From assembly GCA_965644295.1 (NCBI GenBank), contig CBFFRP010000164.1, positions 62,001 through 126,000 on the forward strand: a stretch of 64,000 nt of DNA. The letters are read 5' to 3'. This DNA is from Paraphysomonas bandaiensis (taxonomy: Eukaryota; Protista; Chrysophyceae). The notes beneath the pieces were generated by a model. It was given only the letters and a program-made list of their open reading frames with translations, did not search any database and was not told where the DNA came from. Below are positions 1 to 64,000 of this stretch, in pieces; positions within the stretch are counted from its first letter, which is position 1; each line of letters opens with the position of its first letter. Position numbers and translations under genes: made by a program.

Positions 1-453
1 GGTTAATGATATACGATATACACACATGATTGATACATCGCATCACTTAACTATGAGAATACACGCATAAGTTAATGATCTTCTAACATCAATCAGTATA
101 GCACGAATCACAAGCTCTTCTATGAACCATTTCAATGATGTTGTATGTCACTATCATCAAACTTCAATGCTCATCATCTGATATATCAGTGGATCCAATG
201 GATAATCATACACATGCTTTGGATATATTGTTTCAGTAGTTTGACCACACTGATACACCCTTCTTCATATTATGTTGTTGTTACTGAGATATTTCTACTT
301 ACTATATTCCAATATTATAACATGAACAGCAAGTTGATATGATATGGAGTGGAGTCATAGACGGCCTCTGGAATAGACGAGACAATCTTTCGAAACACTA
401 TATCATTGTAATATATCTCTTTTCTTCATAGAGTGGCGTTTGACACTCAGCCC

Positions 454-608
454 TTACTCCAATTGTTGATACCGCTTTATTCTTTTGTTGTGTAGATTCA
501 TGCGCCTCAGTTGAGATATTGTCTTTGCTTACTCCGATTGTTGATGCAGCTTTATTCTTTTGTTGTGTAGATTCATGCGCCTCAGTTGAGATATTGTCTT
601 TGCTTACT
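454..608. repeat. 75-bp tandem direct repeat, ~2 copies
   Basis: ttactcc(a/g)attgttgat...gagatattgtctttgc starts at 454 and again at 529. The minus-strand frame reads VSKDNISTEAHESTQQKNKAASTIG, with a near-identical second copy. Confidence 0.9.
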
Positions 609-1387
609 GCCGTTGTATAAATATTTTCTTTATATAGTCACCTCCTTTACCGATACGATCAAAAACTCAATTTGGAATTGGTAAAGCAACCTCACCAATA
701 TGAGAGTGGTACATGTGTTAAGAGAATAGTTTCATCGTGCCACCGTAGTGCCTCCTTTTCTTCGTGAATAAACGTTTTGGTGTCGACATTTCAGTGGTAT
801 TAAATGATAGTACCGTTAGTATATAATGATATATAGTAACGTTTCACTCCTTTACATTTGTGCAGTGTTGCTGCATGTTCTTATTGCATTTTTGATTTTT
901 TAGTGTTCCTAATATATCTCTATAAAGAGTGATTCAACGCGGTCCAAAGATAGTTTTGAAAATAGAAAGGTCGAAATGACTAACTTCGTCGAAGTATCTA
1001 CTATCCATTATCCGTAGTTTTCGTAATTGCTGAATGAACGACCTGATTTAGGCTGCGCGGGTGTAACCTTACTGCTACAACCTCACCGTTCTGTAATACG
1101 TAGCAATACATGAGGACACTTAGTGCATGTTTAAACCAAAATAGGCTAGTTTGAATGTTTGAATCCTTAACCCTTTACTATTTTGGCAAGATCGAGTCCA
1201 TAATATATAGTAGCCCTAGGGAGCAAGTCCTTCATACATTTATACATATTGACTCGGTTTAATATTGAAAAAGAACACCATTATCCACATACTTTTGATA
1301 CATAAATTATCTTAAGAATTTCAGAACTGACAGCAATAACACCGGTGTAAAGCGGTCAGCTCTCTTACACAAAAACTCCACAAACTC

Positions 1388-4172
1388 TTACTTTTTACCT
1401 TTACCTTTCTTGTCATCCTCGTTAGCACCGTCCTTTTGCATGCTTTCAATTTTCTTTATCCTGTCGTCCAGACCCGTCACAGCCAGCATGAAGGAAGTGA
1501 ATACTGCCTTATCGTCCTGGTATGTCACCGCTTGAAGAGCTAAGTTCTCAATAAACTCCATCGTGGTTAACGGTCTTGCCTTAATCATTGCCACGCGTCG
1601 ATTAGAAACTATCGTGCGCACGGTTCTCGCAATAGCACCAGCACTATACCCTTCCGATATATGAGCAAGCGAGGACAGATCGATCTTATCTACGCAAGAT
1701 TGTACCAGTTCAGTAATTTGTTGAGGTGTCGGTGGTGGTTGAGGTTTTGTAGCACTGTCAACAGCAGCAAGACGTTCTGCTTGTTTCTTACACCCAATAC
1801 GGATCTGTTCATCGATGTAGTGTCGCCATACAAGTACACGGGACGAGTAGTCTGGATAAGGGAAAAATAGAAAGCGATCAAAGAAATTCTTCAAATCTTT
1901 GACATCACCATTCTCTGGGCTTTTCGATGTTCCAATTATTATTACACGGTGGTGAGTCTCTAACGCTTGATTTTTATACAATAGCAGATCCTTTTTGAAC
2001 CTTGCCGGACCATCCTTATCTCCTTTAGATTTCTTACCACCACCTGTGAAGAACTGCTCACATTGATCCATGTACACAATCACCGGCTGGAAACTAGGAT
2101 CTCGGGCTACAGTCATTACCAAGTGAACCAGCTTAGTCGGCCCAGATTTACCCGGGAACAACCCGCGAAGTTTATCCGGTGTGAGGTGAATGAGCAAACC
2201 TCCCAGTTCATTTGCAACAGCTTCGACCATAAGAGTTTTACCTGATCCAGATGGTCCGAAAAGCATAATCGTTTTGATGTTATTCTCCTCTCTCATTTTA
2301 GCTTTGATATCTGGCGAACCATTGGGAAGAATGCAATACTCAGTAATTGTCTGGCGTATCTGTGCGATAGAGGGGTCCTGAATAGTTACTGTACTTTGAT
2401 CTTTGCGCTCAGCATTATGGTGCATGCTACCGAGGTAATTGAAATCGCCCACCATGTCTTGCACTTTTTTATTTTTGGTTCGTACGACAAGCTTGTTCTC
2501 AATCAATATCGCTAACATCTGATCCGGATCTAAGCCTTTCAGCTCAGATATTTTCTCACCTGGAAGAGGTTTTTTCTTCTTCCCTTTATCCTTCTTTCCT
2601 TTTTTGCCTTTACCCTTTTTACCTTTACCTTTCTTTCCCTTGCCACCTTTTCCTGGTGCAATTTGCATTCGGATCTTTTTCAGGTTCATGACTAACATGT
2701 CGTCCACCTGTCGACGTATCTCCTCGAAAACTCCAGGCCGAACTACATTTTTGGCAAGCTCGACATCGTGTCGTTGTTGAAAGTTCTCCGTTTCGTCACG
2801 GTTATCCCAAACTTCTTCGAACTCCTGCACGAGGTCATACATGGCTGCAGTTAGCTCTGTTTTCCCTTGTAGTTTCGGCATTTCACGGGGCTTTTCCTCC
2901 TTCGCACCCTTCTTGCCTCCCTTCGCATCTTTCTTATCCTTCTTATCAGCCTTTTTTTCCGGTTTCTTTGATGCTTTGGCATCAGCGACTTCATCTTCAG
3001 ATGCTTGCACCACTTTGGTAGCGTAAAACCCTTCTAAGTCCTCAGGAAACTTCTCTTGAGCGATCTCATCTGTAACCCACAATGTTCGCTCCTCCCGAAG
3101 ATTTTCACGCTTATCCGGCCCTTCCTCATCCATAATCACATCTTTCAGATCTTCAAGAGCTTTAAAATACAAATCTTTGTTTTCCTTCTGTTCCTGCTTC
3201 CGCTTCGTATATGCCATCTTCATCTCACTTTCGAGGCTCTCAACATTGTCCTTCCTTGGTCGCATGCCGACGAAAACAAGCTCATTTTCGCGTTCCAGAG
3301 CCGCCGCTTGTCTGCTTTGGTACCCGCGGAACATACGCTGAATATTGGTAGCAGCGATATCGCCATCCATCTCCACTTGAGCGGAGGCTTCGTACATACG
3401 GTTTTGTCTTTCCTTGTCGCGGACGTCTCGAACTAGCCGGGCACGTTCCTGACCCTGTCGCCCCCTTTCATTGCGTTGAATGATCTCAATAGCCTTTTCT
3501 AATGTCATATCCTCGCTAGGTAGCGCAGCTGTGAAATGGTCTTCCAAATAAAAGTTGTCGTTGTTCAGTTTTAAACGCATGTAACCCAACACGAGTCGGT
3601 CCCTCTGCTCAAGCTGTTTAGCATTATCTTCTCGAAAATATTTTGGCACTGGAATCTCTAGGGTATCAGGGGAAAGCTTCAAATCAACCAATATGTCGTC
3701 CAAATGAACATACTCCCAAGGAAATGCCTCCTCCGGACCACTAGGCATCCGGGTTTGAGAGTTCGGAGGATTCCAAATAACAAGGTCGTGTTTTAGTTCG
3801 ATAATCCGACGAATTACCAATTCTAGCATGTTTTTAACATGTAAACGTTTCTGAGGGTGTATCATACAGTCATAACACGTTTCTAAGCGGCGAAATATTT
3901 GAAGGTACTTGATATACAAGCATGCAAAGTGTTGAAATGCTTGAAATATGGTAACATCACGTGGTTCCTTCATATATACAGAGTCAATAAAGCAAAAAAT
4001 AAGTCAGTTTTCCTACCTGTTTACGCCCATCCTCGTCATCATCTTCATCTATTCCTTCTACATGAAGTTGTTCGTTGAGGTCAGCCATGGCATCTTGCCA
4101 CATAATATCGTAAGACCTGCAAGAGAGTTATTGACACACCTCATCTCTATAAGACACTTACGCATTCGCCAT
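1388..4172 (-). CDS. IQCA1: Dynein regulatory complex subunit 11 (IQ and AAA domain protein)
   Basis: ORF 1388-3973 has MIHPQKR, an IQ motif (IQRMFRGYQSR), a Lys/Gly-rich linker and Walker A GPSGSGKT. Upstream exons 4162-4172 and 4017-4116, joined by GT-AG introns 4117-4161 and 3968-4016, give the N-terminus MANASYDIMWQDAMADL. Confidence 0.93.
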
Positions 4173-5854
4173 AATGATTATAAGCTGATGATATCAGATG
4201 CTATTGACAGGTTTCACAGTATAAAACAACGCAACAATATCAGTGCGGTGTGTATGTATGTATATAATAATGACAGTGAAGTTACAGTGTTATGTGTATG
4301 GAATTGTACTGTCATGTGACTGTACACATCACTGCATATACATACATACATACACACACCTCTCTATACATACACTATAAACATACGACGAGCAGTTTCA
4401 AAAATCATGTCCGGTAACTACGACATATATACTCACCGTATACGGCTATGTATTACACCGCATATTGTACACCTGGACATGGTATCTGTATCTCATTGGT
4501 ATGCTATGTTTACCAATTCTGTATTTTCATTGGGTAGATTTCTTTATTGGTGTGCTCTATTAACCTATTCTGTGTTTTCATTGGCTATTCAGCTAACTGA
4601 AGTCATATGAGATGGCATATATACATGTATGTATATTACATTAATAATAATCTTTGAAGATGCTGTCTTGATAATGATGGTGATATCAATAATGTAGTGG
4701 CCCTTATCCAAGAGAGAGTATCCTCCTATATTGAGGACATATCATTATATGAGGGAACACTATTACAGATCATATTCAGTGTGAGATACATGTTATTCAA
4801 GGGAAGACTTGTTCCGGCCTGGTAAACGCGTGAATATATTCAATTTGAAGACCAAGGCATATGTTCCAATTGAATTGAAGATAATGATTGCCTTATGAAC
4901 ATTGGAGCATGTTTGCGACTCTGATACAGCAAGTGAACTCTTGGATATACCTCGTTCATCATATAGCCTGCTTGGCATCTCTTGCACAGTAGATTCAGTT
5001 GTTCGAAAATAGCAGCACAGGTTAGGGAATCAAATTGGTTCCAAGGTTTGCTAGTTCAACGAAAATAACGTGTCTATTCCTATGCATAGAGAACTGTTGT
5101 AATCATATTCTATTAACATTCATCGATTCACGTATACCCCTTAACGCGTGAATACAACAAGATAATATTCTGAAATATCAATTGACTAAATGATTACCAC
5201 ACTATATATGATACACTAACGTATGACTGGTCCCAATGCTCTAATTAACCGTGTCTTGCTATTACAGTATTAGGCTATATTCCTCATGTGAAGTATATAT
5301 GTAATTGAGCACTAAGACTGGCTATAAATCTTATTTTTAGTAGTAACCGTCATAACATTTAATAAGCAATTACTCTAACGTTCTCCATATTTCTTTTCAG
5401 AGTATAAAATCAATACCAATAGATAAATTGCTTAAAAACTAATTACCAAATAAAGGCTGGGTAAAATTCTAAACGATTTCTTCAACAGCCTCAATAAAGG
5501 CTTCAGCACTTGCAAAGTATTGAGTATCGCTATTCCTCAGCAAATCGGACTTGCACCTCTTCGTGGTGTTCTGGGAGAGAAATTTCTCGGGAAAACGTAC
5601 GTCATATGTGAGTGAATCAGTCGCCCTAATCTACGTTTTAAATTACTATTCGAATTCGTTGAAAATGCCATATATAGTAGTAAGATAAATAAATATAGAA
5701 GTATATAAATATATACACATCATTATTTAACAACCTGTCACAAATGACATTAATTGAACATTAAAATATTTACTTCTAGGTTTTAGTTTAACGCGCAGGT
5801 ACTACTATTGAAACTTTATAAGTTTTATGCATCGTAACTTGCTATTCTGACGAA

Positions 5855-7378
5855 CTAATGTATATTCGGTGGAGCTATTGCAACCTTTTCAGAAACACAG
5901 AGCGCTATTTTCGTCGGGTCATTGGGATCTGGTTTGACAAAACTAGCGAGCTTTTTCTCTCGTTGAAGTTGATCGTATGATAACGTTCTTTTAGATACTC
6001 TGGGACTTAAATATTCCTTGTTGCCACATCTAGGTGCATGTGGGGTTGGAAGCCTAGCTGTCACATTCGATCCTCTTGACATTGCATGCCGACTTCCCAC
6101 GCGACTGGATGCTATTGGAGAAGGGATTGGTTGTTTTGCGTCAGTCATCTCCACAGCACTCGATTCGTCAAAAGGCCAATTGTTAGTACTCACTCCGGGA
6201 GCTGGAGAGGATGCTACAATCAAATCGTTTTTTGGTGTGTGCGGCTGTGCCCATGTGTCAACGGGGCTAGCTTGCTGTATCCGTTGCAATACATCTTCTT
6301 CATCATGATTGCATACCTAATGTAAAGAAGAATAAGGTAAAGCAACAAAAGATTCATATGTACTTACTGGTACAATAAGATTTGACCCATCTGATTCTTT
6401 CATACGAACGAAGTGCATATCAGCACTGATTCCAGAGCGCTCAAGTGACGATTTGTTGAACACTACACCTGGACTACGAGGACGAACCTCACCTGCTGAG
6501 TGCGTGCGCCTTTTATTGCGATCCACTGGGGTGGCTGGCAAATTTCGAGCACTAGAGTGACTGGCGGCGGCAAATGAATAAGATGACTTCGGTTGTTTAT
6601 ATGAAGGCGGGGTGGACGAATTGCGAGGTGTCTTTTCATAGTCCTTGCTACGAATTCCGTAAAATTCATTCAAATCTCTCTTCGATTTGGTCTCCATGAA
6701 TGATGAAGGTCTGGACATGTATTAGAGCTTTCACTGTATACTACTGTACTATACCTAGTAGTGGGACCAACCGCACTGTACGTTTTCGGCTTCCAGAAAT
6801 CTCCCAGATCATACGTGCCAGGACTCACCAAAACTTTGTTAGATTGTTGGCTTATCTGAAAAAGAAACATAAGATAAAAGCAACAACGGCTTAAAGAGAC
6901 CAACCTTTTTTTTAACTTCGGGATCACACCTCTCCAACGGCCTAGTATAAATTTGTGCGCGAAGATAAGGTAATATTTTTCGTTGTCTTCCGAAATATTT
7001 TTGTCCCTTCTCAAAGAATTGCGGATATTGATTCGGCTTCACAGGTCCGCGTTCATTAACAGGTTTAGGAGAAACTAGACGACTCTGTAAATCAAACCTC
7101 TTCCCCTTATTCTTCCAGTGAAGTTCCTGCTCTTTAGCATATGCTTCGTACTCATGACTTTGAGATGTATTCGCGAGAGATGGGTTATAAATAGGCTCTT
7201 CCCAAAATGTTTTCTTAAATACAGGGTACTGCTTTTTCTCGGGAATAAGGCTACTCCTTGTTATATACGATGGAGCTCGAGAAAAATCCGCCTCACTTGA
7301 ACCTAGCGATATATTTTGTAATTCCGGATCAAGTTTGAACAGAGTTCCTGATGATTTCTTAGGACAAGTGGACTCCAT
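5855..7378 (-). CDS. Hypothetical Ser/Pro-rich protein, 4 exons
   Basis: ORFs 6839-7378, 6670-7014 (part), 6317-6718 and 5855-6289 join in frame through three short GT-AG introns. One SPGTY motif is reminiscent of PG-rich ciliary repeats. No firm family. Confidence 0.6.
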
Positions 7379-8087
7379 ATCTCAAAATAAGACTACTGAA
7401 TACTCGAAAACAGATCAATTAATGCAATAAACAACAACTAGAAAGGGTCCACAAACTAGAGAGCATACGTTTAATATTCCAAATACGCTCTGTTACAATA
7501 TCACTCCTTTCTTCTTATGATAACTTCAAGTAAAGCACATCGCCCTATCAAAAGCAGACAATACTGTCCCTTCTATTACTTTGTATTGAATAAAATAGGT
7601 CAGATCTAACAAGTATGACAAAGTATATATTCAATGAAGTTATTGATACTATTCAATCATATATTAATGCATACATGTATGGGCTGCAGGAGTATGTGAG
7701 TATATTAATAGCAGGGAAACCAATCAAACAGAAGACCATCACACAGCAGTTAGCGATGTATGTAACGTACCTCACTGTACTGTATGCGAGTTATACAACG
7801 TAGTACAGAAACATACGGCAGTATACAACTGTATATTGCTCCATATGTAGACTATGATACAGAGTCCATAGCTATGCCTACAAACGGGCCGGATGTGCTG
7901 TGGAGGTGTGTTGTAATTCCACTGCAGTCACACGTACCTGTTAATCTACATATCATTCAGGTTACTACACAACTCCAACACTATCAAGCCACTAAAAACC
8001 TGTCTAAGGTCTTAAGTTTCCGGATAAGTCTTTTACTTGTCGAGAGATATCTAAGGATTCGAAATAGGAGTGTTAATCTAAATTAAG

Positions 8088-8730
8088 ATGTCAAAACTAA
8101 ACGAGTTGCTTGTGAGTGTGCAGGTTAGTATACACCTTATAAGTGTAATTATATGATCTCATATTGATGAAAACACTTCATTTATTTTATGGTTGATTGT
8201 ATCGCACAGAAATTTTGCACTTCTGATGATTTCGAGGCTGAATTCGAAGCGTTTGCGAAGGAACACAGGTACCACATGAATTATTATTATAAAATAGGGA
8301 ATAGTAATCATGAAACTATGATTAGTGATACCTTCGCATCAGCAGTGGACTACAAATGTGATGGGGGTGAGCATCCTGTTGAATTCTTCGATGTATATAG
8401 GGATTATTTGTCCCGCTTCGAAGGACGAATTGAGGGTTTCATTATTGATGTAAGCGTGTAGACTGAGATGTTGCCATGCGAATATATAATATTTGTATAT
8501 TAGTTGGGATATAGCCCGAAAGACTTTTATACGGAATGCAAAGATATTCTTGAAGAGGAAGACGTGTTCGGGGATTTAAGGTGGTTTGTAGAAAAGCTAC
8601 TGGCGGTTAGTATTTTACTCCCATATATTTTTGTGCATTGTAATGCTGATGTTTTCAGGTCAGTGAATATGAGCAGTTTTTTGCGTTGATGCAATCTGAA
8701 ATGCATAAGTACCAGCCTTCTAGAAAATAA
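8088..8730 (+). CDS. BART-domain (ARL2-binding / CFAP36-like) small protein, multi-exon
   Basis: Spliced MSKLNELL..KFCTSDDFEAEFEAFAKEH..EHPVEFFDVYRDYLSRFEGRIEGFI..FVEKLLA..EYEQFFALMQ matches the ARL2_Bind_BART pattern. Stop TAA at 8728-8730. The first donor site is uncertain. Confidence 0.75.
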
Positions 8731-9349
8731 GCATCATTCCGTGTTAAATACTATTTCAATTGCGAATGATGGACTGTGTAGTTTTCTAATATATGATAAT
8801 AAGCACATAAGCACGATATCTGAACTTGAGGATCTGATTGTTTCAACATCTATTTAGTAGTATATTTTAGATGCTGTGCATATAGAAGCACTGTCTATAA
8901 TCTATAAGATAAATATAACTCGGCACATTGTAGCCAACGCACACATTACAAGGTTTCGTTTTCAGTTTCCTATTTCTTATACAACCATTTACCATAAAAC
9001 CTAGGTTTCGAGTTTTGACAAAGTGAAAGCTGCAAACCTCGATATTATGGAGCATACATTCGGAATTTATGGCTAGGTTTTCAATTTGCTTGGTGAGGTA
9101 GTTTGTTCAAGAATTCTGCCTGGGTTGGAAAATGTATATAACGTCTAACGCATATCCTTTTTTTGTTTGGCATATCTACTTCTTTTGTTTGATGTTGATA
9201 AAGATCGAACTCTACAATTTAGTGTCGATATAATAAATGGGTGTATAGGAGTGCCTTAGCTAATATTTCTGATTAAATTACAAAGACTTATATCATCTTT
9301 AAGAAGCTTGCTCACCTTTAGTACGATGATTAGGTCATATAGAGAGGAA

Positions 9350-9391
9350 GTACACAATCAATCAATAGAGTACACAATCAATCAATAGAGT
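9350..9391. repeat. Short tandem duplication (~20-bp unit x2)
   Basis: gtacacaatcaatcaataga is repeated just downstream of the SPFH gene stop. Confidence 0.8.
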
Positions 9392-9403
9392 ATAAAGTTT
9401 TTA

Positions 9404-10426
9404 TTAAAACAAATCCACAATCACATTCGATCTGCTCATATTTCGAAAAACAGTCTTGTTAGCATTGTTATCGATGAGTGCTAAAACATCGATGAGTTCA
9501 TTCACATTCTCGTTAGATATTTCTAGCAGTTGAATTACATGCTTGATTCCTTCACTTCTGGCAGACATGGCTATCTTTTCATATTCATAGTTCGCCGTCA
9601 TCATGAGTGCTTTACTTTTTGATAACGAGTTTTGAACTAGTTGCTCTGCCTCTGCTTGAATAGTCGATACGATTTGTTTAGTGTCGGCGAAGACCACATT
9701 GACTTTTTGTTGATTATACTGTATCTCGTTCGTTTGTAATGCAATCGCTGATTTCAAACTGTTTTCAATAATATTATCTGGAAAAGTTATATTTATAATT
9801 TTAAAATATTGAGGATCCGCAACAACATGGACTTGGTGCAACAGATCAGTGTATACTCCTTGAGCAAGTACAGATTCTATAAAAGTTCGATTTCCAAGAA
9901 AATCAGAGACAGCGAACCCCCCAGCAATATTCTTAACTGTTTTCTTTGAATTGCTCTGAATTCTGCTATCATAACTGTAAGAGAACTTGTTATATATATC
10001 GTAGACATGCTTTGCTGGGAGATGGTAGAAAAACTGGATTTCAATATTAAAAGCTACTCCAGAGTCCGAGAAAACTACTGAATTCATATGTACTTTCTGC
10101 ATTGTCGAAGGAAAATATACCAAACCAATAATAGGAGACAGTAAGTATACACCTTGAGATAAAACAGGTCTCTGGTACACTGTACCAAGGCGATTTCTTT
10201 CCAGCGCATACTCATCATAAGGAACGAAATGAAGCGACCACAGCATGCATAATAATAACAAAACTATGATGCATATAATCAAAAGAGATATACATATCCC
10301 TTTCCCTGATAGCACAATGTAGTCCCCATCAAATGAAATGAAAGAGTCATTTCGTTGCACATCTTCATTTTCCTCAATTGAAGTGTATCGGTAATTAGGA
10401 CCCCGACCACTCCCTCCAAGTCGCAT
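9404..10426 (-). CDS. SPFH/Band-7 domain membrane protein (paralogue A), intronless
   Basis: N-terminal TM segment (ICISLLIICIIVLLLLCML), VPYDEYAL..QGVYLLSP, SDSGVAFNIEIQFFY, DFLGNRTFIE and a C-terminal Ala/Glu/Gln-rich coiled coil. Confidence 0.8.
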   Translation of the reverse strand: MRLGGSGRGPNYRYTSIEENEDVQRNDSFISFDGDYIVLSGKGICISLLIICIIVLLLLCMLWSLHFVPYDEYALERNRLGTVYQRPVLSQGVYLLSPIIGLVYFPSTMQKVHMNSVVFSDSGVAFNIEIQFFYHLPAKHVYDIYNKFSYSYDSRIQSNSKKTVKNIAGGFAVSDFLGNRTFIESVLAQGVYTDLLHQVHVVADPQYFKIINITFPDNIIENSLKSAIALQTNEIQYNQQKVNVVFADTKQIVSTIQAEAEQLVQNSLSKSKALMMTANYEYEKIAMSARSEGIKHVIQLLEISNENVNELIDVLALIDNNANKTVFRNMSRSNVIVDLF

Positions 10427-10843
10427 TGCTAATACTGAATGATATATTATTTCCTAGACAGCATTTACTGTGTGTGTATGGAGCAGTCCATGGACTAACT
10501 ATATCTGATCTAGGACTATGAGACTACACTGTGATGTACTACTCCTGCTGTACATACATGTACCATACCGGGCATACAAAGATACGATACGTCAATATCC
10601 TAGCATAATACAGTACTATAATACAGTATAAGAATACACGAACGAGATAGAGCAGCAGTGCAGTACACACACAGCACGACAAGCAACAGGAGCAGGATAT
10701 GGTCATCATCACCATGCCTCTAGATATCAGTTCATACAGGAGGTCACCATACAGGATCGTTACTGTCAATACACAGACACGCTGGTCACACTTGACCTCA
10801 ATTCTTTTATACAACCGTTCATTGTGAACGAAACTGGGCGATT

Positions 10844-11731
10844 ATGCTGAGGATTAAGAAGGCACACTGCCTTTACTGCACAGGATGTACGATGGCTGCT
10901 ATATTATGTGTTGCATTGCTCACATGTGTGCGGTTCTCAAGTGTCGAGCAGGATGAGTATGCAGTAGTTTTAAATTCGTATACTATGCAGTTTCGTTCGG
11001 CTGTGTACTCACAAGGCTTTTATTTTTTAGTACCAGGTGATCGATTCATCAGATTCAAAAGGACTCTACAAAATGCAGAGTTAGGAGATATGGATTGTTT
11101 AACTAAAGATGAAGTTTTGGTAGATCTACATGTAGCTACGCAGTTTCAATACACCAAAGATGACTTAGTTCCTTTTGTGTTGAAGAAGTTCGGCACGGAC
11201 AGGAATTATAAGCATTTTTTGGCTGGTATAATGCGAAGTGTGATTCTTAACACATGTTTGGAATTCACAGCTCTAGAATATTATGAAAAACGTGCCATGG
11301 TCGACGCCGAAATGTTCGGTAATTTGATTCGAACAGTTAATTCTAACAGATTAGGGTGTACGATAGAGTACTTTCAGTTAGTGGACATTGACTATCCCAA
11401 GGACTATATGAAGGTGTTGCATGAAAAGCAAAATGTTAAACAAAATCTGATAACTGCAGAGAATCACCGAACTTCTGAAGTAATATCCGCCACAACTACG
11501 AAGATGGAAGCTCAGCGAACAGCGAACATAAATATGATCAACGCATATAATGCATATAATATGACCTTGTTTGATGCCAATGTGCAGAAGGACGCTATTA
11601 TGTCAATGTGGAGAAATCGGGGGCTTGCGTATAAAAATGTTATTAAAGATTTAGAGTTGAGCGTTCCTCAGTTCATCGAGTACTTGCAGTCCGATGTTGT
11701 TCGCACTTCCCAAGTTGTCACTTCTGTTTAG
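10844..11731 (+). CDS. SPFH/Band-7 domain membrane protein (paralogue B), intronless
   Basis: N-terminal hydrophobic anchor, VEQDEYAVV..QGFYFLVPG, CLTKDEVLVDLHVATQFQY, EYYEKRAMV, FQLVDIDYP and a coiled-coil tail. The start may be the second Met (10892). Confidence 0.85.
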   Translation: MLRIKKAHCLYCTGCTMAAILCVALLTCVRFSSVEQDEYAVVLNSYTMQFRSAVYSQGFYFLVPGDRFIRFKRTLQNAELGDMDCLTKDEVLVDLHVATQFQYTKDDLVPFVLKKFGTDRNYKHFLAGIMRSVILNTCLEFTALEYYEKRAMVDAEMFGNLIRTVNSNRLGCTIEYFQLVDIDYPKDYMKVLHEKQNVKQNLITAENHRTSEVISATTTKMEAQRTANINMINAYNAYNMTLFDANVQKDAIMSMWRNRGLAYKNVIKDLELSVPQFIEYLQSDVVRTSQVVTSV

Positions 11732-12751
11732 TGTGTGGAGCGCATGATGTATATCTATACAGTCGAAATCATAGGATCAATGTGTTTATAAAATTTAGTT
11801 ATTAAGAGTTACATACTTGAATACTGCTATTAAATGAATTAGTTAATTTGATGTGTCATAAGACTAAAGTACTTAACGAATACCTTGGAATACATATTAT
11901 CTAATATCTTGGGATACACACATGATAGGAAGTTCATCATAGGCGAAGCACCAGGATGTGAATCATTTGTTTGTGTGAAAGACACAACTTAACAACCTAT
12001 ATCACTCTAACATGAGTCATGACGTTATGTTCACCTAAACTATTTTTTGTACGTGATATCCTGGTGTAGTATAATCGAATATTACTAATCACTTTTTCCA
12101 ACTAGTTATACTTTTATACTTCGCCGATTAGAAGGTGTAAACCATTGAAAGTCGTATCATCTATGAGGATATGTCGATTGCGAATAAATCATCGCTATCC
12201 AGTATTTGCCCTCAATATTAGTGCTCTTGTGCATTCACACATACGGGATCTCAATAACTTATATCCATTTCCATTGCATTATTCCAACTCCAGTGTATGG
12301 CTGCATAAGACACAATGGACATACATTGGACGAATCAACCATCAGTCGTATAAATGTCTGTATACAGTGTATTTAATCTTACGAGTATTCCCCACTTTTT
12401 TTTCGTCATTTGTTCCAAAAAGTGAGGAAAAACATGAGGAGTAGTGTGAGAAATACACACTTTTTAGGTAAAAAGTGAGTGATAAATCCGCATCCGTGTT
12501 GTATCTTGTCGATATGGCGGAATCGTTTTTTTTTATATATATAATCATACATATGAGCGATACGATGCATGTTGATACGTGTACATCAATCATGTAGAAG
12601 ACACATATATAACCTTCTCACTGATTGAAATGTCATTATAATCCATTGAGTGGTAGTGGCTGGATTGGATACTTGTAGATTAGTTACCTTGTATAAAGAG
12701 ACCATATTTAGACGCCAGCTCATGTACTAGATCTGCAGATACCTGTCTACA

Positions 12752-15371
12752 ATGCTCCCTGCGTTTAAGTTTAGTATCGGACATCAGATTAATCAAAAGT
12801 TTGTCACATTTGGCACATGTAAGTCAAGATTATTAAAAGTGATTTGATTCGTTTTGATTTCATCTACTTTTTCCATTAGTTGATGATGGAAAACCTTCGC
12901 TTGCTATGGCCACAACTGGTGGTAAAATACTTCTTCATTCACCTCACGATACTGAGCAGAGAAACGGTGAAATACCCCACACAAGATTCTTAAATTTCAA
13001 CAAAAAGATAACTGCAATTACTTCAGGTCTGTGATACGATATGGGTACTTTCTTTGAGTCATGTGTGAATCTTATAGGTAGTCTAAGTGACGAATCAAGT
13101 CAGTCTACAAAAGATCTCTTGTTTGTTGGCACTCAGAGTACTTTACTCGCGTATGATGTGGAACGAAACTCAGATGTGTTTTTCCGTGATGTACCTGATG
13201 GTGTTAACGCATTGACGGTTGGAAATTTGTCTAGTATGCGTTCGCTTGTGTTTGCTGGTGGAAACTGCTCTGTCCTTGGGTTTAATGCAACCGGAGCGGA
13301 ATCATTTTGGACCGTAACAGGTGACAACGTTTCGGCAATGGCACTATGCGACGTCGATAATGACGGACTCAGCGAGCTTGTGGTGGGTTCAGAGGATTAT
13401 GAGATCCGGTTCTTCCAGAATGAGGAGCTCCTATGTGAGCAAACAGAAGCAGATAAGATAGACTTCCTCCACCCTGTGGAGAAGTCGCTCTTCGGGTATG
13501 GACTGGCAAATGGCACTGTGGGCGTATATACGGGCCCACGTAACAGGTTGTGGCGTGTGAAGACGAAAAACCAGGTGACCGCTCTGAGTGCATACGATCT
13601 CAACTCCGATGGTGTTCCAGAAATAATATCAGGTTGGAGCAACGGACAACTCAACGTACGCAACGTTGACAACGGAGAAACTCTTTACAAGTCCACCTTC
13701 GTATCCCCCATTGCTTCCCTGCTATGTGGTGATTATAGGTTAGATGGCAAGCAAGAGTTGATTGTGTGCACCACTAGTGGTGAGATAAGTGGGTTCCTTC
13801 CAGCGGACTTCGAGTTGTTGCCGACTAATGCTGCCGAGGGAAATGCGTCCGCAGAACCCACGGGAGACCAAAAGGTGTTGGATGAGATGCAGAAACAGAA
13901 GGTGGAGTTATCTAAGGAGCTAAGGGCGATAGAGAAAAGTTTAAAAAATGTTAAATCGGGGGATACAGTCGTGCCGGGAGGCTTGCCACCAGATACGACG
14001 TTGTCATATTCCCTGGTAGCAGATCCTCTACGAAATGGTGTACTGCTTACAGTGGAGGCCTCCACCGATGTTCAAGTGGCCAGTGTGATTGTAATTGATC
14101 TAGGTATGTGATGTGTTTCTCTGAATGAACTGTGTCTCATTGAGTTTCTCTAGAGAGCGTCATTCTATCAGGCAGTGAAATACTCACAGTAACTCCTTCT
14201 CTTCCGAGTCGGCAGTCGTCAGTCTTGATCCGACCCCTCCGCAACGCCCCTTGTAGTCTACGCATTCAGGTACCATTGTCTTGGATTGCGTTTCTTGTTA
14301 TTCTGGATTTACGAGTCACAAACTTTATATTATCAGACACATGTGGCTGTAAGGGGTTTCCACAGTAATATGCACGTATTCGAAGATATTGTTTCCGTCC
14401 CGAAATTCGCATCTTTTGCCCAGTTGACAGAAGCCAACCAGATGTCGGCCCCACTCTCTTATGTCAACTTCCGAATAAATGAAGATATATCTCGTTTTAT
14501 ATCATGGATGCAGGCCTCCTTTATTTTGTTCTCTAGCCCCAAGGTGAAGAATCATTCCTTGTGTGCTGTTTTGGCATGGTAATGGTTATGGTGACACAGG
14601 TCTCCCAGGATAAACTTCGTGCTCATTTTACTTCCGTATGTACAACTGTCGGGCAAGCTGAGGGTTGTCAACCTGCAACAACGAGCATTCCGTTGTACTT
14701 GCTGGCAACAAGAGAAGAAGGTGGCATCAGTGTACAGGTTAGATGTGACAACATGGAACTTGCTGCGGATGTGGTACAGGACATTGCCAAGTTCTTTAAG
14801 ATTTCTGAGCTGGAGTCCCTCGTCGACTTTCCACAAGAGATGGGGTTGCTAGAGGATGTAAGTGCATATATGTATTTGTTGCCAGTCAGGAATGACGCAC
14901 GGCTACAGGTCTTGCGACGAGTGGCAGAGTTCAATGCGCTAAGGATACGTATGGCAGCTGATATGGCAGACGACTCGCAGCGTGTGAAGGTGACAAAGCT
15001 CTATTTTAGACGCCCGTCGCGATATTGTGCTTATTACTACTGTCGTTCTGTAGGCGTTAGTAGTGCGTGCGGAAGATGCCAGACTGATGAATGATATGGA
15101 GACTATGTGCCGTGCATATACTGATCTATACAGTCTAAATAACCAACTGATTGGCGGTTATAATAATCGTGCATCAAGTTACGAGGGGCTTTTGGTGGCA
15201 CTTAAGGAGGTCAATCAAATGATCCAGAAGGCTGCCAATCTCAGAGTCGGAGTGCCAAAGAAAAAGGTGATAACAGACTGCAGGGTTGCTGTTAAAGCGA
15301 ACAATATGCAATCTCTGTTCCGAATCATAAAGCAGGGCTATGACACTCCATCTCAAGGAACAAGGAAATAG
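12752..15371 (+). CDS. BBS2: Bardet-Biedl syndrome 2 protein (BBSome), multi-exon
   Basis: N-terminus MLPAFKFSIGH..PSLAMATTGGKILLHSPH; GTQSTLLAYDVERNSDVFFRDVPDG, GGNCS, FWTVTGDNV, LVVGSEDYEIR; C-terminal RAEDARL..LKEVNQMIQKAANLRVG. Confidence 0.95.
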
Positions 15372-15799
15372 ACATACCATAGATATTTGTGAAGTTTTTA
15401 TTCTCCACTAGCAGCTTTTGCGAGCAGTTTTACCGTTTGCGATATTACAAGTGTACGTACATGCAGGGAACCGATAATTATAATTACGCTGTGTCTGTAA
15501 TTATTTGTTACTATCATTCTTATTGATAATCTTATTCGTACTTTCAGCGTTTTTATTGCAACACATACACATGCATGCGTTTGCTGCAAATTAACGACAA
15601 ATCTTGAGCATATATAAATTTCACCTAATCTTATAGTACATTACAGTACACCATCTAGGTCTCATTATTGCTTGCGCATGTAACAGAAAAGCAATAACTG
15701 TACCCCAATGAATGAACTGATTATTACTCAACAGCCCAATAGTACTCCAGCTACACACTCTACTACTCTAGTCTCTAGTACCACTACTTATTACCTGAC

Positions 15800-17100
15800 A
15801 CTAGCCCGGAGTCTCTGGAGCTTAAAGCCATTTCTGATGCAATTCTCTATTTACCACGACTGAGAGCATTGCTCAGTAAGTCGAGCATATCCACTACCTC
15901 ACCTGCATGGTCTTCTTTTTCCATTTCAAACACGGTTTCATGCTGTAAATCAGCACATGAATCAACGACCTACTCGGACTGAACTTTCACTGCGCATTTC
16001 AAATGCTTTTCTCCCCTCCAATACTAATAGGCATTCTGCTTGCTTGCGTCATCTTCAATAACCTCGAGACATACACTCTCCGCTTTTCTACAGGTCACGG
16101 GAACCCACTTTTCACGCTCATTTTGTCGATAATGAGGCATAAACCTTCACAATAGCTCTCCCGCATAGTGATGAAGCTTGCAATACGAACTCACAGTTAA
16201 TAATGGCACGATTCACAGTGTATTCGCTCTCTCAAATTCCTTCTGTGGGAATAAGTCGATCCAGCAGAATATGTCGATCCAGCAAAAAAATCGACCTTTT
16301 TTCGTTATTTCTCTGAAATATATTCGTCAAAAAACAACATGCATCAAAAAAGCCTGGATTTTTTTGCTGGATCGACATATTCTGCTGGATCGACTTATTC
16401 CCACACACAGAATTGTTGCCTTATTGGAATTCCAAGACATCACAATCTAAGTGCGTGGCATTCGCTACTATCTAATTGAAGTTGCGGTTTCTGCAGCACG
16501 ACATCAAGATTTCAGCTGGATGATGGTATCTTGTTCCCTCAAACCATCCCTATCTGCTCCTTGGAGTTCCAAAACGCTGTTCACATACCAGTGCCTGCCC
16601 ATACTTCAATGTTCTGTTCGACGTCACACTTTAGTCAGCCGCATTTGCGATTACTACACAATCACAACTTCACTGCAATCAAGTCAGAGTTATCATCACG
16701 ACTAAGATTCGTGTCCTCACAGTGAGTGTTGCCTGGAGTGACACTTCTTTATTGGCATGCTCCATGACAAGACGATGAAAAACGACGCTTTTGTTCTCGT
16801 TAGCGCGAAGGGCATCCCAGTAGAGCTCATAGAACTCCCATCCATACACTCGTATCCAGAATATACTCCAGAGCGCAAGTAAAATTCCCTTGCCTGACAA
16901 TCCTGGAGTTTTACTTGCGCTCTGGAGCTTGAGGAAGATTTTACTCCCTTGCCTGCAGAGTGTTCGATCATGGAAGACCGCAGTCCTGATCCCTTCTATC
17001 AGACATTGCATGCTCTTACTTGTCCAGATACACTGGATGAAATGATTCGTTACTAATATTCGCCGCAAGAGAATGGATACTTTAAACGAGCAGCAGCATG
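15800..17100 (-). pseudogene. Decayed coding relic of unknown (possibly transposon) origin, interrupted by a MITE
   Basis: Protein-like minus-strand frames with scattered stops. Removing the 16244-16405 MITE restores a continuous frame WNSNKATILWKEFERANTL. Boundaries are approximate. Confidence 0.35.
16244..16405. mobile_element. 162-bp MITE with perfect 49-bp TIRs and TGT..ACA ends
   Basis: 16244-16292 (tgtgggaataagtcgatccagcagaatatgtcgatccagcaaaaaaatc) is the exact reverse complement of 16357-16405. Confidence 0.9.
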
Positions 17101-17754
17101 TGGCAGCTCGAACAGCCGAACTGGAGACATGACCAGCTCACTGAAACCAATTCATTTCCGTCGGCTGACTTAACACTTCTTCCTGCATCGTTTGTTTCTA
17201 CTTATTTAGTAATATTTTTTGCTATCTGTTCCTTAGTCTTAGTTTGTTTCATTTTTACCAATAACTAACATTCGATACAACGTAACTTTTACTTACATAA
17301 CCTTTCGACACTTAGTAACACTTACTTCTATTCACACTTAGTAACAACTTAGTAACACTATATAGATATATTCTTACCCTTATATAGGGCAATCAATAAC
17401 CTATACCCTATAGTAGCTTGAATGCTGAGGGTAAGAAACTTGTGCTAGTACTTCCCGCTTCCCGAGCTATTGGGTATTCCATGGGATCTCGCACTCACTT
17501 TATACTTTTATACCTGACAACAAACCTAGTGTTCATTGCAGCCATGCACAAATAGATTGTTTATATGAGAGGATGCAAACTTTCATCATATGATAGTCGC
17601 AGTGAATCTATATTTAGTATTTAGATTTGGGACTAGAGAAGAAGAGATCTCAGACTGACATGTGATACGTACATAAGTATACGTATTGCGTATATTGTAT
17701 AAATCCATTATCACTTGCAACTGCTGAATTCCAATTACCAATAAGACATTAGAC

Positions 17755-17858
17755 CTGGGCCTGGTAACCGTTAATGGTCCATTAATGGTAGTCCAGTTCC
17801 TGGCAATTATAATGCCATTACCATATTACCATTAACCATTAACGGTTACCAGGCCCTG
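17755..17858. mobile_element. hAT-type MITE (family 1), intact copy
   Basis: 23-bp TIR c(a/t)gggcctggtaaccgttaatgg. Flanks cattagac and cactagac form an 8-bp TSD with one mismatch. Confidence 0.88.
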
Positions 17859-18292
17859 CACTAGACGACTGCTAGCAGCTAGCATCATATCATTAATATT
17901 GCATAAAAATAACAACTATTTCTCAATTGAGATATCCCTGATTCGTAATTAGGCGTTTACGTCATCCACTGAGCGATGAGAATGTAATTTTTGCGTTTAA
18001 TATCCCAGAAAGCACTGTACATACCACATAAACTACAATATGTAACATTAATAGACTGGAATCTCGCGAGCTTAATACACTTTGTCAACAGGAATATACC
18101 CTTTAGTACTATGATGTGTATGTTACGTACTTACGTACTATGCGCTCAAAGGGAAAGTGACAATGAGCCTAAGAACCCATCAATCTTTGTAGCATAGATG
18201 CTAACCACTACACGGAGGTACAATTACAGAAAAAAAGTAATTACTAGGCGGTGCTGTTTATTACTGACTTATACACTCATGGAGGTGAAAAT

Positions 18293-19128
18293 CTAAATCA
18301 TTTTCTTGATGAGGTGGTTAATCTTATCACCCTGCATTCCGCAGGCACCATTCTCATTGAAATGAATCAGCTTCTTTCTGCCGGGATATCCTTTGCGAGG
18401 AGTGTTAAGCTTGAAGGGCCATAGGAAGTTGGCAGCCTCCTTGAAGTGGGGTCCGACAGTGAAGATTTCGTGGATAACATCCTCAACGCACACAATGCCG
18501 TATTCACCAAGGGCGGCACTTACGACAGTGTTGGAGCTAAGAGGAACGCGCTGACCGCTAACCTTGCCATATCCACGCTTGTAAATGAGCTCTCTCACAG
18601 ACTTAAGGTTGGGGTATCCGTAGGCAATGAAGGGCTCAATGAGACGAAGCATTTTTGTGGTGGCGGCGTTGACACGAACGAAAGTGCCGTTGTTAATCTG
18701 GCGCAATCTGAAGAGGCGCAAGATCTTCTTCACTTTAGGAGACACACCAATGGTACCACGAATGCGGACAACAAAGACAACCTTAGCCTCGTCAGGAACA
18801 TAGAGCTGGCCGGTAGCCTTGGCCTTGCGGCGGTTGTCAATGACAGTCTGCTCAAGCTACAAGCACACACCCATTACATAACCTACATTACAATTATCAT
18901 AGATTCAAACCTGTTCGTATTCATCAGCATAAGCCTGAGCCTTAGCAAAGATATCCTTTTCGAACTGCACTTTAGCCTACATACATGAGTACATGAGAAT
19001 TAAATAACATTATTCTGAATTAATATCCGTACCTGTGCAGCCTCCTTTTCAGCCTTGGCAGATGCAGCTGCTAGCTCAGCATCACGTGCCTGCTTCTTTT
19101 TAAATGATTCGGGAACAACACCAGCCAT
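18293..19128 (-). CDS. RPL7: 60S ribosomal protein L7 (uL30), 3 exons
   Basis: MAGVVPESFKKKQAR..; KILRLFRLRQINNGTFV, YGYPNLKSVRELIYKRGYGK, CVEDVIHEIFTVGPHFKEAANFLWPFKL. Confidence 0.97.
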
Positions 19129-19465
19129 TTCTTTCCAATAATTAACAAACACCAGTGTGACTATGAATTGCTGTTGTTTTCACTTGGAGTCATTAATATG
19201 GAAGCAAAAATCACACCACACACTACCACAAAGCTAGAATCTTGCAAGGTCGTTTTCAGTTTTGGTAATAAATTCGATTCTGTGGGCAAAAATAATCAAT
19301 GGCAGAGTTTTTTGACTATATACACACCATCATACGATTGTATAACAACACTGCCAGTGAGGGTATGTACATAACAACTAATTCAAGACTATACTAATTC
19401 ATACTTATCAATATAGCAGAAAAGCTTGGTATTGTGTCAGTCACAAGTACTCTGTGTAGTTCGAA

Positions 19466-20343
19466 ATGATTAGATCACTAAGGTGTCTTCCTTCTATTGT
19501 GAGAGCGAGAAACTGCTCGACTGCAGTGTCTGTCCAGTCTGCAGAACAGACTTCAGTACTATCGGATGGGCGTCCTCCTATGCCTCCGAAATTTAAGGAT
19601 CTTCCTCCTCAGAACATATATACCGCATTCAGAATTGTTAAAGAGAAGGCTAGAGCAAGATTTGTTGAAACCGTTGAGGTAGCTGTGAGACTTAATGTCG
19701 ATCCGCGCAAAGCACCTCAAAATATTAAAGGTATGGCAACATTACCTCAAGGAATCGGTAAAAAGATTCGTGTCGGAGTCTTTGCATCTGGTGGCGACCT
19801 TTTGACCGCCAAGAATGCTGGTGCTGATGTATTTGGTGGAGAGGACTTAATAGAGAGAGTAAAGGGCGGCGAAATTCCTTTTGATCGTGTGGTCGCCACA
19901 CCGGAAATGATGGCAAAGCTCGGAAAGATTGGAAGGGTAATGTTGCATTCGTCATCTGCAATTTAGTGTTGATTTGATTACAGATATTGGGACCCCGGGG
20001 ACTGATGCCTAATCCGAAGTTAGGTACTGTAACGAATGATGTTGAGAAGGCAGTGAAGACTGCGAAGGCTGGATCTGTTCAATTTCGTGTTGACAAAGCA
20101 GGTATCATTCATGCAGGTATTGGTAAGGTTGACTTCGAGGTAGATGCCTTAGTGGACAATACCCGTTCACTTATGTTGGCACTATTGGCTGCGAAGCCGG
20201 AAGCCGTGAAAGGCAAGTACATCAAAGGCATGTCTGTCTGTTCCACAATGGGGAGAGGTGTCCCTGTGGATTTGGCCACCGTCGACCCCACGAGCGCAAA
20301 ATTCATGCTATCTCCAGAGGAGGTTGCGAAATTAGGGTTTTAA
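19466..20343 (+). CDS. MRPL1: Mitochondrial ribosomal protein L1 (uL1m)
   Basis: Arg/Ser-rich presequence; [21 protein letters not shown]|[16 protein letters not shown] across intron 19937-19983; STMGRG. Confidence 0.9.
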
Positions 20344-20573
20344 ATTGCAACGCTTAATAGATGTAGTGTCCAACCACATAGCTATTTTTGTAATAAATAT
20401 AAATCGAACTGCACGGATGATATGCATGTCGAAATGGACCCAGTATATTTATAAATATCCCACTTTTACGAATATTTGGATCACCGTATAACGGGCATGC
20501 CGAACAATAAAATGTTCGGAAAATCGGATTATCTCGACCATATATTTATGATATCTAGAATGTCACGATTTTA

Positions 20574-21337
20574 CAATTAATTGCAATATAATTGCAAATG
20601 TTTTTTTGAAATTAAATTGTAATTATTAGTTATAGCTCGCGCAATTATTATTGCAATTAATTGCAATTTAATTGCGCCAATTATTGTCTAATTAACTTGG
20701 TTACTCATTGCAAACACGTATAGCATCTTCAACAGTATGATGATATTATTGACAATGTATGATATTTACATGGTCAAAACTCTAAATATCCAGGTTTTCG
20801 TCTGCAAAAAACAGTAGAAAGCCCTGATAATCCATGTCCATAGCGCTGCACATCCAGTTCGTAGTGCAATTTAACCCTGCAGTGTCCTGTAAGGCATCCA
20901 AGGTCGGAAGAACATAATTGCCACACTATATATCTTCAACTGGAGGGGTATTGGGCAATACATATACACTATGAATCGAGCTGAACTAAGTGAACTGAGT
21001 TTTGTAGCTCAAAATCAAGAGAAAAGACACATAATCGACCGTTATAAAAAACAGTACCTTTCTTAATGTAAAGAAAACGTTATAATGAGAGGCCAACCTT
21101 CCCACTATTGTACTAGCCATTAAGGGCAATAAATGGCCATCGTCCTTAATGTTTTGCAACTTCTAATTCTAATATTATATGCTCTTATACTATATAGTTA
21201 ATAATTGCCAATTAATTGCAATTTAACTGCAACCTTACAACGAGCAATTATAATTGCAATTATTACGTATGTTCCATGCAATTTAATTGCAATTAACTGC
21301 AATTAATTGAAATTCAATTAATTGTTACGCAGCCCTG
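20574..21337. mobile_element. Non-autonomous hAT-like element (family 2) with AATTGC-rich subterminal repeats
   Basis: AATTGC/TTAATT arrays at ~20574-20700 and ~21200-21325, ending in ttgttacgcagccctg. The same terminus recurs ending at 37207, 40961, 54922 and 55018, and inverted at 47988. The left TIR is not seen. Confidence 0.6.
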
Positions 21338-21455
21338 TTACGAACACAATATATTTCGGCATTTTTTTACCGTTTGGCCACTATCGTCATTCAAACGATA
21401 CCACACTAATGTCCATAAACTGCAAGAACAAAGCACTTAGAATAAACAAAGAACA

Positions 21456-22976
21456 ATGGATATTATTAGAGAGCAAAGTGAGTTCAGAGATGAGATTGCA
21501 CTGCAAACCAAGCAGATGCGGTTAACGGATAGTACCCGCAGGCAGTATGCAGATAGGATCAAGGCATTTTCGCATTGGCTTGATGAGAATTACCCTGCTT
21601 GCGTGGAAAGAGACAACGATAATAAGTTATCACCAATACTTCCAATACCTGATGTTGTAATGGAAAAGTACATGGCACATGTGCTTCTTAAAATCGATAG
21701 TCGAACTGGTCTGTACTATGACCCTCCACAGCATTACTCGTTTGCACACGTTAATGGACATCGAAGTGCTTTTAAAAATATGTACACGGAGAAGAGAATG
21801 AACCCTTCACCGGAAATAGAGAGTATGTTTAAAGAAACTCTCGAGGGATTCAAGAGGAAGGTTGCTGACCTAAAGCAGCGTGGCTGGATGGAGTTTAGGA
21901 CCCATTCAGAGTATATACATATTTGAAGGAGCAGGTGGAGATCAATTTGTTGATAGGGCAGCTACAGGTATATCAAGCAGTGATCCTAACTTTGCTATCC
22001 TTCCACCTCATTTCGATGACACTAATGGTCCGGTTCTATCAGTTGAAGAATGGGAAGATATTCTACCTGGCTTCTCATCATTTTATCCTGAGAATTTCAG
22101 AGTGGCTTTGCCATATCTACTGCTTCGCTGGCATACCATCATCATGACTGGCTATTAGAAACTCTTTCACCAAATCATCCTTTGTTTCTTCAAAGGGTTT
22201 GGACAAGTGGTATTCTACAACGTCTTCGACCGAAGGTATTAACTGGTGTGTTTCATAATGATGTGTCAAGAATGAATGCAACTGATGTTCCACCCTATGT
22301 GAATCTAGCTAATCGTTTTTCGTCGTTGGAAAAAACTGTTGGGAGCTTGTCTAGTGATATGAAAGAAATGAATGCTACTTTACGGTTAATGGCGCGGTGC
22401 CTGTAACTAGTACCCACCTCGACAGTTTACGTGATTCACTTTTAGCAGAAATTAGAACAAGATGTACATCACAGAATGCAGAGCGAATTCCTACACAAGA
22501 AGAGCAATCCACATCACGAGAGAACGCTACATTGCACATTTGGGGTGGGCGCCATCATTTATTTCCAGAGGGCTTTTGTTTTCCGAAAGGTAACGTCAAA
22601 ATGTTGTGGGGTCTATGGTGGGGGGGAGAGCCTCATAGAAATATCTTGCCCTACAGAAGAATCAAAGGCTTCGATTTATCTAGAACTGACAGGGTAAATT
22701 GGAGTAAGTAGCACACTAGTCTCCAAAGCCATAGAGATGAACGAGATCGGAGCAGCAGAGGACATTAATAAACTACTACCACGACAACGAGATGCGTTAT
22801 TTAGCAATGTTTTTATACCTTTTTGTATGAGTATATTCGCGGCTGCTAATCCCGTTCTTCTCGATGATATGCGCATCGGAGAAATGTCATATACGACATT
22901 CTACGATTACATGAAGGGACGCCAGAGGAATAAGCGTAAACGGAATGCAATGGAGCAAACGGCAGAAGATAATTGA
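21456..22976 (+). mobile_element. Crypton-type tyrosine-recombinase transposon relic (internally deleted, frameshifted)
   Basis: N-terminal TRRQYADRIKAFSHWL..GHRSAFKNMY..GFKRKVADLKQRG is fused to GWSLG..YIFEGAGGDQFVDRAATG..FAILPPHF, then a GCR1_C-like C-terminus (FPEGFCFPKG..LWGLWWGG..ILPYRRI). These motifs are typical of stramenopile Cryptons. The central catalytic region appears to be missing. Confidence 0.75.
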
Positions 22977-23295
22977 CTGGCACACGTCTATGTTAGTGTC
23001 GTATGTACGTGAGGGGGGTCTGTGAGACTCTTAACAGTCCCCTTCACGTATATATATGAACAGGCATCGCATTAGTGGAGGGGTTGATGAGAATATGACG
23101 GTCAAGTAGATAGATATCGACTTCTGGTGTAGAAATCATCTTGTTTCATGGCACGATTGTCAGTTTAAAGTAACATAAAGATGAACGTAAGTTGACATAC
23201 ACAGAGTTCATATGGCAGTTCACCATACAACACCAATATACAACAGTATACACATAAATACACATACTACCGTTCTGTTCAACCAGTGTTTGTAC

Positions 23296-23420
23296 GTATC
23301 AGCATCCTTTGTATATTTTTGTTCAGAGATGCCTCTAATATTGAGACAATAATTATCTGTATTCCAGCCGTAGTTGTACTCCAGTAATGTAGAGTATTTT
23401 TACTTCAATTTATTCCCGAA
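23296..23420. repeat. ~125-bp dispersed duplicate (second copy ~27208-27332)
   Basis: The core gatgcctctaatattgagacaataattatctgtatt is shared by both copies. The minus strand reads as a coding fragment (YNYGWNTDNYCLNIRGIS). Confidence 0.85.
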
Positions 23421-23771
23421 ACTTAAACGTCTATACATGCAGATGCCCAGATAGTAACACAAAATCCAGATTATAATAGTAGCTCCTAATGGGTGTGCGA
23501 CGTGATTATATTCGCCTGTGTGGTGGTATTGAGGGGGAGTGTACAGTGTTTATTCCTCATGTCTATACCAGGACCTGGTAACCATTAATGGTTAAACCGG
23601 TATACCACTTTAAGGTATACCAACACAAAATCTCCTTCCTGTCGTAGAACGCTACCAATTTCCTGTAGATCCACCTGCCTATTAGGGGGAGGGCGGTGTT
23701 AATAGCCAAAGAAGGCAGCCACTGTAAGCAAGAGAATTGTAACTTAAAACACCATATGTGCCGTAACGGGG

Positions 23772-24660
23772 TTAGCTTGTAACGTTCTTTGATGAATTCA
23801 TAGACTTGGCGGTCGCGCCCAAAAACGAATTCGGACGACAGCTCCATGGTATATTCGTGCAGAAGTTTTTCGGCGGTTTCGTTGTATTTGAAACGAATAT
23901 CGGGGTTTTCGTTAAGAGAAAGTAGAGCGTTGAAGTAAAGCCTATCCAACTGTAATGGGACCCAATATCTATGGTGTCTGGCAGCGCATAGGGTGGTTGT
24001 AAGGACCGGAAAAACCTGAGTGATCGGACTTCATTGTTAATGATTGCCTCATTGCACCATTGCTGTACAGTTTTGTCAGGAAAATAGTCAGGAAAGAGTA
24101 TTTCTAGCATGTCCACACTTTATCACATACTTAGCATATGTATCCGCGTTATCTATGAACATCTCATGCACGACAAGCACACGGAAAGTTTCGATACAGT
24201 TAAGAGCAATGGCATTTGTCACGATACTATGCGTCGGGAGCATGTCGAATTTTTGGAAAACCCATTTGTAGAATATGTCTAGTTCCGGATGTGACATCCC
24301 CTTTTGGTAAATAAAAATGTTGAATTTTGCAGTATCAAATTTTAAGCCCGGAAATAACTTGTGAATCATCGTCAACCTCTCGCGCACGTTTTTCACGTTG
24401 TGGCCATAGTATGGTCGGAAGTTTTTGACCAAGGTGGCACACCAGTATGGGTATGGGTAGTTCTTGTCCGGTAAGCTGAAATTTTCCAGCACCCAATGGA
24501 CAGTGCTTTCCAAAGCAGCCATGGGACATAACATAAACACCTCGGGAAGAAGACATTCGCCTATATCGTCGACCATTTCATTATCGCCAGGAGGGCATAT
24601 GGCAATTCATGATATGCTGGAACAATTCAATGTCTTCGTAGCTAGATATGGATTTGACAT
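23772..24660 (-). pseudogene. Frameshifted intronless gene, divergent ankyrin-like repeat protein
   Basis: Overlapping ORFs 24088-24576 and 23772-24116. Helical repeats AIALNCIETFRVLV, VIKCGH..MLEIL and AIINNEVRSLRFFRSLQPP resemble degenerate ankyrin repeats. The 5' boundary is approximate. Confidence 0.45.
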
Positions 24661-25803
24661 ACAATAAGTATCGTTCCATGCGCGTTGTAGGGTCTATAAA
24701 CCTATCCAATATACGCTGCACAAGTGCGGGAAATTCCAAAGCAAACGCGGGCTGTGTAATACTGTATATAATTAGCTAAATACTAGAATCACTCGCTCAT
24801 TCGTATTTCATTTCGCTCATCCTCGTTGTAGTATCACATACATAAACTACCACGTAGTAGCTAGTGCGTAGCCTTCTTCGTTCTGGCAAGAGCGAGCCTC
24901 TCCTCCTCGCCTCTGGCTGGTGAATTATAGCTCAAGAATCTCTTAGAAGGCACACCCAAACAAGAACACAGAACACAAACAACGCGCAAGCTGCTACACA
25001 ATCTGTTACCTGCTACTACCTCATAACCTCTGCCCTAATAAATGCGCTGATTGTACATAGCTAGCTATAGCTAGATAACTAGATAGTGTGCATTGTGGCT
25101 GATTAATAACTGTACTAGCTCGAGTAAAACTTTTCGAGCGACCTTTTCTTCTTCTTACTCCTTTTGGCCGACCTCGACTGTCTCCTACAGTGCGTCGTCA
25201 TTCCTCTTTGAGCGATACATGCTACAACATAATAACAGGAGATCCTTTGCATTGCATGCAATAATTCTTCACCACAAAAATACTTCGAAGTTCTCCTTCC
25301 GAGAAGCTCACTACTTGCCCAATACAAGCTACTGCTACGTACATAACATGTATACCAAGTACAAAGCAAACCACGGCGGAACTTTTCATGGCTACTACGT
25401 GTCTCTCCGTCCGCCCAGCCACTCTCCAGAAGGTTATTTTGGAACGTTGTGTTGCTGCCGCGACGACTCTTTCTAGCTAAATAAAAGCGGAAACTGCTTT
25501 TAGCTGACCGACGAGCCGTATAAGTTAGTTGTGGTGGAATGAAGCATGAAGATAACAAATTTAACAATAGTTCGCTGCTCGTCAAAGAGTAATGTTAATC
25601 TTAATTATATTAATTAAAGTCTGATCTTTAACTTTGTACTTTATTAGGCTACATTCCTACAATACAAACAAAGTACTGGTATGCGATACATATGGTGCAG
25701 GTCATAAAGCATCGCATAGCATGTCACTTTGTGTGAACAATCTAAAAATGAATAGCTTCTATATGAAGGCCCTTGGAAGGAGCATACGAGAAGTTTATTT
25801 GAA

Positions 25804-27090
25804 TTATATATTGTTCACTGGACCGAAGAATTCGTAGTTGATTTGATTCTCCGGAATCTGCCATTCGCGCAAGCCGCCATAGATCTTCTGCATGAACTCC
25901 GTCGGCCCACAGAAGTAATAGTGCGAATCGCGATCCACAACGAGGGAATCGATGTTTCGCATTAGCGTGTTTCCATCTGGAAACTTCGTCACATCGTCGT
26001 CATAAAGAGACTTGATGGTCAGGTTGCTGCGCTGCTTGGTCTTGCAGAGATGCTCGATCTCATCATGCATGGCCTCTCCCTCTGGCGATCTCCATGTCTG
26101 AATCATCGTGACATGATTCTTGATGTTTGTGTTCTCCATGATATATTCCAACATACACAAACTAGGAGTTATCCCCACCCCCCCGCTGATCAGCACTATC
26201 GGCTTTTCATCCGGAACCTTCAAGTAATAATCTCCACAAGGTACCCCCACTTGAATCGCATCGCCGACCTTCACCTGAGTATGCAGATGTGTCGATACAG
26301 CCCCGGGAGGACAGTCGGGAAGCAATGGGGCTGCTTTCTTGACTGTGATGCGATATCCATCTTTTCCGGGGGCAGAGGAGAGGGTGTAGTTGCGCACGGT
26401 CACACCAGATGCAGTTGGGACTCGAATCGCAATGTACTGGCCGGGTAAGTAATCAAGGATTGGTTTTCCATCCGCAGGTTTCATTACAAAGGAAACGATG
26501 TTGCCTCCCTCGGGGGTGACGCTATCTACCTTGAATTCCCGATAGCCTTCCCAACCGCCCACCGCTTCGGCCTTTTCATTTCGAAGCTTGCGTTCTCGTT
26601 CGATGAGTAAATATGCAAGAAAATCGTATGCCTCACTCCATGCAGCGGCAACCTCAGGAGTGACGGCATCTTTGAGAACTTTTACGACTGCCCACATCAG
26701 ATTCTCCTTTACGAATTCATACTGATGAGGTAAAACATGAAGCGAAACATGCTTCTGAGCGATGCGTTCAACAGCTTCTGATAAAGCACCGAGATTGTCA
26801 ATGTTGGCTGCATATGCATGTATGCTACAAGCTAAAGCATATGGCTGACGAGCTTTTACTTCCCCTGGAAGAACGACTTGGTGCGTGGGATTGAACATGT
26901 CTTTGACTGGGCTGTTTTCACTAAGCATGCGCTTATACATTTCTGTTGTTATCGTATAACCATGTTCTGCCATGACAGGGGCCGTGGACTTAACAATTCG
27001 AATCGTCTCAGGACTCAAACTTGGTGTAGTTGATAGTCCACGAGCGGACCTTGCAACAAGTTTTGTCTTCAAAAGAAAATTGCGGAACAT
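25804..27090 (-). CDS. hmp: Flavohemoglobin (nitric oxide dioxygenase) with N-terminal mitochondrial-type presequence, intronless
   Basis: Globin domain: ITTEMYKRM, QPYALA..YAANIDNL, IAQKHVSL..QY, AAWSEAYDFLA. FAD domain: PGQYI, RNYTLSS. NAD domain: GGVGITP, YFCGPTEFM, YEFFGP. Confidence 0.95.
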   Translation of the reverse strand: MFRNFLLKTKLVARSARGLSTTPSLSPETIRIVKSTAPVMAEHGYTITTEMYKRMLSENSPVKDMFNPTHQVVLPGEVKARQPYALACSIHAYAANIDNLGALSEAVERIAQKHVSLHVLPHQYEFVKENLMWAVVKVLKDAVTPEVAAAWSEAYDFLAYLLIERERKLRNEKAEAVGGWEGYREFKVDSVTPEGGNIVSFVMKPADGKPILDYLPGQYIAIRVPTASGVTVRNYTLSSAPGKDGYRITVKKAAPLLPDCPPGAVSTHLHTQVKVGDAIQVGVPCGDYYLKVPDEKPIVLISGGVGITPSLCMLEYIMENTNIKNHVTMIQTWRSPEGEAMHDEIEHLCKTKQRSNLTIKSLYDDDVTKFPDGNTLMRNIDSLVVDRDSHYYFCGPTEFMQKIYGGLREWQIPENQINYEFFGPVNNI

Positions 27091-28099
27091 GGTGTTTGCA
27101 CTGATTAGCTTAGGAGTTGTTCAATAATGAATTTATAGCTCAGGGTTGCAAAAATAATGATTCGCTAAGATTAAATTCACATTGAAGAAAACCACTAGTT
27201 TGGAATCGTATCGGCATCATCTGTATATTTTTGTTCCAAGATGCCTCTAATATTGAGACAATAATTATCTGTATTCGAGCCGTAGTTGTATTGCAGTAAT
27301 ATAGAAGGTTTTTGCTTCAATTTACTCCCGAAAAAGTAAGATGCTAGAGTTCAACCTTCAACCAAATTCAAGCGTTATTGCGATATTGTAATACAATATA
27401 TACACTGCATAATATAACGCCATATACTTCTATGTGCCCTATGCATATCTTATGAAGTCACTTCAAGTACTAAACTGAAAAGAACATCCTCATTTCTCTT
27501 TGTATATTGTGATGTTGTATTACAGTAGTACAGCTGTACTTTGCGGTCCACGCATGAAGGTTAAGAGTGATAGTTAACGCATAGCTAACATGAGAGTTAT
27601 CATTCATGACTGCTGTGTAAGTGTTCTGGATTGAGAGTAATGCTCTTAGGGTGTAATGCGCAGGTAACCAATACTGGCCAACGGTGGTGCCCCATCCAGA
27701 GCTATACTTCTAGCTCTTCTACAATTCACTATACTTGAGAGCAAAGCCCTTCTACACGGTCTACTCTCCATATCATCATCATTCTTACACATATCTCACT
27801 ATAATCCCGTGCCGAGGTTGCTCCATACAGTACAGTGCATTGCAGATCAGTGTGTGTGTATGTCTATGCGGCTATCTGTGTGCTGCACCTGCATCGGCAG
27901 TAGGGGGGGTTGTAGGCCCGGGGCTGAGGCGGGAGCTGGTGATGATTAAACCGGTATACCAACACAATCGTCGTTGTTGTTGTTGTGTTATTATTGTCAC
28001 GGTTGTTCAGTTTCATTGTCGAACCACAAAACAACCACCAATAATGGTTCTGCTGACAACTCATTCATACAGTGAAAAAATTGTATAATTTAATACAAT

Positions 28100-28686
28100 A
28101 TGCAATTCATATTCCATAGGAAATATAGTACCACAATAGAAAATAATTCCAATCTGGCCCAGTTACAAACTTTGATTGTGGAAATGCTCCAAGAATTTCG
28201 AGATTCTGACCCTAGTGTTATGGAACGGAGCAGGCCAACCTTTCAACCTGACGAGTATGATGTTCTAATCACTGATATCGCAGAAAATGATTTGATTTCT
28301 ATCGGGAATGAGCTGGGCTATAAGCGCCTTGAAACCACTGAACGAGTTACCGAATATCCAATTTATGGAATTATGTATGGTGCTAATTTTCGAGTATTTG
28401 TACCGTTCGTTGTTCAGAAACGTAAAATCAAGGTTAATGTTAATTATTTGTTCGATAGTGGCTCACCTTGTACGTACCTTCGAAATGACACGCTAATGGC
28501 ACTTGGATTCCAGGAGTTCATACCTAACGATACGAACGTAATAATTAATGGCAAAGGAATGACTGTATATCGATCAAAGGCGCATATCGAAAACATTGAT
28601 TGCTGGGACAGGACTTTATGAGGTGTGCATCACTACTTGTGACACTAAATTATTCTTTGCTCGAGGTCACAGTTGCTACAGTCTGA
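28100..28686 (+). pseudogene. Retropepsin-like (clan AA) aspartic protease, one frameshift near the C-terminus
   Basis: Catalytic VNYLFDSGSPCTYL. The conserved LLGQDF motif lies in the -1 frame at ~28600 (gattgctgggacaggac) and runs to TGA 28684-28686. Confidence 0.65.
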
Positions 28687-29269
28687 TTCTTTATCTTAAC
28701 AAAAGAATGGTTAAGAAATCACAATTGATTTCCCACGATGTTATCTTAAAACAATCTTCCAAGTATAGAAAAATAATAAGCGAACCAAATCAAGTGAGAT
28801 TAACACCCAAGATAGTTCCCAAACTAAATTTTACTTAATGATTTAACTTTAACAATTAAACCCTTACGGGGTATACCGGTTTAAGTACATTATTCAACTA
28901 GTAACAAGCACACTTTAATTTATTTTATTTAGCTTTAAAACATTCACGCCCACCCTACACACTACTAGCTATTAAACCGGTATACCCCGTAAGTGTGTTG
29001 GTATACCCTAAAGGGGTATACCGGTTTAGAATTCGTTTATTATCACAAAAATTATAAAAGAAACAAAATGAAATATTGTATTTTTAACCAAAAACGAAAA
29101 CATACATATACCGCAAATAAGTTCAACCGAATTTCTCAGTACATTTTGGTATGTATTTATTTATTTGTGGTTCTGTTATTTATTTTATTATTGCTATTAG
29201 TTTGTCATACCATTACCGAAAATAAATATTATCGTCGATACAAAAAATGGTTAATACATGTTCGTTGGA

Positions 29270-29416
29270 CAGACATTTGCGAGGCGACTTCAGTGCGATG
29301 TGTGTTGATATGCAAATGCTAATAGGATAGAAAGTCGATGGACATAGCTCGAGCAGAAGGTCACAAAGAAATTATTGCCATCCTGGAACAGAGATTGGCC
29401 AGCTTGTCGACCTAAT
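29270..29416 (+). pseudogene. Ankyrin-repeat C-terminal fragment
   Basis: SMDIARAEGHKEIIAILEQRLASLST* is a typical terminal ankyrin repeat. The upstream frame is interrupted. Confidence 0.5.
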
Positions 29417-29622
29417 AATGAGGTGTGAGTTGGCCAATTGTTGTTCAAGGATCACAAAAATTTCCTTATGGCCTTCTTCTCGAGCTAAGTCTAGCGCAGA
29501 CTTTTCATCCTGTCCATATCATAGTTGTGTGTTAATATTTGTGATAAAGAATAGTATAGGCGGCAAATACTAAACCGGTATAACACATTGACCATATCAT
29601 TGTGTGGGTATACCGGCTTAAC

Positions 29623-29788
29623 AATCTCCCTACGGAATCCCGTGGTCTTTTTTGTATGGAACATAGCCGTGAACATATGGTGGATTCCGAGTGCACCAGT
29701 CGTGGGCGCATTTTCTTTCTCTCACATCCACCATATGTTCACGTTTATGTTCCATACGAAACAATCCTCGTGTTTCCGTAGGGAGATT
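29623..29788. mobile_element. Fold-back element / long imperfect inverted repeat (~60-bp arms)
   Basis: aatctccctacggaa..tatggaacat..cgtgaacatatggtgga pairs with tccaccatatgttcacg..atgttccata..ttccgtagggagatt. Confidence 0.75.
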
Positions 29789-31101
29789 TAAACCGGTATA
29801 CCCCTTTAAGGTATTCCAACACAATGGTAGTGCAGCTCCCGTCAATTATAAAGGTATTACCATTAATGGCCCATTAATGCCATTACAATTAACGGTTACC
29901 AGGCCCTGGTGTATACACGTAGAACGTGTTAGATGTCGTCTTAAATTCATATTTTACGTAATACTACATAGTCATCACTACATAGTCATACCTTCGTGCA
30001 TATTTCAAAAAAATGCCGCCAAAAACTGCGGTGCTACTAATGTAAGTATATAAGTGTCACTTGTGTAGACGTCTTTGGGCTTTGTTGAATAAATAGGCAT
30101 CCGGGAATGGACCTTGGTTCTTGCGGTGACGCACAATCAGCTTCTTAGTAGGGCTAAATAGTAGCATATAAGAGTTACTCAATAGTTAGTTAATTGCTTT
30201 GCCACATTGTTCTGACTTTTACACCCCTATTGCTGAGAACCAGACATTCACTACAATTATTCATACTACAAGGGTTAGAAATTGGGAATACTTTGTACAA
30301 GGTAGGAAATAGGATCAGATAGTCATATCACTGATGATACTTGTCATCAGACAGTCGTCACCATGTACAAGTTATTTTACCAAATTGAAACTCATGTAGT
30401 ACTCTATGCGCTATGTACAATTAGATTGGAGCAGCATATTTTAAAGTATTTATTGGCTGAAGATGCTACAAATCAGAAGTAACAAATCCTTCAAAGCAAA
30501 TGAAACTTATGACGATTACTTGGTACTATAGCACATATTAAGTCAGTAAAAGTTACGCTCTTGCTCTTGCTGTAGCCCACTATTAGAAGTCGGCATCCGC
30601 AGGTTGATTGTTTAATTCACTTACTCGAAATGGCCATCACTACCAAGTTACCAATTAAGCCCCTTCATATCTACCAATTTGGTTCTTCTAACTAGTAAAG
30701 ATTTAATTGAGCTAGTGCTTCATAATCCTTCATCATGTCATCTTGTTGTCGGTAGTGTGGCTCAAGGTATCAGTTTCTAACTCTACACGCTTATCTAAGA
30801 AATAGAATCACCGTATATATATCTTATTTCTCTGAGATTCAGTTTTGATGAATTGTTACGCGATGTTTATTGATATGCCGGTGTAGCGCGTGCTCTTGTA
30901 TTGCTGAGAGACCTCTTTATATAGATATGGGTATGGATTGGTATATCTGTCTCCTCCAGATATGGAAATTGGGATAAACAGAGTCCTGAGTATCTAGATA
31001 CATTCTCTGTTGGGGTATTCGCTGTATAGGGTGAATACAGCAGTATATGCTGCACGAAATTTAGGATATGCATGTTGACAGGCAGAGCTGCTCATTGAGA
31101 G

Positions 31102-32110
31102 TTGAACACTGCAGCTCTGACATATTTATCAGGTGTCATGGAGGAACAAATCGATTCAGATATGAAGGATGCAGTAGAATATGTTATTAAATATAGGAAA
31201 TCTGAAGAACAACACTCAGTTCTTCAACCACTGTCAGTCGAGGAATTATTTGACAACAATCAGGATGGAAATATTTCCTTACGCATAAATAAGTGTGTCA
31301 AATTGTACTGTTGGAATCTGTTTCCGTCCCTTTGTAAATTTAATGAGAAAGGTCAACTACAACGCCGGAAGCAGCATGTTGAGGACAAGTCAGTGCGGGA
31401 GTCAATTCAACAGAAGTTAGCGAAAATGCTGGAACAGTATTGGTTTCAAGACAGAGTTCCTGGTATATATGATCTCTCTCATTTAGATAGTAGTAAGGTG
31501 GTTAACAAAATGCTCTTTATTCTTTCTGCCGCTTTTAATGAGATACAAGACCCCCTAGGTACAGAGTACATGCTCGTGATACTGTTTTGATATATAGGCA
31601 GATATTGATACTATGGATATATATCGCGAGGAGGAGAGTACGAATCAACAAGAGCAAAGTATACATAAGGATTGTGACATGATGAATGGAACTTTAAAGG
31701 CCATACAAGAGGAGACCAGCGTATTACGGAGAGATACTGATGCCATACAAGAGGAGACCAGCGTATTACGGAGAGATACTGATGCCTTACAAGAAGAGAC
31801 CAGTGCCTTACGGAAGGAAATAGAAGTGATATCCAAAACGTTGAATGCCTCGAGCATGAATGAACCAGGTACAAAGAGAGTGCGCACCTATGGTGGAAGA
31901 GATTCATTACAATATTACGTGGTGGAAGTCCTCAAAGCCTCTAATTCCGCACTCGATAAATTGCAAATTAGAGAAAAGATATGCGAGTTATCTTCATACG
32001 AACCCAAAGTAAGTGCTGTCAACAAGGTATTGTACGAGCTAGAGCGAGAAAGAAGGGTTCAGAGGTATAGAGGAACGGGGTCTAAACCTGTCTGGAGGGT
32101 AGTGAGTTGA
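31102..32110 (+). CDS. Coiled-coil protein with C-terminal Z-alpha-like winged-helix domain (5' end unresolved)
   Basis: ORFs 31102-31590 and 31613-32110 join in frame via intron 31559-31601. The C-terminus VSAVNKVLYELERERRVQRYRGTGSKPVWRVV carries the N-x-x-L-Y and P-x-W Z-alpha signature. Confidence 0.7.
31700..31814 (+). repeat. 42-bp coding tandem repeat (AIQEETSVLRRDTD, ~2.7 copies)
   Basis: Units start at 31700, 31742 and 31784. 14 aa equals two heptads. Confidence 0.9.
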
Positions 32111-32535
32111 CACGGGGATCAGAGAGTGCACCATTCTCCATTATGGTATCGATGCGACACGTTTGTATTTGTATATATTCTGGAATTATTAACATGACTT
32201 TAATAAGTTGTTATAGAAAAATGAACTCAATACGAAAGTAATCAACATATTAATGGTATATTGGTACCAATATAGTTGTTTAATTAAATGAAATATGCTC
32301 AAGTTGTCATCAGGAAGGTGCATTGAGATGGAAATGCTAAATAAGCTGTAATCTATATTAGGAATCATAATTCCGTAAACTCATTTATATTCTCGTGTAT
32401 CAGAAGTCGAAGTAATTGAAAATACAGTTTTTGAAGCTATCTATGATAAATATTAAATATACAGCACGATTCGTAATTCCATTAAATAGCTACAAATAAA
32501 CAGAAAATGCACTCTTCGCATTCTAATTGACATAT

Positions 32536-33718
32536 CTACAGAAAGAACACTGTAATTGGTATTTGATTCTTCGGGCTATATCTCCACAAGTCGTAGAGGT
32601 CAAGGATTTTCATCTTCTGGCGTTGACTGGCACAATAATGAGTAATAAAACAATTTGCTCCAGGCCAATGAGAAAAACACCACGGTTCCACCGTGTCCGT
32701 TGGATACTGGCTCTTCGGATTCTTAGATGATCCCCATGGGAGATTCGGGAGGTCAGGGAATGACAACACCATAACATGAGCTGAGTGGCGGAGGTACAGC
32801 GCATGTAACTGAGCCTGAGAATAGAAAGATATTACATAAATAAATAAGACTAGATATATTACCTGCTCCCAGGGCCACTGTGTGCGCCACTGCTGCGGGA
32901 ATTTCGAGTTTGAATACGGCTCCTACAATACAACAAACATGTCAAGAGAACTGTACATGACAGCGCAACTAATTTCACACCCCGGCAGAGTGCCACCATT
33001 GTCGTAAAACTCCCACAGCTTTCTCTGTGTTAAACCAAAGTATAGTACCGGAGTTGAAGCAGTGTGGAAACCCTAGTTCAAGTGCCCGTTTGCATGCCCA
33101 ACCCGGCCCGTCCTGGTTAAAAGCTATAGGCTTTCGCTGAACGTTCCATCTCAAGTCCTTCTTCATGTATGATATTGCAATAGCCTGTGTATTAAGTAAT
33201 TTAAGTGAGGTTCACAAGTATTAACTATCACCAAAGAGAAATTTGTTGTCATTACGGCGTCAGAATCAAGGTAAACAAATGCTTTTACATGAGTAAACTT
33301 TTCGCTGGCAGCTATCATTGCCCTGACCTGCTAGCATATCAATATGGGGATTTGTGCATGCAGAACACTAGCCTTGCACCATGCAGGCGACAAAGACATT
33401 TCCAAGTAACGGCATTCCTTTCCGCTTGGCATTGAGAAATAAAAGTATTGATGCCCATGCAGATCGGCATATGCTTTGTTCCATATGAACGATGCAGCCC
33501 AGTAGTCTCGTATAGGTCTCGTATCATATTGCAGCAAAGCAATGTCCTAATCAAAATAACGCGCCAGTCATGACTAATAACAGACTATTACCTACCTCTG
33601 GTTTAATGTCCTCATCGGACAGTTCATGTCCCACTAGCACGCCATCACCACCAAAGCTATTTTGTATGATCTCAGTGAAAACCAGATGAAAAAATAAATA
33701 AACTCTCCAGTACTTCAT
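32536..33718 (-). CDS. Secreted/type-II glycosyltransferase, GT34 (GMA12/MNN10)-like, multi-exon
   Basis: Hydrophobic N-terminus; WNKAYADLHGHQY, SPAWCK, DxD motif (LILDSDAV region ~33255-33280), FNSGTILW..LRQWW, WPWEQ. Confidence 0.65.
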
Positions 33719-34178
33719 ATCATACTAAGTCCGGCTCAATTCTAGCCACTATGTTAAGCATCCGTTTAAGTTCATCTGGCTGCTCAGTATTGTAGGCGTC
33801 CTTCAAGTACTCTGTATATGGGTACAGAGTACACGTGTAGGGGTAGTACACCTATAGCGTATACCAGTATACACAACTTGCTATAGCAAAAAAAAGCAAT
33901 CATGACTGATTGTGGACTACTGTACGTAGTACACACTACAATGCTGCCATCCCTCCAAGTGGAGTACAGCTATGTATACCGTATATTGCCGGTAGTCACC
34001 ATCATCTGTACGGCGCTCTCTTGCTGTGATATACACATACATATATATACATAGATGACACTATTAATGCCACCAGCAGCGCCAGTTATAGCAGTTCATT
34101 GGTGGGTTAGTCAATTTGCTAATTAATCTGCTTCAGTTCAGACATCAATAAAGATCTATATTGATAATTACTGTTAAA

Positions 34179-35695
34179 ATGAGCTCAAGTTTTGGAAGCA
34201 CTGCATTCACTTCACCTCAAAAAAGTTTTGGTTTAGGAGGACAAAATACCACAAGTGGATTTGGAAGTAGCGGAACAGGGTCTTCTTTTGGTAGTTTTGG
34301 TAGTGGTAATAAGCAGTCAATGGGGTTTGGATCCTCTTCTACTAACACAACCACAAATACTTTTGGATCTCCCAGTGGAATCAATACTAATGCTGGCGGA
34401 GGGACAACTGGGGGGCTATCGAGTGGTTTTAGCTCAACAGGATTCGGTTCTTCTTCCGGGATGGCTACCTCTGGGCAGCAGCAAGGATACTCGGCGTTAG
34501 GTGGGGGATTCTCTCAGGGCTTCGGAAAGGGGGCTGGACAGGCTGGGCAGTCCGGGTTTGGGTCTGGTATGTCCATGGGGGGATCCTTTGGTGGAGGGTT
34601 CTCACAAACTAGTTTTGGCGGGCAGCAGCAGCAACAACAACAGAGAGGTTCTGTGTGATGTGCAGTGAGGTATTGTTATGATTTGTGTAACAGGCGGACA
34701 AGAATGGACAGGGGCAATGAAGATCAATGAACTTCGCCTAGCCTACGCTCCAATGCCTTCTGAGGAAGAGAAGCGGTACTGTGAATTCCGTAGATGCGCG
34801 TATATTCCTAAAGGTCAGGCTTGGGGTGGGCAAGGGACTGGCCACACTCTCGGTCAATGGAGGCTCTGGCAGGTCAGTGCGTATCACATTTCGCGTCGGA
34901 CTCGTGTTACTAAATACTTACCATCTTTTTTCTAGGACGGAGATAGAGAAAATCCTGATCCCGAGAATCTAGAGCCTGTGCTGGAGGTCGGAGCAGCTGC
35001 TTTAGATAGGAGGTTTGAGGAGCAAAAAACACAGGCGAAGACACTCAAGGAATACTCTGACGGAGTCTTATCAGCCCTCACTGCTGTAGACAAAACTTCC
35101 AGGTTTGTTTCAAATAAGATGGAAGAACTCCAGGCTGAGCAGGCCAGATTATACCACAAGATGCTTGTTGTAATGCGCAAGTTGGAGCTCTTCCGCCGCC
35201 ATGGCACACCTATCAGTGCAGATGAACAGAGGTACATGACCTGCCCCGTCAACTGTTCGCTATTGTACGTATCTATATCTATGTATGTTAACTCGTCGGT
35301 CGGGCACAGATATTACGAACGCTTGGATCGAATTAAGCGCGCAATGCGGATCCCAAACGACACAATGCAGAAATTGATCACCATGCAGGTCTGTATAGCG
35401 TTCCAGCTCTTGCTGTAGTATAACATATTTGCGATATGGGTAGACGCAACTGGATCGTACTCCTGGAGAATTATATGGCAAGAACCCTACCCTTGAAGAG
35501 GAAGAGAAATTGTGCCGTGCTCTTGATAAGCAGAGGGAAGGGCTTCAGCATCTGACAACCATATTGACGTAAGCCATGCTAATGTAGTCTATGTACTCTG
35601 ATTGTTTCCACAACAGGAAAGATATACGAGATATGGGAATAATTAAAAAGAAGCTGTCAGAGATGTCGAGGGACAGGCAGTTCTCATCAAATTAA
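34179..35695 (+). CDS. NUP54: FG nucleoporin Nup54, multi-exon
   Basis: FG-rich N-terminus; NPDPENLEPVLEVGAAALDRRFEEQ; C-terminal LDKQREGLQHLTTIL..DIRDMGII. Confidence 0.85.
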
Positions 35696-37816
35696 ACGTA
35701 GAAAATAAAAAATGTGCTATCTTAGCTTATAGTTTTTTACCCTTTTTGCAGAAACATAATTAATCTATGAGGAAAACGTATTCTGTTGAGATTTTAGAGA
35801 ATAAAATATCATATCAGAAACATGAAACAGAGTAAATTATTTGGAGTGAAGATATCATACATATTGTGTTAATTCTCTGTATTATTACTTCACTTGCCTT
35901 TCTTTCTAGAAAAAGTTATTTAATCATTATGTCACATTATATAAGTGTTTGGCATTAGGGTTGTTAGATCTTGACATTATTAGACGTTTAAATTTTACTG
36001 ATTACCAACTGATTCAACTCACATTTATAAAATTGAGATCAAATATCACTGGGTACGTGAACATGTTGATCCATAATCCTGAAGGACCATTCAACACTGC
36101 GACATTGAATTATGTTGGAGAGATTATCAGACCACTGACATTGCAACAAAATTATTAGTAGTGAATGTCTTATTATTAGCAATAGGCGTTTAGAAGTCAG
36201 AATTAATTTAGCACTACAATGCAACAACTAAGTACTAAGTAGTGCCTAACTCTGATATATCCTAATATATATATAATATATAACGTCTGATTGTTTAGCA
36301 ACAGGCATGTAAGTGTTAAAACTAAGCAGAAATCTATCCAGTACTTAAATACTAATATATATCCTACTATTTGACTCTACGAAAGCTGCATACGCGTCGC
36401 CGCAAGCACCAAGGTGCGACCACCTCCGCTTTAACTCTCTATCAAACAAAGCAAACGCAGTGAGCAAGCAGAATATTGATATACCTGACATCATCATCTG
36501 ACTTCAGAATTTTTGAGTGCCTAAGGTGAACGGTCTGGATGCCTGATTCAGCAGACGTCTACACAAGTGACTCTTATATTGATGTTCCTTGTAAATTGTG
36601 AAGCACAAGCATTTCGCTATGAGTGGGCAGAGCAATATCTGCTTACTATATTTTAATATGCGACTCACGTTAGCTTCCCGGCGAAATAGCTCCGGTACTT
36701 ATCCCCCAGACTGAGCGCTTTGACTGTATAAGACTGTGTCTATAAGATAATATTATGGGTCGGTAGTAGAGATAATATAAACGTAGCGTAACAATGACTG
36801 ATAAGCGATGTTGAGTATAATTTTACAAGTCAATTATTGTTGAGTGAGTTCAAGGTTCAGTTAAATAAGTTTACCCACCTAATGATATCAAAAGTTGATA
36901 TGATGACAGTGATGATGTAGTTTGAATCTCAACACAGTGTAGCATTTGATCTATGATAGCATGCAGTGGAAGCGAGCACGTCTTAACCAATACAAACTTG
37001 ATACCGCAGCCTGAAGCACTTGTAGGACTACTAATGTATAATGTATAGCTATATGTGCTATGTGAGTATGAAGCGTAGTATTAATTTGTTGGGACAGCAA
37101 AAATAATACTTGCAATTGTAATTTATTACAACATGTATGTGTCAACTTATTTTATATGAATATCTGATTATAACAACTTATTGACAATTTATTGTTACGC
37201 AGCCCTGTCCTATTGTACATATCGCACTAAATTGAATCTTAGTTGAACTAGGCATGTCGAAATCTTGCAGCTCATTCCATTTAATACACATTGAACTACG
37301 GCTTAAATTCCGATCTAAAAAAGTGTCATCCAAGAAATAATCTATGCACTGATATACAGAGGAATCAAAAAGATGTCGCCGATATCCACGACAACATCAA
37401 GTGTATTCTTTTCTTTTACATTGTAGCGTGTATTAATTTTTGTAGGCAATCACCTTGTCACTTTCCTAAGGGAACTTTGGTGCTTAAATAATAATCAACT
37501 CACACTGTATTGATTTGATCACATCAGGCAAAAACGGACACTGACTAACACACATACACATATATCATTATAAAAAAAAGTACGCGATACATCACTTATC
37601 AGCAGTGTAGATGTAAGTGTCACAAGTGTTGAGATGTTTTAACAGTTGCAGGTTTCTGCAGTTAGTACAGCAAATTCCCGTACTTATCCTATGAGAGGGG
37701 ACAAAAAAACTAAAAAAAAGCTAGTTATGGTTATCACTTATGGTTAGCCCTAAATACAATAATACAAACTATAATAAAAGAGTTCCAAGTGAAGCACAGA
37801 ATTACTCAAGGTAGTA

Positions 37817-38925
37817 CTAACCACTACTCTTAAAGTCCTCTATGAGTAATTTAACTTCCTCATCCATTACCTGCATCAATAGACATGCTTAAGGATATAC
37901 ACGCTATCAAACACTGCGTAATTACCGGAGCCGTGGCCATAAAATATTTATCCAACGTTGGATGGAAAGTAGCGACGACCATGCGACCAACATTTATATC
38001 ATAATACTGTTCTAGTATGTACCTAAGAAGTAACAATAAAAGGGACAGTAGTTTAGGTCTTTATATTCAAACACACCTGTACATATTGAGCTGGAGGAAA
38101 TACTTTGTGCCCTCGCAGTCATCCAAGTGACTAATAGGGCTCCTGTGAATAAAGCGTAAGAACTATAATTGAAATTCGCTCAAACTAACTTTGCAGTCCG
38201 AAATGTATTAGACATTCTTTGCTCTAATCGTGCAGAGCGCTTCCAATCAATGATTGTGTATCTCCCATCCTGCATCTTCCCGACGAAGTCCACTGTACCT
38301 GCAAGCTTCAGGTCTGGGGCAGCAATCCTCCATTCTGTTCTGAAGGGAATTATATTCCAGCCAGCAACCACATTGGAGTGGAATTGCTGGAATTGTTCGA
38401 ACTCTGGTAAATTATTGGAGGGGGCCTATGCAAAATATGTCTTGAAAAACACAAACCATATCACTGCATACGTACCAGTCCATTGAAAAATCTCTCAATA
38501 TTGTAATGCAGCCAGGTGCCCCTATTTCTTGCATACAGTCCTATTGCATCCCATTTGCGCTTTATTTGTTCTGGAGTATATTCTGTCCCATCAGGCCAAG
38601 TGTACTCAGGACGAGGCCATTTTTTTCCGTTTTGCATGGTTTGAATAGCCGCATCGGGATCAAACTGACTGAACTTCGACTCAATAAGCTGTGTAACAGA
38701 TTTCTTTGCAGGACTTCCATCAATGACATACACATGATTCATTTCATCATGTAATATACGACTATCCATATAGTGGAAATTTTGAACCTCTAGAGGCAGT
38801 TTCTTGTCGGGTTCACGATATATGAAGAAGGCCTTCCCGAAATTGGCTGGTTCAGCGGGAAGCCCAGACGACAAGCTGCGCTTAGAGGTAACATAACCGT
38901 TGATTCTTAAGCTTTGTCTGATCAT
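37817..38925 (-). CDS. PD-(D/E)XK exonuclease (MGME1/Cas4-like fold) with mitochondrial-type presequence, copy 1
   Basis: MIRQSLRINGYVTSKRSLSS; HVY..SVTQLI; RGTWLHYNIE; RTEWRI..LAGTVDFV..IIDWKRS; KYFLQLNMY. Short GT-AG introns; stop TAG at 37817-37819. Confidence 0.85.
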
Positions 38926-39224
38926 CTTTTCTATGCTATTGGATAGTAATAGTGCATGCAATGAACTTGTGTGAACCACCATATACACACCACATGCAGG
39001 CTACTGCTCCATGCTGCTCAGTTCTGCATAACGATGTTGTGTGGAGAGAATTTCGAAAAAAAGTATTTTTACCAAATTCATGTAAAAATATACAGAAAAC
39101 CACAATCACTGCTGTAGAAACTCCATATTTTGTGCAAAAACTTTATCTGAATACAGCAGTGCATGTACAGAGATACAGTCTCGATATGGCAATGTCCGTT
39201 ATGGGAAATGAAATAGGCTTGGTA

Positions 39225-39283
39225 CAGTGGCTGGCGCCCCACAAGGTGCGCCCATTTCAGGTCCTTGTAGGGGCCAGCCACTG
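39225..39283. mobile_element. 59-bp Tc1/mariner-type mini-MITE
   Basis: TA|cagtggctggc...gccagccactg|TA, with further internal pairing acaagg/ccttgt. Confidence 0.7.
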
Positions 39284-41377
39284 TACGGGGGTTTTATATA
39301 AAAAAAACAACGAAATGTGTTGGAAACCCCTGTTTTTATGGGATTGTGTAATTAGAACACAGCAGGAAAACATGATTTCAAGATTTTTCGAAACAAACAA
39401 TCAGATCTGTGTAATTCTAATTACACAGGAGTAAACAGATTTTTAACATATACTTACAGCATATCTTAAGACACATATACGAATAAGTAGAATAACCTGC
39501 AGTAGAAGCGATAGTAAATCCTAGACAAATGGACCCAGCTGCATTACACCTCATAATGCAAGGACAAAACGAAAGGAATGTATTGGAAGAATGTCCACAC
39601 TATCCAGAATACTCAACAATCTTATAGCTATACGACTTGGTTGGCGCAATCGAAACAGATGATGATGTCCTGATGCATACTGGACAAGCGCATGCATTAA
39701 AGATATTTTAAACCCTGGGGAAAAGAGTATTGTGACAATGTCTGTCCAGACAAATCTGCTTTGGTGACATGAGTGTGACTCTCGGCCATGAACTATACCT
39801 GTTAAGGTTGCTCTTTCATGTAAATTTCTACTTTTGTATTTTGGGTGACTTTTGTAGATATACATATGGAGGATATCAGGCAGCAGTTTGCTTAATTAAT
39901 TATTAGTAGTTTAGAAGTCAGAATTAATTTAGCATTACAATGCAACAACTAAGTAGTGCCTAACTCTGATATATCCTAATATATATATAATATATAACGT
40001 CTGATTGTTTAGCAACAGGCATGTAAGTGCTAAAACTAAGCAGAAATCTATCCAGTACTTAAATATTAATATCCTACTATTTGACTCTACGAAAGCTGCA
40101 TACACGTCGCCGCAAGCACCAAGGTGCGACCACCTCCGCTTTAACTCTATCACTCAAAGCAAACGCAGTGAGCAAGCAAAATGTTGATATACCTGACATC
40201 ATCATCTGACTTCAGAATTTTTGAGTGCCTAAGGTGAAAGCCTGAATGTCTGGCTTCAACAGGTAGCAAACTATCCCAGATGACCTTGAGGTGGGCCCAA
40301 TCCCGGATGCCTGTTTATTCGTCAAGGCCCGATGACGTCTACACAAGTGACTCTTATATTAATGTTCCTTGTAAATTGTGAAGCACAAGCATTTGGCTAT
40401 GAGTGGGCAGAGCAATATCTGCTTACTATATTTTAATATGCGGCTCACGTTAGCTTCCCGGCGAAATAGCTCCGGTACTTATGTACTTATCCCCCAGACT
40501 GAGCGCTTTGACTGTATAAGACCGTGTCTATAAGATAATATTATGGATCGGTAGTAGAGATAATATAAACGTAGCGAATAACAATGACTGATAAGCGATG
40601 TTGAGTATAATTTTACAAGTCAATTGTTGTTGAGTGAGTTCAAGGTTCAGTTAATTAAGTTTACCCACCTAATGATATCAAAAGTTGATATGATGACAGT
40701 GATGATGTCGTTTCGGATCTCAACACAGTGTAGCGTTTGATCTATGATAGCAGGCAGTGGAAGCGAGCATGTCTTAACCAATGCAAACTTGATACCGCAG
40801 CCTGAAGCACTTGTAGGACTACTAATGTATAATGTATAGCTATGTGCTATGGGAGTATGAAGTGTAGTATTAATTTGTTGGGACAGCAAAAATAATACTT
40901 GCAATTGTAATTGACTAACATATATGTCAACTTATTGACAATTTATTGTTACGCAGCCCTGTCCTATTGCACATATCGCACTAAATTGAATCTTAGTTGA
41001 ACTAGGCATGTCGAAATCTTGCAGCTCATTCCATTTAATACACATTGAACTACGGCTTAAATTCCGATCTCAAAAAGTGTCATCCGAGAAATAATCTATG
41101 CACTGATGTACAGAGGATTAAAGAAGATATCCACGACAACATCAAGTTTATTCTTTTTTTTTTACATTGTAGCGTCTATTACTTTTTGTATGCAATCACC
41201 TTGCCACTTTCCTAAGGGAACTTTGGTGCTTAAATAATAATCAAGTCACACTTACTAATACACATACACATATATTATAAAAAGTACGCGATACAACACA
41301 TATATAGTGTAATAATACAATAATACAAACTCTAATAAAAGAGTTCCAAGTGAAGCACGGAATTACTCAAGGTAGTA

Positions 41378-42969
41378 CTAACCACTACTCTTAAAGTCCT
41401 CTATGAGTAATTTAACTTCCTCATCCATTACCTGCATCAATAGACATGCTTAAGGATATACACGCCATCAAACACTGCGTAATTACCGGAGCCGTGGCCA
41501 TAAAATATTTATCCAACGCTGGATGGAAAGTAGCGACGACCATGCAACCAACATTTATACCGTAATACTGTTCTAGTATGTACCTAAGAAGTAACAATAA
41601 AAGGGACAGTAGTTTAGGTCTTTATATTCAAACACACCTGTACATATTGAGCTGGAGGAAATACTTTGTGCCCTCGCAGTCATCCAAGTGACTAATAGGG
41701 CTCCTGTGAATAAAGCGTAAGAACTATAATTGAAATTCGCTCAAACTAACTTTGCAGTCCGAATTGTATTAGACATTCGTTGCTCTAATCGTGCAGAGCG
41801 CTTCCAATCAATGATTGCGTATCTCCCATCCTGCATCCTCCCGACGAAGTCCACTGTACCTGCAAGCTTCAGGTCTGGGGCAGCAATCCTCCATTCTGTT
41901 CTGAAGGGAATTATATTCCAGCCAGCAACCACATTGGAGTGGAATTGCTGGAATTGTTCGAACTCTGGTAAATTATTGGAGGGGGCCTATGCAAAATATG
42001 TCTTGAAAAACACAAACCATATCACTGCATACGTACCAGTCCATTGAAAAATCTCTCAATATTGTAATGCAACCAGGTGCCCTTATTTCTTGCTTGCAGT
42101 CTTTTTGCATCCCATTTGCGCTTTATTTGTTCTGGAGTATATTCTGTCCCATCAGGCCAAGTGTACTCAGGACGAGGCCATTTTTTTCCGTTTTGCATGG
42201 TTTGAATAGCTGTATCGGGATCAAACTGACTGAACTTCGACTCAATAAGCTGTGTAACAGATTTCTTTGCAGGACTTCCATCAATGACATATACATGATT
42301 CATTTTATCATGTAATATCCTCCCGACGAAGTCCACTGTCCCTGCAAGCTTCAGGTCTGGGGCAGCAATCCTCCATTCTGTTCTGAAGGGAATTATATTC
42401 CAGCCAGCAACCACATTGGAGTGGAATTGCTGGAATTGTTCGAACTCTGGTATATTATTGGAGGGGGCCTATGCAAAATATGTCTTGAAAAACACAAACC
42501 ATAATCACTGCATACGTACTTGTCCATTGCAAAATCTCTCAATATTGTAATGCAACCAGGTGCCCTTATTTCTTGCATGCAGTCTTTTTGCATCCTTTTT
42601 GCGCTTTATTTGTTCTGGAGTATATTCTGTCCCATCAGGCCAAGTGTACTCAGGACGAGGCCATTTTTTTCCGTTTCGCATGGTTTGAATAGCCGCATCG
42701 GGATCAAACTGACTGAACTTCGACTCAATAAGCTGTGTAACAGATTTCTTTGCAGGACTTCCATCAATGACATACACATGAGTCATTTCATCATGTAATA
42801 TACGACTATCCATATAGTGGAAATTTTGAACCTCTAGAGGCAGTTTCTTGTCGGGTTCACGATATATGAAGAAGGCCTTCCCGAAATTGGCTGGTTCAGC
42901 GGGAAGCCCAGACGACAAGCTGCGCTTAGAGGTAACATAACCGTTGATTCTTAAGCTTTGTCGGAACAT
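41378..42969 (-). CDS. PD-(D/E)XK exonuclease copy 2 with in-frame internal duplication
   Basis: Same exons as copy 1, plus a ~483-bp internal repeat (41835-42318 / 42317-42801) joined in frame as ..GTVDFVGR-ILHDKMNH.. Confidence 0.7.
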
Positions 42970-43310
42970 CTTTTCTATGCTATTGGATAGTAATAGTGCA
43001 TGTAATGAACTGTTCATTGACGTATCATTCACACCACCTGCTGCTAACTGCTAATAAAACATAACGATGTAGTGTAGAAAATCATGTAAAAAATATACAG
43101 AAATCCACAATTACTGCTGTAGAAACTCCATATTTTTGTGCAAAACTATGTAGAGGAACGTAATACAGTGTGTGTATGTATGTATTAGTGATATAGTATA
43201 CGTAGTATATATATGGATATGTGGGCCATATCAGGCAGCAGTTTGCTTAATGAACTCTGAGGCATCGAGCAACTGGCAGTCTCAGTCATACAATTCAGTA
43301 GATATATATA

Positions 43311-45825
43311 ATGGGTACATTTGAGTTTTGTGAGAATTTTATAGAGCGTGAATATGAAAATTTCCAAGAAGCAAATGCTCTAAACTCTGCAGCTCTGACT
43401 CGATTTGGAAGCACACTTCTACTCTGCATTATGTTGATTAGGAATAAGCGAAGAGTTGCAAAAGCATTTGAAAGTGGGAATGTTGGTATTGGCATGCGAT
43501 ATCTTATATTACCATCATACTATGATTATGTGGTAGCTCTAATATTGACCTCGTTCGTGTATGGGTTGTTCAATTTGTTAGGAGGAAGCTTGCGGGAGTT
43601 GCCTGTCGTTGCTGCTGTGCAAGGAGGAGTGAATCATATGTTCAGGGAAGGGTTGGCTTTTTTTTTAATGCAATATGGTGCAGGATACTATGCAATGAGA
43701 CGAGCTGCCTTTTATGCTGTACTTTGGGGAGCTATTTGTTTCGTGGTTCTTCTTTTGGTGTACCGGTTGAAGGAAAAAGGAGATAGAATGAGCAAGCTTT
43801 CCCTTTTCGGAAATATGTTCTTTTGTATATTTGTACTACTGTTCTACTGCGTAATTACGTTTTCCCCAGTGGAGCGAGTGTATAGAAGACCAGCTTTAAA
43901 GCTGTTTGCGATGTTTCAAATTTGTGACATGTCCCTGTGGATATTAATCGTCGTGTTTTTGTATATGGAGTTTGATGTGGCCTATTGCATAATGTTTACA
44001 ACTAGAACTATATTAGAAGGGGTAGTGGAGCAAATTGTAGTGTTCTACGTTCTTTGTCTCGATAGCGAGGTGATGTAGAATAAAATATATGACTCATGAC
44101 TTACGCAATGTGCAGTTCTGGCAAGGAATTTCGGGACAGCTCGACAACCCTTTGGCGGGAGTTTGGGATCTGGAGCTGGATACTGCGGCCGCGATGGGAC
44201 AGCAGCTCTCTGTTGTCGAAAAAAACTCTCGAAAACTTCCTATAATTCATTTTGGCATGATAACCCTAGATCAGCACCTGGGGTATGTTGCAGGCGGACT
44301 CTCTCGGGTCTACTTTGGGTCTATTAAGAAAGAGCCAGTTGCCATAAAGATATTGTTTGCGATGGAGCTCACACCGAAAGTGGTGAAGTCGTTTTACGAA
44401 GAGGTTCAAGTACTATATGAGCTACAACACGAGAATGTCGTACGGTGCATCGGTGTGTCTGTAATGCCACCAGCAGTCTGTGTTGTGCTGGAGCATTGCA
44501 AGCACGGATCTCTCTTCGACTACCTTCATAAGCCCCGTAAAGTTCCTGTTCATAGTCCTTCTCGGCAGCAGTTTGTAGGGAAGAGTTTGGACGGGGACGC
44601 TCACACAGAGTTAAGTGATATATCAGCTCTCCACCGGTAGGCAAATAGCATCCTATAAAATCTTGATTTATGCTGTCGTATTAAGAAACAGGTCGCATTC
44701 AGGAAGCAGTAGGAAAAGCTCGGTGGATGAGCAGGGTAAACAGGGAAGCCAGTCTAATAAGCCAGTCTCGAGTCCACTACATCATCCTTTTACACAATCT
44801 CGACCGCATCACATGCGCGGGAGCTCTGGTAACCCTGCGAACTTGGAGGATTTGGCCAGCGAATTTAGGCGAAGCGAAACCACCTCTATATCTAGTAGAG
44901 CTTCTTTCACATATAATGATAGAGTGAAGGCCCTTTTTTTGGGACGCAATGAATTCCTCTCACCTGTAGCTGATAGTCCTGTTCCGGATACCACGCAAGA
45001 CAGGAAATCATTCTTTGCAGATCGTTTCAGTATAGGGGAAAGGGAAAGTTCAAAGTATCTTCCGCGAAACTCTAGTTTAACTACATCTTCGAAACGCAGA
45101 CCTAGTCATATTGAAAGCAAACCAACATTCTCTATGGTTGAAAAGTTTAGAATGATAATCGATGCCAGCACTGGTCTCGCCTTCCTTCACGAGAGAGGCT
45201 ATATGCACTGCGACATAAAGTCACCAAACTTCCTTGTATCGAATGTGAGCGACTGTGTTACCCATGTTGTTAAATGCCAATTGACTTCATGCAGGAAAAA
45301 GTTGTGAAGCTGGCTGACTTGGGTGAAGCGCGTGCATTGGATTCGTGTGCGCAATTCGCCCGCCTTCCGAACCCTGCCATAAACTGGAAGGCCCCAGAGG
45401 TACATTCTACCCCTCCCATGTGCTTAGTTTGTACTTACACTTTGTCGTGTAGCTCCTAACACCAAATATGTCGATGCGATCATACACGCCAGCCAGCGAT
45501 GTATACGGGTTGGCGATGGTCATATCCGAGGTAGTAACAACGTCTTCAACTTATCAAACGCTAAATCTCTTTCCAGATAATCTTGCAGGAGATTCCATTA
45601 GATGAGTTACTGCGCAGCTCATCACCAGAACAGTGCTATCATTATCTCGTGAATGAAAACTGTCGTCCTATTTTACCCGATAGCATTCCATTAGCGTTCA
45701 GAAATATCTTAACGCTGGCGTGGAATTCTGACCCGGATAGTCGCCCAACGTGTGCTGATATAGCCAACACGGCTCAAGAGTGTTTACAGAAAATGCTGGC
45801 TGAAAGTATACCGCAGCGTGTGTGA
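43311..45825 (+). CDS. Multi-pass (7TM/GPCR-like) receptor fused to a TKL protein kinase, multi-exon
   Basis: ~7 hydrophobic segments in 43311-44069, spliced to FWQG... The kinase has VAIK, HENVVRCIG, HCDIKSPN, DLGE, WKAPE, SDVYG and RPTC. Confidence 0.85.
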
Positions 45826-46350
45826 TTTGTGCTGCATGCTATAAACAATAGCGCAGCCTTAAGTATGTTAACATATATGTTGAGTTTACGTATTAGCTTG
45901 GGTATTGATTCATATTAGCGAGAGTAACATTGGCATTATGATGCTATACAATTATGAAATCGCGGCGCCCAAGAGTTCTTGACGTATGAACGGTCCTTTT
46001 TGTTTAATGCAGTGATGAATAATATATTCTAGAATATTGATGTATCTTCTATCTTCTGCAGGCACTTATAGCTAGCAGGGAAAAAACAATTGTACTTAAC
46101 TTCTAGTTGATTGAAAGAGAAAAAAGAATTAGGTTTCCCTAACAATATCTTAACTGTGGATCGCAACTGTAACTAATCCGGAGCACGAGCTGATTTAGAA
46201 TAGTGTCTGCTATCCTGCTATGTCATTGTATCACTTTGAAGAGCGTCTCATGATGTAGTAGATAAAAAGTGCAAACATGTATTGAAATATGGATTATATT
46301 CAGTGTGACACTTGACGACAATGTACGAGAATACAGTGAAGTATGGTGAT

Positions 46351-46743
46351 GTATCCCTCAACAATGTCGGACTCGCACCTTTTCGTGGTGTTCTGGGGGA
46401 CAAGTACCGGAGAGATTCTCTCTGGGAAACTAACGTGAGCCGCAAACATAGTCAGCAGATATTCTTCTGCCCACTCATAGCCGACTACTTGTGTGATACA
46501 AGGGACACCAATAAGTGTCACTTGTGTAGACGTCTTTGGGCCCTGACGAATAAACAGGCATCCGGGAATGGGTCCACCTCAAGGGCATCTGGGACAGGGC
46601 CCACCTGAAAGGTAACCGGGGTATTGGGCTGCCTGCTGAAGTCAAGCATCCGGGATGTTCACCTTAAGAACTCAGAGCGGAAGTGGTCGCACCTTGGTGC
46701 TTGCGGCGACGCACAAGCAGCTTCCGTAGCGTTAAATAGTAGC
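46351..46743 (-). repeat. Dispersed GC-rich structured repeat family (longest copy)
   Basis: Shared blocks gcgtcgccgcaagcaccaaggtgcgaccac, ccttgaggtgggccc..cccggatgcc and gacgtctacacaagtgac also occur at ~36375-36712, ~40085-40500, ~47257-47487 and ~30049-30165. A fragment matching the distal end of this copy is at ~5533-5605. Confidence 0.8.
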
Positions 46744-47099
46744 ATAAAAAACGTGTGTACTGATTAGTTACAGGTAGAGGTCTAACCAGTTTGTCTAACA
46801 TTCATCTAGAGCTACTAAGTTGGTGCAGGTTTTTAACGCCTATTGCTAATAATACGACTTTCAATGTATGGTGATGTATAAATGGTGTTATGATATTGAG
46901 AAACTGAAATAATTTGCTTTTTCAAGAAAATAGGTTTAGTAGCGAAATGTTCACACATGTAGGAGATTATGCATATAGTGCAAAAGAGGTTTGTGTTGGT
47001 TGTCACAACTCTGTGAAACGTTATTAATACATATATATCTAGATCAAGGTAAAGAATGACCAATTTTCAACGAAATGTGACTGTATTATTATATATGTA

Positions 47100-47140
47100 C
47101 AGGGCCTAATAACTGGTAACCGTTAATGGCCCATTAATGG
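47100..47140 (+). mobile_element. Solo left end of hAT MITE family 1
   Basis: cagggcc(taataa)ctggtaaccgttaatggcccattaatgg matches the 17755 terminus. Confidence 0.65.
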
Positions 47141-47987
47141 TATCGTCGATAACTAACCACATAACATCGCTCTCCAAGCTGCTGAGTGTTGGAAAGCCTT
47201 TCGACATGCATGTTGGGTTTTCAAGAGGATGCCTACTGCGAAGAACTTAAAGGGTGGATGACCTTGAGGTGGGCCCATTCCCGGATGCTTGCTTATTCGT
47301 CATGGCCCAAAGACGTCTATATACACAATTGACACTTATTAGTGTCCCTTGTACCTTGTGCCACGCAAGCATTTGGTTATGTGTGGTAGAACAATATCAT
47401 CTGCTGACTATAATATAATATTATTAATAATGCAGCTCACGTTAGTTTCCCGGAAATATATCTCCGGTACGTATCCCCCAGAACACCGACATTTTGCTAG
47501 ACTACAAATAGTCTTTGAATTTGCTATTATATATATCAACATTCGACATATCCGGATGAATGATTTAAAACTTAATTAAATGAACGTTGTACGTGTACAC
47601 TCAATACTCTATTAAAATTATTGTTAATATCTCATATTGTTCATTGTTATGCACTAAATTCAATTTGTTTCTACTGCCAATCAATATCATATATATGATC
47701 TTACATAGTCAATACATTTCAGTTTAACTACTCTATTATTCCTATCATATCATTAATTCATAAAACTGCTAACCACTACTGTACTTTCAAAGCATTAAGT
47801 GCTCCGGGCGCTAGTTAACTAGTTATTATAGAGGTTAAGAGAGCTCGTCGTAACTCTAGTTTGGAGTAAATATATGGTGGGAGCTAGCTATATGCCAGCG
47901 AGTCATACATCCACCTGTGTCCCATGAGAATTGGTGGTAAACTACAATACATCCAATTGAGTGGGAGTGTTGACTTCTGCAGTGGTA

Positions 47988-48330
47988 CTGGGCTGCGTAT
48001 CAATTAATTGACGCAGGTTGTAGTCAATTATAATTGCAATTACTACTTGCTGTCTCAATTTCAATTGCAATTATTTAGTACTAAAATACACTAGCTGCAA
48101 TATAGTTACCTCAACTGTTATTTCACTCCAGAGGCGACGATTGATGCGTAAAAACATAAGTAGCTCTTAAATGTTGAGGAGTCAAGCTCTTGCGCAAGCC
48201 CGTCATAACAATCGTAGCTCTACTGAACAACTTTTCAACCTTATTTTGGTGGAATGCAAGTGTTTCATGCTGTGGTAATGAGTCTTGCTCGCTTCCGCTT
48301 CTAGCTACCATCAATCACACGTTGCGCTGC
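47988..48330 (-). mobile_element. hAT family-2 end plus transposase C-terminal fragment
   Basis: Terminus ctgggctgcgtatcaattaattg at 47988. VEKLFSRATIVMTGLRKSLTP resembles the hAT dimerisation motif (ERLFS). Confidence 0.65.
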
Positions 48331-48801
48331 GTCGTCATTCGAAACTAGACTAGCCCTGCTGCAGTATGATGCGATATATATATTGTACAATTAAAGTGAG
48401 TTAATAGTGCACAATAGAACGGGTGAATATAGTTACAAAAGTAAGTAAATTCAGTTCCTGATGTGCGACAATGAAAGTTATAGGAATTACTGGTGAACAT
48501 ATAACATATAATATAATACACATTATTAATAATAATAGTGTTTAGACTTAGAAGCGCGTTGCGTGTAACAAAGCAAGATTAAGGTTTACATGTAGAGCAA
48601 GACTCACTTCAGTGTAATGTCCAATTCTAACACCCCAGATAACAGACAGTACATATCACTCAATTATTTTAATCAACACTCAGAGCACATTACCAACAAT
48701 ACAGTATGAACTCTGGGTTTCGTCAAGAGCAAAATCACTTTTGTAGGGCCAAACCCTACCCACCATAAAAGAGGAATAACTTGGCAAATAAATTTAAGAA
48801 A

Positions 48802-50364
48802 CTACAGATTGGCTTCCTCCTGATCGGAGTCATTCTCGTCGAATTTAATTCCACTTGTACCCTTCGCGAGCTGATCACCCTGGCGCATGATTTTCCGTGC
48901 TTTCCCAACACTTGGGGTGGCCGGCTCGATTGGAGGCAGACTGACATCTCCCACTTTGTTCGAATGCTTTTGTCGAGCTTTACTGACTTGTGCAGTCTTG
49001 AGGACTTTTTTGTACGGCGATGTTCCGGGGCCATTCGGAATATTGGCTCCGGAATCTGATGGGTGGGCTGAAGTAAGAGAGGAGGATATGAGGTCCGCGA
49101 ATCGGCCCCCCATCCAAGGAAGAGAACACATGCCTTGCGCTGTTGGTCTTGTCGAGTCGTCTACTTGAAGAATCGCAACAATGAACTTTTTTAAATCCTC
49201 GCTGAAAGGTAAGAATTCTTGCAATGAGTTGGTACTATTTTGAATTATTTCTGAAAACTTTTCTTTGTCTCGCATTACCTCCATGTCGTAACAATGCATC
49301 CATATATCATAAAAACGCTCATGACCTAGTGTGAGCTCTAGCAGAATACATCCTGTACTCCACACATCGATCTTGTCACCGTAGTAGCTCCCGCGAGTAA
49401 ACATCTCCGGGGCAAAGAAACCCGGTGATCCACAAAACTCCGAGAGTGGTTCCGCAGGTCGGAAAACAGTGCTCAGTCCAAAATCACACAGCTTGAGATC
49501 CATACATTTCCCAGTATTTACATCGAACGTCAACAGGACGTTTTCTGGTTTGAGATCACGATGGCAGACGCCGTGTGCGTGGCAATGCAAGACACCCTCA
49601 AGAATTCCAGCCATTATTTCCAATGCCCACTCCTCTCGTGCTCCATCAGGGTGTTGGTCGAAAAAGTCGAACATATCCCGTCCACCTTTCTCCATAACAA
49701 TGTAGAGGTTCAATCTTGTGTGTACTATATCTACGATCTTAACAATACACCGATTGTTCAATTTTTTTGTCGTACCGATTTCATTAGATATTCGGCGAAG
49801 GGAATGGAAGGATGTTACCTTATCCTTTCGAATAACTTTAATGGCCAATTCCTTCGGGTTATCATCTAAATGACATTCGAACACTTCACCAAAATGCCCT
49901 TCACCCAAAATATTGGATATCTTATATGAACCAACAGACTGCGGGGTGTCAGTCAAGGTTTGATCTTCACGGGGAATATTAGTCAGGCTGTGATGGCACG
50001 ACAAGCAGTGGGTCCACAATGTTGCAGTATGTTCCAACTTGTGGGCGTCATATTTTTCACGAAGTACAAGAAAATCTTGATATAAGTCAGTTTGTTGTTT
50101 GTGAAATTTTTGAACCGATTCCAAAGCCATTTGCAGACGTGAATCTATGTTTTTTATCTGATCATCTTTTTCATGCAATAATTTCTGTGTCGATATGAGG
50201 TCATTTTCAATATCTGAAAGCTCATTTTTCCAAATGTACACTTTCCCATCTCGCTCCAGACAGGGTGAAGAAACAATGCTAACTTCCTTTTCAGGGAGAT
50301 AGTGTCGTAAAGCGTCCTGTATCAGACTGGCGTCTAAGCCCACAACAGTAACACCATCCTTCAT
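48802..50364 (-). CDS. CAMK-group Ser/Thr protein kinase with N-terminal coiled coil
   Basis: LGEGHFGEV, LAIK, HRDLKPEN, CDFG, CGSPGFFAPE and DVWSTG. The first ATG is at 50364. Confidence 0.9.
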   Translation of the reverse strand: MKDGVTVVGLDASLIQDALRHYLPEKEVSIVSSPCLERDGKVYIWKNELSDIENDLISTQKLLHEKDDQIKNIDSRLQMALESVQKFHKQQTDLYQDFLVLREKYDAHKLEHTATLWTHCLSCHHSLTNIPREDQTLTDTPQSVGSYKISNILGEGHFGEVFECHLDDNPKELAIKVIRKDKVTSFHSLRRISNEIGTTKKLNNRCIVKIVDIVHTRLNLYIVMEKGGRDMFDFFDQHPDGAREEWALEIMAGILEGVLHCHAHGVCHRDLKPENVLLTFDVNTGKCMDLKLCDFGLSTVFRPAEPLSEFCGSPGFFAPEMFTRGSYYGDKIDVWSTGCILLELTLGHERFYDIWMHCYDMEVMRDKEKFSEIIQNSTNSLQEFLPFSEDLKKFIVAILQVDDSTRPTAQGMCSLPWMGGRFADLISSSLTSAHPSDSGANIPNGPGTSPYKKVLKTAQVSKARQKHSNKVGDVSLPPIEPATPSVGKARKIMRQGDQLAKGTSGIKFDENDSDQEEANL

Positions 50365-51093
50365 TTCTGGTAATGACAAATCAATTCAAGATACTTTAAT
50401 AATGAATATAAAAGTGGAGTACACAATTGCAAGGTGACAGTGTTTATGTATAGATATTGGGCTCACTTCTCTCTAATTCTTGTCACTCACTATCTCTGTA
50501 TATACGAAACAATTCATACTTTTATTACATAGAAATTAGTTTTGTTATCTGTAAGCTATCAAATTACGGTTTGTTTGTTGGTGTGTCTTAAATACTTGTG
50601 TCTACTAGACATCTCAAGGACTATATGTGTACATACACGTACAGCAGTACATACAGCAGAGTATCTTTGTGTCAGTGTGTGTTCTGTCTAAAAGGCGTCT
50701 ATAAAGAAACGCTTCTGGTATTTTGGTAAAAAGGTTTCCAAAAAGGTAGGAAATTCCTTAAAAAACTGTTTGGCTTTCCTATAAATATCTTGTTGGCTTG
50801 TTGGAATTCTTGATTTTTTACATGTAAAAGACACTGAAAATGAGTACAAGAAATCTTTTTTATCTTATAAAATCCGTACTTTTTTCTCATAGACAAACTT
50901 CGTACTTACTATACAACCAAACTTTCATACATCATCTCACTCACTATGAATCATATACAGTACAGCGTATATACACTCACTGTTGTATCATATTCATACC
51001 ATCTTAAACTATATGACATCTCACAGACTAAACAGAGATGCATCATACACCATCTCTCTCGAACACTGAATTATAGTTTAAGTATATTTCAAC

Positions 51094-52704
51094 ATGATAA
51101 ACATATTAGAAATTCCAGAATTTTACTTTAGTTTATTGACATTATTAAACCTCTTCAATTTTATTGATCGAGGCATTATTCCTGGTAGCACAGACGAGTT
51201 TACTAATTTTATTGAGGACAATATAGAAACAGGTCATCCCAGTTTATACATCGGTCTCTTACAATCAGCTTTTATTGTTGGATTTTGTTTAGCATCTCCA
51301 ATATTCGCCGGACTAGTTCATTACTACGGACCATTTCACCTTGTGACAGCTGGTGTTACTGTCTGGACATGTGCTGTATTACTCTCTGGCTTTGCGTACT
51401 ATGCTGATAGCTACATGATGTTATTGTTTGGACGCGTACTGTCGGGTGTTGGTGAGTCCAGTTTTCAATGCTGTATTCCACCCTGGATAGCAACGAACTC
51501 TGACGAGAACAGCAAATCTCGATGGCTAGCGATATTCAATACTGCGATACCTGTCGGGACGGCACTAGGGTACGTGTACTCGTCGCTGATTTCTACTTCT
51601 ATTGGATGGCAGTGGGCATTCTTCCTCGAGGCCGTCCTGATATTTCCGTTTCTCGTGTTTGTATTTTTAATTTGTCCAAGATTTCCTCATCTGAAACCTG
51701 GTGTACGTCACTTTCCACCAGTAAATGAGAATGATTATGAGGAAATTGTCCCTATTCCACCGAACAGCGAGGCGGAAGCTGGAGTGAAGGACGCTCTTAA
51801 GCATGACGAGGCCACTACATCTCTGCTCAGTTCTATTGAAGACGATAACCTCGCTCAGGAGCAAGGAAAAGATGTAGACGTAAAACTCGACCCTGACTTG
51901 GATCAGGAGGAGCACCCACCTAATCTCTATGAGGAAGTGAAGCTGATATGCCGCTATCCATGCTATTTGTTTATTACTGCTGGTTATACCGCACAGACAG
52001 GAGCTCTCATTGGCCTCAGTACCTTTGGGTCCGCCTTTCTCATGGGGTTGAACTATTTTGACTCTGAAGTGGAGTCTTCAAGTTTATTTGGGGTGGTGGT
52101 AAGTGTGGCAGGTATAGTCGGCTTCCCACTGGGGGGAATGCTATTAGACTATCTCTCCGCACGATCTAAGCATGAGCAGGGCCATTCCCATGCGGAACTT
52201 GTACGCGCAACACTCCTGATGATAGTTACATCTATTGGGGGCTGTATACTTTTTGTACTAACCTTTTGGATTCGTTCCAAAGCTCTTTTTATAGTAGTGC
52301 TGTTTTTCGGGTGTCTGTTTCTGTTCTTGTGTAACTCATCTATTACAATTGCAATATTGCTGAGTGTCCCTGTCGAAAACAGAGCCCTCGCCATAGCATT
52401 TACCTCGATCGTAATCCACATGTTTGGGGATGTCCCATCTCCACTGGTTGTCGGGTATTTGAAAGACGACTTGGCTCCTGGATGCACAGGAGATGACGAC
52501 GCTGTTAGCACAAGTGAGGATTGCCGTGACGACGCCCAGGGTCTCAGGATTACAATGCTACTGGTGTCCCTCTGGTTCTCGTGGTGCATCGCATTTTTCA
52601 CAATGGCCTTCGTTCACGCTAAACGTGACTACAAGGCGGAGAAGGCAAGGAGACCCTCTCTTTATATGGACCCTGTAACCCGGAAAATCTCGAAGCAGGA
52701 ATGA
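51094..52704 (+). CDS. MFS transporter, spinster (SPNS) family, intronless
   Basis: LLNLFNFIDRG, GLLQSAFIVG, GRVLSGVGE, IPVGTALGY, IHMFGDVPSPLVVG; about 12 TM segments. Confidence 0.9.
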   Translation: MINILEIPEFYFSLLTLLNLFNFIDRGIIPGSTDEFTNFIEDNIETGHPSLYIGLLQSAFIVGFCLASPIFAGLVHYYGPFHLVTAGVTVWTCAVLLSGFAYYADSYMMLLFGRVLSGVGESSFQCCIPPWIATNSDENSKSRWLAIFNTAIPVGTALGYVYSSLISTSIGWQWAFFLEAVLIFPFLVFVFLICPRFPHLKPGVRHFPPVNENDYEEIVPIPPNSEAEAGVKDALKHDEATTSLLSSIEDDNLAQEQGKDVDVKLDPDLDQEEHPPNLYEEVKLICRYPCYLFITAGYTAQTGALIGLSTFGSAFLMGLNYFDSEVESSSLFGVVVSVAGIVGFPLGGMLLDYLSARSKHEQGHSHAELVRATLLMIVTSIGGCILFVLTFWIRSKALFIVVLFFGCLFLFLCNSSITIAILLSVPVENRALAIAFTSIVIHMFGDVPSPLVVGYLKDDLAPGCTGDDDAVSTSEDCRDDAQGLRITMLLVSLWFSWCIAFFTMAFVHAKRDYKAEKARRPSLYMDPVTRKISKQE

Positions 52705-53039
52705 GCAACGGAAGTGTAGTAGTTTGACTCTGATAAAGTTGTACTGGTTCTGGTAGCCAGTATGAATTTGAGAAATTGTGTATATTAACCGAATCTGTAT
52801 GTAAGAATAGCTTTGCTGTATCACATTGCGAATCTTGACGTGCTCCTATACATTCAAAAAGTGTGTGTACACACTCTAAGCTACATACGACTGTTGTCAG
52901 TGGTCAAAAAGCTATACAGCAGTAGGCAGTGGCCAGGCAACATGGCAACATGTTGGGTAGAATGATATAAGGCGTATTTTCAGCAGTGTTGAGTTTTGCC
53001 TAGAGTGTGATAATTCTGAAATTGAGAGACGGGTTATAC

Positions 53040-53540
53040 ATTTGGACGGAATGCTAGAAGGAAACTTCATTGAAGACATCTACCAGAAAGCCACACAACT
53101 GCTGAAGGAATGTTAACATCAGCTCGATCTCCACGACGCTCGTACATTGTTTGACTAAATCATCACGAGTCTCCCGATTGTTGAGCGCCATCAGGGTGAC
53201 AAGGTTGCTATTAGTCATAACGCTGCTCTGAAGAAGGCAGTGGTGAAGTAGTCATGAAGATGCAACGTGGTATCGAAGCCTCACTTATACCCGGACGGAA
53301 AAGGATCAAATAAATGAGGAAGTCGATGATGATGGCAGTGAGTCTAGTTCAGAATGACAACACAGGGCAACATTTGATTTATGGTAACAGACATCGGAGG
53401 CAAGTAACCCTAACCCTAACCCTAAAAGTCAAAACAAGGAAATTCAATAGTGCAGCGTGAAGCACGTGCATGTCGCAGTTTACTCAGTTGAGCTAAGAGA
53501 TAGTTATGACTAATTCACGCAAGCGTATGGCCCTCGCCGT
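53040..53540 (+). pseudogene. hAT transposase C-terminal relic
   Basis: Broken frames DARTLFD*IITSLPIVERH..AISHNAALKKAVVK and IVMTNSRKRM resemble stramenopile hAT transposases. Confidence 0.5.
53405..53425 (-). repeat. Interstitial telomere-like repeat (TTAGGG)3.5
   Basis: taaccctaaccctaaccctaa on the + strand. Confidence 0.75.
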
Positions 53541-53554
53541 TTAGAGAGTATGTG

Positions 53555-54922
53555 ACGCATCAATTAATTGACGCAGGTTGTAGTAAATTAAATTGCAATT
53601 ATTTCTTGTTATTGTCTAATAATTAATTGAATCATGGCAAATATGGAGCCCCATTTGGTATTTAGTATGGTTACTGCGCATCAAAGATCTTTCTTTTATT
53701 AGGGTTTGAAGTCGTTGTCGGTAGAAAACAGTCTACTTCTTCATCACTCAATACCGAATATACAGCAAAACAGCCAGATTTAATTCGTGATGTGCATAGT
53801 CATTGAGCGGTACAGCAGGTCTTCCAATCAAATTACCAGTTAAACACACCAAATTGGGATTGTAATTTGTATTGTATCCCGAAATACATTCAATTGCAGT
53901 AAAATTATATTCAAACAACACTGCAACTCATTGAACGAGTAATATTCTAGTGACTCTGCAGTGAAGTATATGTCCGAGTCTTTATCTTCGTCCTTCACAT
54001 CACAGCAAAAAGTAGTACCACAGCAAAAACAACTTTGAAATTAGGCGTCGGTTCATGTTGCAAAAACAGCAAAGTAGAGCTCTTTGTTGCACGCCCACCC
54101 ATCCACCAGCAAGCCAAAACGCTTTTTCAACAGCGCTTTAATCTTGTTTTCGACCTCTAAGTCCAAGACTTTCATATATTTCATCAGCATTGATCTAATA
54201 AAAGCTGTCAACTTGGTGTTCTTTCGTGTCAATGGTTTCTCCACAAAAGAAAAAAGAAGATCATCCATAATCAATCAGTACAACCGGTGATACGCAGTCC
54301 TCGCATTAAACAGGCAATGCTATAGAGCAGTTGAAAGCTGTAGTTAGAAGGTATTTTAAAAAATTATGACCATTACGAGTGATATACAATTGTGGTTATC
54401 TGCTGTATTATGAGAGTTGCCGTAATATAATGTATATTATCATGACGAGTATATTATAGAAGTGAAACGAATTATAGTGGCAATGCAAGTTCGTGACGAA
54501 GTAAGATCGTACGATAAATGAGTGGTTGTAGAGACAACATGAAAAGGGAGAATGATAAGAGGTATTGTTTTTAACTTATACTATAATCAGCACAGAGCGA
54601 CTGTATTGTTCAGTTATGTCATTTTCTACCATTTGTCATGACCCTAATGCAATGTGTTAGTTGTTTTCATTTATTTTCTAGAGAAAACACTTGAGCAATG
54701 GTTTATGGTATCAGTTTATATGTTTATAAGATCAATTAAATAATTTTATTGCTTTCTACCAACCTTCGTAGGTTTGTCGTAAAAATTGGATTTTCTCAAC
54801 TTACCGGTGCCAAATTGATGATATTTTTAATCAATTAGTTGAAGCAAACTGGAGTCAATTATATAACTTGCTGTCCCAATTTCAATAATTAATAATTGAC
54901 AATCAATTCATAGGCAGCCCTG
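53555..54922 (-). mobile_element. Degenerate hAT element (family 2) with transposase fragment
   Basis: 54053-54274 reads FSFVEKPLTRK..KYM..VENKIKALLKKRFGLLVDGW..YFAVFAT (DGW is the first catalytic Asp). It is flanked by family-2 subterminal sequence and gcagccctg at 54922. Confidence 0.7.
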
Positions 54923-55164
54923 CTATATATACGTACGTAGTTTAGTATCAATTAATTGTAATTTTATATTATATTACTAGACTACAAATAATTGACAATT
55001 GATTGTTACGTAGCCCTGCTACACATCGTACTCAATACTGTTTGGTAACAATTCTACGTTTAGTCGGTACCAAATATATTTTAAGTACGTATTGTAACAT
55101 ATACTTACGCTATTACAAATGTTTCATTCATGGCTACCGGCACACTGATCGCTTGTGGTCTTAA

Positions 55165-56497
55165 CCACACTCATTAACCACAGTCAGTAACCACACTTAT
55201 AAGAAGTAATATATTTACGTCCAAATCAATTAAATTTATTGTATTACTCTGCTAAATAGTACTATCAGAGAGTGTGCTTGCATACACATACAAATCGTTT
55301 GCTAGAGTTTGACAATAACCAAAGTACTCAAAATCTTCGGAATCGACATTCATTATATGACGATATGCGTTGACAGTGTTTTCTATTATACAACCAACAT
55401 AAACGAATTGTGCTCTCCCGCCTCACCCAAACGCCCATTGCCACAATCCCTGTGTGGTCATACCCTCTGTTTGATTTGCTTGTTGTATTTGTCATAGGCA
55501 TAAAACAGCTTGTAATAGTCATCACGCACAGGAATACATATATGATATCGAGGCCTTGGTTGTCCGCCTCGTGTACGCATTACTTAATACTGTGTGTTGC
55601 TTCCCATCTTTCTTCTGAGCGTGCACAACTATTTGCTTCTTTCTTTTGTTCTATACCCATTCTATTTTCCCCACATATATCTATTCCGTGCTGCACCAGT
55701 CGTGTCAACGCAGGAAATTGCTTCGGATTAATAATCCCTCTAAGAATACTCTTAAACTTCAAGGAGACATCTTCAGAGTAGAGCTTGTCACACGTAAAGT
55801 TGGCAGTGAATGTTTCGGCAAATAGTATGCCAAACGACGAAATCGTAGGATAATTTCTTCTGAACTCTTTTCGGTATTATTCCAGTCCTGAACACAGTGG
55901 ACGGACCTTCCTCTGGACACCAGTAAACACGAATTGTTCGCCATAAATACGAATCCAAATAGCACGCATCTTGTTATATCTTACTCACAGTGAACACCTC
56001 AGAGCTTCCTCTGTCGAAAAAGAGGTGCTCAGGATCTATATCTCGGGCAATTGTTGTGACAAGTGCAGGTGTAACAAACTAAAGAAATATGCTCAGGAGC
56101 GTTAGCCTTCGCAGCTCTAACGTTGGATATTGACTGAGAAGGTCTGAATCTGGCAAATGAAACAATTTATGTCTCAAACCAATCCGCTTTCACTGTTTTT
56201 TAGCCTTCTTCGACTCAGCCCCTATTTTGGCTTGCCGTGCAGCCTTCTCTGTGCGCTGTTTTGTATTGGATCTGCTCTGCTTTGGAGACATCTTTAAGTA
56301 TAAGAATGAGTCGAATATAATGAAGTTACCTGCACATCATTTTGCCCTGTGATTGGGTCACTGGGAGTGCTGTCCGCTGCTGTCATATGAATTCACATAC
56401 TTCATTTGAGTCGAGTCCGCATTGACTGTTACGTTTTTTCCGTACATAACAACAGTGTTTTTTGTGCTGTGATGGTGAGTGTGGTTTTTGAGTGTGG
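55165..56497 (-). mobile_element. piggyBac-like element, decayed
   Basis: TTAA at 55161-55164 and 56498-56501. 22-bp TIRs ccacactcattaaccacagtca and ccacactcaaaaaccacactca (3 mismatches). Internal broken minus-strand frames (TLLSIFL*FVTPALVTTIA; IIENTVNAYRHI) resemble piggyBac transposase. Confidence 0.7.
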
Positions 56498-56735
56498 TTA
56501 AAACCATTGATATATATATATAGCGCTTAGCAAAATATCTAGAGCAGTATCTGAATGGATGAAAGGACGGTATACAAGTCGTTAAGAGATCGAGTTGTTA
56601 CTATACGTATATAACCAAGTGCCACAATAAAACTATTTGAAATAAAAATATTCAAACTTGACTTATACAAAACAGCACAACCTCACAATTTGAAAACGCC
56701 CAAAACTAATAAAATTGGCACTATAATGAGTGTTA

Positions 56736-59700
56736 TTAACTTTCGAATTCCATTTGAGTAGACAACTTCACTCCGGTTTTCATTTCAAGCCAATCCACGA
56801 TTTCCACGTGGCCATTGACTTGGGCATAGTACGCCGGTAAATGCCCGTTGGAATTCTGTTTCAAGGTATCCACACCATTAGATACCAGCCACTTGACTAA
56901 ATGCAAACTCCCTGATTTGCATGCAATATGCAATGCATTGTTGCCTTTATCTGTTTCGCTGTCTAGACGGGCGCCTTGCTCAACCAGAAACTCAACTACA
57001 TCGAGGTTCCCCGAGCTGCACGCATAAAGAAATGGAGTCCTACTAGATGTGTCTTGAAGGTCTACAATTGCGCCTTTGGAAACGAGAAGTTTCACCACAT
57101 CAAGAGCACCTTTGCCGCAAGCATAATGAATCGGGGTCTTCTTCTCATCATCAAAAGAGTTGACTCCGACATCGTGATCAATGAGTATGCGTGCTGTTTC
57201 AAGAGATCCGGCGTCCGCAGCGCAATGCAATAGATTTAGAAGGTGGCTTGAACGAACATCCAGGTTGATATTAGGGACCATAGAACGAGGCAAATCAATT
57301 ATCTGTTGTAATACATTGTGCATTCCCAGCAAGCATATGATGTGCAAGGGAGTGTCCCCTACTTTATTTTTTCTGTTTACATCAGCACCCTTCTTTATTA
57401 GAAACATTATCATGCTCTCGTTTTTCTTATCACACGCTATATGAAGAGGAGTCATCGCCTCATGCACGTCGCTATCTACATCAAAAGCAGCTGACCCCCG
57501 AATGTTCTGGGCATTCAAATGTGCCCCCTTGTCCAACAGATACTGCACCAAACTAATATTCCCAGATATAACCGCACAATGGAGGGCGGACGGCTCGTCC
57601 GGGCCGAGTACCACATTAAGTTGGGCTCCACCCTCAACAATGGCTTTTACTCTACTTAGATCACCAGATATACATGCATCGTGCAGTGTAGTATTCAATG
57701 ATGAAGATTGTTTTTCAAAATCACTGGCAACTGAGTTTCCAGACTCTTCCCGACTTGGAGATTTCACATCGTAATCACTACGGAACTCTGTGAAATTTTC
57801 AACTGGAGTGGACTGGCCGATACACCCGAAAAAAAGGGACCCGCTAGACTCCTGGCGAACCGGCGATGACTCAGTATATGTGGTCTCACGGGCCACTGAA
57901 CTAAACCAACTCACAAGCTCGTGGTCACCATTCTTGGACGCGATAGATAGTCCTGTGTAGCCGTACTCGTCCCTGGCGTTGGGATTGGCGCCAACACCAA
58001 ACAGATATTTGCACATTTCAATGCGACCCTTGAAAGCAGCATAATGAAGAGGTGTGCGCTTGACATCAGACTCCGCATTCACCCTAGCACCACCCATCAC
58101 AAGAAATTGAGCTAGTTCTATGTGACCCGATGCGGCGACATAGTGAAGCGGGGTAGTGCCATAAGGAAGTTGGACGGAGTCTGAGTAACTGTTTATCATC
58201 CTCTCCAAAATTCGTTTGGCGTCGGAAAAATTATTCGAGCTTAGAGCTTCCTCCAGGCATTCAACATTGACACCAAGCTCATTTCCAGTACTGCCAAACT
58301 TGCTAAGATAGTGCTCAACAGCAGGTTTTCCAGCAGCTCGGGAAAAATCACTTGGAGATGCACCTTTCTCATTCAAAGCACAGGGATCAAGGTGCAAGTC
58401 TTCCACCAACCACTGCACGAGGTCAACATTACCATTTTGGGCTGCCAAGTGCACAGGGGTGTTAAGCTTATCGTAACTGCCCCCAGTAACGTGATAATTG
58501 GCCCCTGCACTTACTAGCCACTGTGCTACTTCCAAATGCCCACCACAACAAGCATACATAAATGCTGTCTTCCCATTTTTATCAGCATGATTAACTGAAG
58601 ATCCTTTCGAGAACAAATACTGGACGACACTTAAGTGTCCCTCTGCACATGCCAAATGAAAGCCTGTGACGCCATTCTTATCACATGCATTTATATCAGC
58701 ACCTGCAACCACAAGAGCCATTAACGTCTCCATTTGCCCGGCATGTGCTGCTTCCATGAGGGCAGTGGTATCATACTGCCCCTTTACTTCCTTGTCAACC
58801 TCATCGCGCATGAGCCACATCACTATATTTACGTGACCATTAACTGCAGCGAGGTGGAGAGGAGGTGTAGCAAGATCTCCAGACTCAGAGAAATGGAGAG
58901 AGAAGTCGATACACTTCAAACTGTGGAGCCAAGTACAGATGTCAATATGTCCAGCAATACAGGCGCAATCTAGTGGGGCAACCCCAGCCGCATTTAGATG
59001 ATTCGGATTCGCACCCCGCTCATACAACGCTTTCGCGACATCAACATTGCCATTCATACAGACGAAGTGCATAGCAGTGGACTTGTTTTCGTTTTCGACA
59101 TTGGGATCAACACCTAGCTCATCCACATAATGGATTACATCTTCCACTGTATTACATGACTTCAGAAACTCGGCTGCAAGCTCGGGTGCCACTGGGACAC
59201 CTCGCGGACGATAGGCTCGGTCAGGTAGGGTGTTGTCACCTGGTAGAGACTTTTCAGGCGAATCACTAGTTAAAGATGTGCTCTCCTTCACTTCATCACT
59301 ACCAGCATTCTCCTCTGATTCCGAAGGCAAAGTTTCTTGCTCTACGATATCCTTGGAGACTGGTTCTGTATTTAACTCTTGCGGAATAAATTTCGGGGGA
59401 CCCCTTACAAAAGGTACATTTGAGGTATGAACAGCAAATGACATGTCGAATCCATTCTTAAAGGTACTACTGTAAAGTTTCCAAAATTTTTCAGCACAAG
59501 AAACAGCAGGGCTTAGTTCATCAAGCTCTTTATCGACAAGAATTAGGCGTGTAATAGACTTCGGCTGTTCAAGGGCAAAGGCTTCTAGTATGGCCTCACA
59601 TATATCGTCCCAAGATGAGTTCAACAATACATGCACTGTGGCACGTGTCTTAGAGCTATTGGCCAGTAGAAGAGGGATGTGTTCCGCGGCGGCCATGAAG

Positions 59701-62700
59701 GCGGCGTGGGCTTGATCTTTTCTTGTCTTTTCAATGGCATCTGCACTAAGAAACACATGGTATATTTTCGGGTCATCAAAGTTATATGTTCCTGCTACTT
59801 TCCAGAACAAAGTTGTGTTATCGATAGGCTTCGACAAAACATCGCCCTCACAATCATAAAGTACAATATAATCCACCCATTTCGGATCATCCAATGAAAA
59901 TGTAGTGGTGATTGTGTCCACGATATCGTGCCACAGGCAGTTTGGAGCAACCATTAAATCACCTTCCGTAGAGACCCCTGTTTCAGGGTTCCGCACGCAC
60001 ACCTTGAATTGTCGAGCGGATTTTCGAAACTCCTCTTCAGCTTTTGCTTTACTTGCAGCATTTATTTTTTCCTCGTTCAGCTTGACCACAAACACCATCG
60101 ATTCCTCAATGCGATACATCGGGAGTACACCCCAAAATTTATCCGCAGTGTCGAGGGCAGGACTCAGTTGGTCACCGTCCACATCATACAACACAATGTG
60201 ATCGATCCACTCAGGCTCAACCTCTCTCTTACTGAGTGATTCGGCGATAGATTGTGCTATATGCTCCCAAGATCCACCCGAGTGAATAAGTGTTTCGTCG
60301 GGCTTGTCCTCTACAGAAAGGGATACATGAATCAGCGACATGGACTGCTTCAATGCCATTTCCGCTCTCTTCTTAACGACAATAGTACGGTAGGAGTGAT
60401 TCACATGGACTTCAAACAATGAACCATTAGATATATCAAGGTTAGTGGCAAATTTCCAAAACATTTTTGATGTGCTGATGGGAACACTTAAGTCAAGACC
60501 ATTTGAGTCCACGAGCTTTAAGTGGTCCACAAACTCTTCTTCTATACTTCCAGCAGATGAGATGGCCGCTAGAATCTCTGACCATCCGCAGTGAAGACTA
60601 ACACTGATTTCAAAAGGATCGCATGCCGTGTCTGTATTATCACAAATTCTACAGTGGAAGGTACGTTTCGATGCGAGCTCAGCTGCTAACCTCTCCTCCT
60701 CTCGCGCTTTCTCCACTTGTTGCTGTTTTACTCTCTCCGCTATTACGCGTGCCATCATGGCTTCGTCTTCATGCACAACAAAAGACGATGTGCCACCATG
60801 TTTCTTGTAAAATCGCCAGAACTTCTCTGCTGTCATAATGGCGGGGCTGAGCACATCACCGTCCTCACTATCCACAAGAACCATATGAGACACCCATTCT
60901 GCAGAGTCCAGCACGAGGGCATCGGCAGTGCGCTGGCATATATCATCCCAAGAACTATCGGGTAGTACATGCACTAACCCTTTCCTACTGGGATCTGCGT
61001 TCCAGCGAACAGTGAAGGGGCATGCATTGGCCATGAAAGCCTCCTCTTCAACAATACGATTGGCGTCTGGCTTCAAGTGAATATATATCGTCATATCGTC
61101 GTCGTCGCTAAGCTTATTTCCCAGCTTCCAGAACTTGGCAGCAGTATTTAGTGGGGGACTTAAGGGATCCCCTTCGCCATCTAGGAGAATGAAGTAGTCA
61201 ATCCACGATGCCTCAGACAGGCCCATGAAGGATGCAACACCGGAGGTGAGGTCCTCCCAGTTGCAGTCATGAGGAACATATATATCGGTAGCTTGGCCAT
61301 TTCGGTTGGTCGCCATACATACCTTGAAATGCTTCGCTGACGCGCGAAAAGCAGCATCTGCAAGCTCTTCTTCGTATTTCCTTATCAGCCGTTGCTCCAA
61401 GAACACGTAGAAAGTCATTCCTGCTTCGGGGTCATATGTGTTCATGACCTTCCAAAATATGAGATCCCCATCAATAGGGGGAGAGAGATCGTCTCCATCA
61501 GAGTCCACAAGCACCAAACGAGAGATCCATTCCTCACGCTTCACGCATTCAGGGACTGCCAATGCGATGTGATGTCTGATGTCTCCCCAGGAGGCACCCC
61601 GCGGGATCAATGCGAATTCCTTTGATGACGAATAGGGCATATCCTCGGGCGCCTGCACCTGTACGCAAACCTTTTGGCATGTCGCCAAAAAGGCTTCTCT
61701 CTCCCTGCATTTCTTATCTTCCTGGATACGCTCATGGTCTAAAGAGAACACAAACACGTCCCCATTGTGAGTAGAAGCTGACCGACCAAATCGCCAGAAC
61801 TTTTCAGCAGTGTTGAGTGGAGGACTTATCTCATCGCCATCAGCGTCCTCCACTATGATATGTTTAATCCACTGCGGTTCCACATTAACAAATTCTTCTG
61901 CAATTGCAGTACTTATTTCCTCCCACGTGCAGCTGCGGGGAATATACACGTGCCGCTCCTCCCCATTGTCTGCGCTTCGTACAAAAAGTCGGAGAGCGAG
62001 AGCGCGGAATTCTTCTAAGGCCTTTGCCTTGGCATGCTTTTCTTCCTCCACTACATCTACCACTACGCTAAAAGCCATACCTTCCTCGTAGTTGGCCCAT
62101 ATCTTAAAGAACTTGCTAGCATTGGTAATATGAGGACTTAATACATCGCCTGCTGAGTCAATAAGGACCAGGGTCTTCACAGATGTGTGTGCAAACAACT
62201 TTAAACGCTTCGCAATAGCCTCTGTGAGAACATCCCAACTGGCGTTGGCAGGAACCCACACATCCAGATGTTGGAAGGTGGTGTCATTAGACATAACAAT
62301 AGAAAATATTAAGTGGCCGGGTGGAATATCAAAGCCGTTACTCTTCTGGACATTATCAACAACTGCATCAACGTCACCGACGTCGCCATTGGAGGCCTGA
62401 TTACCACAATAGACTGTGTCAGATAATGAGTGTATCGGCTCCTCAATATTAGAAGATGCATAATAACTATCCTCGCAGCCAACAGAGGGAACTAAATCAT
62501 TGCTATCAATGGAAGCTGGAGTGGCCGGCTTGACCACATGCGATCCCTCTGGGGGTCGATTTGAAAGATTCAATTCTTTCTGTAATGTATCACTTAATTC
62601 ATTTTCATCCTTTAAAGTGACTCTATCACGTGATTCTTTTTTTTCCATACTAACAGAAGGGCTCGTATTTTTATCAGGTCTCAGTGATGGTTTGAGTGGA

Positions 62701-62801
62701 CTGCTTTCTCGTGGTTTCCATGTCTGTTTTGATTTAGCGCCGATTTCTAACCTCGCTTGTTCAACAGCTTTACGAATTGCTTCACTTTTATCTTGAGGCA
62801 T
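56736..62801 (-). CDS. 2021-aa protein: nine tandem PB1-like domains followed by three ankyrin arrays
   Basis: Single ORF. Nine ~90-aa units share W-x2-I...L-x-D-x-D/E-G-D-x-L-S-P...K-F-W. About 20 canonical ankyrin repeats (TPLH.A...GH.E.V..L) follow from ~59100 to the stop. Confidence 0.85.
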   Translation of the reverse strand: MPQDKSEAIRKAVEQARLEIGAKSKQTWKPRESSPLKPSLRPDKNTSPSVSMEKKESRDRVTLKDENELSDTLQKELNLSNRPPEGSHVVKPATPASIDSNDLVPSVGCEDSYYASSNIEEPIHSLSDTVYCGNQASNGDVGDVDAVVDNVQKSNGFDIPPGHLIFSIVMSNDTTFQHLDVWVPANASWDVLTEAIAKRLKLFAHTSVKTLVLIDSAGDVLSPHITNASKFFKIWANYEEGMAFSVVVDVVEEEKHAKAKALEEFRALALRLFVRSADNGEERHVYIPRSCTWEEISTAIAEEFVNVEPQWIKHIIVEDADGDEISPPLNTAEKFWRFGRSASTHNGDVFVFSLDHERIQEDKKCREREAFLATCQKVCVQVQAPEDMPYSSSKEFALIPRGASWGDIRHHIALAVPECVKREEWISRLVLVDSDGDDLSPPIDGDLIFWKVMNTYDPEAGMTFYVFLEQRLIRKYEEELADAAFRASAKHFKVCMATNRNGQATDIYVPHDCNWEDLTSGVASFMGLSEASWIDYFILLDGEGDPLSPPLNTAAKFWKLGNKLSDDDDMTIYIHLKPDANRIVEEEAFMANACPFTVRWNADPSRKGLVHVLPDSSWDDICQRTADALVLDSAEWVSHMVLVDSEDGDVLSPAIMTAEKFWRFYKKHGGTSSFVVHEDEAMMARVIAERVKQQQVEKAREEERLAAELASKRTFHCRICDNTDTACDPFEISVSLHCGWSEILAAISSAGSIEEEFVDHLKLVDSNGLDLSVPISTSKMFWKFATNLDISNGSLFEVHVNHSYRTIVVKKRAEMALKQSMSLIHVSLSVEDKPDETLIHSGGSWEHIAQSIAESLSKREVEPEWIDHIVLYDVDGDQLSPALDTADKFWGVLPMYRIEESMVFVVKLNEEKINAASKAKAEEEFRKSARQFKVCVRNPETGVSTEGDLMVAPNCLWHDIVDTITTTFSLDDPKWVDYIVLYDCEGDVLSKPIDNTTLFWKVAGTYNFDDPKIYHVFLSADAIEKTRKDQAHAAFMAAAEHIPLLLANSSKTRATVHVLLNSSWDDICEAILEAFALEQPKSITRLILVDKELDELSPAVSCAEKFWKLYSSTFKNGFDMSFAVHTSNVPFVRGPPKFIPQELNTEPVSKDIVEQETLPSESEENAGSDEVKESTSLTSDSPEKSLPGDNTLPDRAYRPRGVPVAPELAAEFLKSCNTVEDVIHYVDELGVDPNVENENKSTAMHFVCMNGNVDVAKALYERGANPNHLNAAGVAPLDCACIAGHIDICTWLHSLKCIDFSLHFSESGDLATPPLHLAAVNGHVNIVMWLMRDEVDKEVKGQYDTTALMEAAHAGQMETLMALVVAGADINACDKNGVTGFHLACAEGHLSVVQYLFSKGSSVNHADKNGKTAFMYACCGGHLEVAQWLVSAGANYHVTGGSYDKLNTPVHLAAQNGNVDLVQWLVEDLHLDPCALNEKGASPSDFSRAAGKPAVEHYLSKFGSTGNELGVNVECLEEALSSNNFSDAKRILERMINSYSDSVQLPYGTTPLHYVAASGHIELAQFLVMGGARVNAESDVKRTPLHYAAFKGRIEMCKYLFGVGANPNARDEYGYTGLSIASKNGDHELVSWFSSVARETTYTESSPVRQESSGSLFFGCIGQSTPVENFTEFRSDYDVKSPSREESGNSVASDFEKQSSSLNTTLHDACISGDLSRVKAIVEGGAQLNVVLGPDEPSALHCAVISGNISLVQYLLDKGAHLNAQNIRGSAAFDVDSDVHEAMTPLHIACDKKNESMIMFLIKKGADVNRKNKVGDTPLHIICLLGMHNVLQQIIDLPRSMVPNINLDVRSSHLLNLLHCAADAGSLETARILIDHDVGVNSFDDEKKTPIHYACGKGALDVVKLLVSKGAIVDLQDTSSRTPFLYACSSGNLDVVEFLVEQGARLDSETDKGNNALHIACKSGSLHLVKWLVSNGVDTLKQNSNGHLPAYYAQVNGHVEIVDWLEMKTGVKLSTQMEFES

Positions 62802-63406
62802 GATGATCCCTAGTATCTTCTATGGGATAAAGTGCTTTACATATACCTTCAGCTGATTGAGGATGAAGTGAGTATTATCTTTTCTTTAGAGTTGCATATT
62901 TACCACGAGATTTGCATTCAGGTACGAAGTACCCAGCCACAAAAAAATTGAAATTTAGATTGAAATTTTCACTCTTTTTTTACAATCCACATCGTCTGTT
63001 GACGATGACGTTAGTAGGGTAAAAAAGTAGGGGGTTTTCTACATTTTCTACCCACTTTTTACCATAGTGTAGACAGTATATTGCCAAAAACAGCAGCCAT
63101 TTCCTACATTTTTTTACTCATTTTATTTTTTACCCTAGCCAAAAAAGAAAAGGGGGATACAACTGGCACATAAAAAGACTGATGGAGAGTACGAGGAGTA
63201 CAGCGATTTTTTATGGTATGTCATGTGTGATTACGGGGAGTGTTGTGGTTTGCTTGATATTTGGTGCAAAGAGTTATAAGCAATAACTAAATAAGCAATA
63301 AAGTCATTTAGAAGTGGTAAGCTTTGCTCTTCTATTTGCCCTAATTAGTCATTTCAAATCGAACTACTCAGTAAAACAGAACCTGTTTATTTTGTTAAGA
63401 GACAGT

Positions 63407-63765
63407 ATGGCATCTTATAGTGATTTGGATGGAGTCTTGCCTCCTGAGAAGCCCAAAATGAAAGTTTCGTGGGAAACGATGAAGGAAAATCACGTTCCTC
63501 TCCACCTCCGCGACTTTTGCGCCCATGATTTGATCCCATTAAATGAGTATGCAATTCTTACAGGTTGTTTTATGTCTAATTCTCCTGATATAGATGTCGA
63601 CGGAAAGAAGGACCATGGCCCTGGACTTGCCATCACGAGAAACATGCATATGAAGTGTGCCAGTACGAACAATACATGTACAGGAAAGCACTCAAAGAAT
63701 ATCTTGTAAAATCTGGACAGTGGAACAAAGGTCGTTTTCCTGATCCGGCGCCTGTATCAAAGTAG
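63407..63765 (+). CDS. NDUFB7: NADH dehydrogenase 1 beta subcomplex subunit 7 (B18)
   Basis: MKVSWETMKENHVPLHLRDFCAHDLIPLNE|CRR..WTCHHEKHAYEVCQY, a twin Cx9C pattern. Intron 63547-63593. Confidence 0.92.
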
Positions 63766-64000
63766 TTTGCCCACGGCAGTATTGGCTTGCTCATATTTAT
63801 TGTTTTCCTGTCGTTCTCGATAACTGTGTCCTCATTGTAGCTAATGACAATAAAAAATCGTATTATTAATCTAATTTGGATGCCATATAAATTTGGTTGT
63901 GGGTCTCTTCCGTTTTGGAAGAGAGAACGTTAGTGTACACCAGACGAATCCACTCTCCTAAGTATCATACTGCTACTTAACTTAATCTGCTGATATGTAT

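What the first reader, a model, noticed from the sequence alone, without database searches (positions are those of the whole stretch)
23592..29823. Eight copies of a recombination-site-like dyad partition the cargo into cassettes
Seen: the site has two palindromic GGTATACC arms around a 7-nt asymmetric spacer. Copies occur in both orientations and pair by shared variants (ccccgtaag at 28862/28972; ctaaacc at 29029/29570). One copy (27946) is collapsed to a single arm. Sites bracket the protease gene (27946..28884), the ankyrin fragment (28994..29587) and a fold-back element (29601..29823). Established: tyrosine-recombinase core sites have inverted arms with 6-8-bp spacers. Inference: an integron- or shufflon-like cassette array in a eukaryote. 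Alternative readings are nested TIR elements with TGT..ACA or TTAA ends, or hairpin termini of a HUH element.
Basis: partly seen in the sequence, partly recalled or inferred. Interest (0 to 1): 0.8.

Follow-up and report, generated by a model that had tools for sequence, protein, structure and literature searches.

The report
Clustered 38-bp dyad repeats, mechanism unresolved
Eight copies of a 38-base palindrome-rich motif mark both ends and the right-hand inside of a 6.2-kb gene-carrying block that landed inside a small hAT transposon in a marine protist; the motif is real and rare, but nothing shows it works as an integron- or shufflon-like cassette system.

Summary
A 38-nt unit (TTAAACC-GGTATACC-N7-GGTATACC-AACACAAT) occurs eight times in 23592-29825 and nowhere else in the 64-kb window. 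GGTATACC occurs 9 times against 0.67 expected.

Only three copies (A, E, H) are complete dyads. Three (B, F, G) lack one 15-nt half, and two (C, D) keep one arm.

A and H are direct repeats. They sit exactly at the edges of a clean 6.2-kb insertion into a high-copy hAT MITE, with up to 5 nt (AATGG) shared at both junctions.

Contigs from four public runs reproduce every junction and show no inverted or excised form. Depth suggests about 9-11 near-identical copies of the E-type core per genome, with unrelated flanks on both sides. The segments between sites are single-copy.

No recombinase or transposase lies inside the block. A dead Crypton with different end motifs lies 0.6-3 kb upstream of the MITE. 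The inverted pairs have no target-site duplications.

The integron and shufflon architectures are not met. My best reading (about 0.35) is terminal recognition repeats of a small non-DDE, direct-terminal-repeat mobile unit, with a Crypton-type recombinase the leading candidate and a Rep/HUH enzyme second. The internal copies would be decayed fold-back relics.

A genome-wide census could not be run. Another first-stage note describes a possibly identical 35-bp hairpin site elsewhere in this genome.

The parts
23561..23591 (+). Left part of the interrupted hAT-type MITE. It comprises the 8-bp target-site duplication GTCTATAC (23561-23568), the terminal inverted repeat CAGGACCTGGTAACC (23569-23583) and one ATTAATGG subterminal motif (23584-23591).
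   Evidence: (I5). An intact paralogue at 17755-17858 gives the uninterrupted sequence. The family is very high-copy in the reads.
23592..23629 (+). Site A, a full dyad with spacer ACTTTAA. It is the left edge of the 6.2-kb insertion and a direct repeat of H (35/37 identical).
   Evidence: (D3). Hairpin -6.9 kcal/mol, z -3.0.
23629..24576 (-). Broken ORFs in three frames. They form a divergent helical-repeat (ankyrin-like) pseudogene or an intron-containing gene. The last ORF runs through site A into the MITE.
   Evidence: No Pfam hit. The Atlas feature search points weakly to ankyrin-repeat clusters, with recognition below the reliable level.
25619..27137 (-). Intact, expressed, intronless flavohaemoglobin (NO dioxygenase) gene. 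The CDS is 25804-27090.
   Evidence: Pfam Globin + FAD_binding_6 + NAD_binding_1. Four 1.5-kb RNA-type contigs are 100% identical. Nearest relatives are eukaryotic (oomycetes, MMETSP) at 48-62% identity; bacteria are at 43-45%.
27190..27710 (.). Very high-copy dispersed repeats. One is a ~129-bp element at 27207-27335, with a second copy at 23281-23421. Another repeat spans ~27402-27710. They lie between the divergently transcribed flavohaemoglobin and protease-like genes. They are not related to the dyad site.
   Evidence: (D1). Summed depth is up to about 3000 times baseline, with loose ends at 27207 and 27335.
27946..27968 (+). Site B, the collapsed form (one GGTATACC box, no spacer). It lies in the 5' untranslated part of a transcript.
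   Evidence: Transcript contig L005 (window 27664-28811) reads through it unchanged.
28100..28621 (+). 173-aa ORF with a DSGS motif, possibly retropepsin-like. It is transcribed.
   Evidence: Pfam PF12384 E 0.021, below cut-off. Transcript L005. No PDB relative.
28860..28884 (-). Site C, one arm plus the variant spacer CCGTAAG. It forms a 25-nt inverted repeat with D (96%).
   Evidence: I8. The C..D hairpin is -21.8 kcal/mol, z -4.8. No homology extends beyond the 25 nt.
28972..28993 (+). Site D, one arm plus the same variant spacer. It abuts E head-to-head with no bases between.
   Evidence: The D/E palindrome is -16.4 kcal/mol, z -6.4.
28994..29029 (-). Site E, a full dyad and the form that other genomic copies match. 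It makes the best hairpin: a 9-10 bp stem with a 5-nt loop.
   Evidence: Hairpin -8.7 kcal/mol, z -4.9. Depth at 29010 is 8.6-11 times baseline in the two deep runs.
29336..29496 (.). Inverted duplication (69-nt arms, 78% complementary) inside the E-F interval. It encodes two convergent, similar C-terminal peptide fragments that look ankyrin-like by eye only.
   Evidence: I1. Translations. No Pfam hit.
29570..29588 (+). Site F, collapsed and degenerate. It shares the CTAAACC variant with E.
   Evidence: (I12).
29599..29825 (.). G-H fold-back. G is a collapsed site (<-, 29599-29621) and H is a full site (->, 29788-29825). They form the tips of one 227-nt hairpin with 63-nt inner arms that are 86% complementary. 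H is the right edge of the 6.2-kb insertion.
   Evidence: I2, I24. The fold is -70.4 kcal/mol, z -14.6. The interior is single-copy in the reads.
29825..29916 (+). Right part of the interrupted hAT-type MITE. The terminal inverted repeat is 29894-29908 and the 8-bp target-site duplication GTGTATAC is 29909-29916.
   Evidence: (I5). The target-site duplication matches the left copy at 7 of 8 positions.

Best explanation
The 38-nt unit is the terminal recognition repeat of a small, low-copy family of non-autonomous mobile units. These units move by a non-DDE route that uses direct, not inverted, terminal repeats. They carry arbitrary DNA, here ordinary host genes.

Sites A and H are the two ends of one 6.2-kb unit that inserted into the middle of a resident hAT MITE. 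The insertion left 2-5 identical bases (GG up to AATGG) at both junctions.

The enzyme is supplied in trans. The leading candidate is a Crypton-type tyrosine recombinase that excises the unit as a circle and integrates it by crossover at a short xATGG core next to the dyads. A Rep/HUH enzyme of the Replitron kind is second.

The six internal copies are not working cassette boundaries. They are decayed by-products: small fold-back derivatives or inverted duplications of site-bearing ends (C-D, E-F, G-H), piled head-to-head at the right end of the unit, plus one solo collapsed copy (B). The locus is now fixed and apparently inert.

Shown:
- the sites and their orientations;
- the clean insertion into the MITE;
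- the single-copy intervals;
- the low copy number of the site;
- the absence of rearranged contigs.

Inferred:
- mobility of the 6.2-kb block as a unit;
- the type of enzyme;
- the origin of the internal copies.
For: (1) The block is a clean insertion. The two MITE parts on either side add up to a complete element when aligned with the intact paralogue at 17755-17858. They share one 8-bp target-site duplication at 7 of 8 positions.

(2) A and H are direct repeats (35/37 identical) lying exactly at the two edges. Neither TIR reading gives a consistent pair for the outer ends.

(3) AATGG is present at both junctions. CryptonS elements of oomycetes and a diatom have 5-6 bp terminal direct repeats, mostly TATGG (PMC3212892). 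Replitron-1 inserts just after RG, has direct terminal repeats and makes short variable duplications (PMC10288648).

(4) Other genomic copies share only the site. In X3, depth at 29010 is 245 against a baseline of about 28.5. In X18, it is 1196 against about 109. The excess integrates to only about 34-41 nt, and the intervals between sites stay at baseline.

(5) None of the three inverted pairs has a target-site duplication.

(6) Cryptons exist in this genome. ORF 21456-21923 has the features of the N-terminal domain of Crypton-type recombinases (QRICH1/ALOG/Phage_int_SAM_1 clusters, score 0.96).

(7) The canonical copy E forms a good hairpin.
Against: - No recombinase or Rep gene lies in the block, and none could be linked to the site.
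- The neighbouring Crypton relic carries different end motifs and no GGTATACC.
- AAT is part of the site's own right-end consensus (B, G, H), so only GG is certainly target-derived.
- The paralogous MITE has two ATTAATGG motifs, so an 8-nt target deletion with no duplication is an equally valid reading of the junction.
- A recombinase crossover inside the dyad would leave half-sites at the ends, not two full sites. The crossover would therefore have to lie outside the dyads.
- The inverted internal pairs with shared private variants fit a TIR or fold-back reading more naturally.
- Only this one unit could be inspected. The copy-number estimate is indirect because it comes from contig depth.
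Confidence: 0.35

Rival explanations
1. The unit is the terminal inverted repeat of a low-copy family of cut-and-paste (DDE) or fold-back non-autonomous transposons. C-D, E-F and G-H would be three small hairpin-type elements inserted side by side with abutted ends. A and B would be solo ends left by deletions.
For: There are three inverted pairs with the TTAA side inward. C/D share private variants and so do E/F. G-H folds as a near-perfect 227-nt hairpin with the site at its very tips. All eight copies start with TTAA or CTAA, which would fit a TTAA or TAA target. Another first-stage note reports a hairpin-shaped Harbinger in this genome (unchecked).
Against: No target-site duplication flanks any pair in either reading of the ends. 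The interiors are single-copy, and other genomic copies share no subterminal sequence. The outermost copies A and H are direct repeats, so neither reading closes the 6.2-kb insertion. The canonical copy E has no canonical partner in 64 kb.
Confidence: 0.25
2. The unit is a miniature palindromic element of the REP/BIME kind, or simply a hairpin-prone sequence. The copies in this locus would have multiplied by local fold-back priming and inverted duplication after breaks at the hairpin, not by insertion of cassettes.
For: Orientation alternates from C to H, with head-to-head junctions 0 and 10 nt apart. The same kilobase holds several further fold-backs that do not involve the site (I1) or extend well beyond it (I2). 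Three copies are collapsed, as expected from slippage between the two 8-bp boxes. Dispersed copies share only about 35-40 nt.
Against: This does not explain why two full direct copies sit exactly at the edges of a clean 6.2-kb insertion in a MITE. C/D homology stops at 25 nt. No eukaryotic nuclear precedent or enzyme is known to me.
Confidence: 0.2
3. This is the first reader's reading: an active integron- or shufflon-like array in which a recombinase inserts, excises or inverts the segments between sites.
For: The unit is a dyad with a 7-nt spacer. Sites occur in both orientations. The E-F segment holds two convergent, similar C-terminal coding fragments, which is reminiscent of shufflon segments. 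A Crypton relic lies nearby.
Against: Five of the eight sites are incomplete. Interval sizes and contents are not cassette-like. The convergent fragments are closed by stop codons. The nearby recombinase gene is internally deleted and has other end motifs. No alternative junction appears in contigs of four runs. Site B sits unchanged in a transcript from another strain.
Confidence: 0.07

Closest known systems
CryptonS elements (tyrosine-recombinase DNA transposons of oomycetes and diatoms; Kojima and Jurka 2011, PMC3212892)
   Same: There are no terminal inverted repeats for the outer unit. A short direct repeat sits at both junctions (AATGG here, mostly TATGG there). The host appears to be a stramenopile-like protist with Crypton relics, one of them 0.6-3 kb upstream of the MITE.
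   Different: No recombinase lies inside the unit. Published Cryptons are not described with 38-bp dyad repeats at both ends or with host-gene cargo. The adjacent relic has other end motifs.
Replitrons (Rep/HUH transposons of algae, plants and stramenopiles; PMC10288648)
   Same: Both have direct terminal repeats and palindromic sequence at an end. Both insert immediately after an RG dinucleotide and make a short duplication that includes it.
   Different: Replitron repeats are about 6 bp, and the hairpin is described at the right end only. No Rep gene is seen here. The internal inverted copies have no counterpart.
Integron attC arrays and the R64 shufflon (sfx sites, Rci)
   Same: Both involve short imperfect palindromic sites that separate unrelated DNA segments. 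In the shufflon, sites occur in both orientations and segments carry convergent 3' coding pieces (my knowledge; geometry).
   Different: There is no adjacent intact recombinase, no uniform cassette structure and no rearranged forms. Most sites are defective.
Bacterial REP/BIME palindromic units and REPINs mobilised by RAYT (HUH) transposases
   Same: Both are 35-40-nt imperfect palindromes that are dispersed at low similarity of flanks and clustered in alternating orientation (my knowledge).
   Different: This is a eukaryotic nuclear genome. There are about ten copies rather than hundreds. No RAYT-like gene is known here.
MITE and fold-back transposons with short TIRs
   Same: Both show inverted pairs with unrelated interiors, and G-H is a complete hairpin.
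   Different: There are no target-site duplications and no shared subterminal sequence. The interiors are single-copy, and the outer ends are direct.

Membership tests
Integron | Integrase gene with an adjacent attI site at the head of the array | tested here: not met
   No recombinase ORF lies in 23.5-30 kb. The only recombinase-like ORF (21456-21923) is outside the MITE, is internally deleted and has other motifs.
Integron | attC sites all in one orientation, each closing a single promoterless ORF | tested here: not met
   Orientation is -> -> <- -> <- -> <- ->. Intervals range from 0 bp to 4.3 kb. The 4.3-kb interval holds two genes with their own transcripts.
Shufflon | Inversion polymorphism between inverted sites within a culture | tested here: not met
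   No opposite-strand joints occur at any site in contigs of four runs. This is a weak test, because contigs drop rare variants.
Shufflon | Segments supply alternative in-frame 3' ends to one constant gene | tested here: not met
   The convergent fragments in E-F are separated from the site-crossing ORF by two stop codons. No constant 5' gene reads into a site.
Crypton (CryptonS) | Encodes a tyrosine recombinase, or shares its ends with a copy that does | not testable with these tools
   There is no recombinase in the unit. The rest of the genome could not be searched. The metagenome scan returned only chance matches.
Crypton (CryptonS) | 5-6 bp terminal direct repeats (mostly TATGG) and no TIRs | tested here: inconclusive
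   AATGG is at both junctions, but AAT belongs to the site consensus. An alternative alignment to the paralogous MITE gives no duplication. The literature feature comes from PMC3212892.
DDE TIR transposon / MITE | Inverted terminal repeats flanked by a target-site duplication of constant length | tested here: not met
   C-D, E-F and G-H have no matching flanks. TTAA/CTAA precedes every copy and cannot be told apart from part of the repeat. The outer ends A and H are direct.
DDE TIR transposon / MITE | Multiple copies sharing subterminal or internal sequence | tested here: not met
   The intervals are at single-copy depth. The excess depth at E spans only about 34-41 nt.
IS200/IS605-like or Replitron-like HUH element | Subterminal hairpins or direct repeats at both ends on one strand, plus a conserved short target next to the left end | tested here: inconclusive
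   A and H are on the same strand and can fold, and the insertion follows GG. However, the 4-5 nt upstream of the eight copies show no common motif, and no Rep or TnpA gene is seen.
Known RNA families | Match to an Rfam model at the gathering score | tested here: not met
   There are only two sub-threshold miRNA-model hits, both far below the gathering score.

The most novel reading that the evidence does not exclude
The 38-nt hairpin would be the recognition site of a eukaryotic site-specific joining system driven by a Crypton-type tyrosine recombinase or a Rep/HUH enzyme. That system would move and stack unrelated DNA segments, including ordinary host genes such as the only flavohaemoglobin gene, between a handful of landing sites. 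It would be a nuclear functional analogue of integron or REP-RAYT systems. The present locus would be an old, partly decayed array of this kind. The '35-bp hairpin site that joins unrelated fragments' noted on another piece of this genome would be a second array.
Probability: 0.2. Interest if true: 0.85.

Novelty: new variant of a known kind. Interest (0 to 1): 0.55.

Why it matters
Nobody knows what DNA Crypton recombinases (or Replitron Reps) recognise. No cargo-carrying, non-autonomous unit of either kind has been described, to my knowledge.

This locus offers a short, sharply bounded, low-copy dyad at both edges of a clean, datable insertion that carries expressed host genes. That gives a concrete candidate site which can be tested for binding and cutting, and counted genome-wide.

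If the site instead turns out to be the TIR of a small fold-back family, the locus is an ordinary transposon pile-up. Its only interest would then be that a single-copy host gene now lives inside a MITE.

Tried and rejected
- **Metagenome scan for other copies.** I scanned metagenome contigs with a variable-gap pattern. It returned 120 loci, all chance matches, and none carries the full or collapsed unit. Two of those loci are labelled as gut-metagenome contigs. None was taken for human DNA, and none was used further.
- **Exact scans of other collections.** Scans of viral contigs and of prokaryote genomes for the dyad or the E-type core found nothing, or one chance hit with unrelated flanks.
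- **Word search with the site-encoded peptide** (CWYTLKGYTGL frame): no candidate.
- **Is B sitting in a degenerate MITE copy?** If so, the site would be native to a MITE subfamily. The alignments are not better than shuffles, p about 0.15-0.2. Rejected.
- **Does C/D homology extend into the E flank?** Not significant. Rejected.
- **Circle junction from the 29824->23930 joint.** This is an artefact, because copy A lies 301 nt outside the laid stretch and aligns to H.
- **TATGG between F and G as a Crypton core.** TATGG/CCATA occurs about once per 315 nt here, so this is not informative.
- **Possible ninth copy at 43749-43771.** It lies inside a long ORF and has 5 mismatches. Treated as chance.
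- **Literature search for GGTATACC.** Nothing relevant.
- **Rfam, promoter and terminator scans.** Nothing.
- **Atlas search for the protease-like ORF.** Failed twice because the machine was busy.
- **Adapter or linker artefact.** Considered because hairpin sites that join unrelated DNA can be adapters. Rejected because independent short-read assemblies and a transcriptome reproduce the junctions.

Full report
**1. What is in the sequence**

Reading 23400-30100 and the repeat and pattern scans confirm a unit of about 38 nt. Its consensus is TTAAACC-GGTATACC-CCTTTAA-GGTATACC-AACACAAT.

It occurs eight times. In the list below, '->' means this reading is on the + strand.
- A -> 23592-23629
- B -> 27946-27968
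- C <- 28860-28884
- D -> 28972-28993
- E <- 28994-29029
- F -> 29570-29588
- G <- 29599-29621
- H -> 29788-29825

GGTATACC occurs 9 times in the window against 0.67 expected, always inside this stretch. A profile of the three full copies finds nothing credible elsewhere in 64 kb.

Only A, E and H are complete dyads, and H has one mutated arm. B, F and G lack one 15-nt half (box plus spacer). C and D keep one box and share the variant spacer CCGTAAG.

The conserved unit ends sharply on both sides. The right-end consensus is ACACAAT (B, G, H).

E is the best hairpin at -8.7 kcal/mol, z -4.9. H barely folds.

**2. The setting**

The whole stretch from A to H is an insertion into a hAT-type MITE.

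The MITE has 15-nt terminal inverted repeats at 23569-23583 and 29894-29908. Its 8-bp target-site duplication is GTCTATAC / GTGTATAC, matching at 7 of 8 positions (I5).

An intact paralogue lies at 17755-17858 with its own 8-bp duplication. Aligned with it, the left 23 nt plus ATTAATGG and the right 84 nt of the interrupted copy add up to one complete element.

The junctions read ...CCATTAATGG|TTAAACC... and ...CAACACAA|TGGTAG.... AATGG therefore stands at both junctions.

Two cautions apply. First, AAT belongs to the site's own right end. Second, the paralogue has two ATTAATGG motifs, so the number of truly duplicated target bases is somewhere between 0 and 5.

**3. What lies between the sites**

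- **A-B (4.3 kb).** This interval holds broken ORFs of a divergent helical-repeat gene on the minus strand. It also holds an intact, intronless flavohaemoglobin gene, whose 1.5-kb transcript contigs match at 100%. The gene's nearest relatives are eukaryotic (oomycetes, MMETSP protists) at 48-62% identity, ahead of bacteria at 43-45%. Two very high-copy repeats complete the interval.
- **B-C (0.9 kb).** A transcribed 173-aa ORF with a DSGS motif and only a sub-threshold retropepsin-type Pfam hit. The transcript starts upstream of B and reads through it.
- **C-D.** 87 nt.
- **D-E.** No bases between.
- **E-F.** 541 nt containing a 69-nt inverted duplication that encodes two convergent, similar C-terminal peptides. 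Both are closed by stops and neither has a Pfam hit.
- **F-G.** 10 nt.
- **G-H.** A 227-nt hairpin at -70.4 kcal/mol, z -14.6.

These are not cassettes of one gene each.

**4. Evidence from public reads**

Twenty runs hold the stretch. I laid the contigs of four runs, labelled as four organisms from different studies, on 23930-29929 at 80% likeness.

All four carry the locus at essentially 100% identity, and every site and junction is bridged in at least two runs.

No joint links any two sites in the opposite or skipped sense. The only site-related joint (29824->23930) is produced by copy A, which lies 301 nt outside the laid stretch and aligns to H.

The intervals C-D, E-F and G-H, and the genes, are at baseline depth. 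They are therefore single-copy.

At the centre of E the depth is well above baseline:

| Run | Depth at 29010 | Baseline | Ratio |
|---|---|---|---|
| X3 | 245 | about 28.5 | 8.6 |
| X18 | 1196 | about 109 | 11 |

No variant letter reaches the 10% reporting level at this position. The excess integrates to only about 34-41 nt.

My inference is that the genome holds roughly nine to eleven near-identical copies of the E-type core, with flanks unrelated on both sides. In contrast, the outer MITE and the repeats at 27.2-27.7 kb are present in hundreds to thousands of copies.

Contigs cannot exclude rare rearranged molecules.

**5. Enzymes**

No recombinase, transposase or Rep ORF lies in the block, or among the larger ORFs of the window.

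ORF 21456-21923 has the features of the N-terminal DNA-binding domain of Crypton-type tyrosine recombinases. By my reading, the following frame carries a GW...Y...GDQ tail, and the catalytic middle part is missing.

This relic has its own motifs: CGAACA-N6-TGTTCG at 20501 and arrays of TTGCAATTAATTGCAA. It has no GGTATACC. It shows that Cryptons live in this genome but does not tie them to the site.

**6. Interpretation**

The TIR reading explains the inverted pairs and the G-H hairpin. It fails on four tests:
- no target-site duplications;
- no shared subterminal sequence;
- single-copy interiors;
- direct orientation of the two copies that bound the actual insertion.

The integron and shufflon readings fail on orientation, interval content, integrity of sites, absence of an enzyme and absence of rearranged forms.

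What fits the outer boundaries is a mobile unit with direct terminal repeats and a short junction repeat. Two eukaryotic groups are known to have that signature.
- CryptonS elements of stramenopiles have 5-6 bp terminal direct repeats, mostly TATGG (PMC3212892).
- Replitrons have direct terminal repeats, insert after RG and make short variable duplications. They are present in several stramenopile groups (PMC10288648).

I therefore favour, at about 0.35, a non-autonomous unit of this general kind, with the Crypton route ahead of the Rep route. On this view the internal copies are decayed fold-back derivatives that accumulated head-to-head at the right end.

A REP/BIME-like miniature palindrome that multiplies locally by fold-back repair gets about 0.2. 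A small DDE fold-back family gets about 0.25. Both remain serious rivals. An active cassette or shufflon system is unlikely, at about 0.07.

**7. Earlier notes of this scan**

One note reads the same stretch as a cargo unit in a hAT MITE bounded by direct dyad sites. I verified this independently.

Other notes report Cryptons with TATGG junctions and paired dyads at their ends. I checked one such dyad at 20501 in this window.

A further note reports a 35-bp hairpin site joining unrelated fragments on another piece of the genome. This may be the same site, but I could not check it.

**8. Limits**

The decisive genome-wide census could not be run. The one metagenome scan was wasted on a pattern that was too loose. 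The reads tools are limited to one call each.

Noticed in passing
window 20480-22976: A Crypton-type tyrosine-recombinase relic. The N-terminal domain ORF (21456-21923) runs straight into a shifted frame that carries the C-terminal GW...Y...GDQ tail, so the catalytic core appears deleted. Upstream lie a CGAACA-N6-TGTTCG dyad (20501-20518) and two arrays of TTGCAATTAATTGCAA palindromes (20570-20668, 21204-21314).
   Followed up: partly
window 23281-23421 and 27190-27333: Two copies (87% identical) of a ~129-bp element. In the reads its summed depth is up to about 3000 times baseline, with sharp loose ends at 27207 and 27335. One copy sits about 70 nt upstream of the flavohaemoglobin transcript start. 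It could be a SINE- or MITE-like element, or a promoter-bearing repeat.
   Followed up: partly
window 27402-27710: A second very high-copy repeat, with many variant letters and joints in the reads. The transcript contig of the protease-like ORF starts inside it, at 27664.
   Followed up: no
window 17755-17858: An intact copy of the hAT-type MITE that is interrupted at 23569/29908. It has an 8-bp target-site duplication CATTAGAC / CACTAGAC and repeated ATTAATGG subterminal motifs.
   Followed up: yes
window 25804-27090: The only flavohaemoglobin (NO dioxygenase) gene seen is intronless, expressed and single-copy. It lies inside an insertion within a MITE. Its nearest relatives are oomycete and other protist proteins, not bacterial ones, so it looks like a relocated host gene rather than a recent bacterial import.
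   Followed up: partly
window 30048-30188: A short dispersed repeat with further copies at about 36553-36579, 40294-40359, 46511-46571 and 47272-47339 (81-96% identical).
   Followed up: no
window 29336-29496: An inverted duplication encoding two convergent C-terminal peptides (...AREEGHKEI.AILEQ...). It is not itself bounded by the dyad unit and is single-copy in the reads.
   Followed up: partly

What the first reader, a model, noticed from the sequence alone, without database searches (positions are those of the whole stretch)
23569..29908. Cargo-carrying mobile unit: a 6.2-kb gene-bearing segment inserted into a hAT MITE, bounded by direct 36-bp dyad sites
Seen: a family-1 hAT MITE (intact copy at 17755-17858) is split into halves at 23569-23591 and 29824-29908 that retain a 7/8 TSD. 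The insert starts and ends with the same-orientation site ttaaaccggtatacc-N7-ggtat(a/t)ccaacaca and is flanked by atgg on both sides (possible 4-bp TSD). It carries an intact flavohemoglobin, an ankyrin-like gene, a retropepsin-like gene and an ankyrin fragment, all apparently intronless, and no recognisable transposase. Inference: a non-autonomous element that moves accessory genes, including NO detoxification. Short direct dyad termini do not fit standard TIR or LTR classes.
Basis: partly seen in the sequence, partly recalled or inferred. Interest (0 to 1): 0.88.

Follow-up and report, generated by a model that had tools for sequence, protein, structure and literature searches.

The report
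Gene-carrying insert bounded by hairpin repeats
A 6.2-kb piece of DNA carrying a working nitric-oxide-detoxifying gene really does sit inside a small transposon, and it starts and ends with the same 36-base hairpin; this looks like the trace of an unclassified way of moving genes, but only this one event is seen and no moving enzyme or empty site was found.

Summary
A hAT-type MITE is split at 23591/23592 and 23823+6000 (29823/29824). It keeps a 7/8 target duplication. The 6,232-bp insert begins and ends exactly with a 36-bp unit, here called S: TTAAACC-GGTATACC-N7-GGTATACC-AMCACA, a 9-bp hairpin. ATGG is truly duplicated beside the insert.

S1 and S7 share a substitution found in no other copy, so they are sister copies. 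S is not unique to this locus. About 16-20 full and about 25 partial copies are scattered over 62.5 Mb. Nearly all are solo, lack target duplications, fall into subfamilies, and sit mostly at 3' ends of ordinary genes. Seven S-derived sites lie inside this insert and none elsewhere in the 64-kb window.

The flavohemoglobin is intact and transcribed. The retropepsin-like call is weakly supported. The 'ankyrin' calls are not supported.

The insert is single-copy. No transposase or recombinase lies in or beside it. Four DNA runs all carry the cargo, and three of them bridge the right junction. No empty site or circle junction was seen.

Best reading (about 0.4): a one-off, old, S-dependent translocation of host genes by an enzyme acting in trans. 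A repeatedly active cargo transposon is not shown. The scan also noted this stretch as s1-439170 and s1-439422.

The parts
23561..23568 (.). left copy of the MITE's 8-bp target duplication (GTCTATAC)
   Evidence: matches 29909-29916 at 7/8
23569..23591 (+). left part of the split hAT-type MITE (TIR CAGGACCTGGTAACCATTAATGG; last 4 bp ATGG)
   Evidence: 21/23 to the family TIR
23592..23627 (+). S1, full 36-bp hairpin unit, left end of the insert
   Evidence: 55.6 bits
23566..24775 (-). three or four overlapping broken reading frames ('ankyrin-like'); orphan, probably a pseudogene
25619..27137 (-). flavohemoglobin transcription unit (CDS 25804-27090, 428 aa), intact and unspliced
27205..27345 (.). 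copy of a ~140-bp very high-copy MITE nested in the cargo (a second copy lies at 23281-23421 outside it)
   Evidence: (D1)
27946..27966 (+). S2, single-core form (TTAAACC-GGTATACC-AACACA), inside the 5' part of the retropepsin-like transcript
28100..28621 (+). retropepsin-like ORF (173 aa, shorter at the C-terminus than its 225-aa paralogues); covered by a 99.4%-identical contig of another strain spanning 27664-28811
28856..28884 (.). S3, hybrid form L-spacer-core-L' (TTAAACC CTTACGG GGTATACC GGTTTAA)
   Evidence: I6-I8
28972..29029 (.). S4: a half unit (28972-28993, +) abutting a full S on the minus strand (S4b, 28994-29029)
   Evidence: 58.6 bits
29570..29621 (.). S5 (partial, +, 29570-29587) and S6 (single core, -, 29601-29621)
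29623..29788 (.). local foldback: 63-nt arms, 86% complementary, unique to this locus
   Evidence: (I1)
29788..29823 (+). S7, full 36-bp unit, right end of the insert; sister of S1
29824..29908 (+). right part of the split MITE, beginning with the duplicated ATGG
29909..29916 (.). right copy of the MITE's target duplication (GTGTATAC)

Best explanation
The segment 23592-29823 is a real, fairly old, single-copy translocation of host-type DNA into a hAT-type MITE. It carries one functional flavohemoglobin, one transcribed retropepsin-like gene, and decayed ORFs.

Its ends are two sister copies of S. S is a 36-bp hairpin unit with fixed asymmetric flanks. It belongs to a small, dispersed, transposon-like repeat family.

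Most likely mechanism (inferred, not shown): the DNA between two co-oriented S units was taken out and re-inserted by an enzyme supplied in trans that recognises S. My preferred version is a tyrosine-recombinase, Crypton-like route. In it the segment leaves as a circle and joins to the target at the short identity (A)ATGG. The alternative version is a hairpin-recognising HUH enzyme, as in IS200/IS605 or Replitrons.

Shown: the insertion, its exact S boundaries, the ATGG duplication, the sisterhood of S1 and S7, and the dispersed S family.

Inferred: dependence on S, the enzyme class, and the circular intermediate.

Odds: about 0.4 that the event depended on S and a dedicated enzyme. Within that, about 0.2-0.25 for the recombinase version and about 0.15 for the HUH version.
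For: - The insert starts at the first base of S1 and ends at the last base of S7.
- S1 and S7 alone share A at unit position 22 (spacer ...CTTTAA...) among 16 full copies. Each differs from the other by only 2 of 36.
- ATGG is duplicated relative to intact MITE copies.
- S is far commoner than chance. The 33-nt pattern gives 15 hits against 0 in the control. The L-core 15-mer gives 51 against 4.
- S copies at unlinked loci share diagnostic substitutions, forming subfamilies AAACC..AACACA, AAGCC..ACCACA and AAACC..AACTMA. That is the signature of copy-and-spread.
- All 9 exact GGTATACC cores in the 64-kb window, and all model hits, lie inside the insert.
- Other S clusters exist on C297, C181, C427 and C578.
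- An S...gene...half-S arrangement recurs around two retropepsin-like paralogues that share only about 45-50% protein identity. Homologues in other organisms have no S.
- S has the layout of a recombinase core site: two inverted arms around a 5-7-nt asymmetric spacer. Hybrid (L..L') and single-core forms occur inside the island.
- CryptonS elements end in 5-6-bp direct repeats, mostly TATGG (PMC3212892). Replitrons have short direct terminal repeats plus a hairpin (PMC10288648).
Against: - Only one such event is seen, and the cargo is single-copy.
- No recombinase, HUH or transposase domain lies in the insert.
- The genome gives only 6 sub-threshold PF00589 matches, none near an S cluster.
- Solo S copies have no ATGG or any other flanking repeat.
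- Outside the window, every exact double-core dyad has the standard L..R polarity, so no recombination hybrids are seen there.
- No empty site, one-site allele, circle junction or S-to-S deletion appears in four DNA runs. The cargo's internal order is the same in a second strain.
- The direct S pair on C427 is not a sister pair and shows no flanking repeat.
- If crossover was at AATGG, the two nearest GGTATACC cores would lie 17 nt apart. That is unlike known 6-8-nt recombinase spacers.
Confidence: 0.4

Rival explanations
1. This is a one-off repair event with no dedicated machinery. S would be a host structural or regulatory hairpin that marks gene 3' ends and is prone to breakage or polymerase stalling. 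A chromosomal chunk delimited by two such hairpins was captured at a break in the MITE with 4-bp microhomology or fill-in. The clustering of S then reflects local duplication and inversion of a fragile palindrome.
For: - Solo S copies sit mostly between convergent ordinary genes, 40-420 bp past stop codons. Neighbours include Sec31-like, Aha1, hydrolase, RING, acylphosphatase and RabGAP genes.
- Inside the cargo, S1 and S3/S4 also lie at gene 3' ends. The other-strain contig of the retropepsin-like gene stops 45 bp before S3.
- The right kilobase of the insert is a tangle of local inverted duplications unique to this locus.
- There is no enzyme, no second event and no polymorphism.
Against: - Breaks at fragile palindromes normally fall inside the palindrome, but both terminal S units are complete to the base.
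- S1 and S7 are sisters rather than two unrelated 3'-end copies.
- S copies decay by stem-breaking changes rather than compensatory ones and form subfamilies, as neutral mobile copies do.
- With only about 20-45 copies in 62.5 Mb, S cannot be a general terminator.
- S2 lies in a 5' leader, not at a 3' end.
Confidence: 0.3
2. Two-step site-specific route, similar to an integron or IS26. First a solo S entered the MITE. Later a circle carrying one S and the cargo recombined with it, S against S. This left S on both sides.
For: - Direct S repeats at both ends share a spacer variant, and spacer identity is required for strand exchange in tyrosine-recombinase systems.
- Many solo S copies could serve as landing sites.
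- Cassette-sized spacings of about 710-775 bp recur between neighbouring S sites at five loci.
Against: - It does not explain the duplicated ATGG, because solo S copies elsewhere have no flanking duplication.
- No integrase was found.
- Orientations inside the island are mixed.
- The interiors of the about 750-bp units are unrelated.
Confidence: 0.12
3. The whole 6.34-kb unit (23569-29908) is a cargo-bearing non-autonomous hAT element. Either it transposed here as one piece, or it is the parent from which the 104-bp MITEs arose by internal deletion between the two ATGG microhomologies. In the second case repair synthesis would have stalled at the S hairpins.
For: - hAT-type TIRs and an 8-bp duplication bracket the whole unit.
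- Deleting between the two ATGGs recreates the MITE sequence exactly.
- Hairpins are plausible stall points.
Against: - No hAT transposase or relic lies inside.
- The MITE family is multi-copy and diverged, with variable interiors, so it cannot descend from this transposase-less single-copy unit.
- S units are independent modules found elsewhere without MITE ends.
Confidence: 0.07
4. Mis-assembly or chimeric join at repeated sequence.
For: Logan contigs break at S4 and at the MITE, where k-mers repeat.
Against: Contigs from several independent runs and studies bridge both junctions and the whole interior at 100% identity. RNA contigs and a second strain agree with the internal order.
Confidence: 0.02

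Closest known systems
Crypton DNA transposons (tyrosine recombinase), especially CryptonS of stramenopiles
   Same: No terminal inverted repeats. A 4-6-bp direct repeat at the two ends reflects identity with the target. Here it is (A)ATGG, against the common TATGG of CryptonS (PMC3212892; PMC13465315). A circle-integration model fits. First-stage notes report many Crypton-like elements in this genome (s1-439306, s1-442381; I did not test this).
   Different: No recombinase gene in the unit. It has 36-bp hairpin direct repeats at the ends, which Cryptons are said to lack. It carries host genes. No family of copies exists.
Replitrons (eukaryotic Rep/HUH copy-and-paste transposons)
   Same: Short direct terminal repeats plus a terminal hairpin. 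The one active family shows an orientation-specific target ending in RG and a short, variable target duplication; ATGG ends in GG (PMC10288648).
   Different: Replitron repeats are about 6 bp and the hairpin is at the right end only. Replitrons are multi-copy with conserved termini of about 50 bp and encode Rep. Here the repeat is the 36-bp hairpin itself, and no Rep gene was found in the insert. The rest of the genome could not be searched.
IS200/IS605 insertion sequences and REP/BIME elements of bacteria
   Same: Hairpins on the same strand at both ends. No inverted repeats. Dispersed solo hairpin units lack target duplication, have conserved single-stranded flanks, and occur singly or in mixed-orientation clusters.
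   Different: These are bacterial systems. IS200/IS605 makes no duplication. The Y1 transposase is absent from the insert and untested in the genome. The cargo here is 6 kb of eukaryotic genes.
Starships and other cargo-mobilising elements of fungi
   Same: A cargo of host-beneficial genes flanked by short direct repeats, with movement through a circle proposed (PMC10104507; bioRxiv 10.64898/2026.09.21.753150).
   Different: Starships are tens to hundreds of kilobases, carry their own 'captain' recombinase at one end, and are known only from Pezizomycotina.
Integron gene cassettes (attC hairpins)
   Same: Imperfect-palindrome sites that fold as hairpins and separate short gene-sized units. Solo and clustered sites both occur.
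   Different: No integrase or attI. Site orientations are mixed. Only one or two units contain a credible gene. This is a eukaryote.

Membership tests
Crypton | encodes a tyrosine recombinase | tested here: not met
   No recombinase domain in any ORF of the insert. Genome-wide there are only 6 sub-threshold PF00589 hits, none near S clusters. It could still be a non-autonomous relative.
Crypton | 4-6-bp direct repeats at both ends matching the target; no TIRs | tested here: met
   ATGG/AATGG lies on both sides, and intact MITE copies have one ATGG.
Crypton | no long terminal direct repeats | tested here: not met
   36-bp direct repeats S1 and S7.
Crypton | circular intermediate or empty site restored | tested here: inconclusive
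   No joint in Logan contigs of 4 runs. However, contigs drop rare forms, and only 24101-30100 could be laid.
Replitron | Rep HUH endonuclease gene | tested here: not met
   None in the insert.
Replitron | short direct terminal repeats with a right-end hairpin | tested here: inconclusive
   Direct repeats are present, but they are 36 bp and the hairpin is at both ends. Replitron repeats are about 6 bp (PMC10288648).
Replitron | multi-copy family with alignable termini | tested here: not met
   Only the 36-bp unit recurs. The sequence just inside the ends is unique.
IS200/IS605-like | sub-terminal hairpins on one strand at both ends; no TIRs | tested here: met
   S1 and S7 are co-oriented and fold at -6.9 and -2.8 kcal/mol. 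Consensus copies fold at -8.4, z about -4.
IS200/IS605-like | no target duplication; insertion 3' of a fixed tetranucleotide | tested here: inconclusive
   ATGG on both sides could be a target plus the element's own last four bases. One event cannot tell. Solo S copies have no common flank.
IS200/IS605-like | Y1 transposase | not testable with these tools
   Absent from the insert.
Helitron | 5' TC ... CTRR 3' ends, insertion between A and T, 3' hairpin | tested here: not met
   The ends are TTAAACC... and ...AACACA, and the flanks are G|T and A|A.
hAT / other TIR transposons (for the insert itself) | terminal inverted repeats and a class-specific duplication | tested here: not met
   The ends are direct. 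Only the palindromic cores and a 7-mer (AATCTCC) match in inversion.
hAT MITE (for the host element) | about 20-bp TIRs and an 8-bp duplication | tested here: met
LTR retrotransposon / retrozyme | TG...CA long terminal repeats, primer-binding site, polypurine tract | tested here: not met
   The repeats are 36 bp and start with TT. No reverse transcriptase is present. The copia element near the C143 solo S is a separate insertion with its own 5-bp duplication.
Integron cassette array | co-oriented attC sites after each ORF, plus integrase and attI | tested here: not met
   S4b and S6 are inverted, no integrase is present, and most intervals lack a credible gene.

The most novel reading that the evidence does not exclude
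S is the cis-site of a eukaryotic hairpin-specific strand-transfer system, working like IS200/IS605-REP or integron attC. This system excises, flips and re-inserts gene-sized pieces of host DNA. The 6.2-kb insert would be a cassette island assembled by it. The solo S copies would be empty landing sites or footprints. The other clusters (C297, C181, C427, C578) would be further islands.
Probability: 0.15. Interest if true: 0.9.

Novelty: new variant of a known kind. Interest (0 to 1): 0.58.

Why it matters
Outside fungal Starships, eukaryotic mobile elements that carry useful host genes are rare. Elements whose ends are short co-oriented hairpins are known mainly from bacteria.

If S-bounded segments are really mobilised, two things follow. 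It would give a compact protist system for moving functional genes, here NO detoxification. It would also add a new kind of terminal architecture to eukaryotic transposon classification.

If it is instead a one-off repair event, it still documents a small hairpin repeat family with an unusual distribution at gene 3' ends.

Tried and rejected
1. S as an LTR or primer site of the copia element next to the C143 copy. Rejected: the copia has its own 300-nt LTRs (99% identical) and a CTGCT duplication about 360 bp away.
2. The 29599-29823 foldback, or S4b..S7, as a MITE family. Rejected: the interior is unique in the genome.
3. The inner flank of S1 homologous to the foldback arms. Not significant beyond a 7-8-mer.
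4. Recombination hybrids (L..L', R'..R) elsewhere in the genome. None found.
5. S in marine metagenome contigs. 0 hits and 1 chance hit.
6. Rfam. Only chance microRNA-like hits on the palindromes.
7. Tyrosine-recombinase genes near S clusters. None found.
8. Empty site or joints in reads. None found. The apparent joint 29824->24101 is only S1 in a contig matching S7.
9. The two about 245-aa ORFs beside the C423 and C419 solo copies. They are unrelated.
10. S as an inherent flank of the retropepsin-like gene family. It is absent around homologues in other organisms and around the C210, C338 and C28 paralogues.
11. Structure of the retropepsin-like protein. Mean pLDDT 45, unusable, so no fold search was run. 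A profile search against PDB gave nothing.
12. Literature search for GGTATACC and for the run accessions. Nothing relevant.
13. Reading the C297, C181 and C217 clusters. 

Full report
**Setting.** The window is G000:C164:62001-126000 of a 62.5-Mb, 669-contig assembly of a marine, flagellated protist. The window encodes a BBSome subunit. GC is about 40% throughout, and the insert is not compositionally distinct.

**1.
- The intact MITE at 17755-17858 and the split copy share the terminal motif CAGGGCCTGGTAACCGTTAATGG.
- The split copy lies at 23569-23591 and 29824-29908. It is flanked by GTCTATAC and GTGTATAC, a 7/8 match.
- Between the halves lie 6,232 bp (23592-29823).
- The first 36 bp (S1) and the last 36 bp (S7) are the same unit in the same orientation: TTAAACC GGTATACC N7 GGTATACC AMCACA. 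The pattern is not expected by chance (0 in 100 shuffles).
- Three other family members read ...TTAATGG|TAGTGCAG... with one ATGG. The ATGG on both sides of the insert is therefore a true 4-bp duplication, or AATGG if the last A of S7 is counted.
- Logan contigs from three runs bridge the right junction. Contigs from two runs extend across S1. Assembly error is therefore excluded.

**2. What S is.**
- S folds as a 9-bp stem with a 5-nt loop, flanked by fixed unpaired tails. Folding energy is -8.4 kcal/mol, z about -4.
- Genome-wide, the 33-nt pattern has 15 matches against 0 in the control. The left half TTAAACCGGTATACC has 51 matches against 4.
- Sixteen full copies were read. Nearly all are alone on their contig, with unrelated flanks and no flanking duplication.
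- The copies fall into subfamilies that share substitutions at unlinked loci. They decay by stem-breaking changes. This is the pattern of a small mobile repeat, not of a conserved regulatory site.
- Oriented by S, the nearest upstream ORFs mostly run toward S and so do the downstream ones. Solo copies therefore sit between convergent ordinary genes: Sec31-like, Aha1, an S33 hydrolase, a RING protein, an acylphosphatase and a RabGAP.
- Every exact double-core dyad in the genome has the same polarity.
- S is absent from marine metagenome contigs and from Rfam.

**3. The insert is an S island.**
- All nine exact GGTATACC cores of the 64-kb window, and all covariance-model hits, lie inside the insert.
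- Besides S1 and S7 there are five more S-derived sites:
  - S2, a single-core form.
  - S3, a hybrid with the left tail on both sides.
  - S4, a half unit abutting a full inverted S.
  - S5, partial.
  - S6, a single-core form, inverted.
- A 63-nt-arm foldback is found nowhere else in the genome.
- Among the 16 full copies, only S1 and S7 carry A at position 22. They differ from each other at two private positions. They are sister copies, about 3-6% diverged, so the event is not recent. The 1/8 mismatch in the MITE's own duplication agrees with that.
- A 7-mer, AATCTCC, lies seven bases inside the inner core at both ends, but in inverted orientation. S is therefore 'flipped' relative to a short inner inverted repeat. 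I cannot explain this.

**4. Cargo.**
- The flavohemoglobin is complete (globin, FAD and NAD domains).
- Four RNA-derived contigs match 27137-25619 exactly and without splicing.
- Its nearest named relatives are oomycete nitric oxide dioxygenases at about 50% identity. The genome has three other copies at about 40% identity.
- The 173-aa ORF at 28100-28621 belongs to a conserved family of 207-238-aa proteins seen in environmental contigs. The family has invariant D-[ST]-G-S and LLGxD motifs. Twelve of 14 members give sub-threshold Asp_protease_2 hits.
- The structure model was too poor to use.
- The 'ankyrin-like gene' is a set of overlapping broken frames. It has no Pfam hit and no homologue, only a language-model resemblance to ankyrin clusters.
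- I found no ankyrin fragment.
- A high-copy 140-bp MITE and other repeats have since landed in the cargo.
- No ORF of 55 aa or more has a transposase, recombinase or Rep domain.

**5. A second S-bounded unit.**
- The retropepsin-like gene in the window lies between S2 and S3.
- Its paralogue on C578 shares about 45-50% protein identity. It has a full S about 190 bp upstream and a core-plus-tail half-site about 70 bp past its stop.
- The related C146 pseudogene has a decayed S-like stretch at the same upstream place.
- Homologues in other organisms and the C210, C338 and C28 paralogues have none.
- S therefore travels or persists with this gene in part of the family. This is hard to reconcile with neutral decay unless S is maintained or re-acquired.
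- Neighbouring S sites are repeatedly 710-775 bp apart: C427, C181, C297 twice, window S4b-S7, and C578 after removing a later 1.7-kb insertion. Yet the two interiors I could read are unrelated.

**6. Tests of mobility.**
- The 6.2 kb is single-copy.
- Four DNA runs under four organism labels carry it at about 100% identity.
- One run (X13) shares two variants with a 99.4%-identical JGI contig. It is therefore a second strain with the same internal order. Its junctions were not covered.
- No empty site, one-site allele, S-to-S deletion or circle joint was seen. These are contigs, which hide rare forms. Only 24101-30100 could be laid.
- Six weak PF00589 matches exist in the genome, none near an S cluster.

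**7. Interpretation.**
- No standard class fits. The ends are not inverted, so TIR classes are excluded. They are not TG...CA long repeats, so LTR is excluded. They are not TC...CTRR, so Helitron is excluded.
- The closest parallels are:
  - Cryptons, which have short direct repeats identical to the target, commonly TATGG in stramenopile families (PMC3212892).
  - Replitrons, which have short direct terminal repeats plus a hairpin and, in the one active family, a short duplication at an RG target (PMC10288648).
  - Bacterial IS200/IS605 with their REP offshoots, which have co-oriented hairpin ends and solo hairpins without duplications.
- I favour an S-dependent, enzyme-mediated translocation in trans (about 0.4), with a Crypton-like circle route slightly ahead of an HUH route.
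- The main rival (about 0.3) is a one-off repair capture of a chromosomal chunk delimited by fragile 3'-end hairpins.
- A two-step S-by-S integration (about 0.12) explains the sister spacers but not the ATGG.
- A cargo-bearing hAT element or MITE parent (about 0.07) lacks any transposase relic.

**8. Verdict.**
- The claim of a cargo-moving element is plausible but unproven.
- It is best filed as a possible new variant of recombinase- or HUH-type non-autonomous elements.
- It is worth a targeted follow-up at the listed S clusters and in other isolates.

Noticed in passing
window 27205-27345 and 23281-23421: Two copies (89% alike) of a ~140-bp MITE with over 2,000 candidate matches genome-wide at 84-93% identity. 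One copy sits in the cargo just upstream of the flavohemoglobin start, the other just left of the split MITE.
   Followed up: partly
window 27399-27521 and 27607-27710: Further high-copy repeats inside the cargo, with depth hundreds to thousands of times the flanks in all four runs. Copies also lie at L024:8547-8669 and L029:1356-1439.
   Followed up: no
window 23628-23635 and 29781-29789; also 29622-29629: The 7-mer AATCTCC lies seven bases inside the inner GGTATACC core at both ends of the insert in inverted orientation, and again next to S6. S therefore appears flipped relative to a short inner inverted repeat. Unexplained.
   Followed up: partly
window 23575-23587 vs S units: The MITE's terminal motif GGTAACCGTTAA equals the S half-site GGTATACCGGTTTAA minus three single bases. 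At the left junction the two face each other around TGG. This may be chance.
   Followed up: no
G000 C427:140189-140972, C181:137092-137870, C297:638650-639375 and 645034-645765: Neighbouring S sites are repeatedly 711-764 bp apart, in both direct and inverted pairs. The window pair S4b-S7 is 773 bp apart. The two interiors read are unrelated.
   Followed up: partly
L037 (C143:124500-134499) 1614-7136: An apparently intact copia-type retrotransposon with ORFs hitting gag (sub-threshold), zinc knuckle and an integrase SH3-like domain. Its ~300-nt LTRs are 99% identical and it has a 5-bp duplication CTGCT. It lies about 360 bp from a solo S but is independent of it.
   Followed up: yes
L027 (C578:15700-25699) 6477-8201: A 1.7-kb insertion with an 11-bp duplication AACAATAAGAA splits the C578 retropepsin-like gene. 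A second copy of the same element lies at about 2394-4100 of the locus. Its long ORF is low-complexity.
   Followed up: partly
L025 (C182) vs L028 (C643): About 1.5 kb around a solo S is 95% identical between two contigs. These are either diverged haplotypes assembled separately or a recent segmental duplication. Both carry an identical S.
   Followed up: no
L054 (JGI Ga0186469_109867) = window 27664-28811: A contig from another sample is 99.4% identical and shares two variants with run X13. It shows a second strain and that S2 lies within this contig, probably a transcript, of the retropepsin-like gene. The contig stops 45 bp before S3.
   Followed up: partly
L033 (C210:1-10000) 3475-4361 and 4486-5372: Two inverted 887-bp copies of the retropepsin-like gene face each other about 125 bp apart. 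They are 97-98% identical to a copy on C338.
   Followed up: no
G000 C97:115084-116220 and 117944-119080; C80:303075-304211: Other flavohemoglobin genes at about 40% identity to the cargo copy. Two on C97 lie about 2.9 kb apart on the same strand with identical scores. The C80 copy has an in-frame TAG.
   Followed up: no
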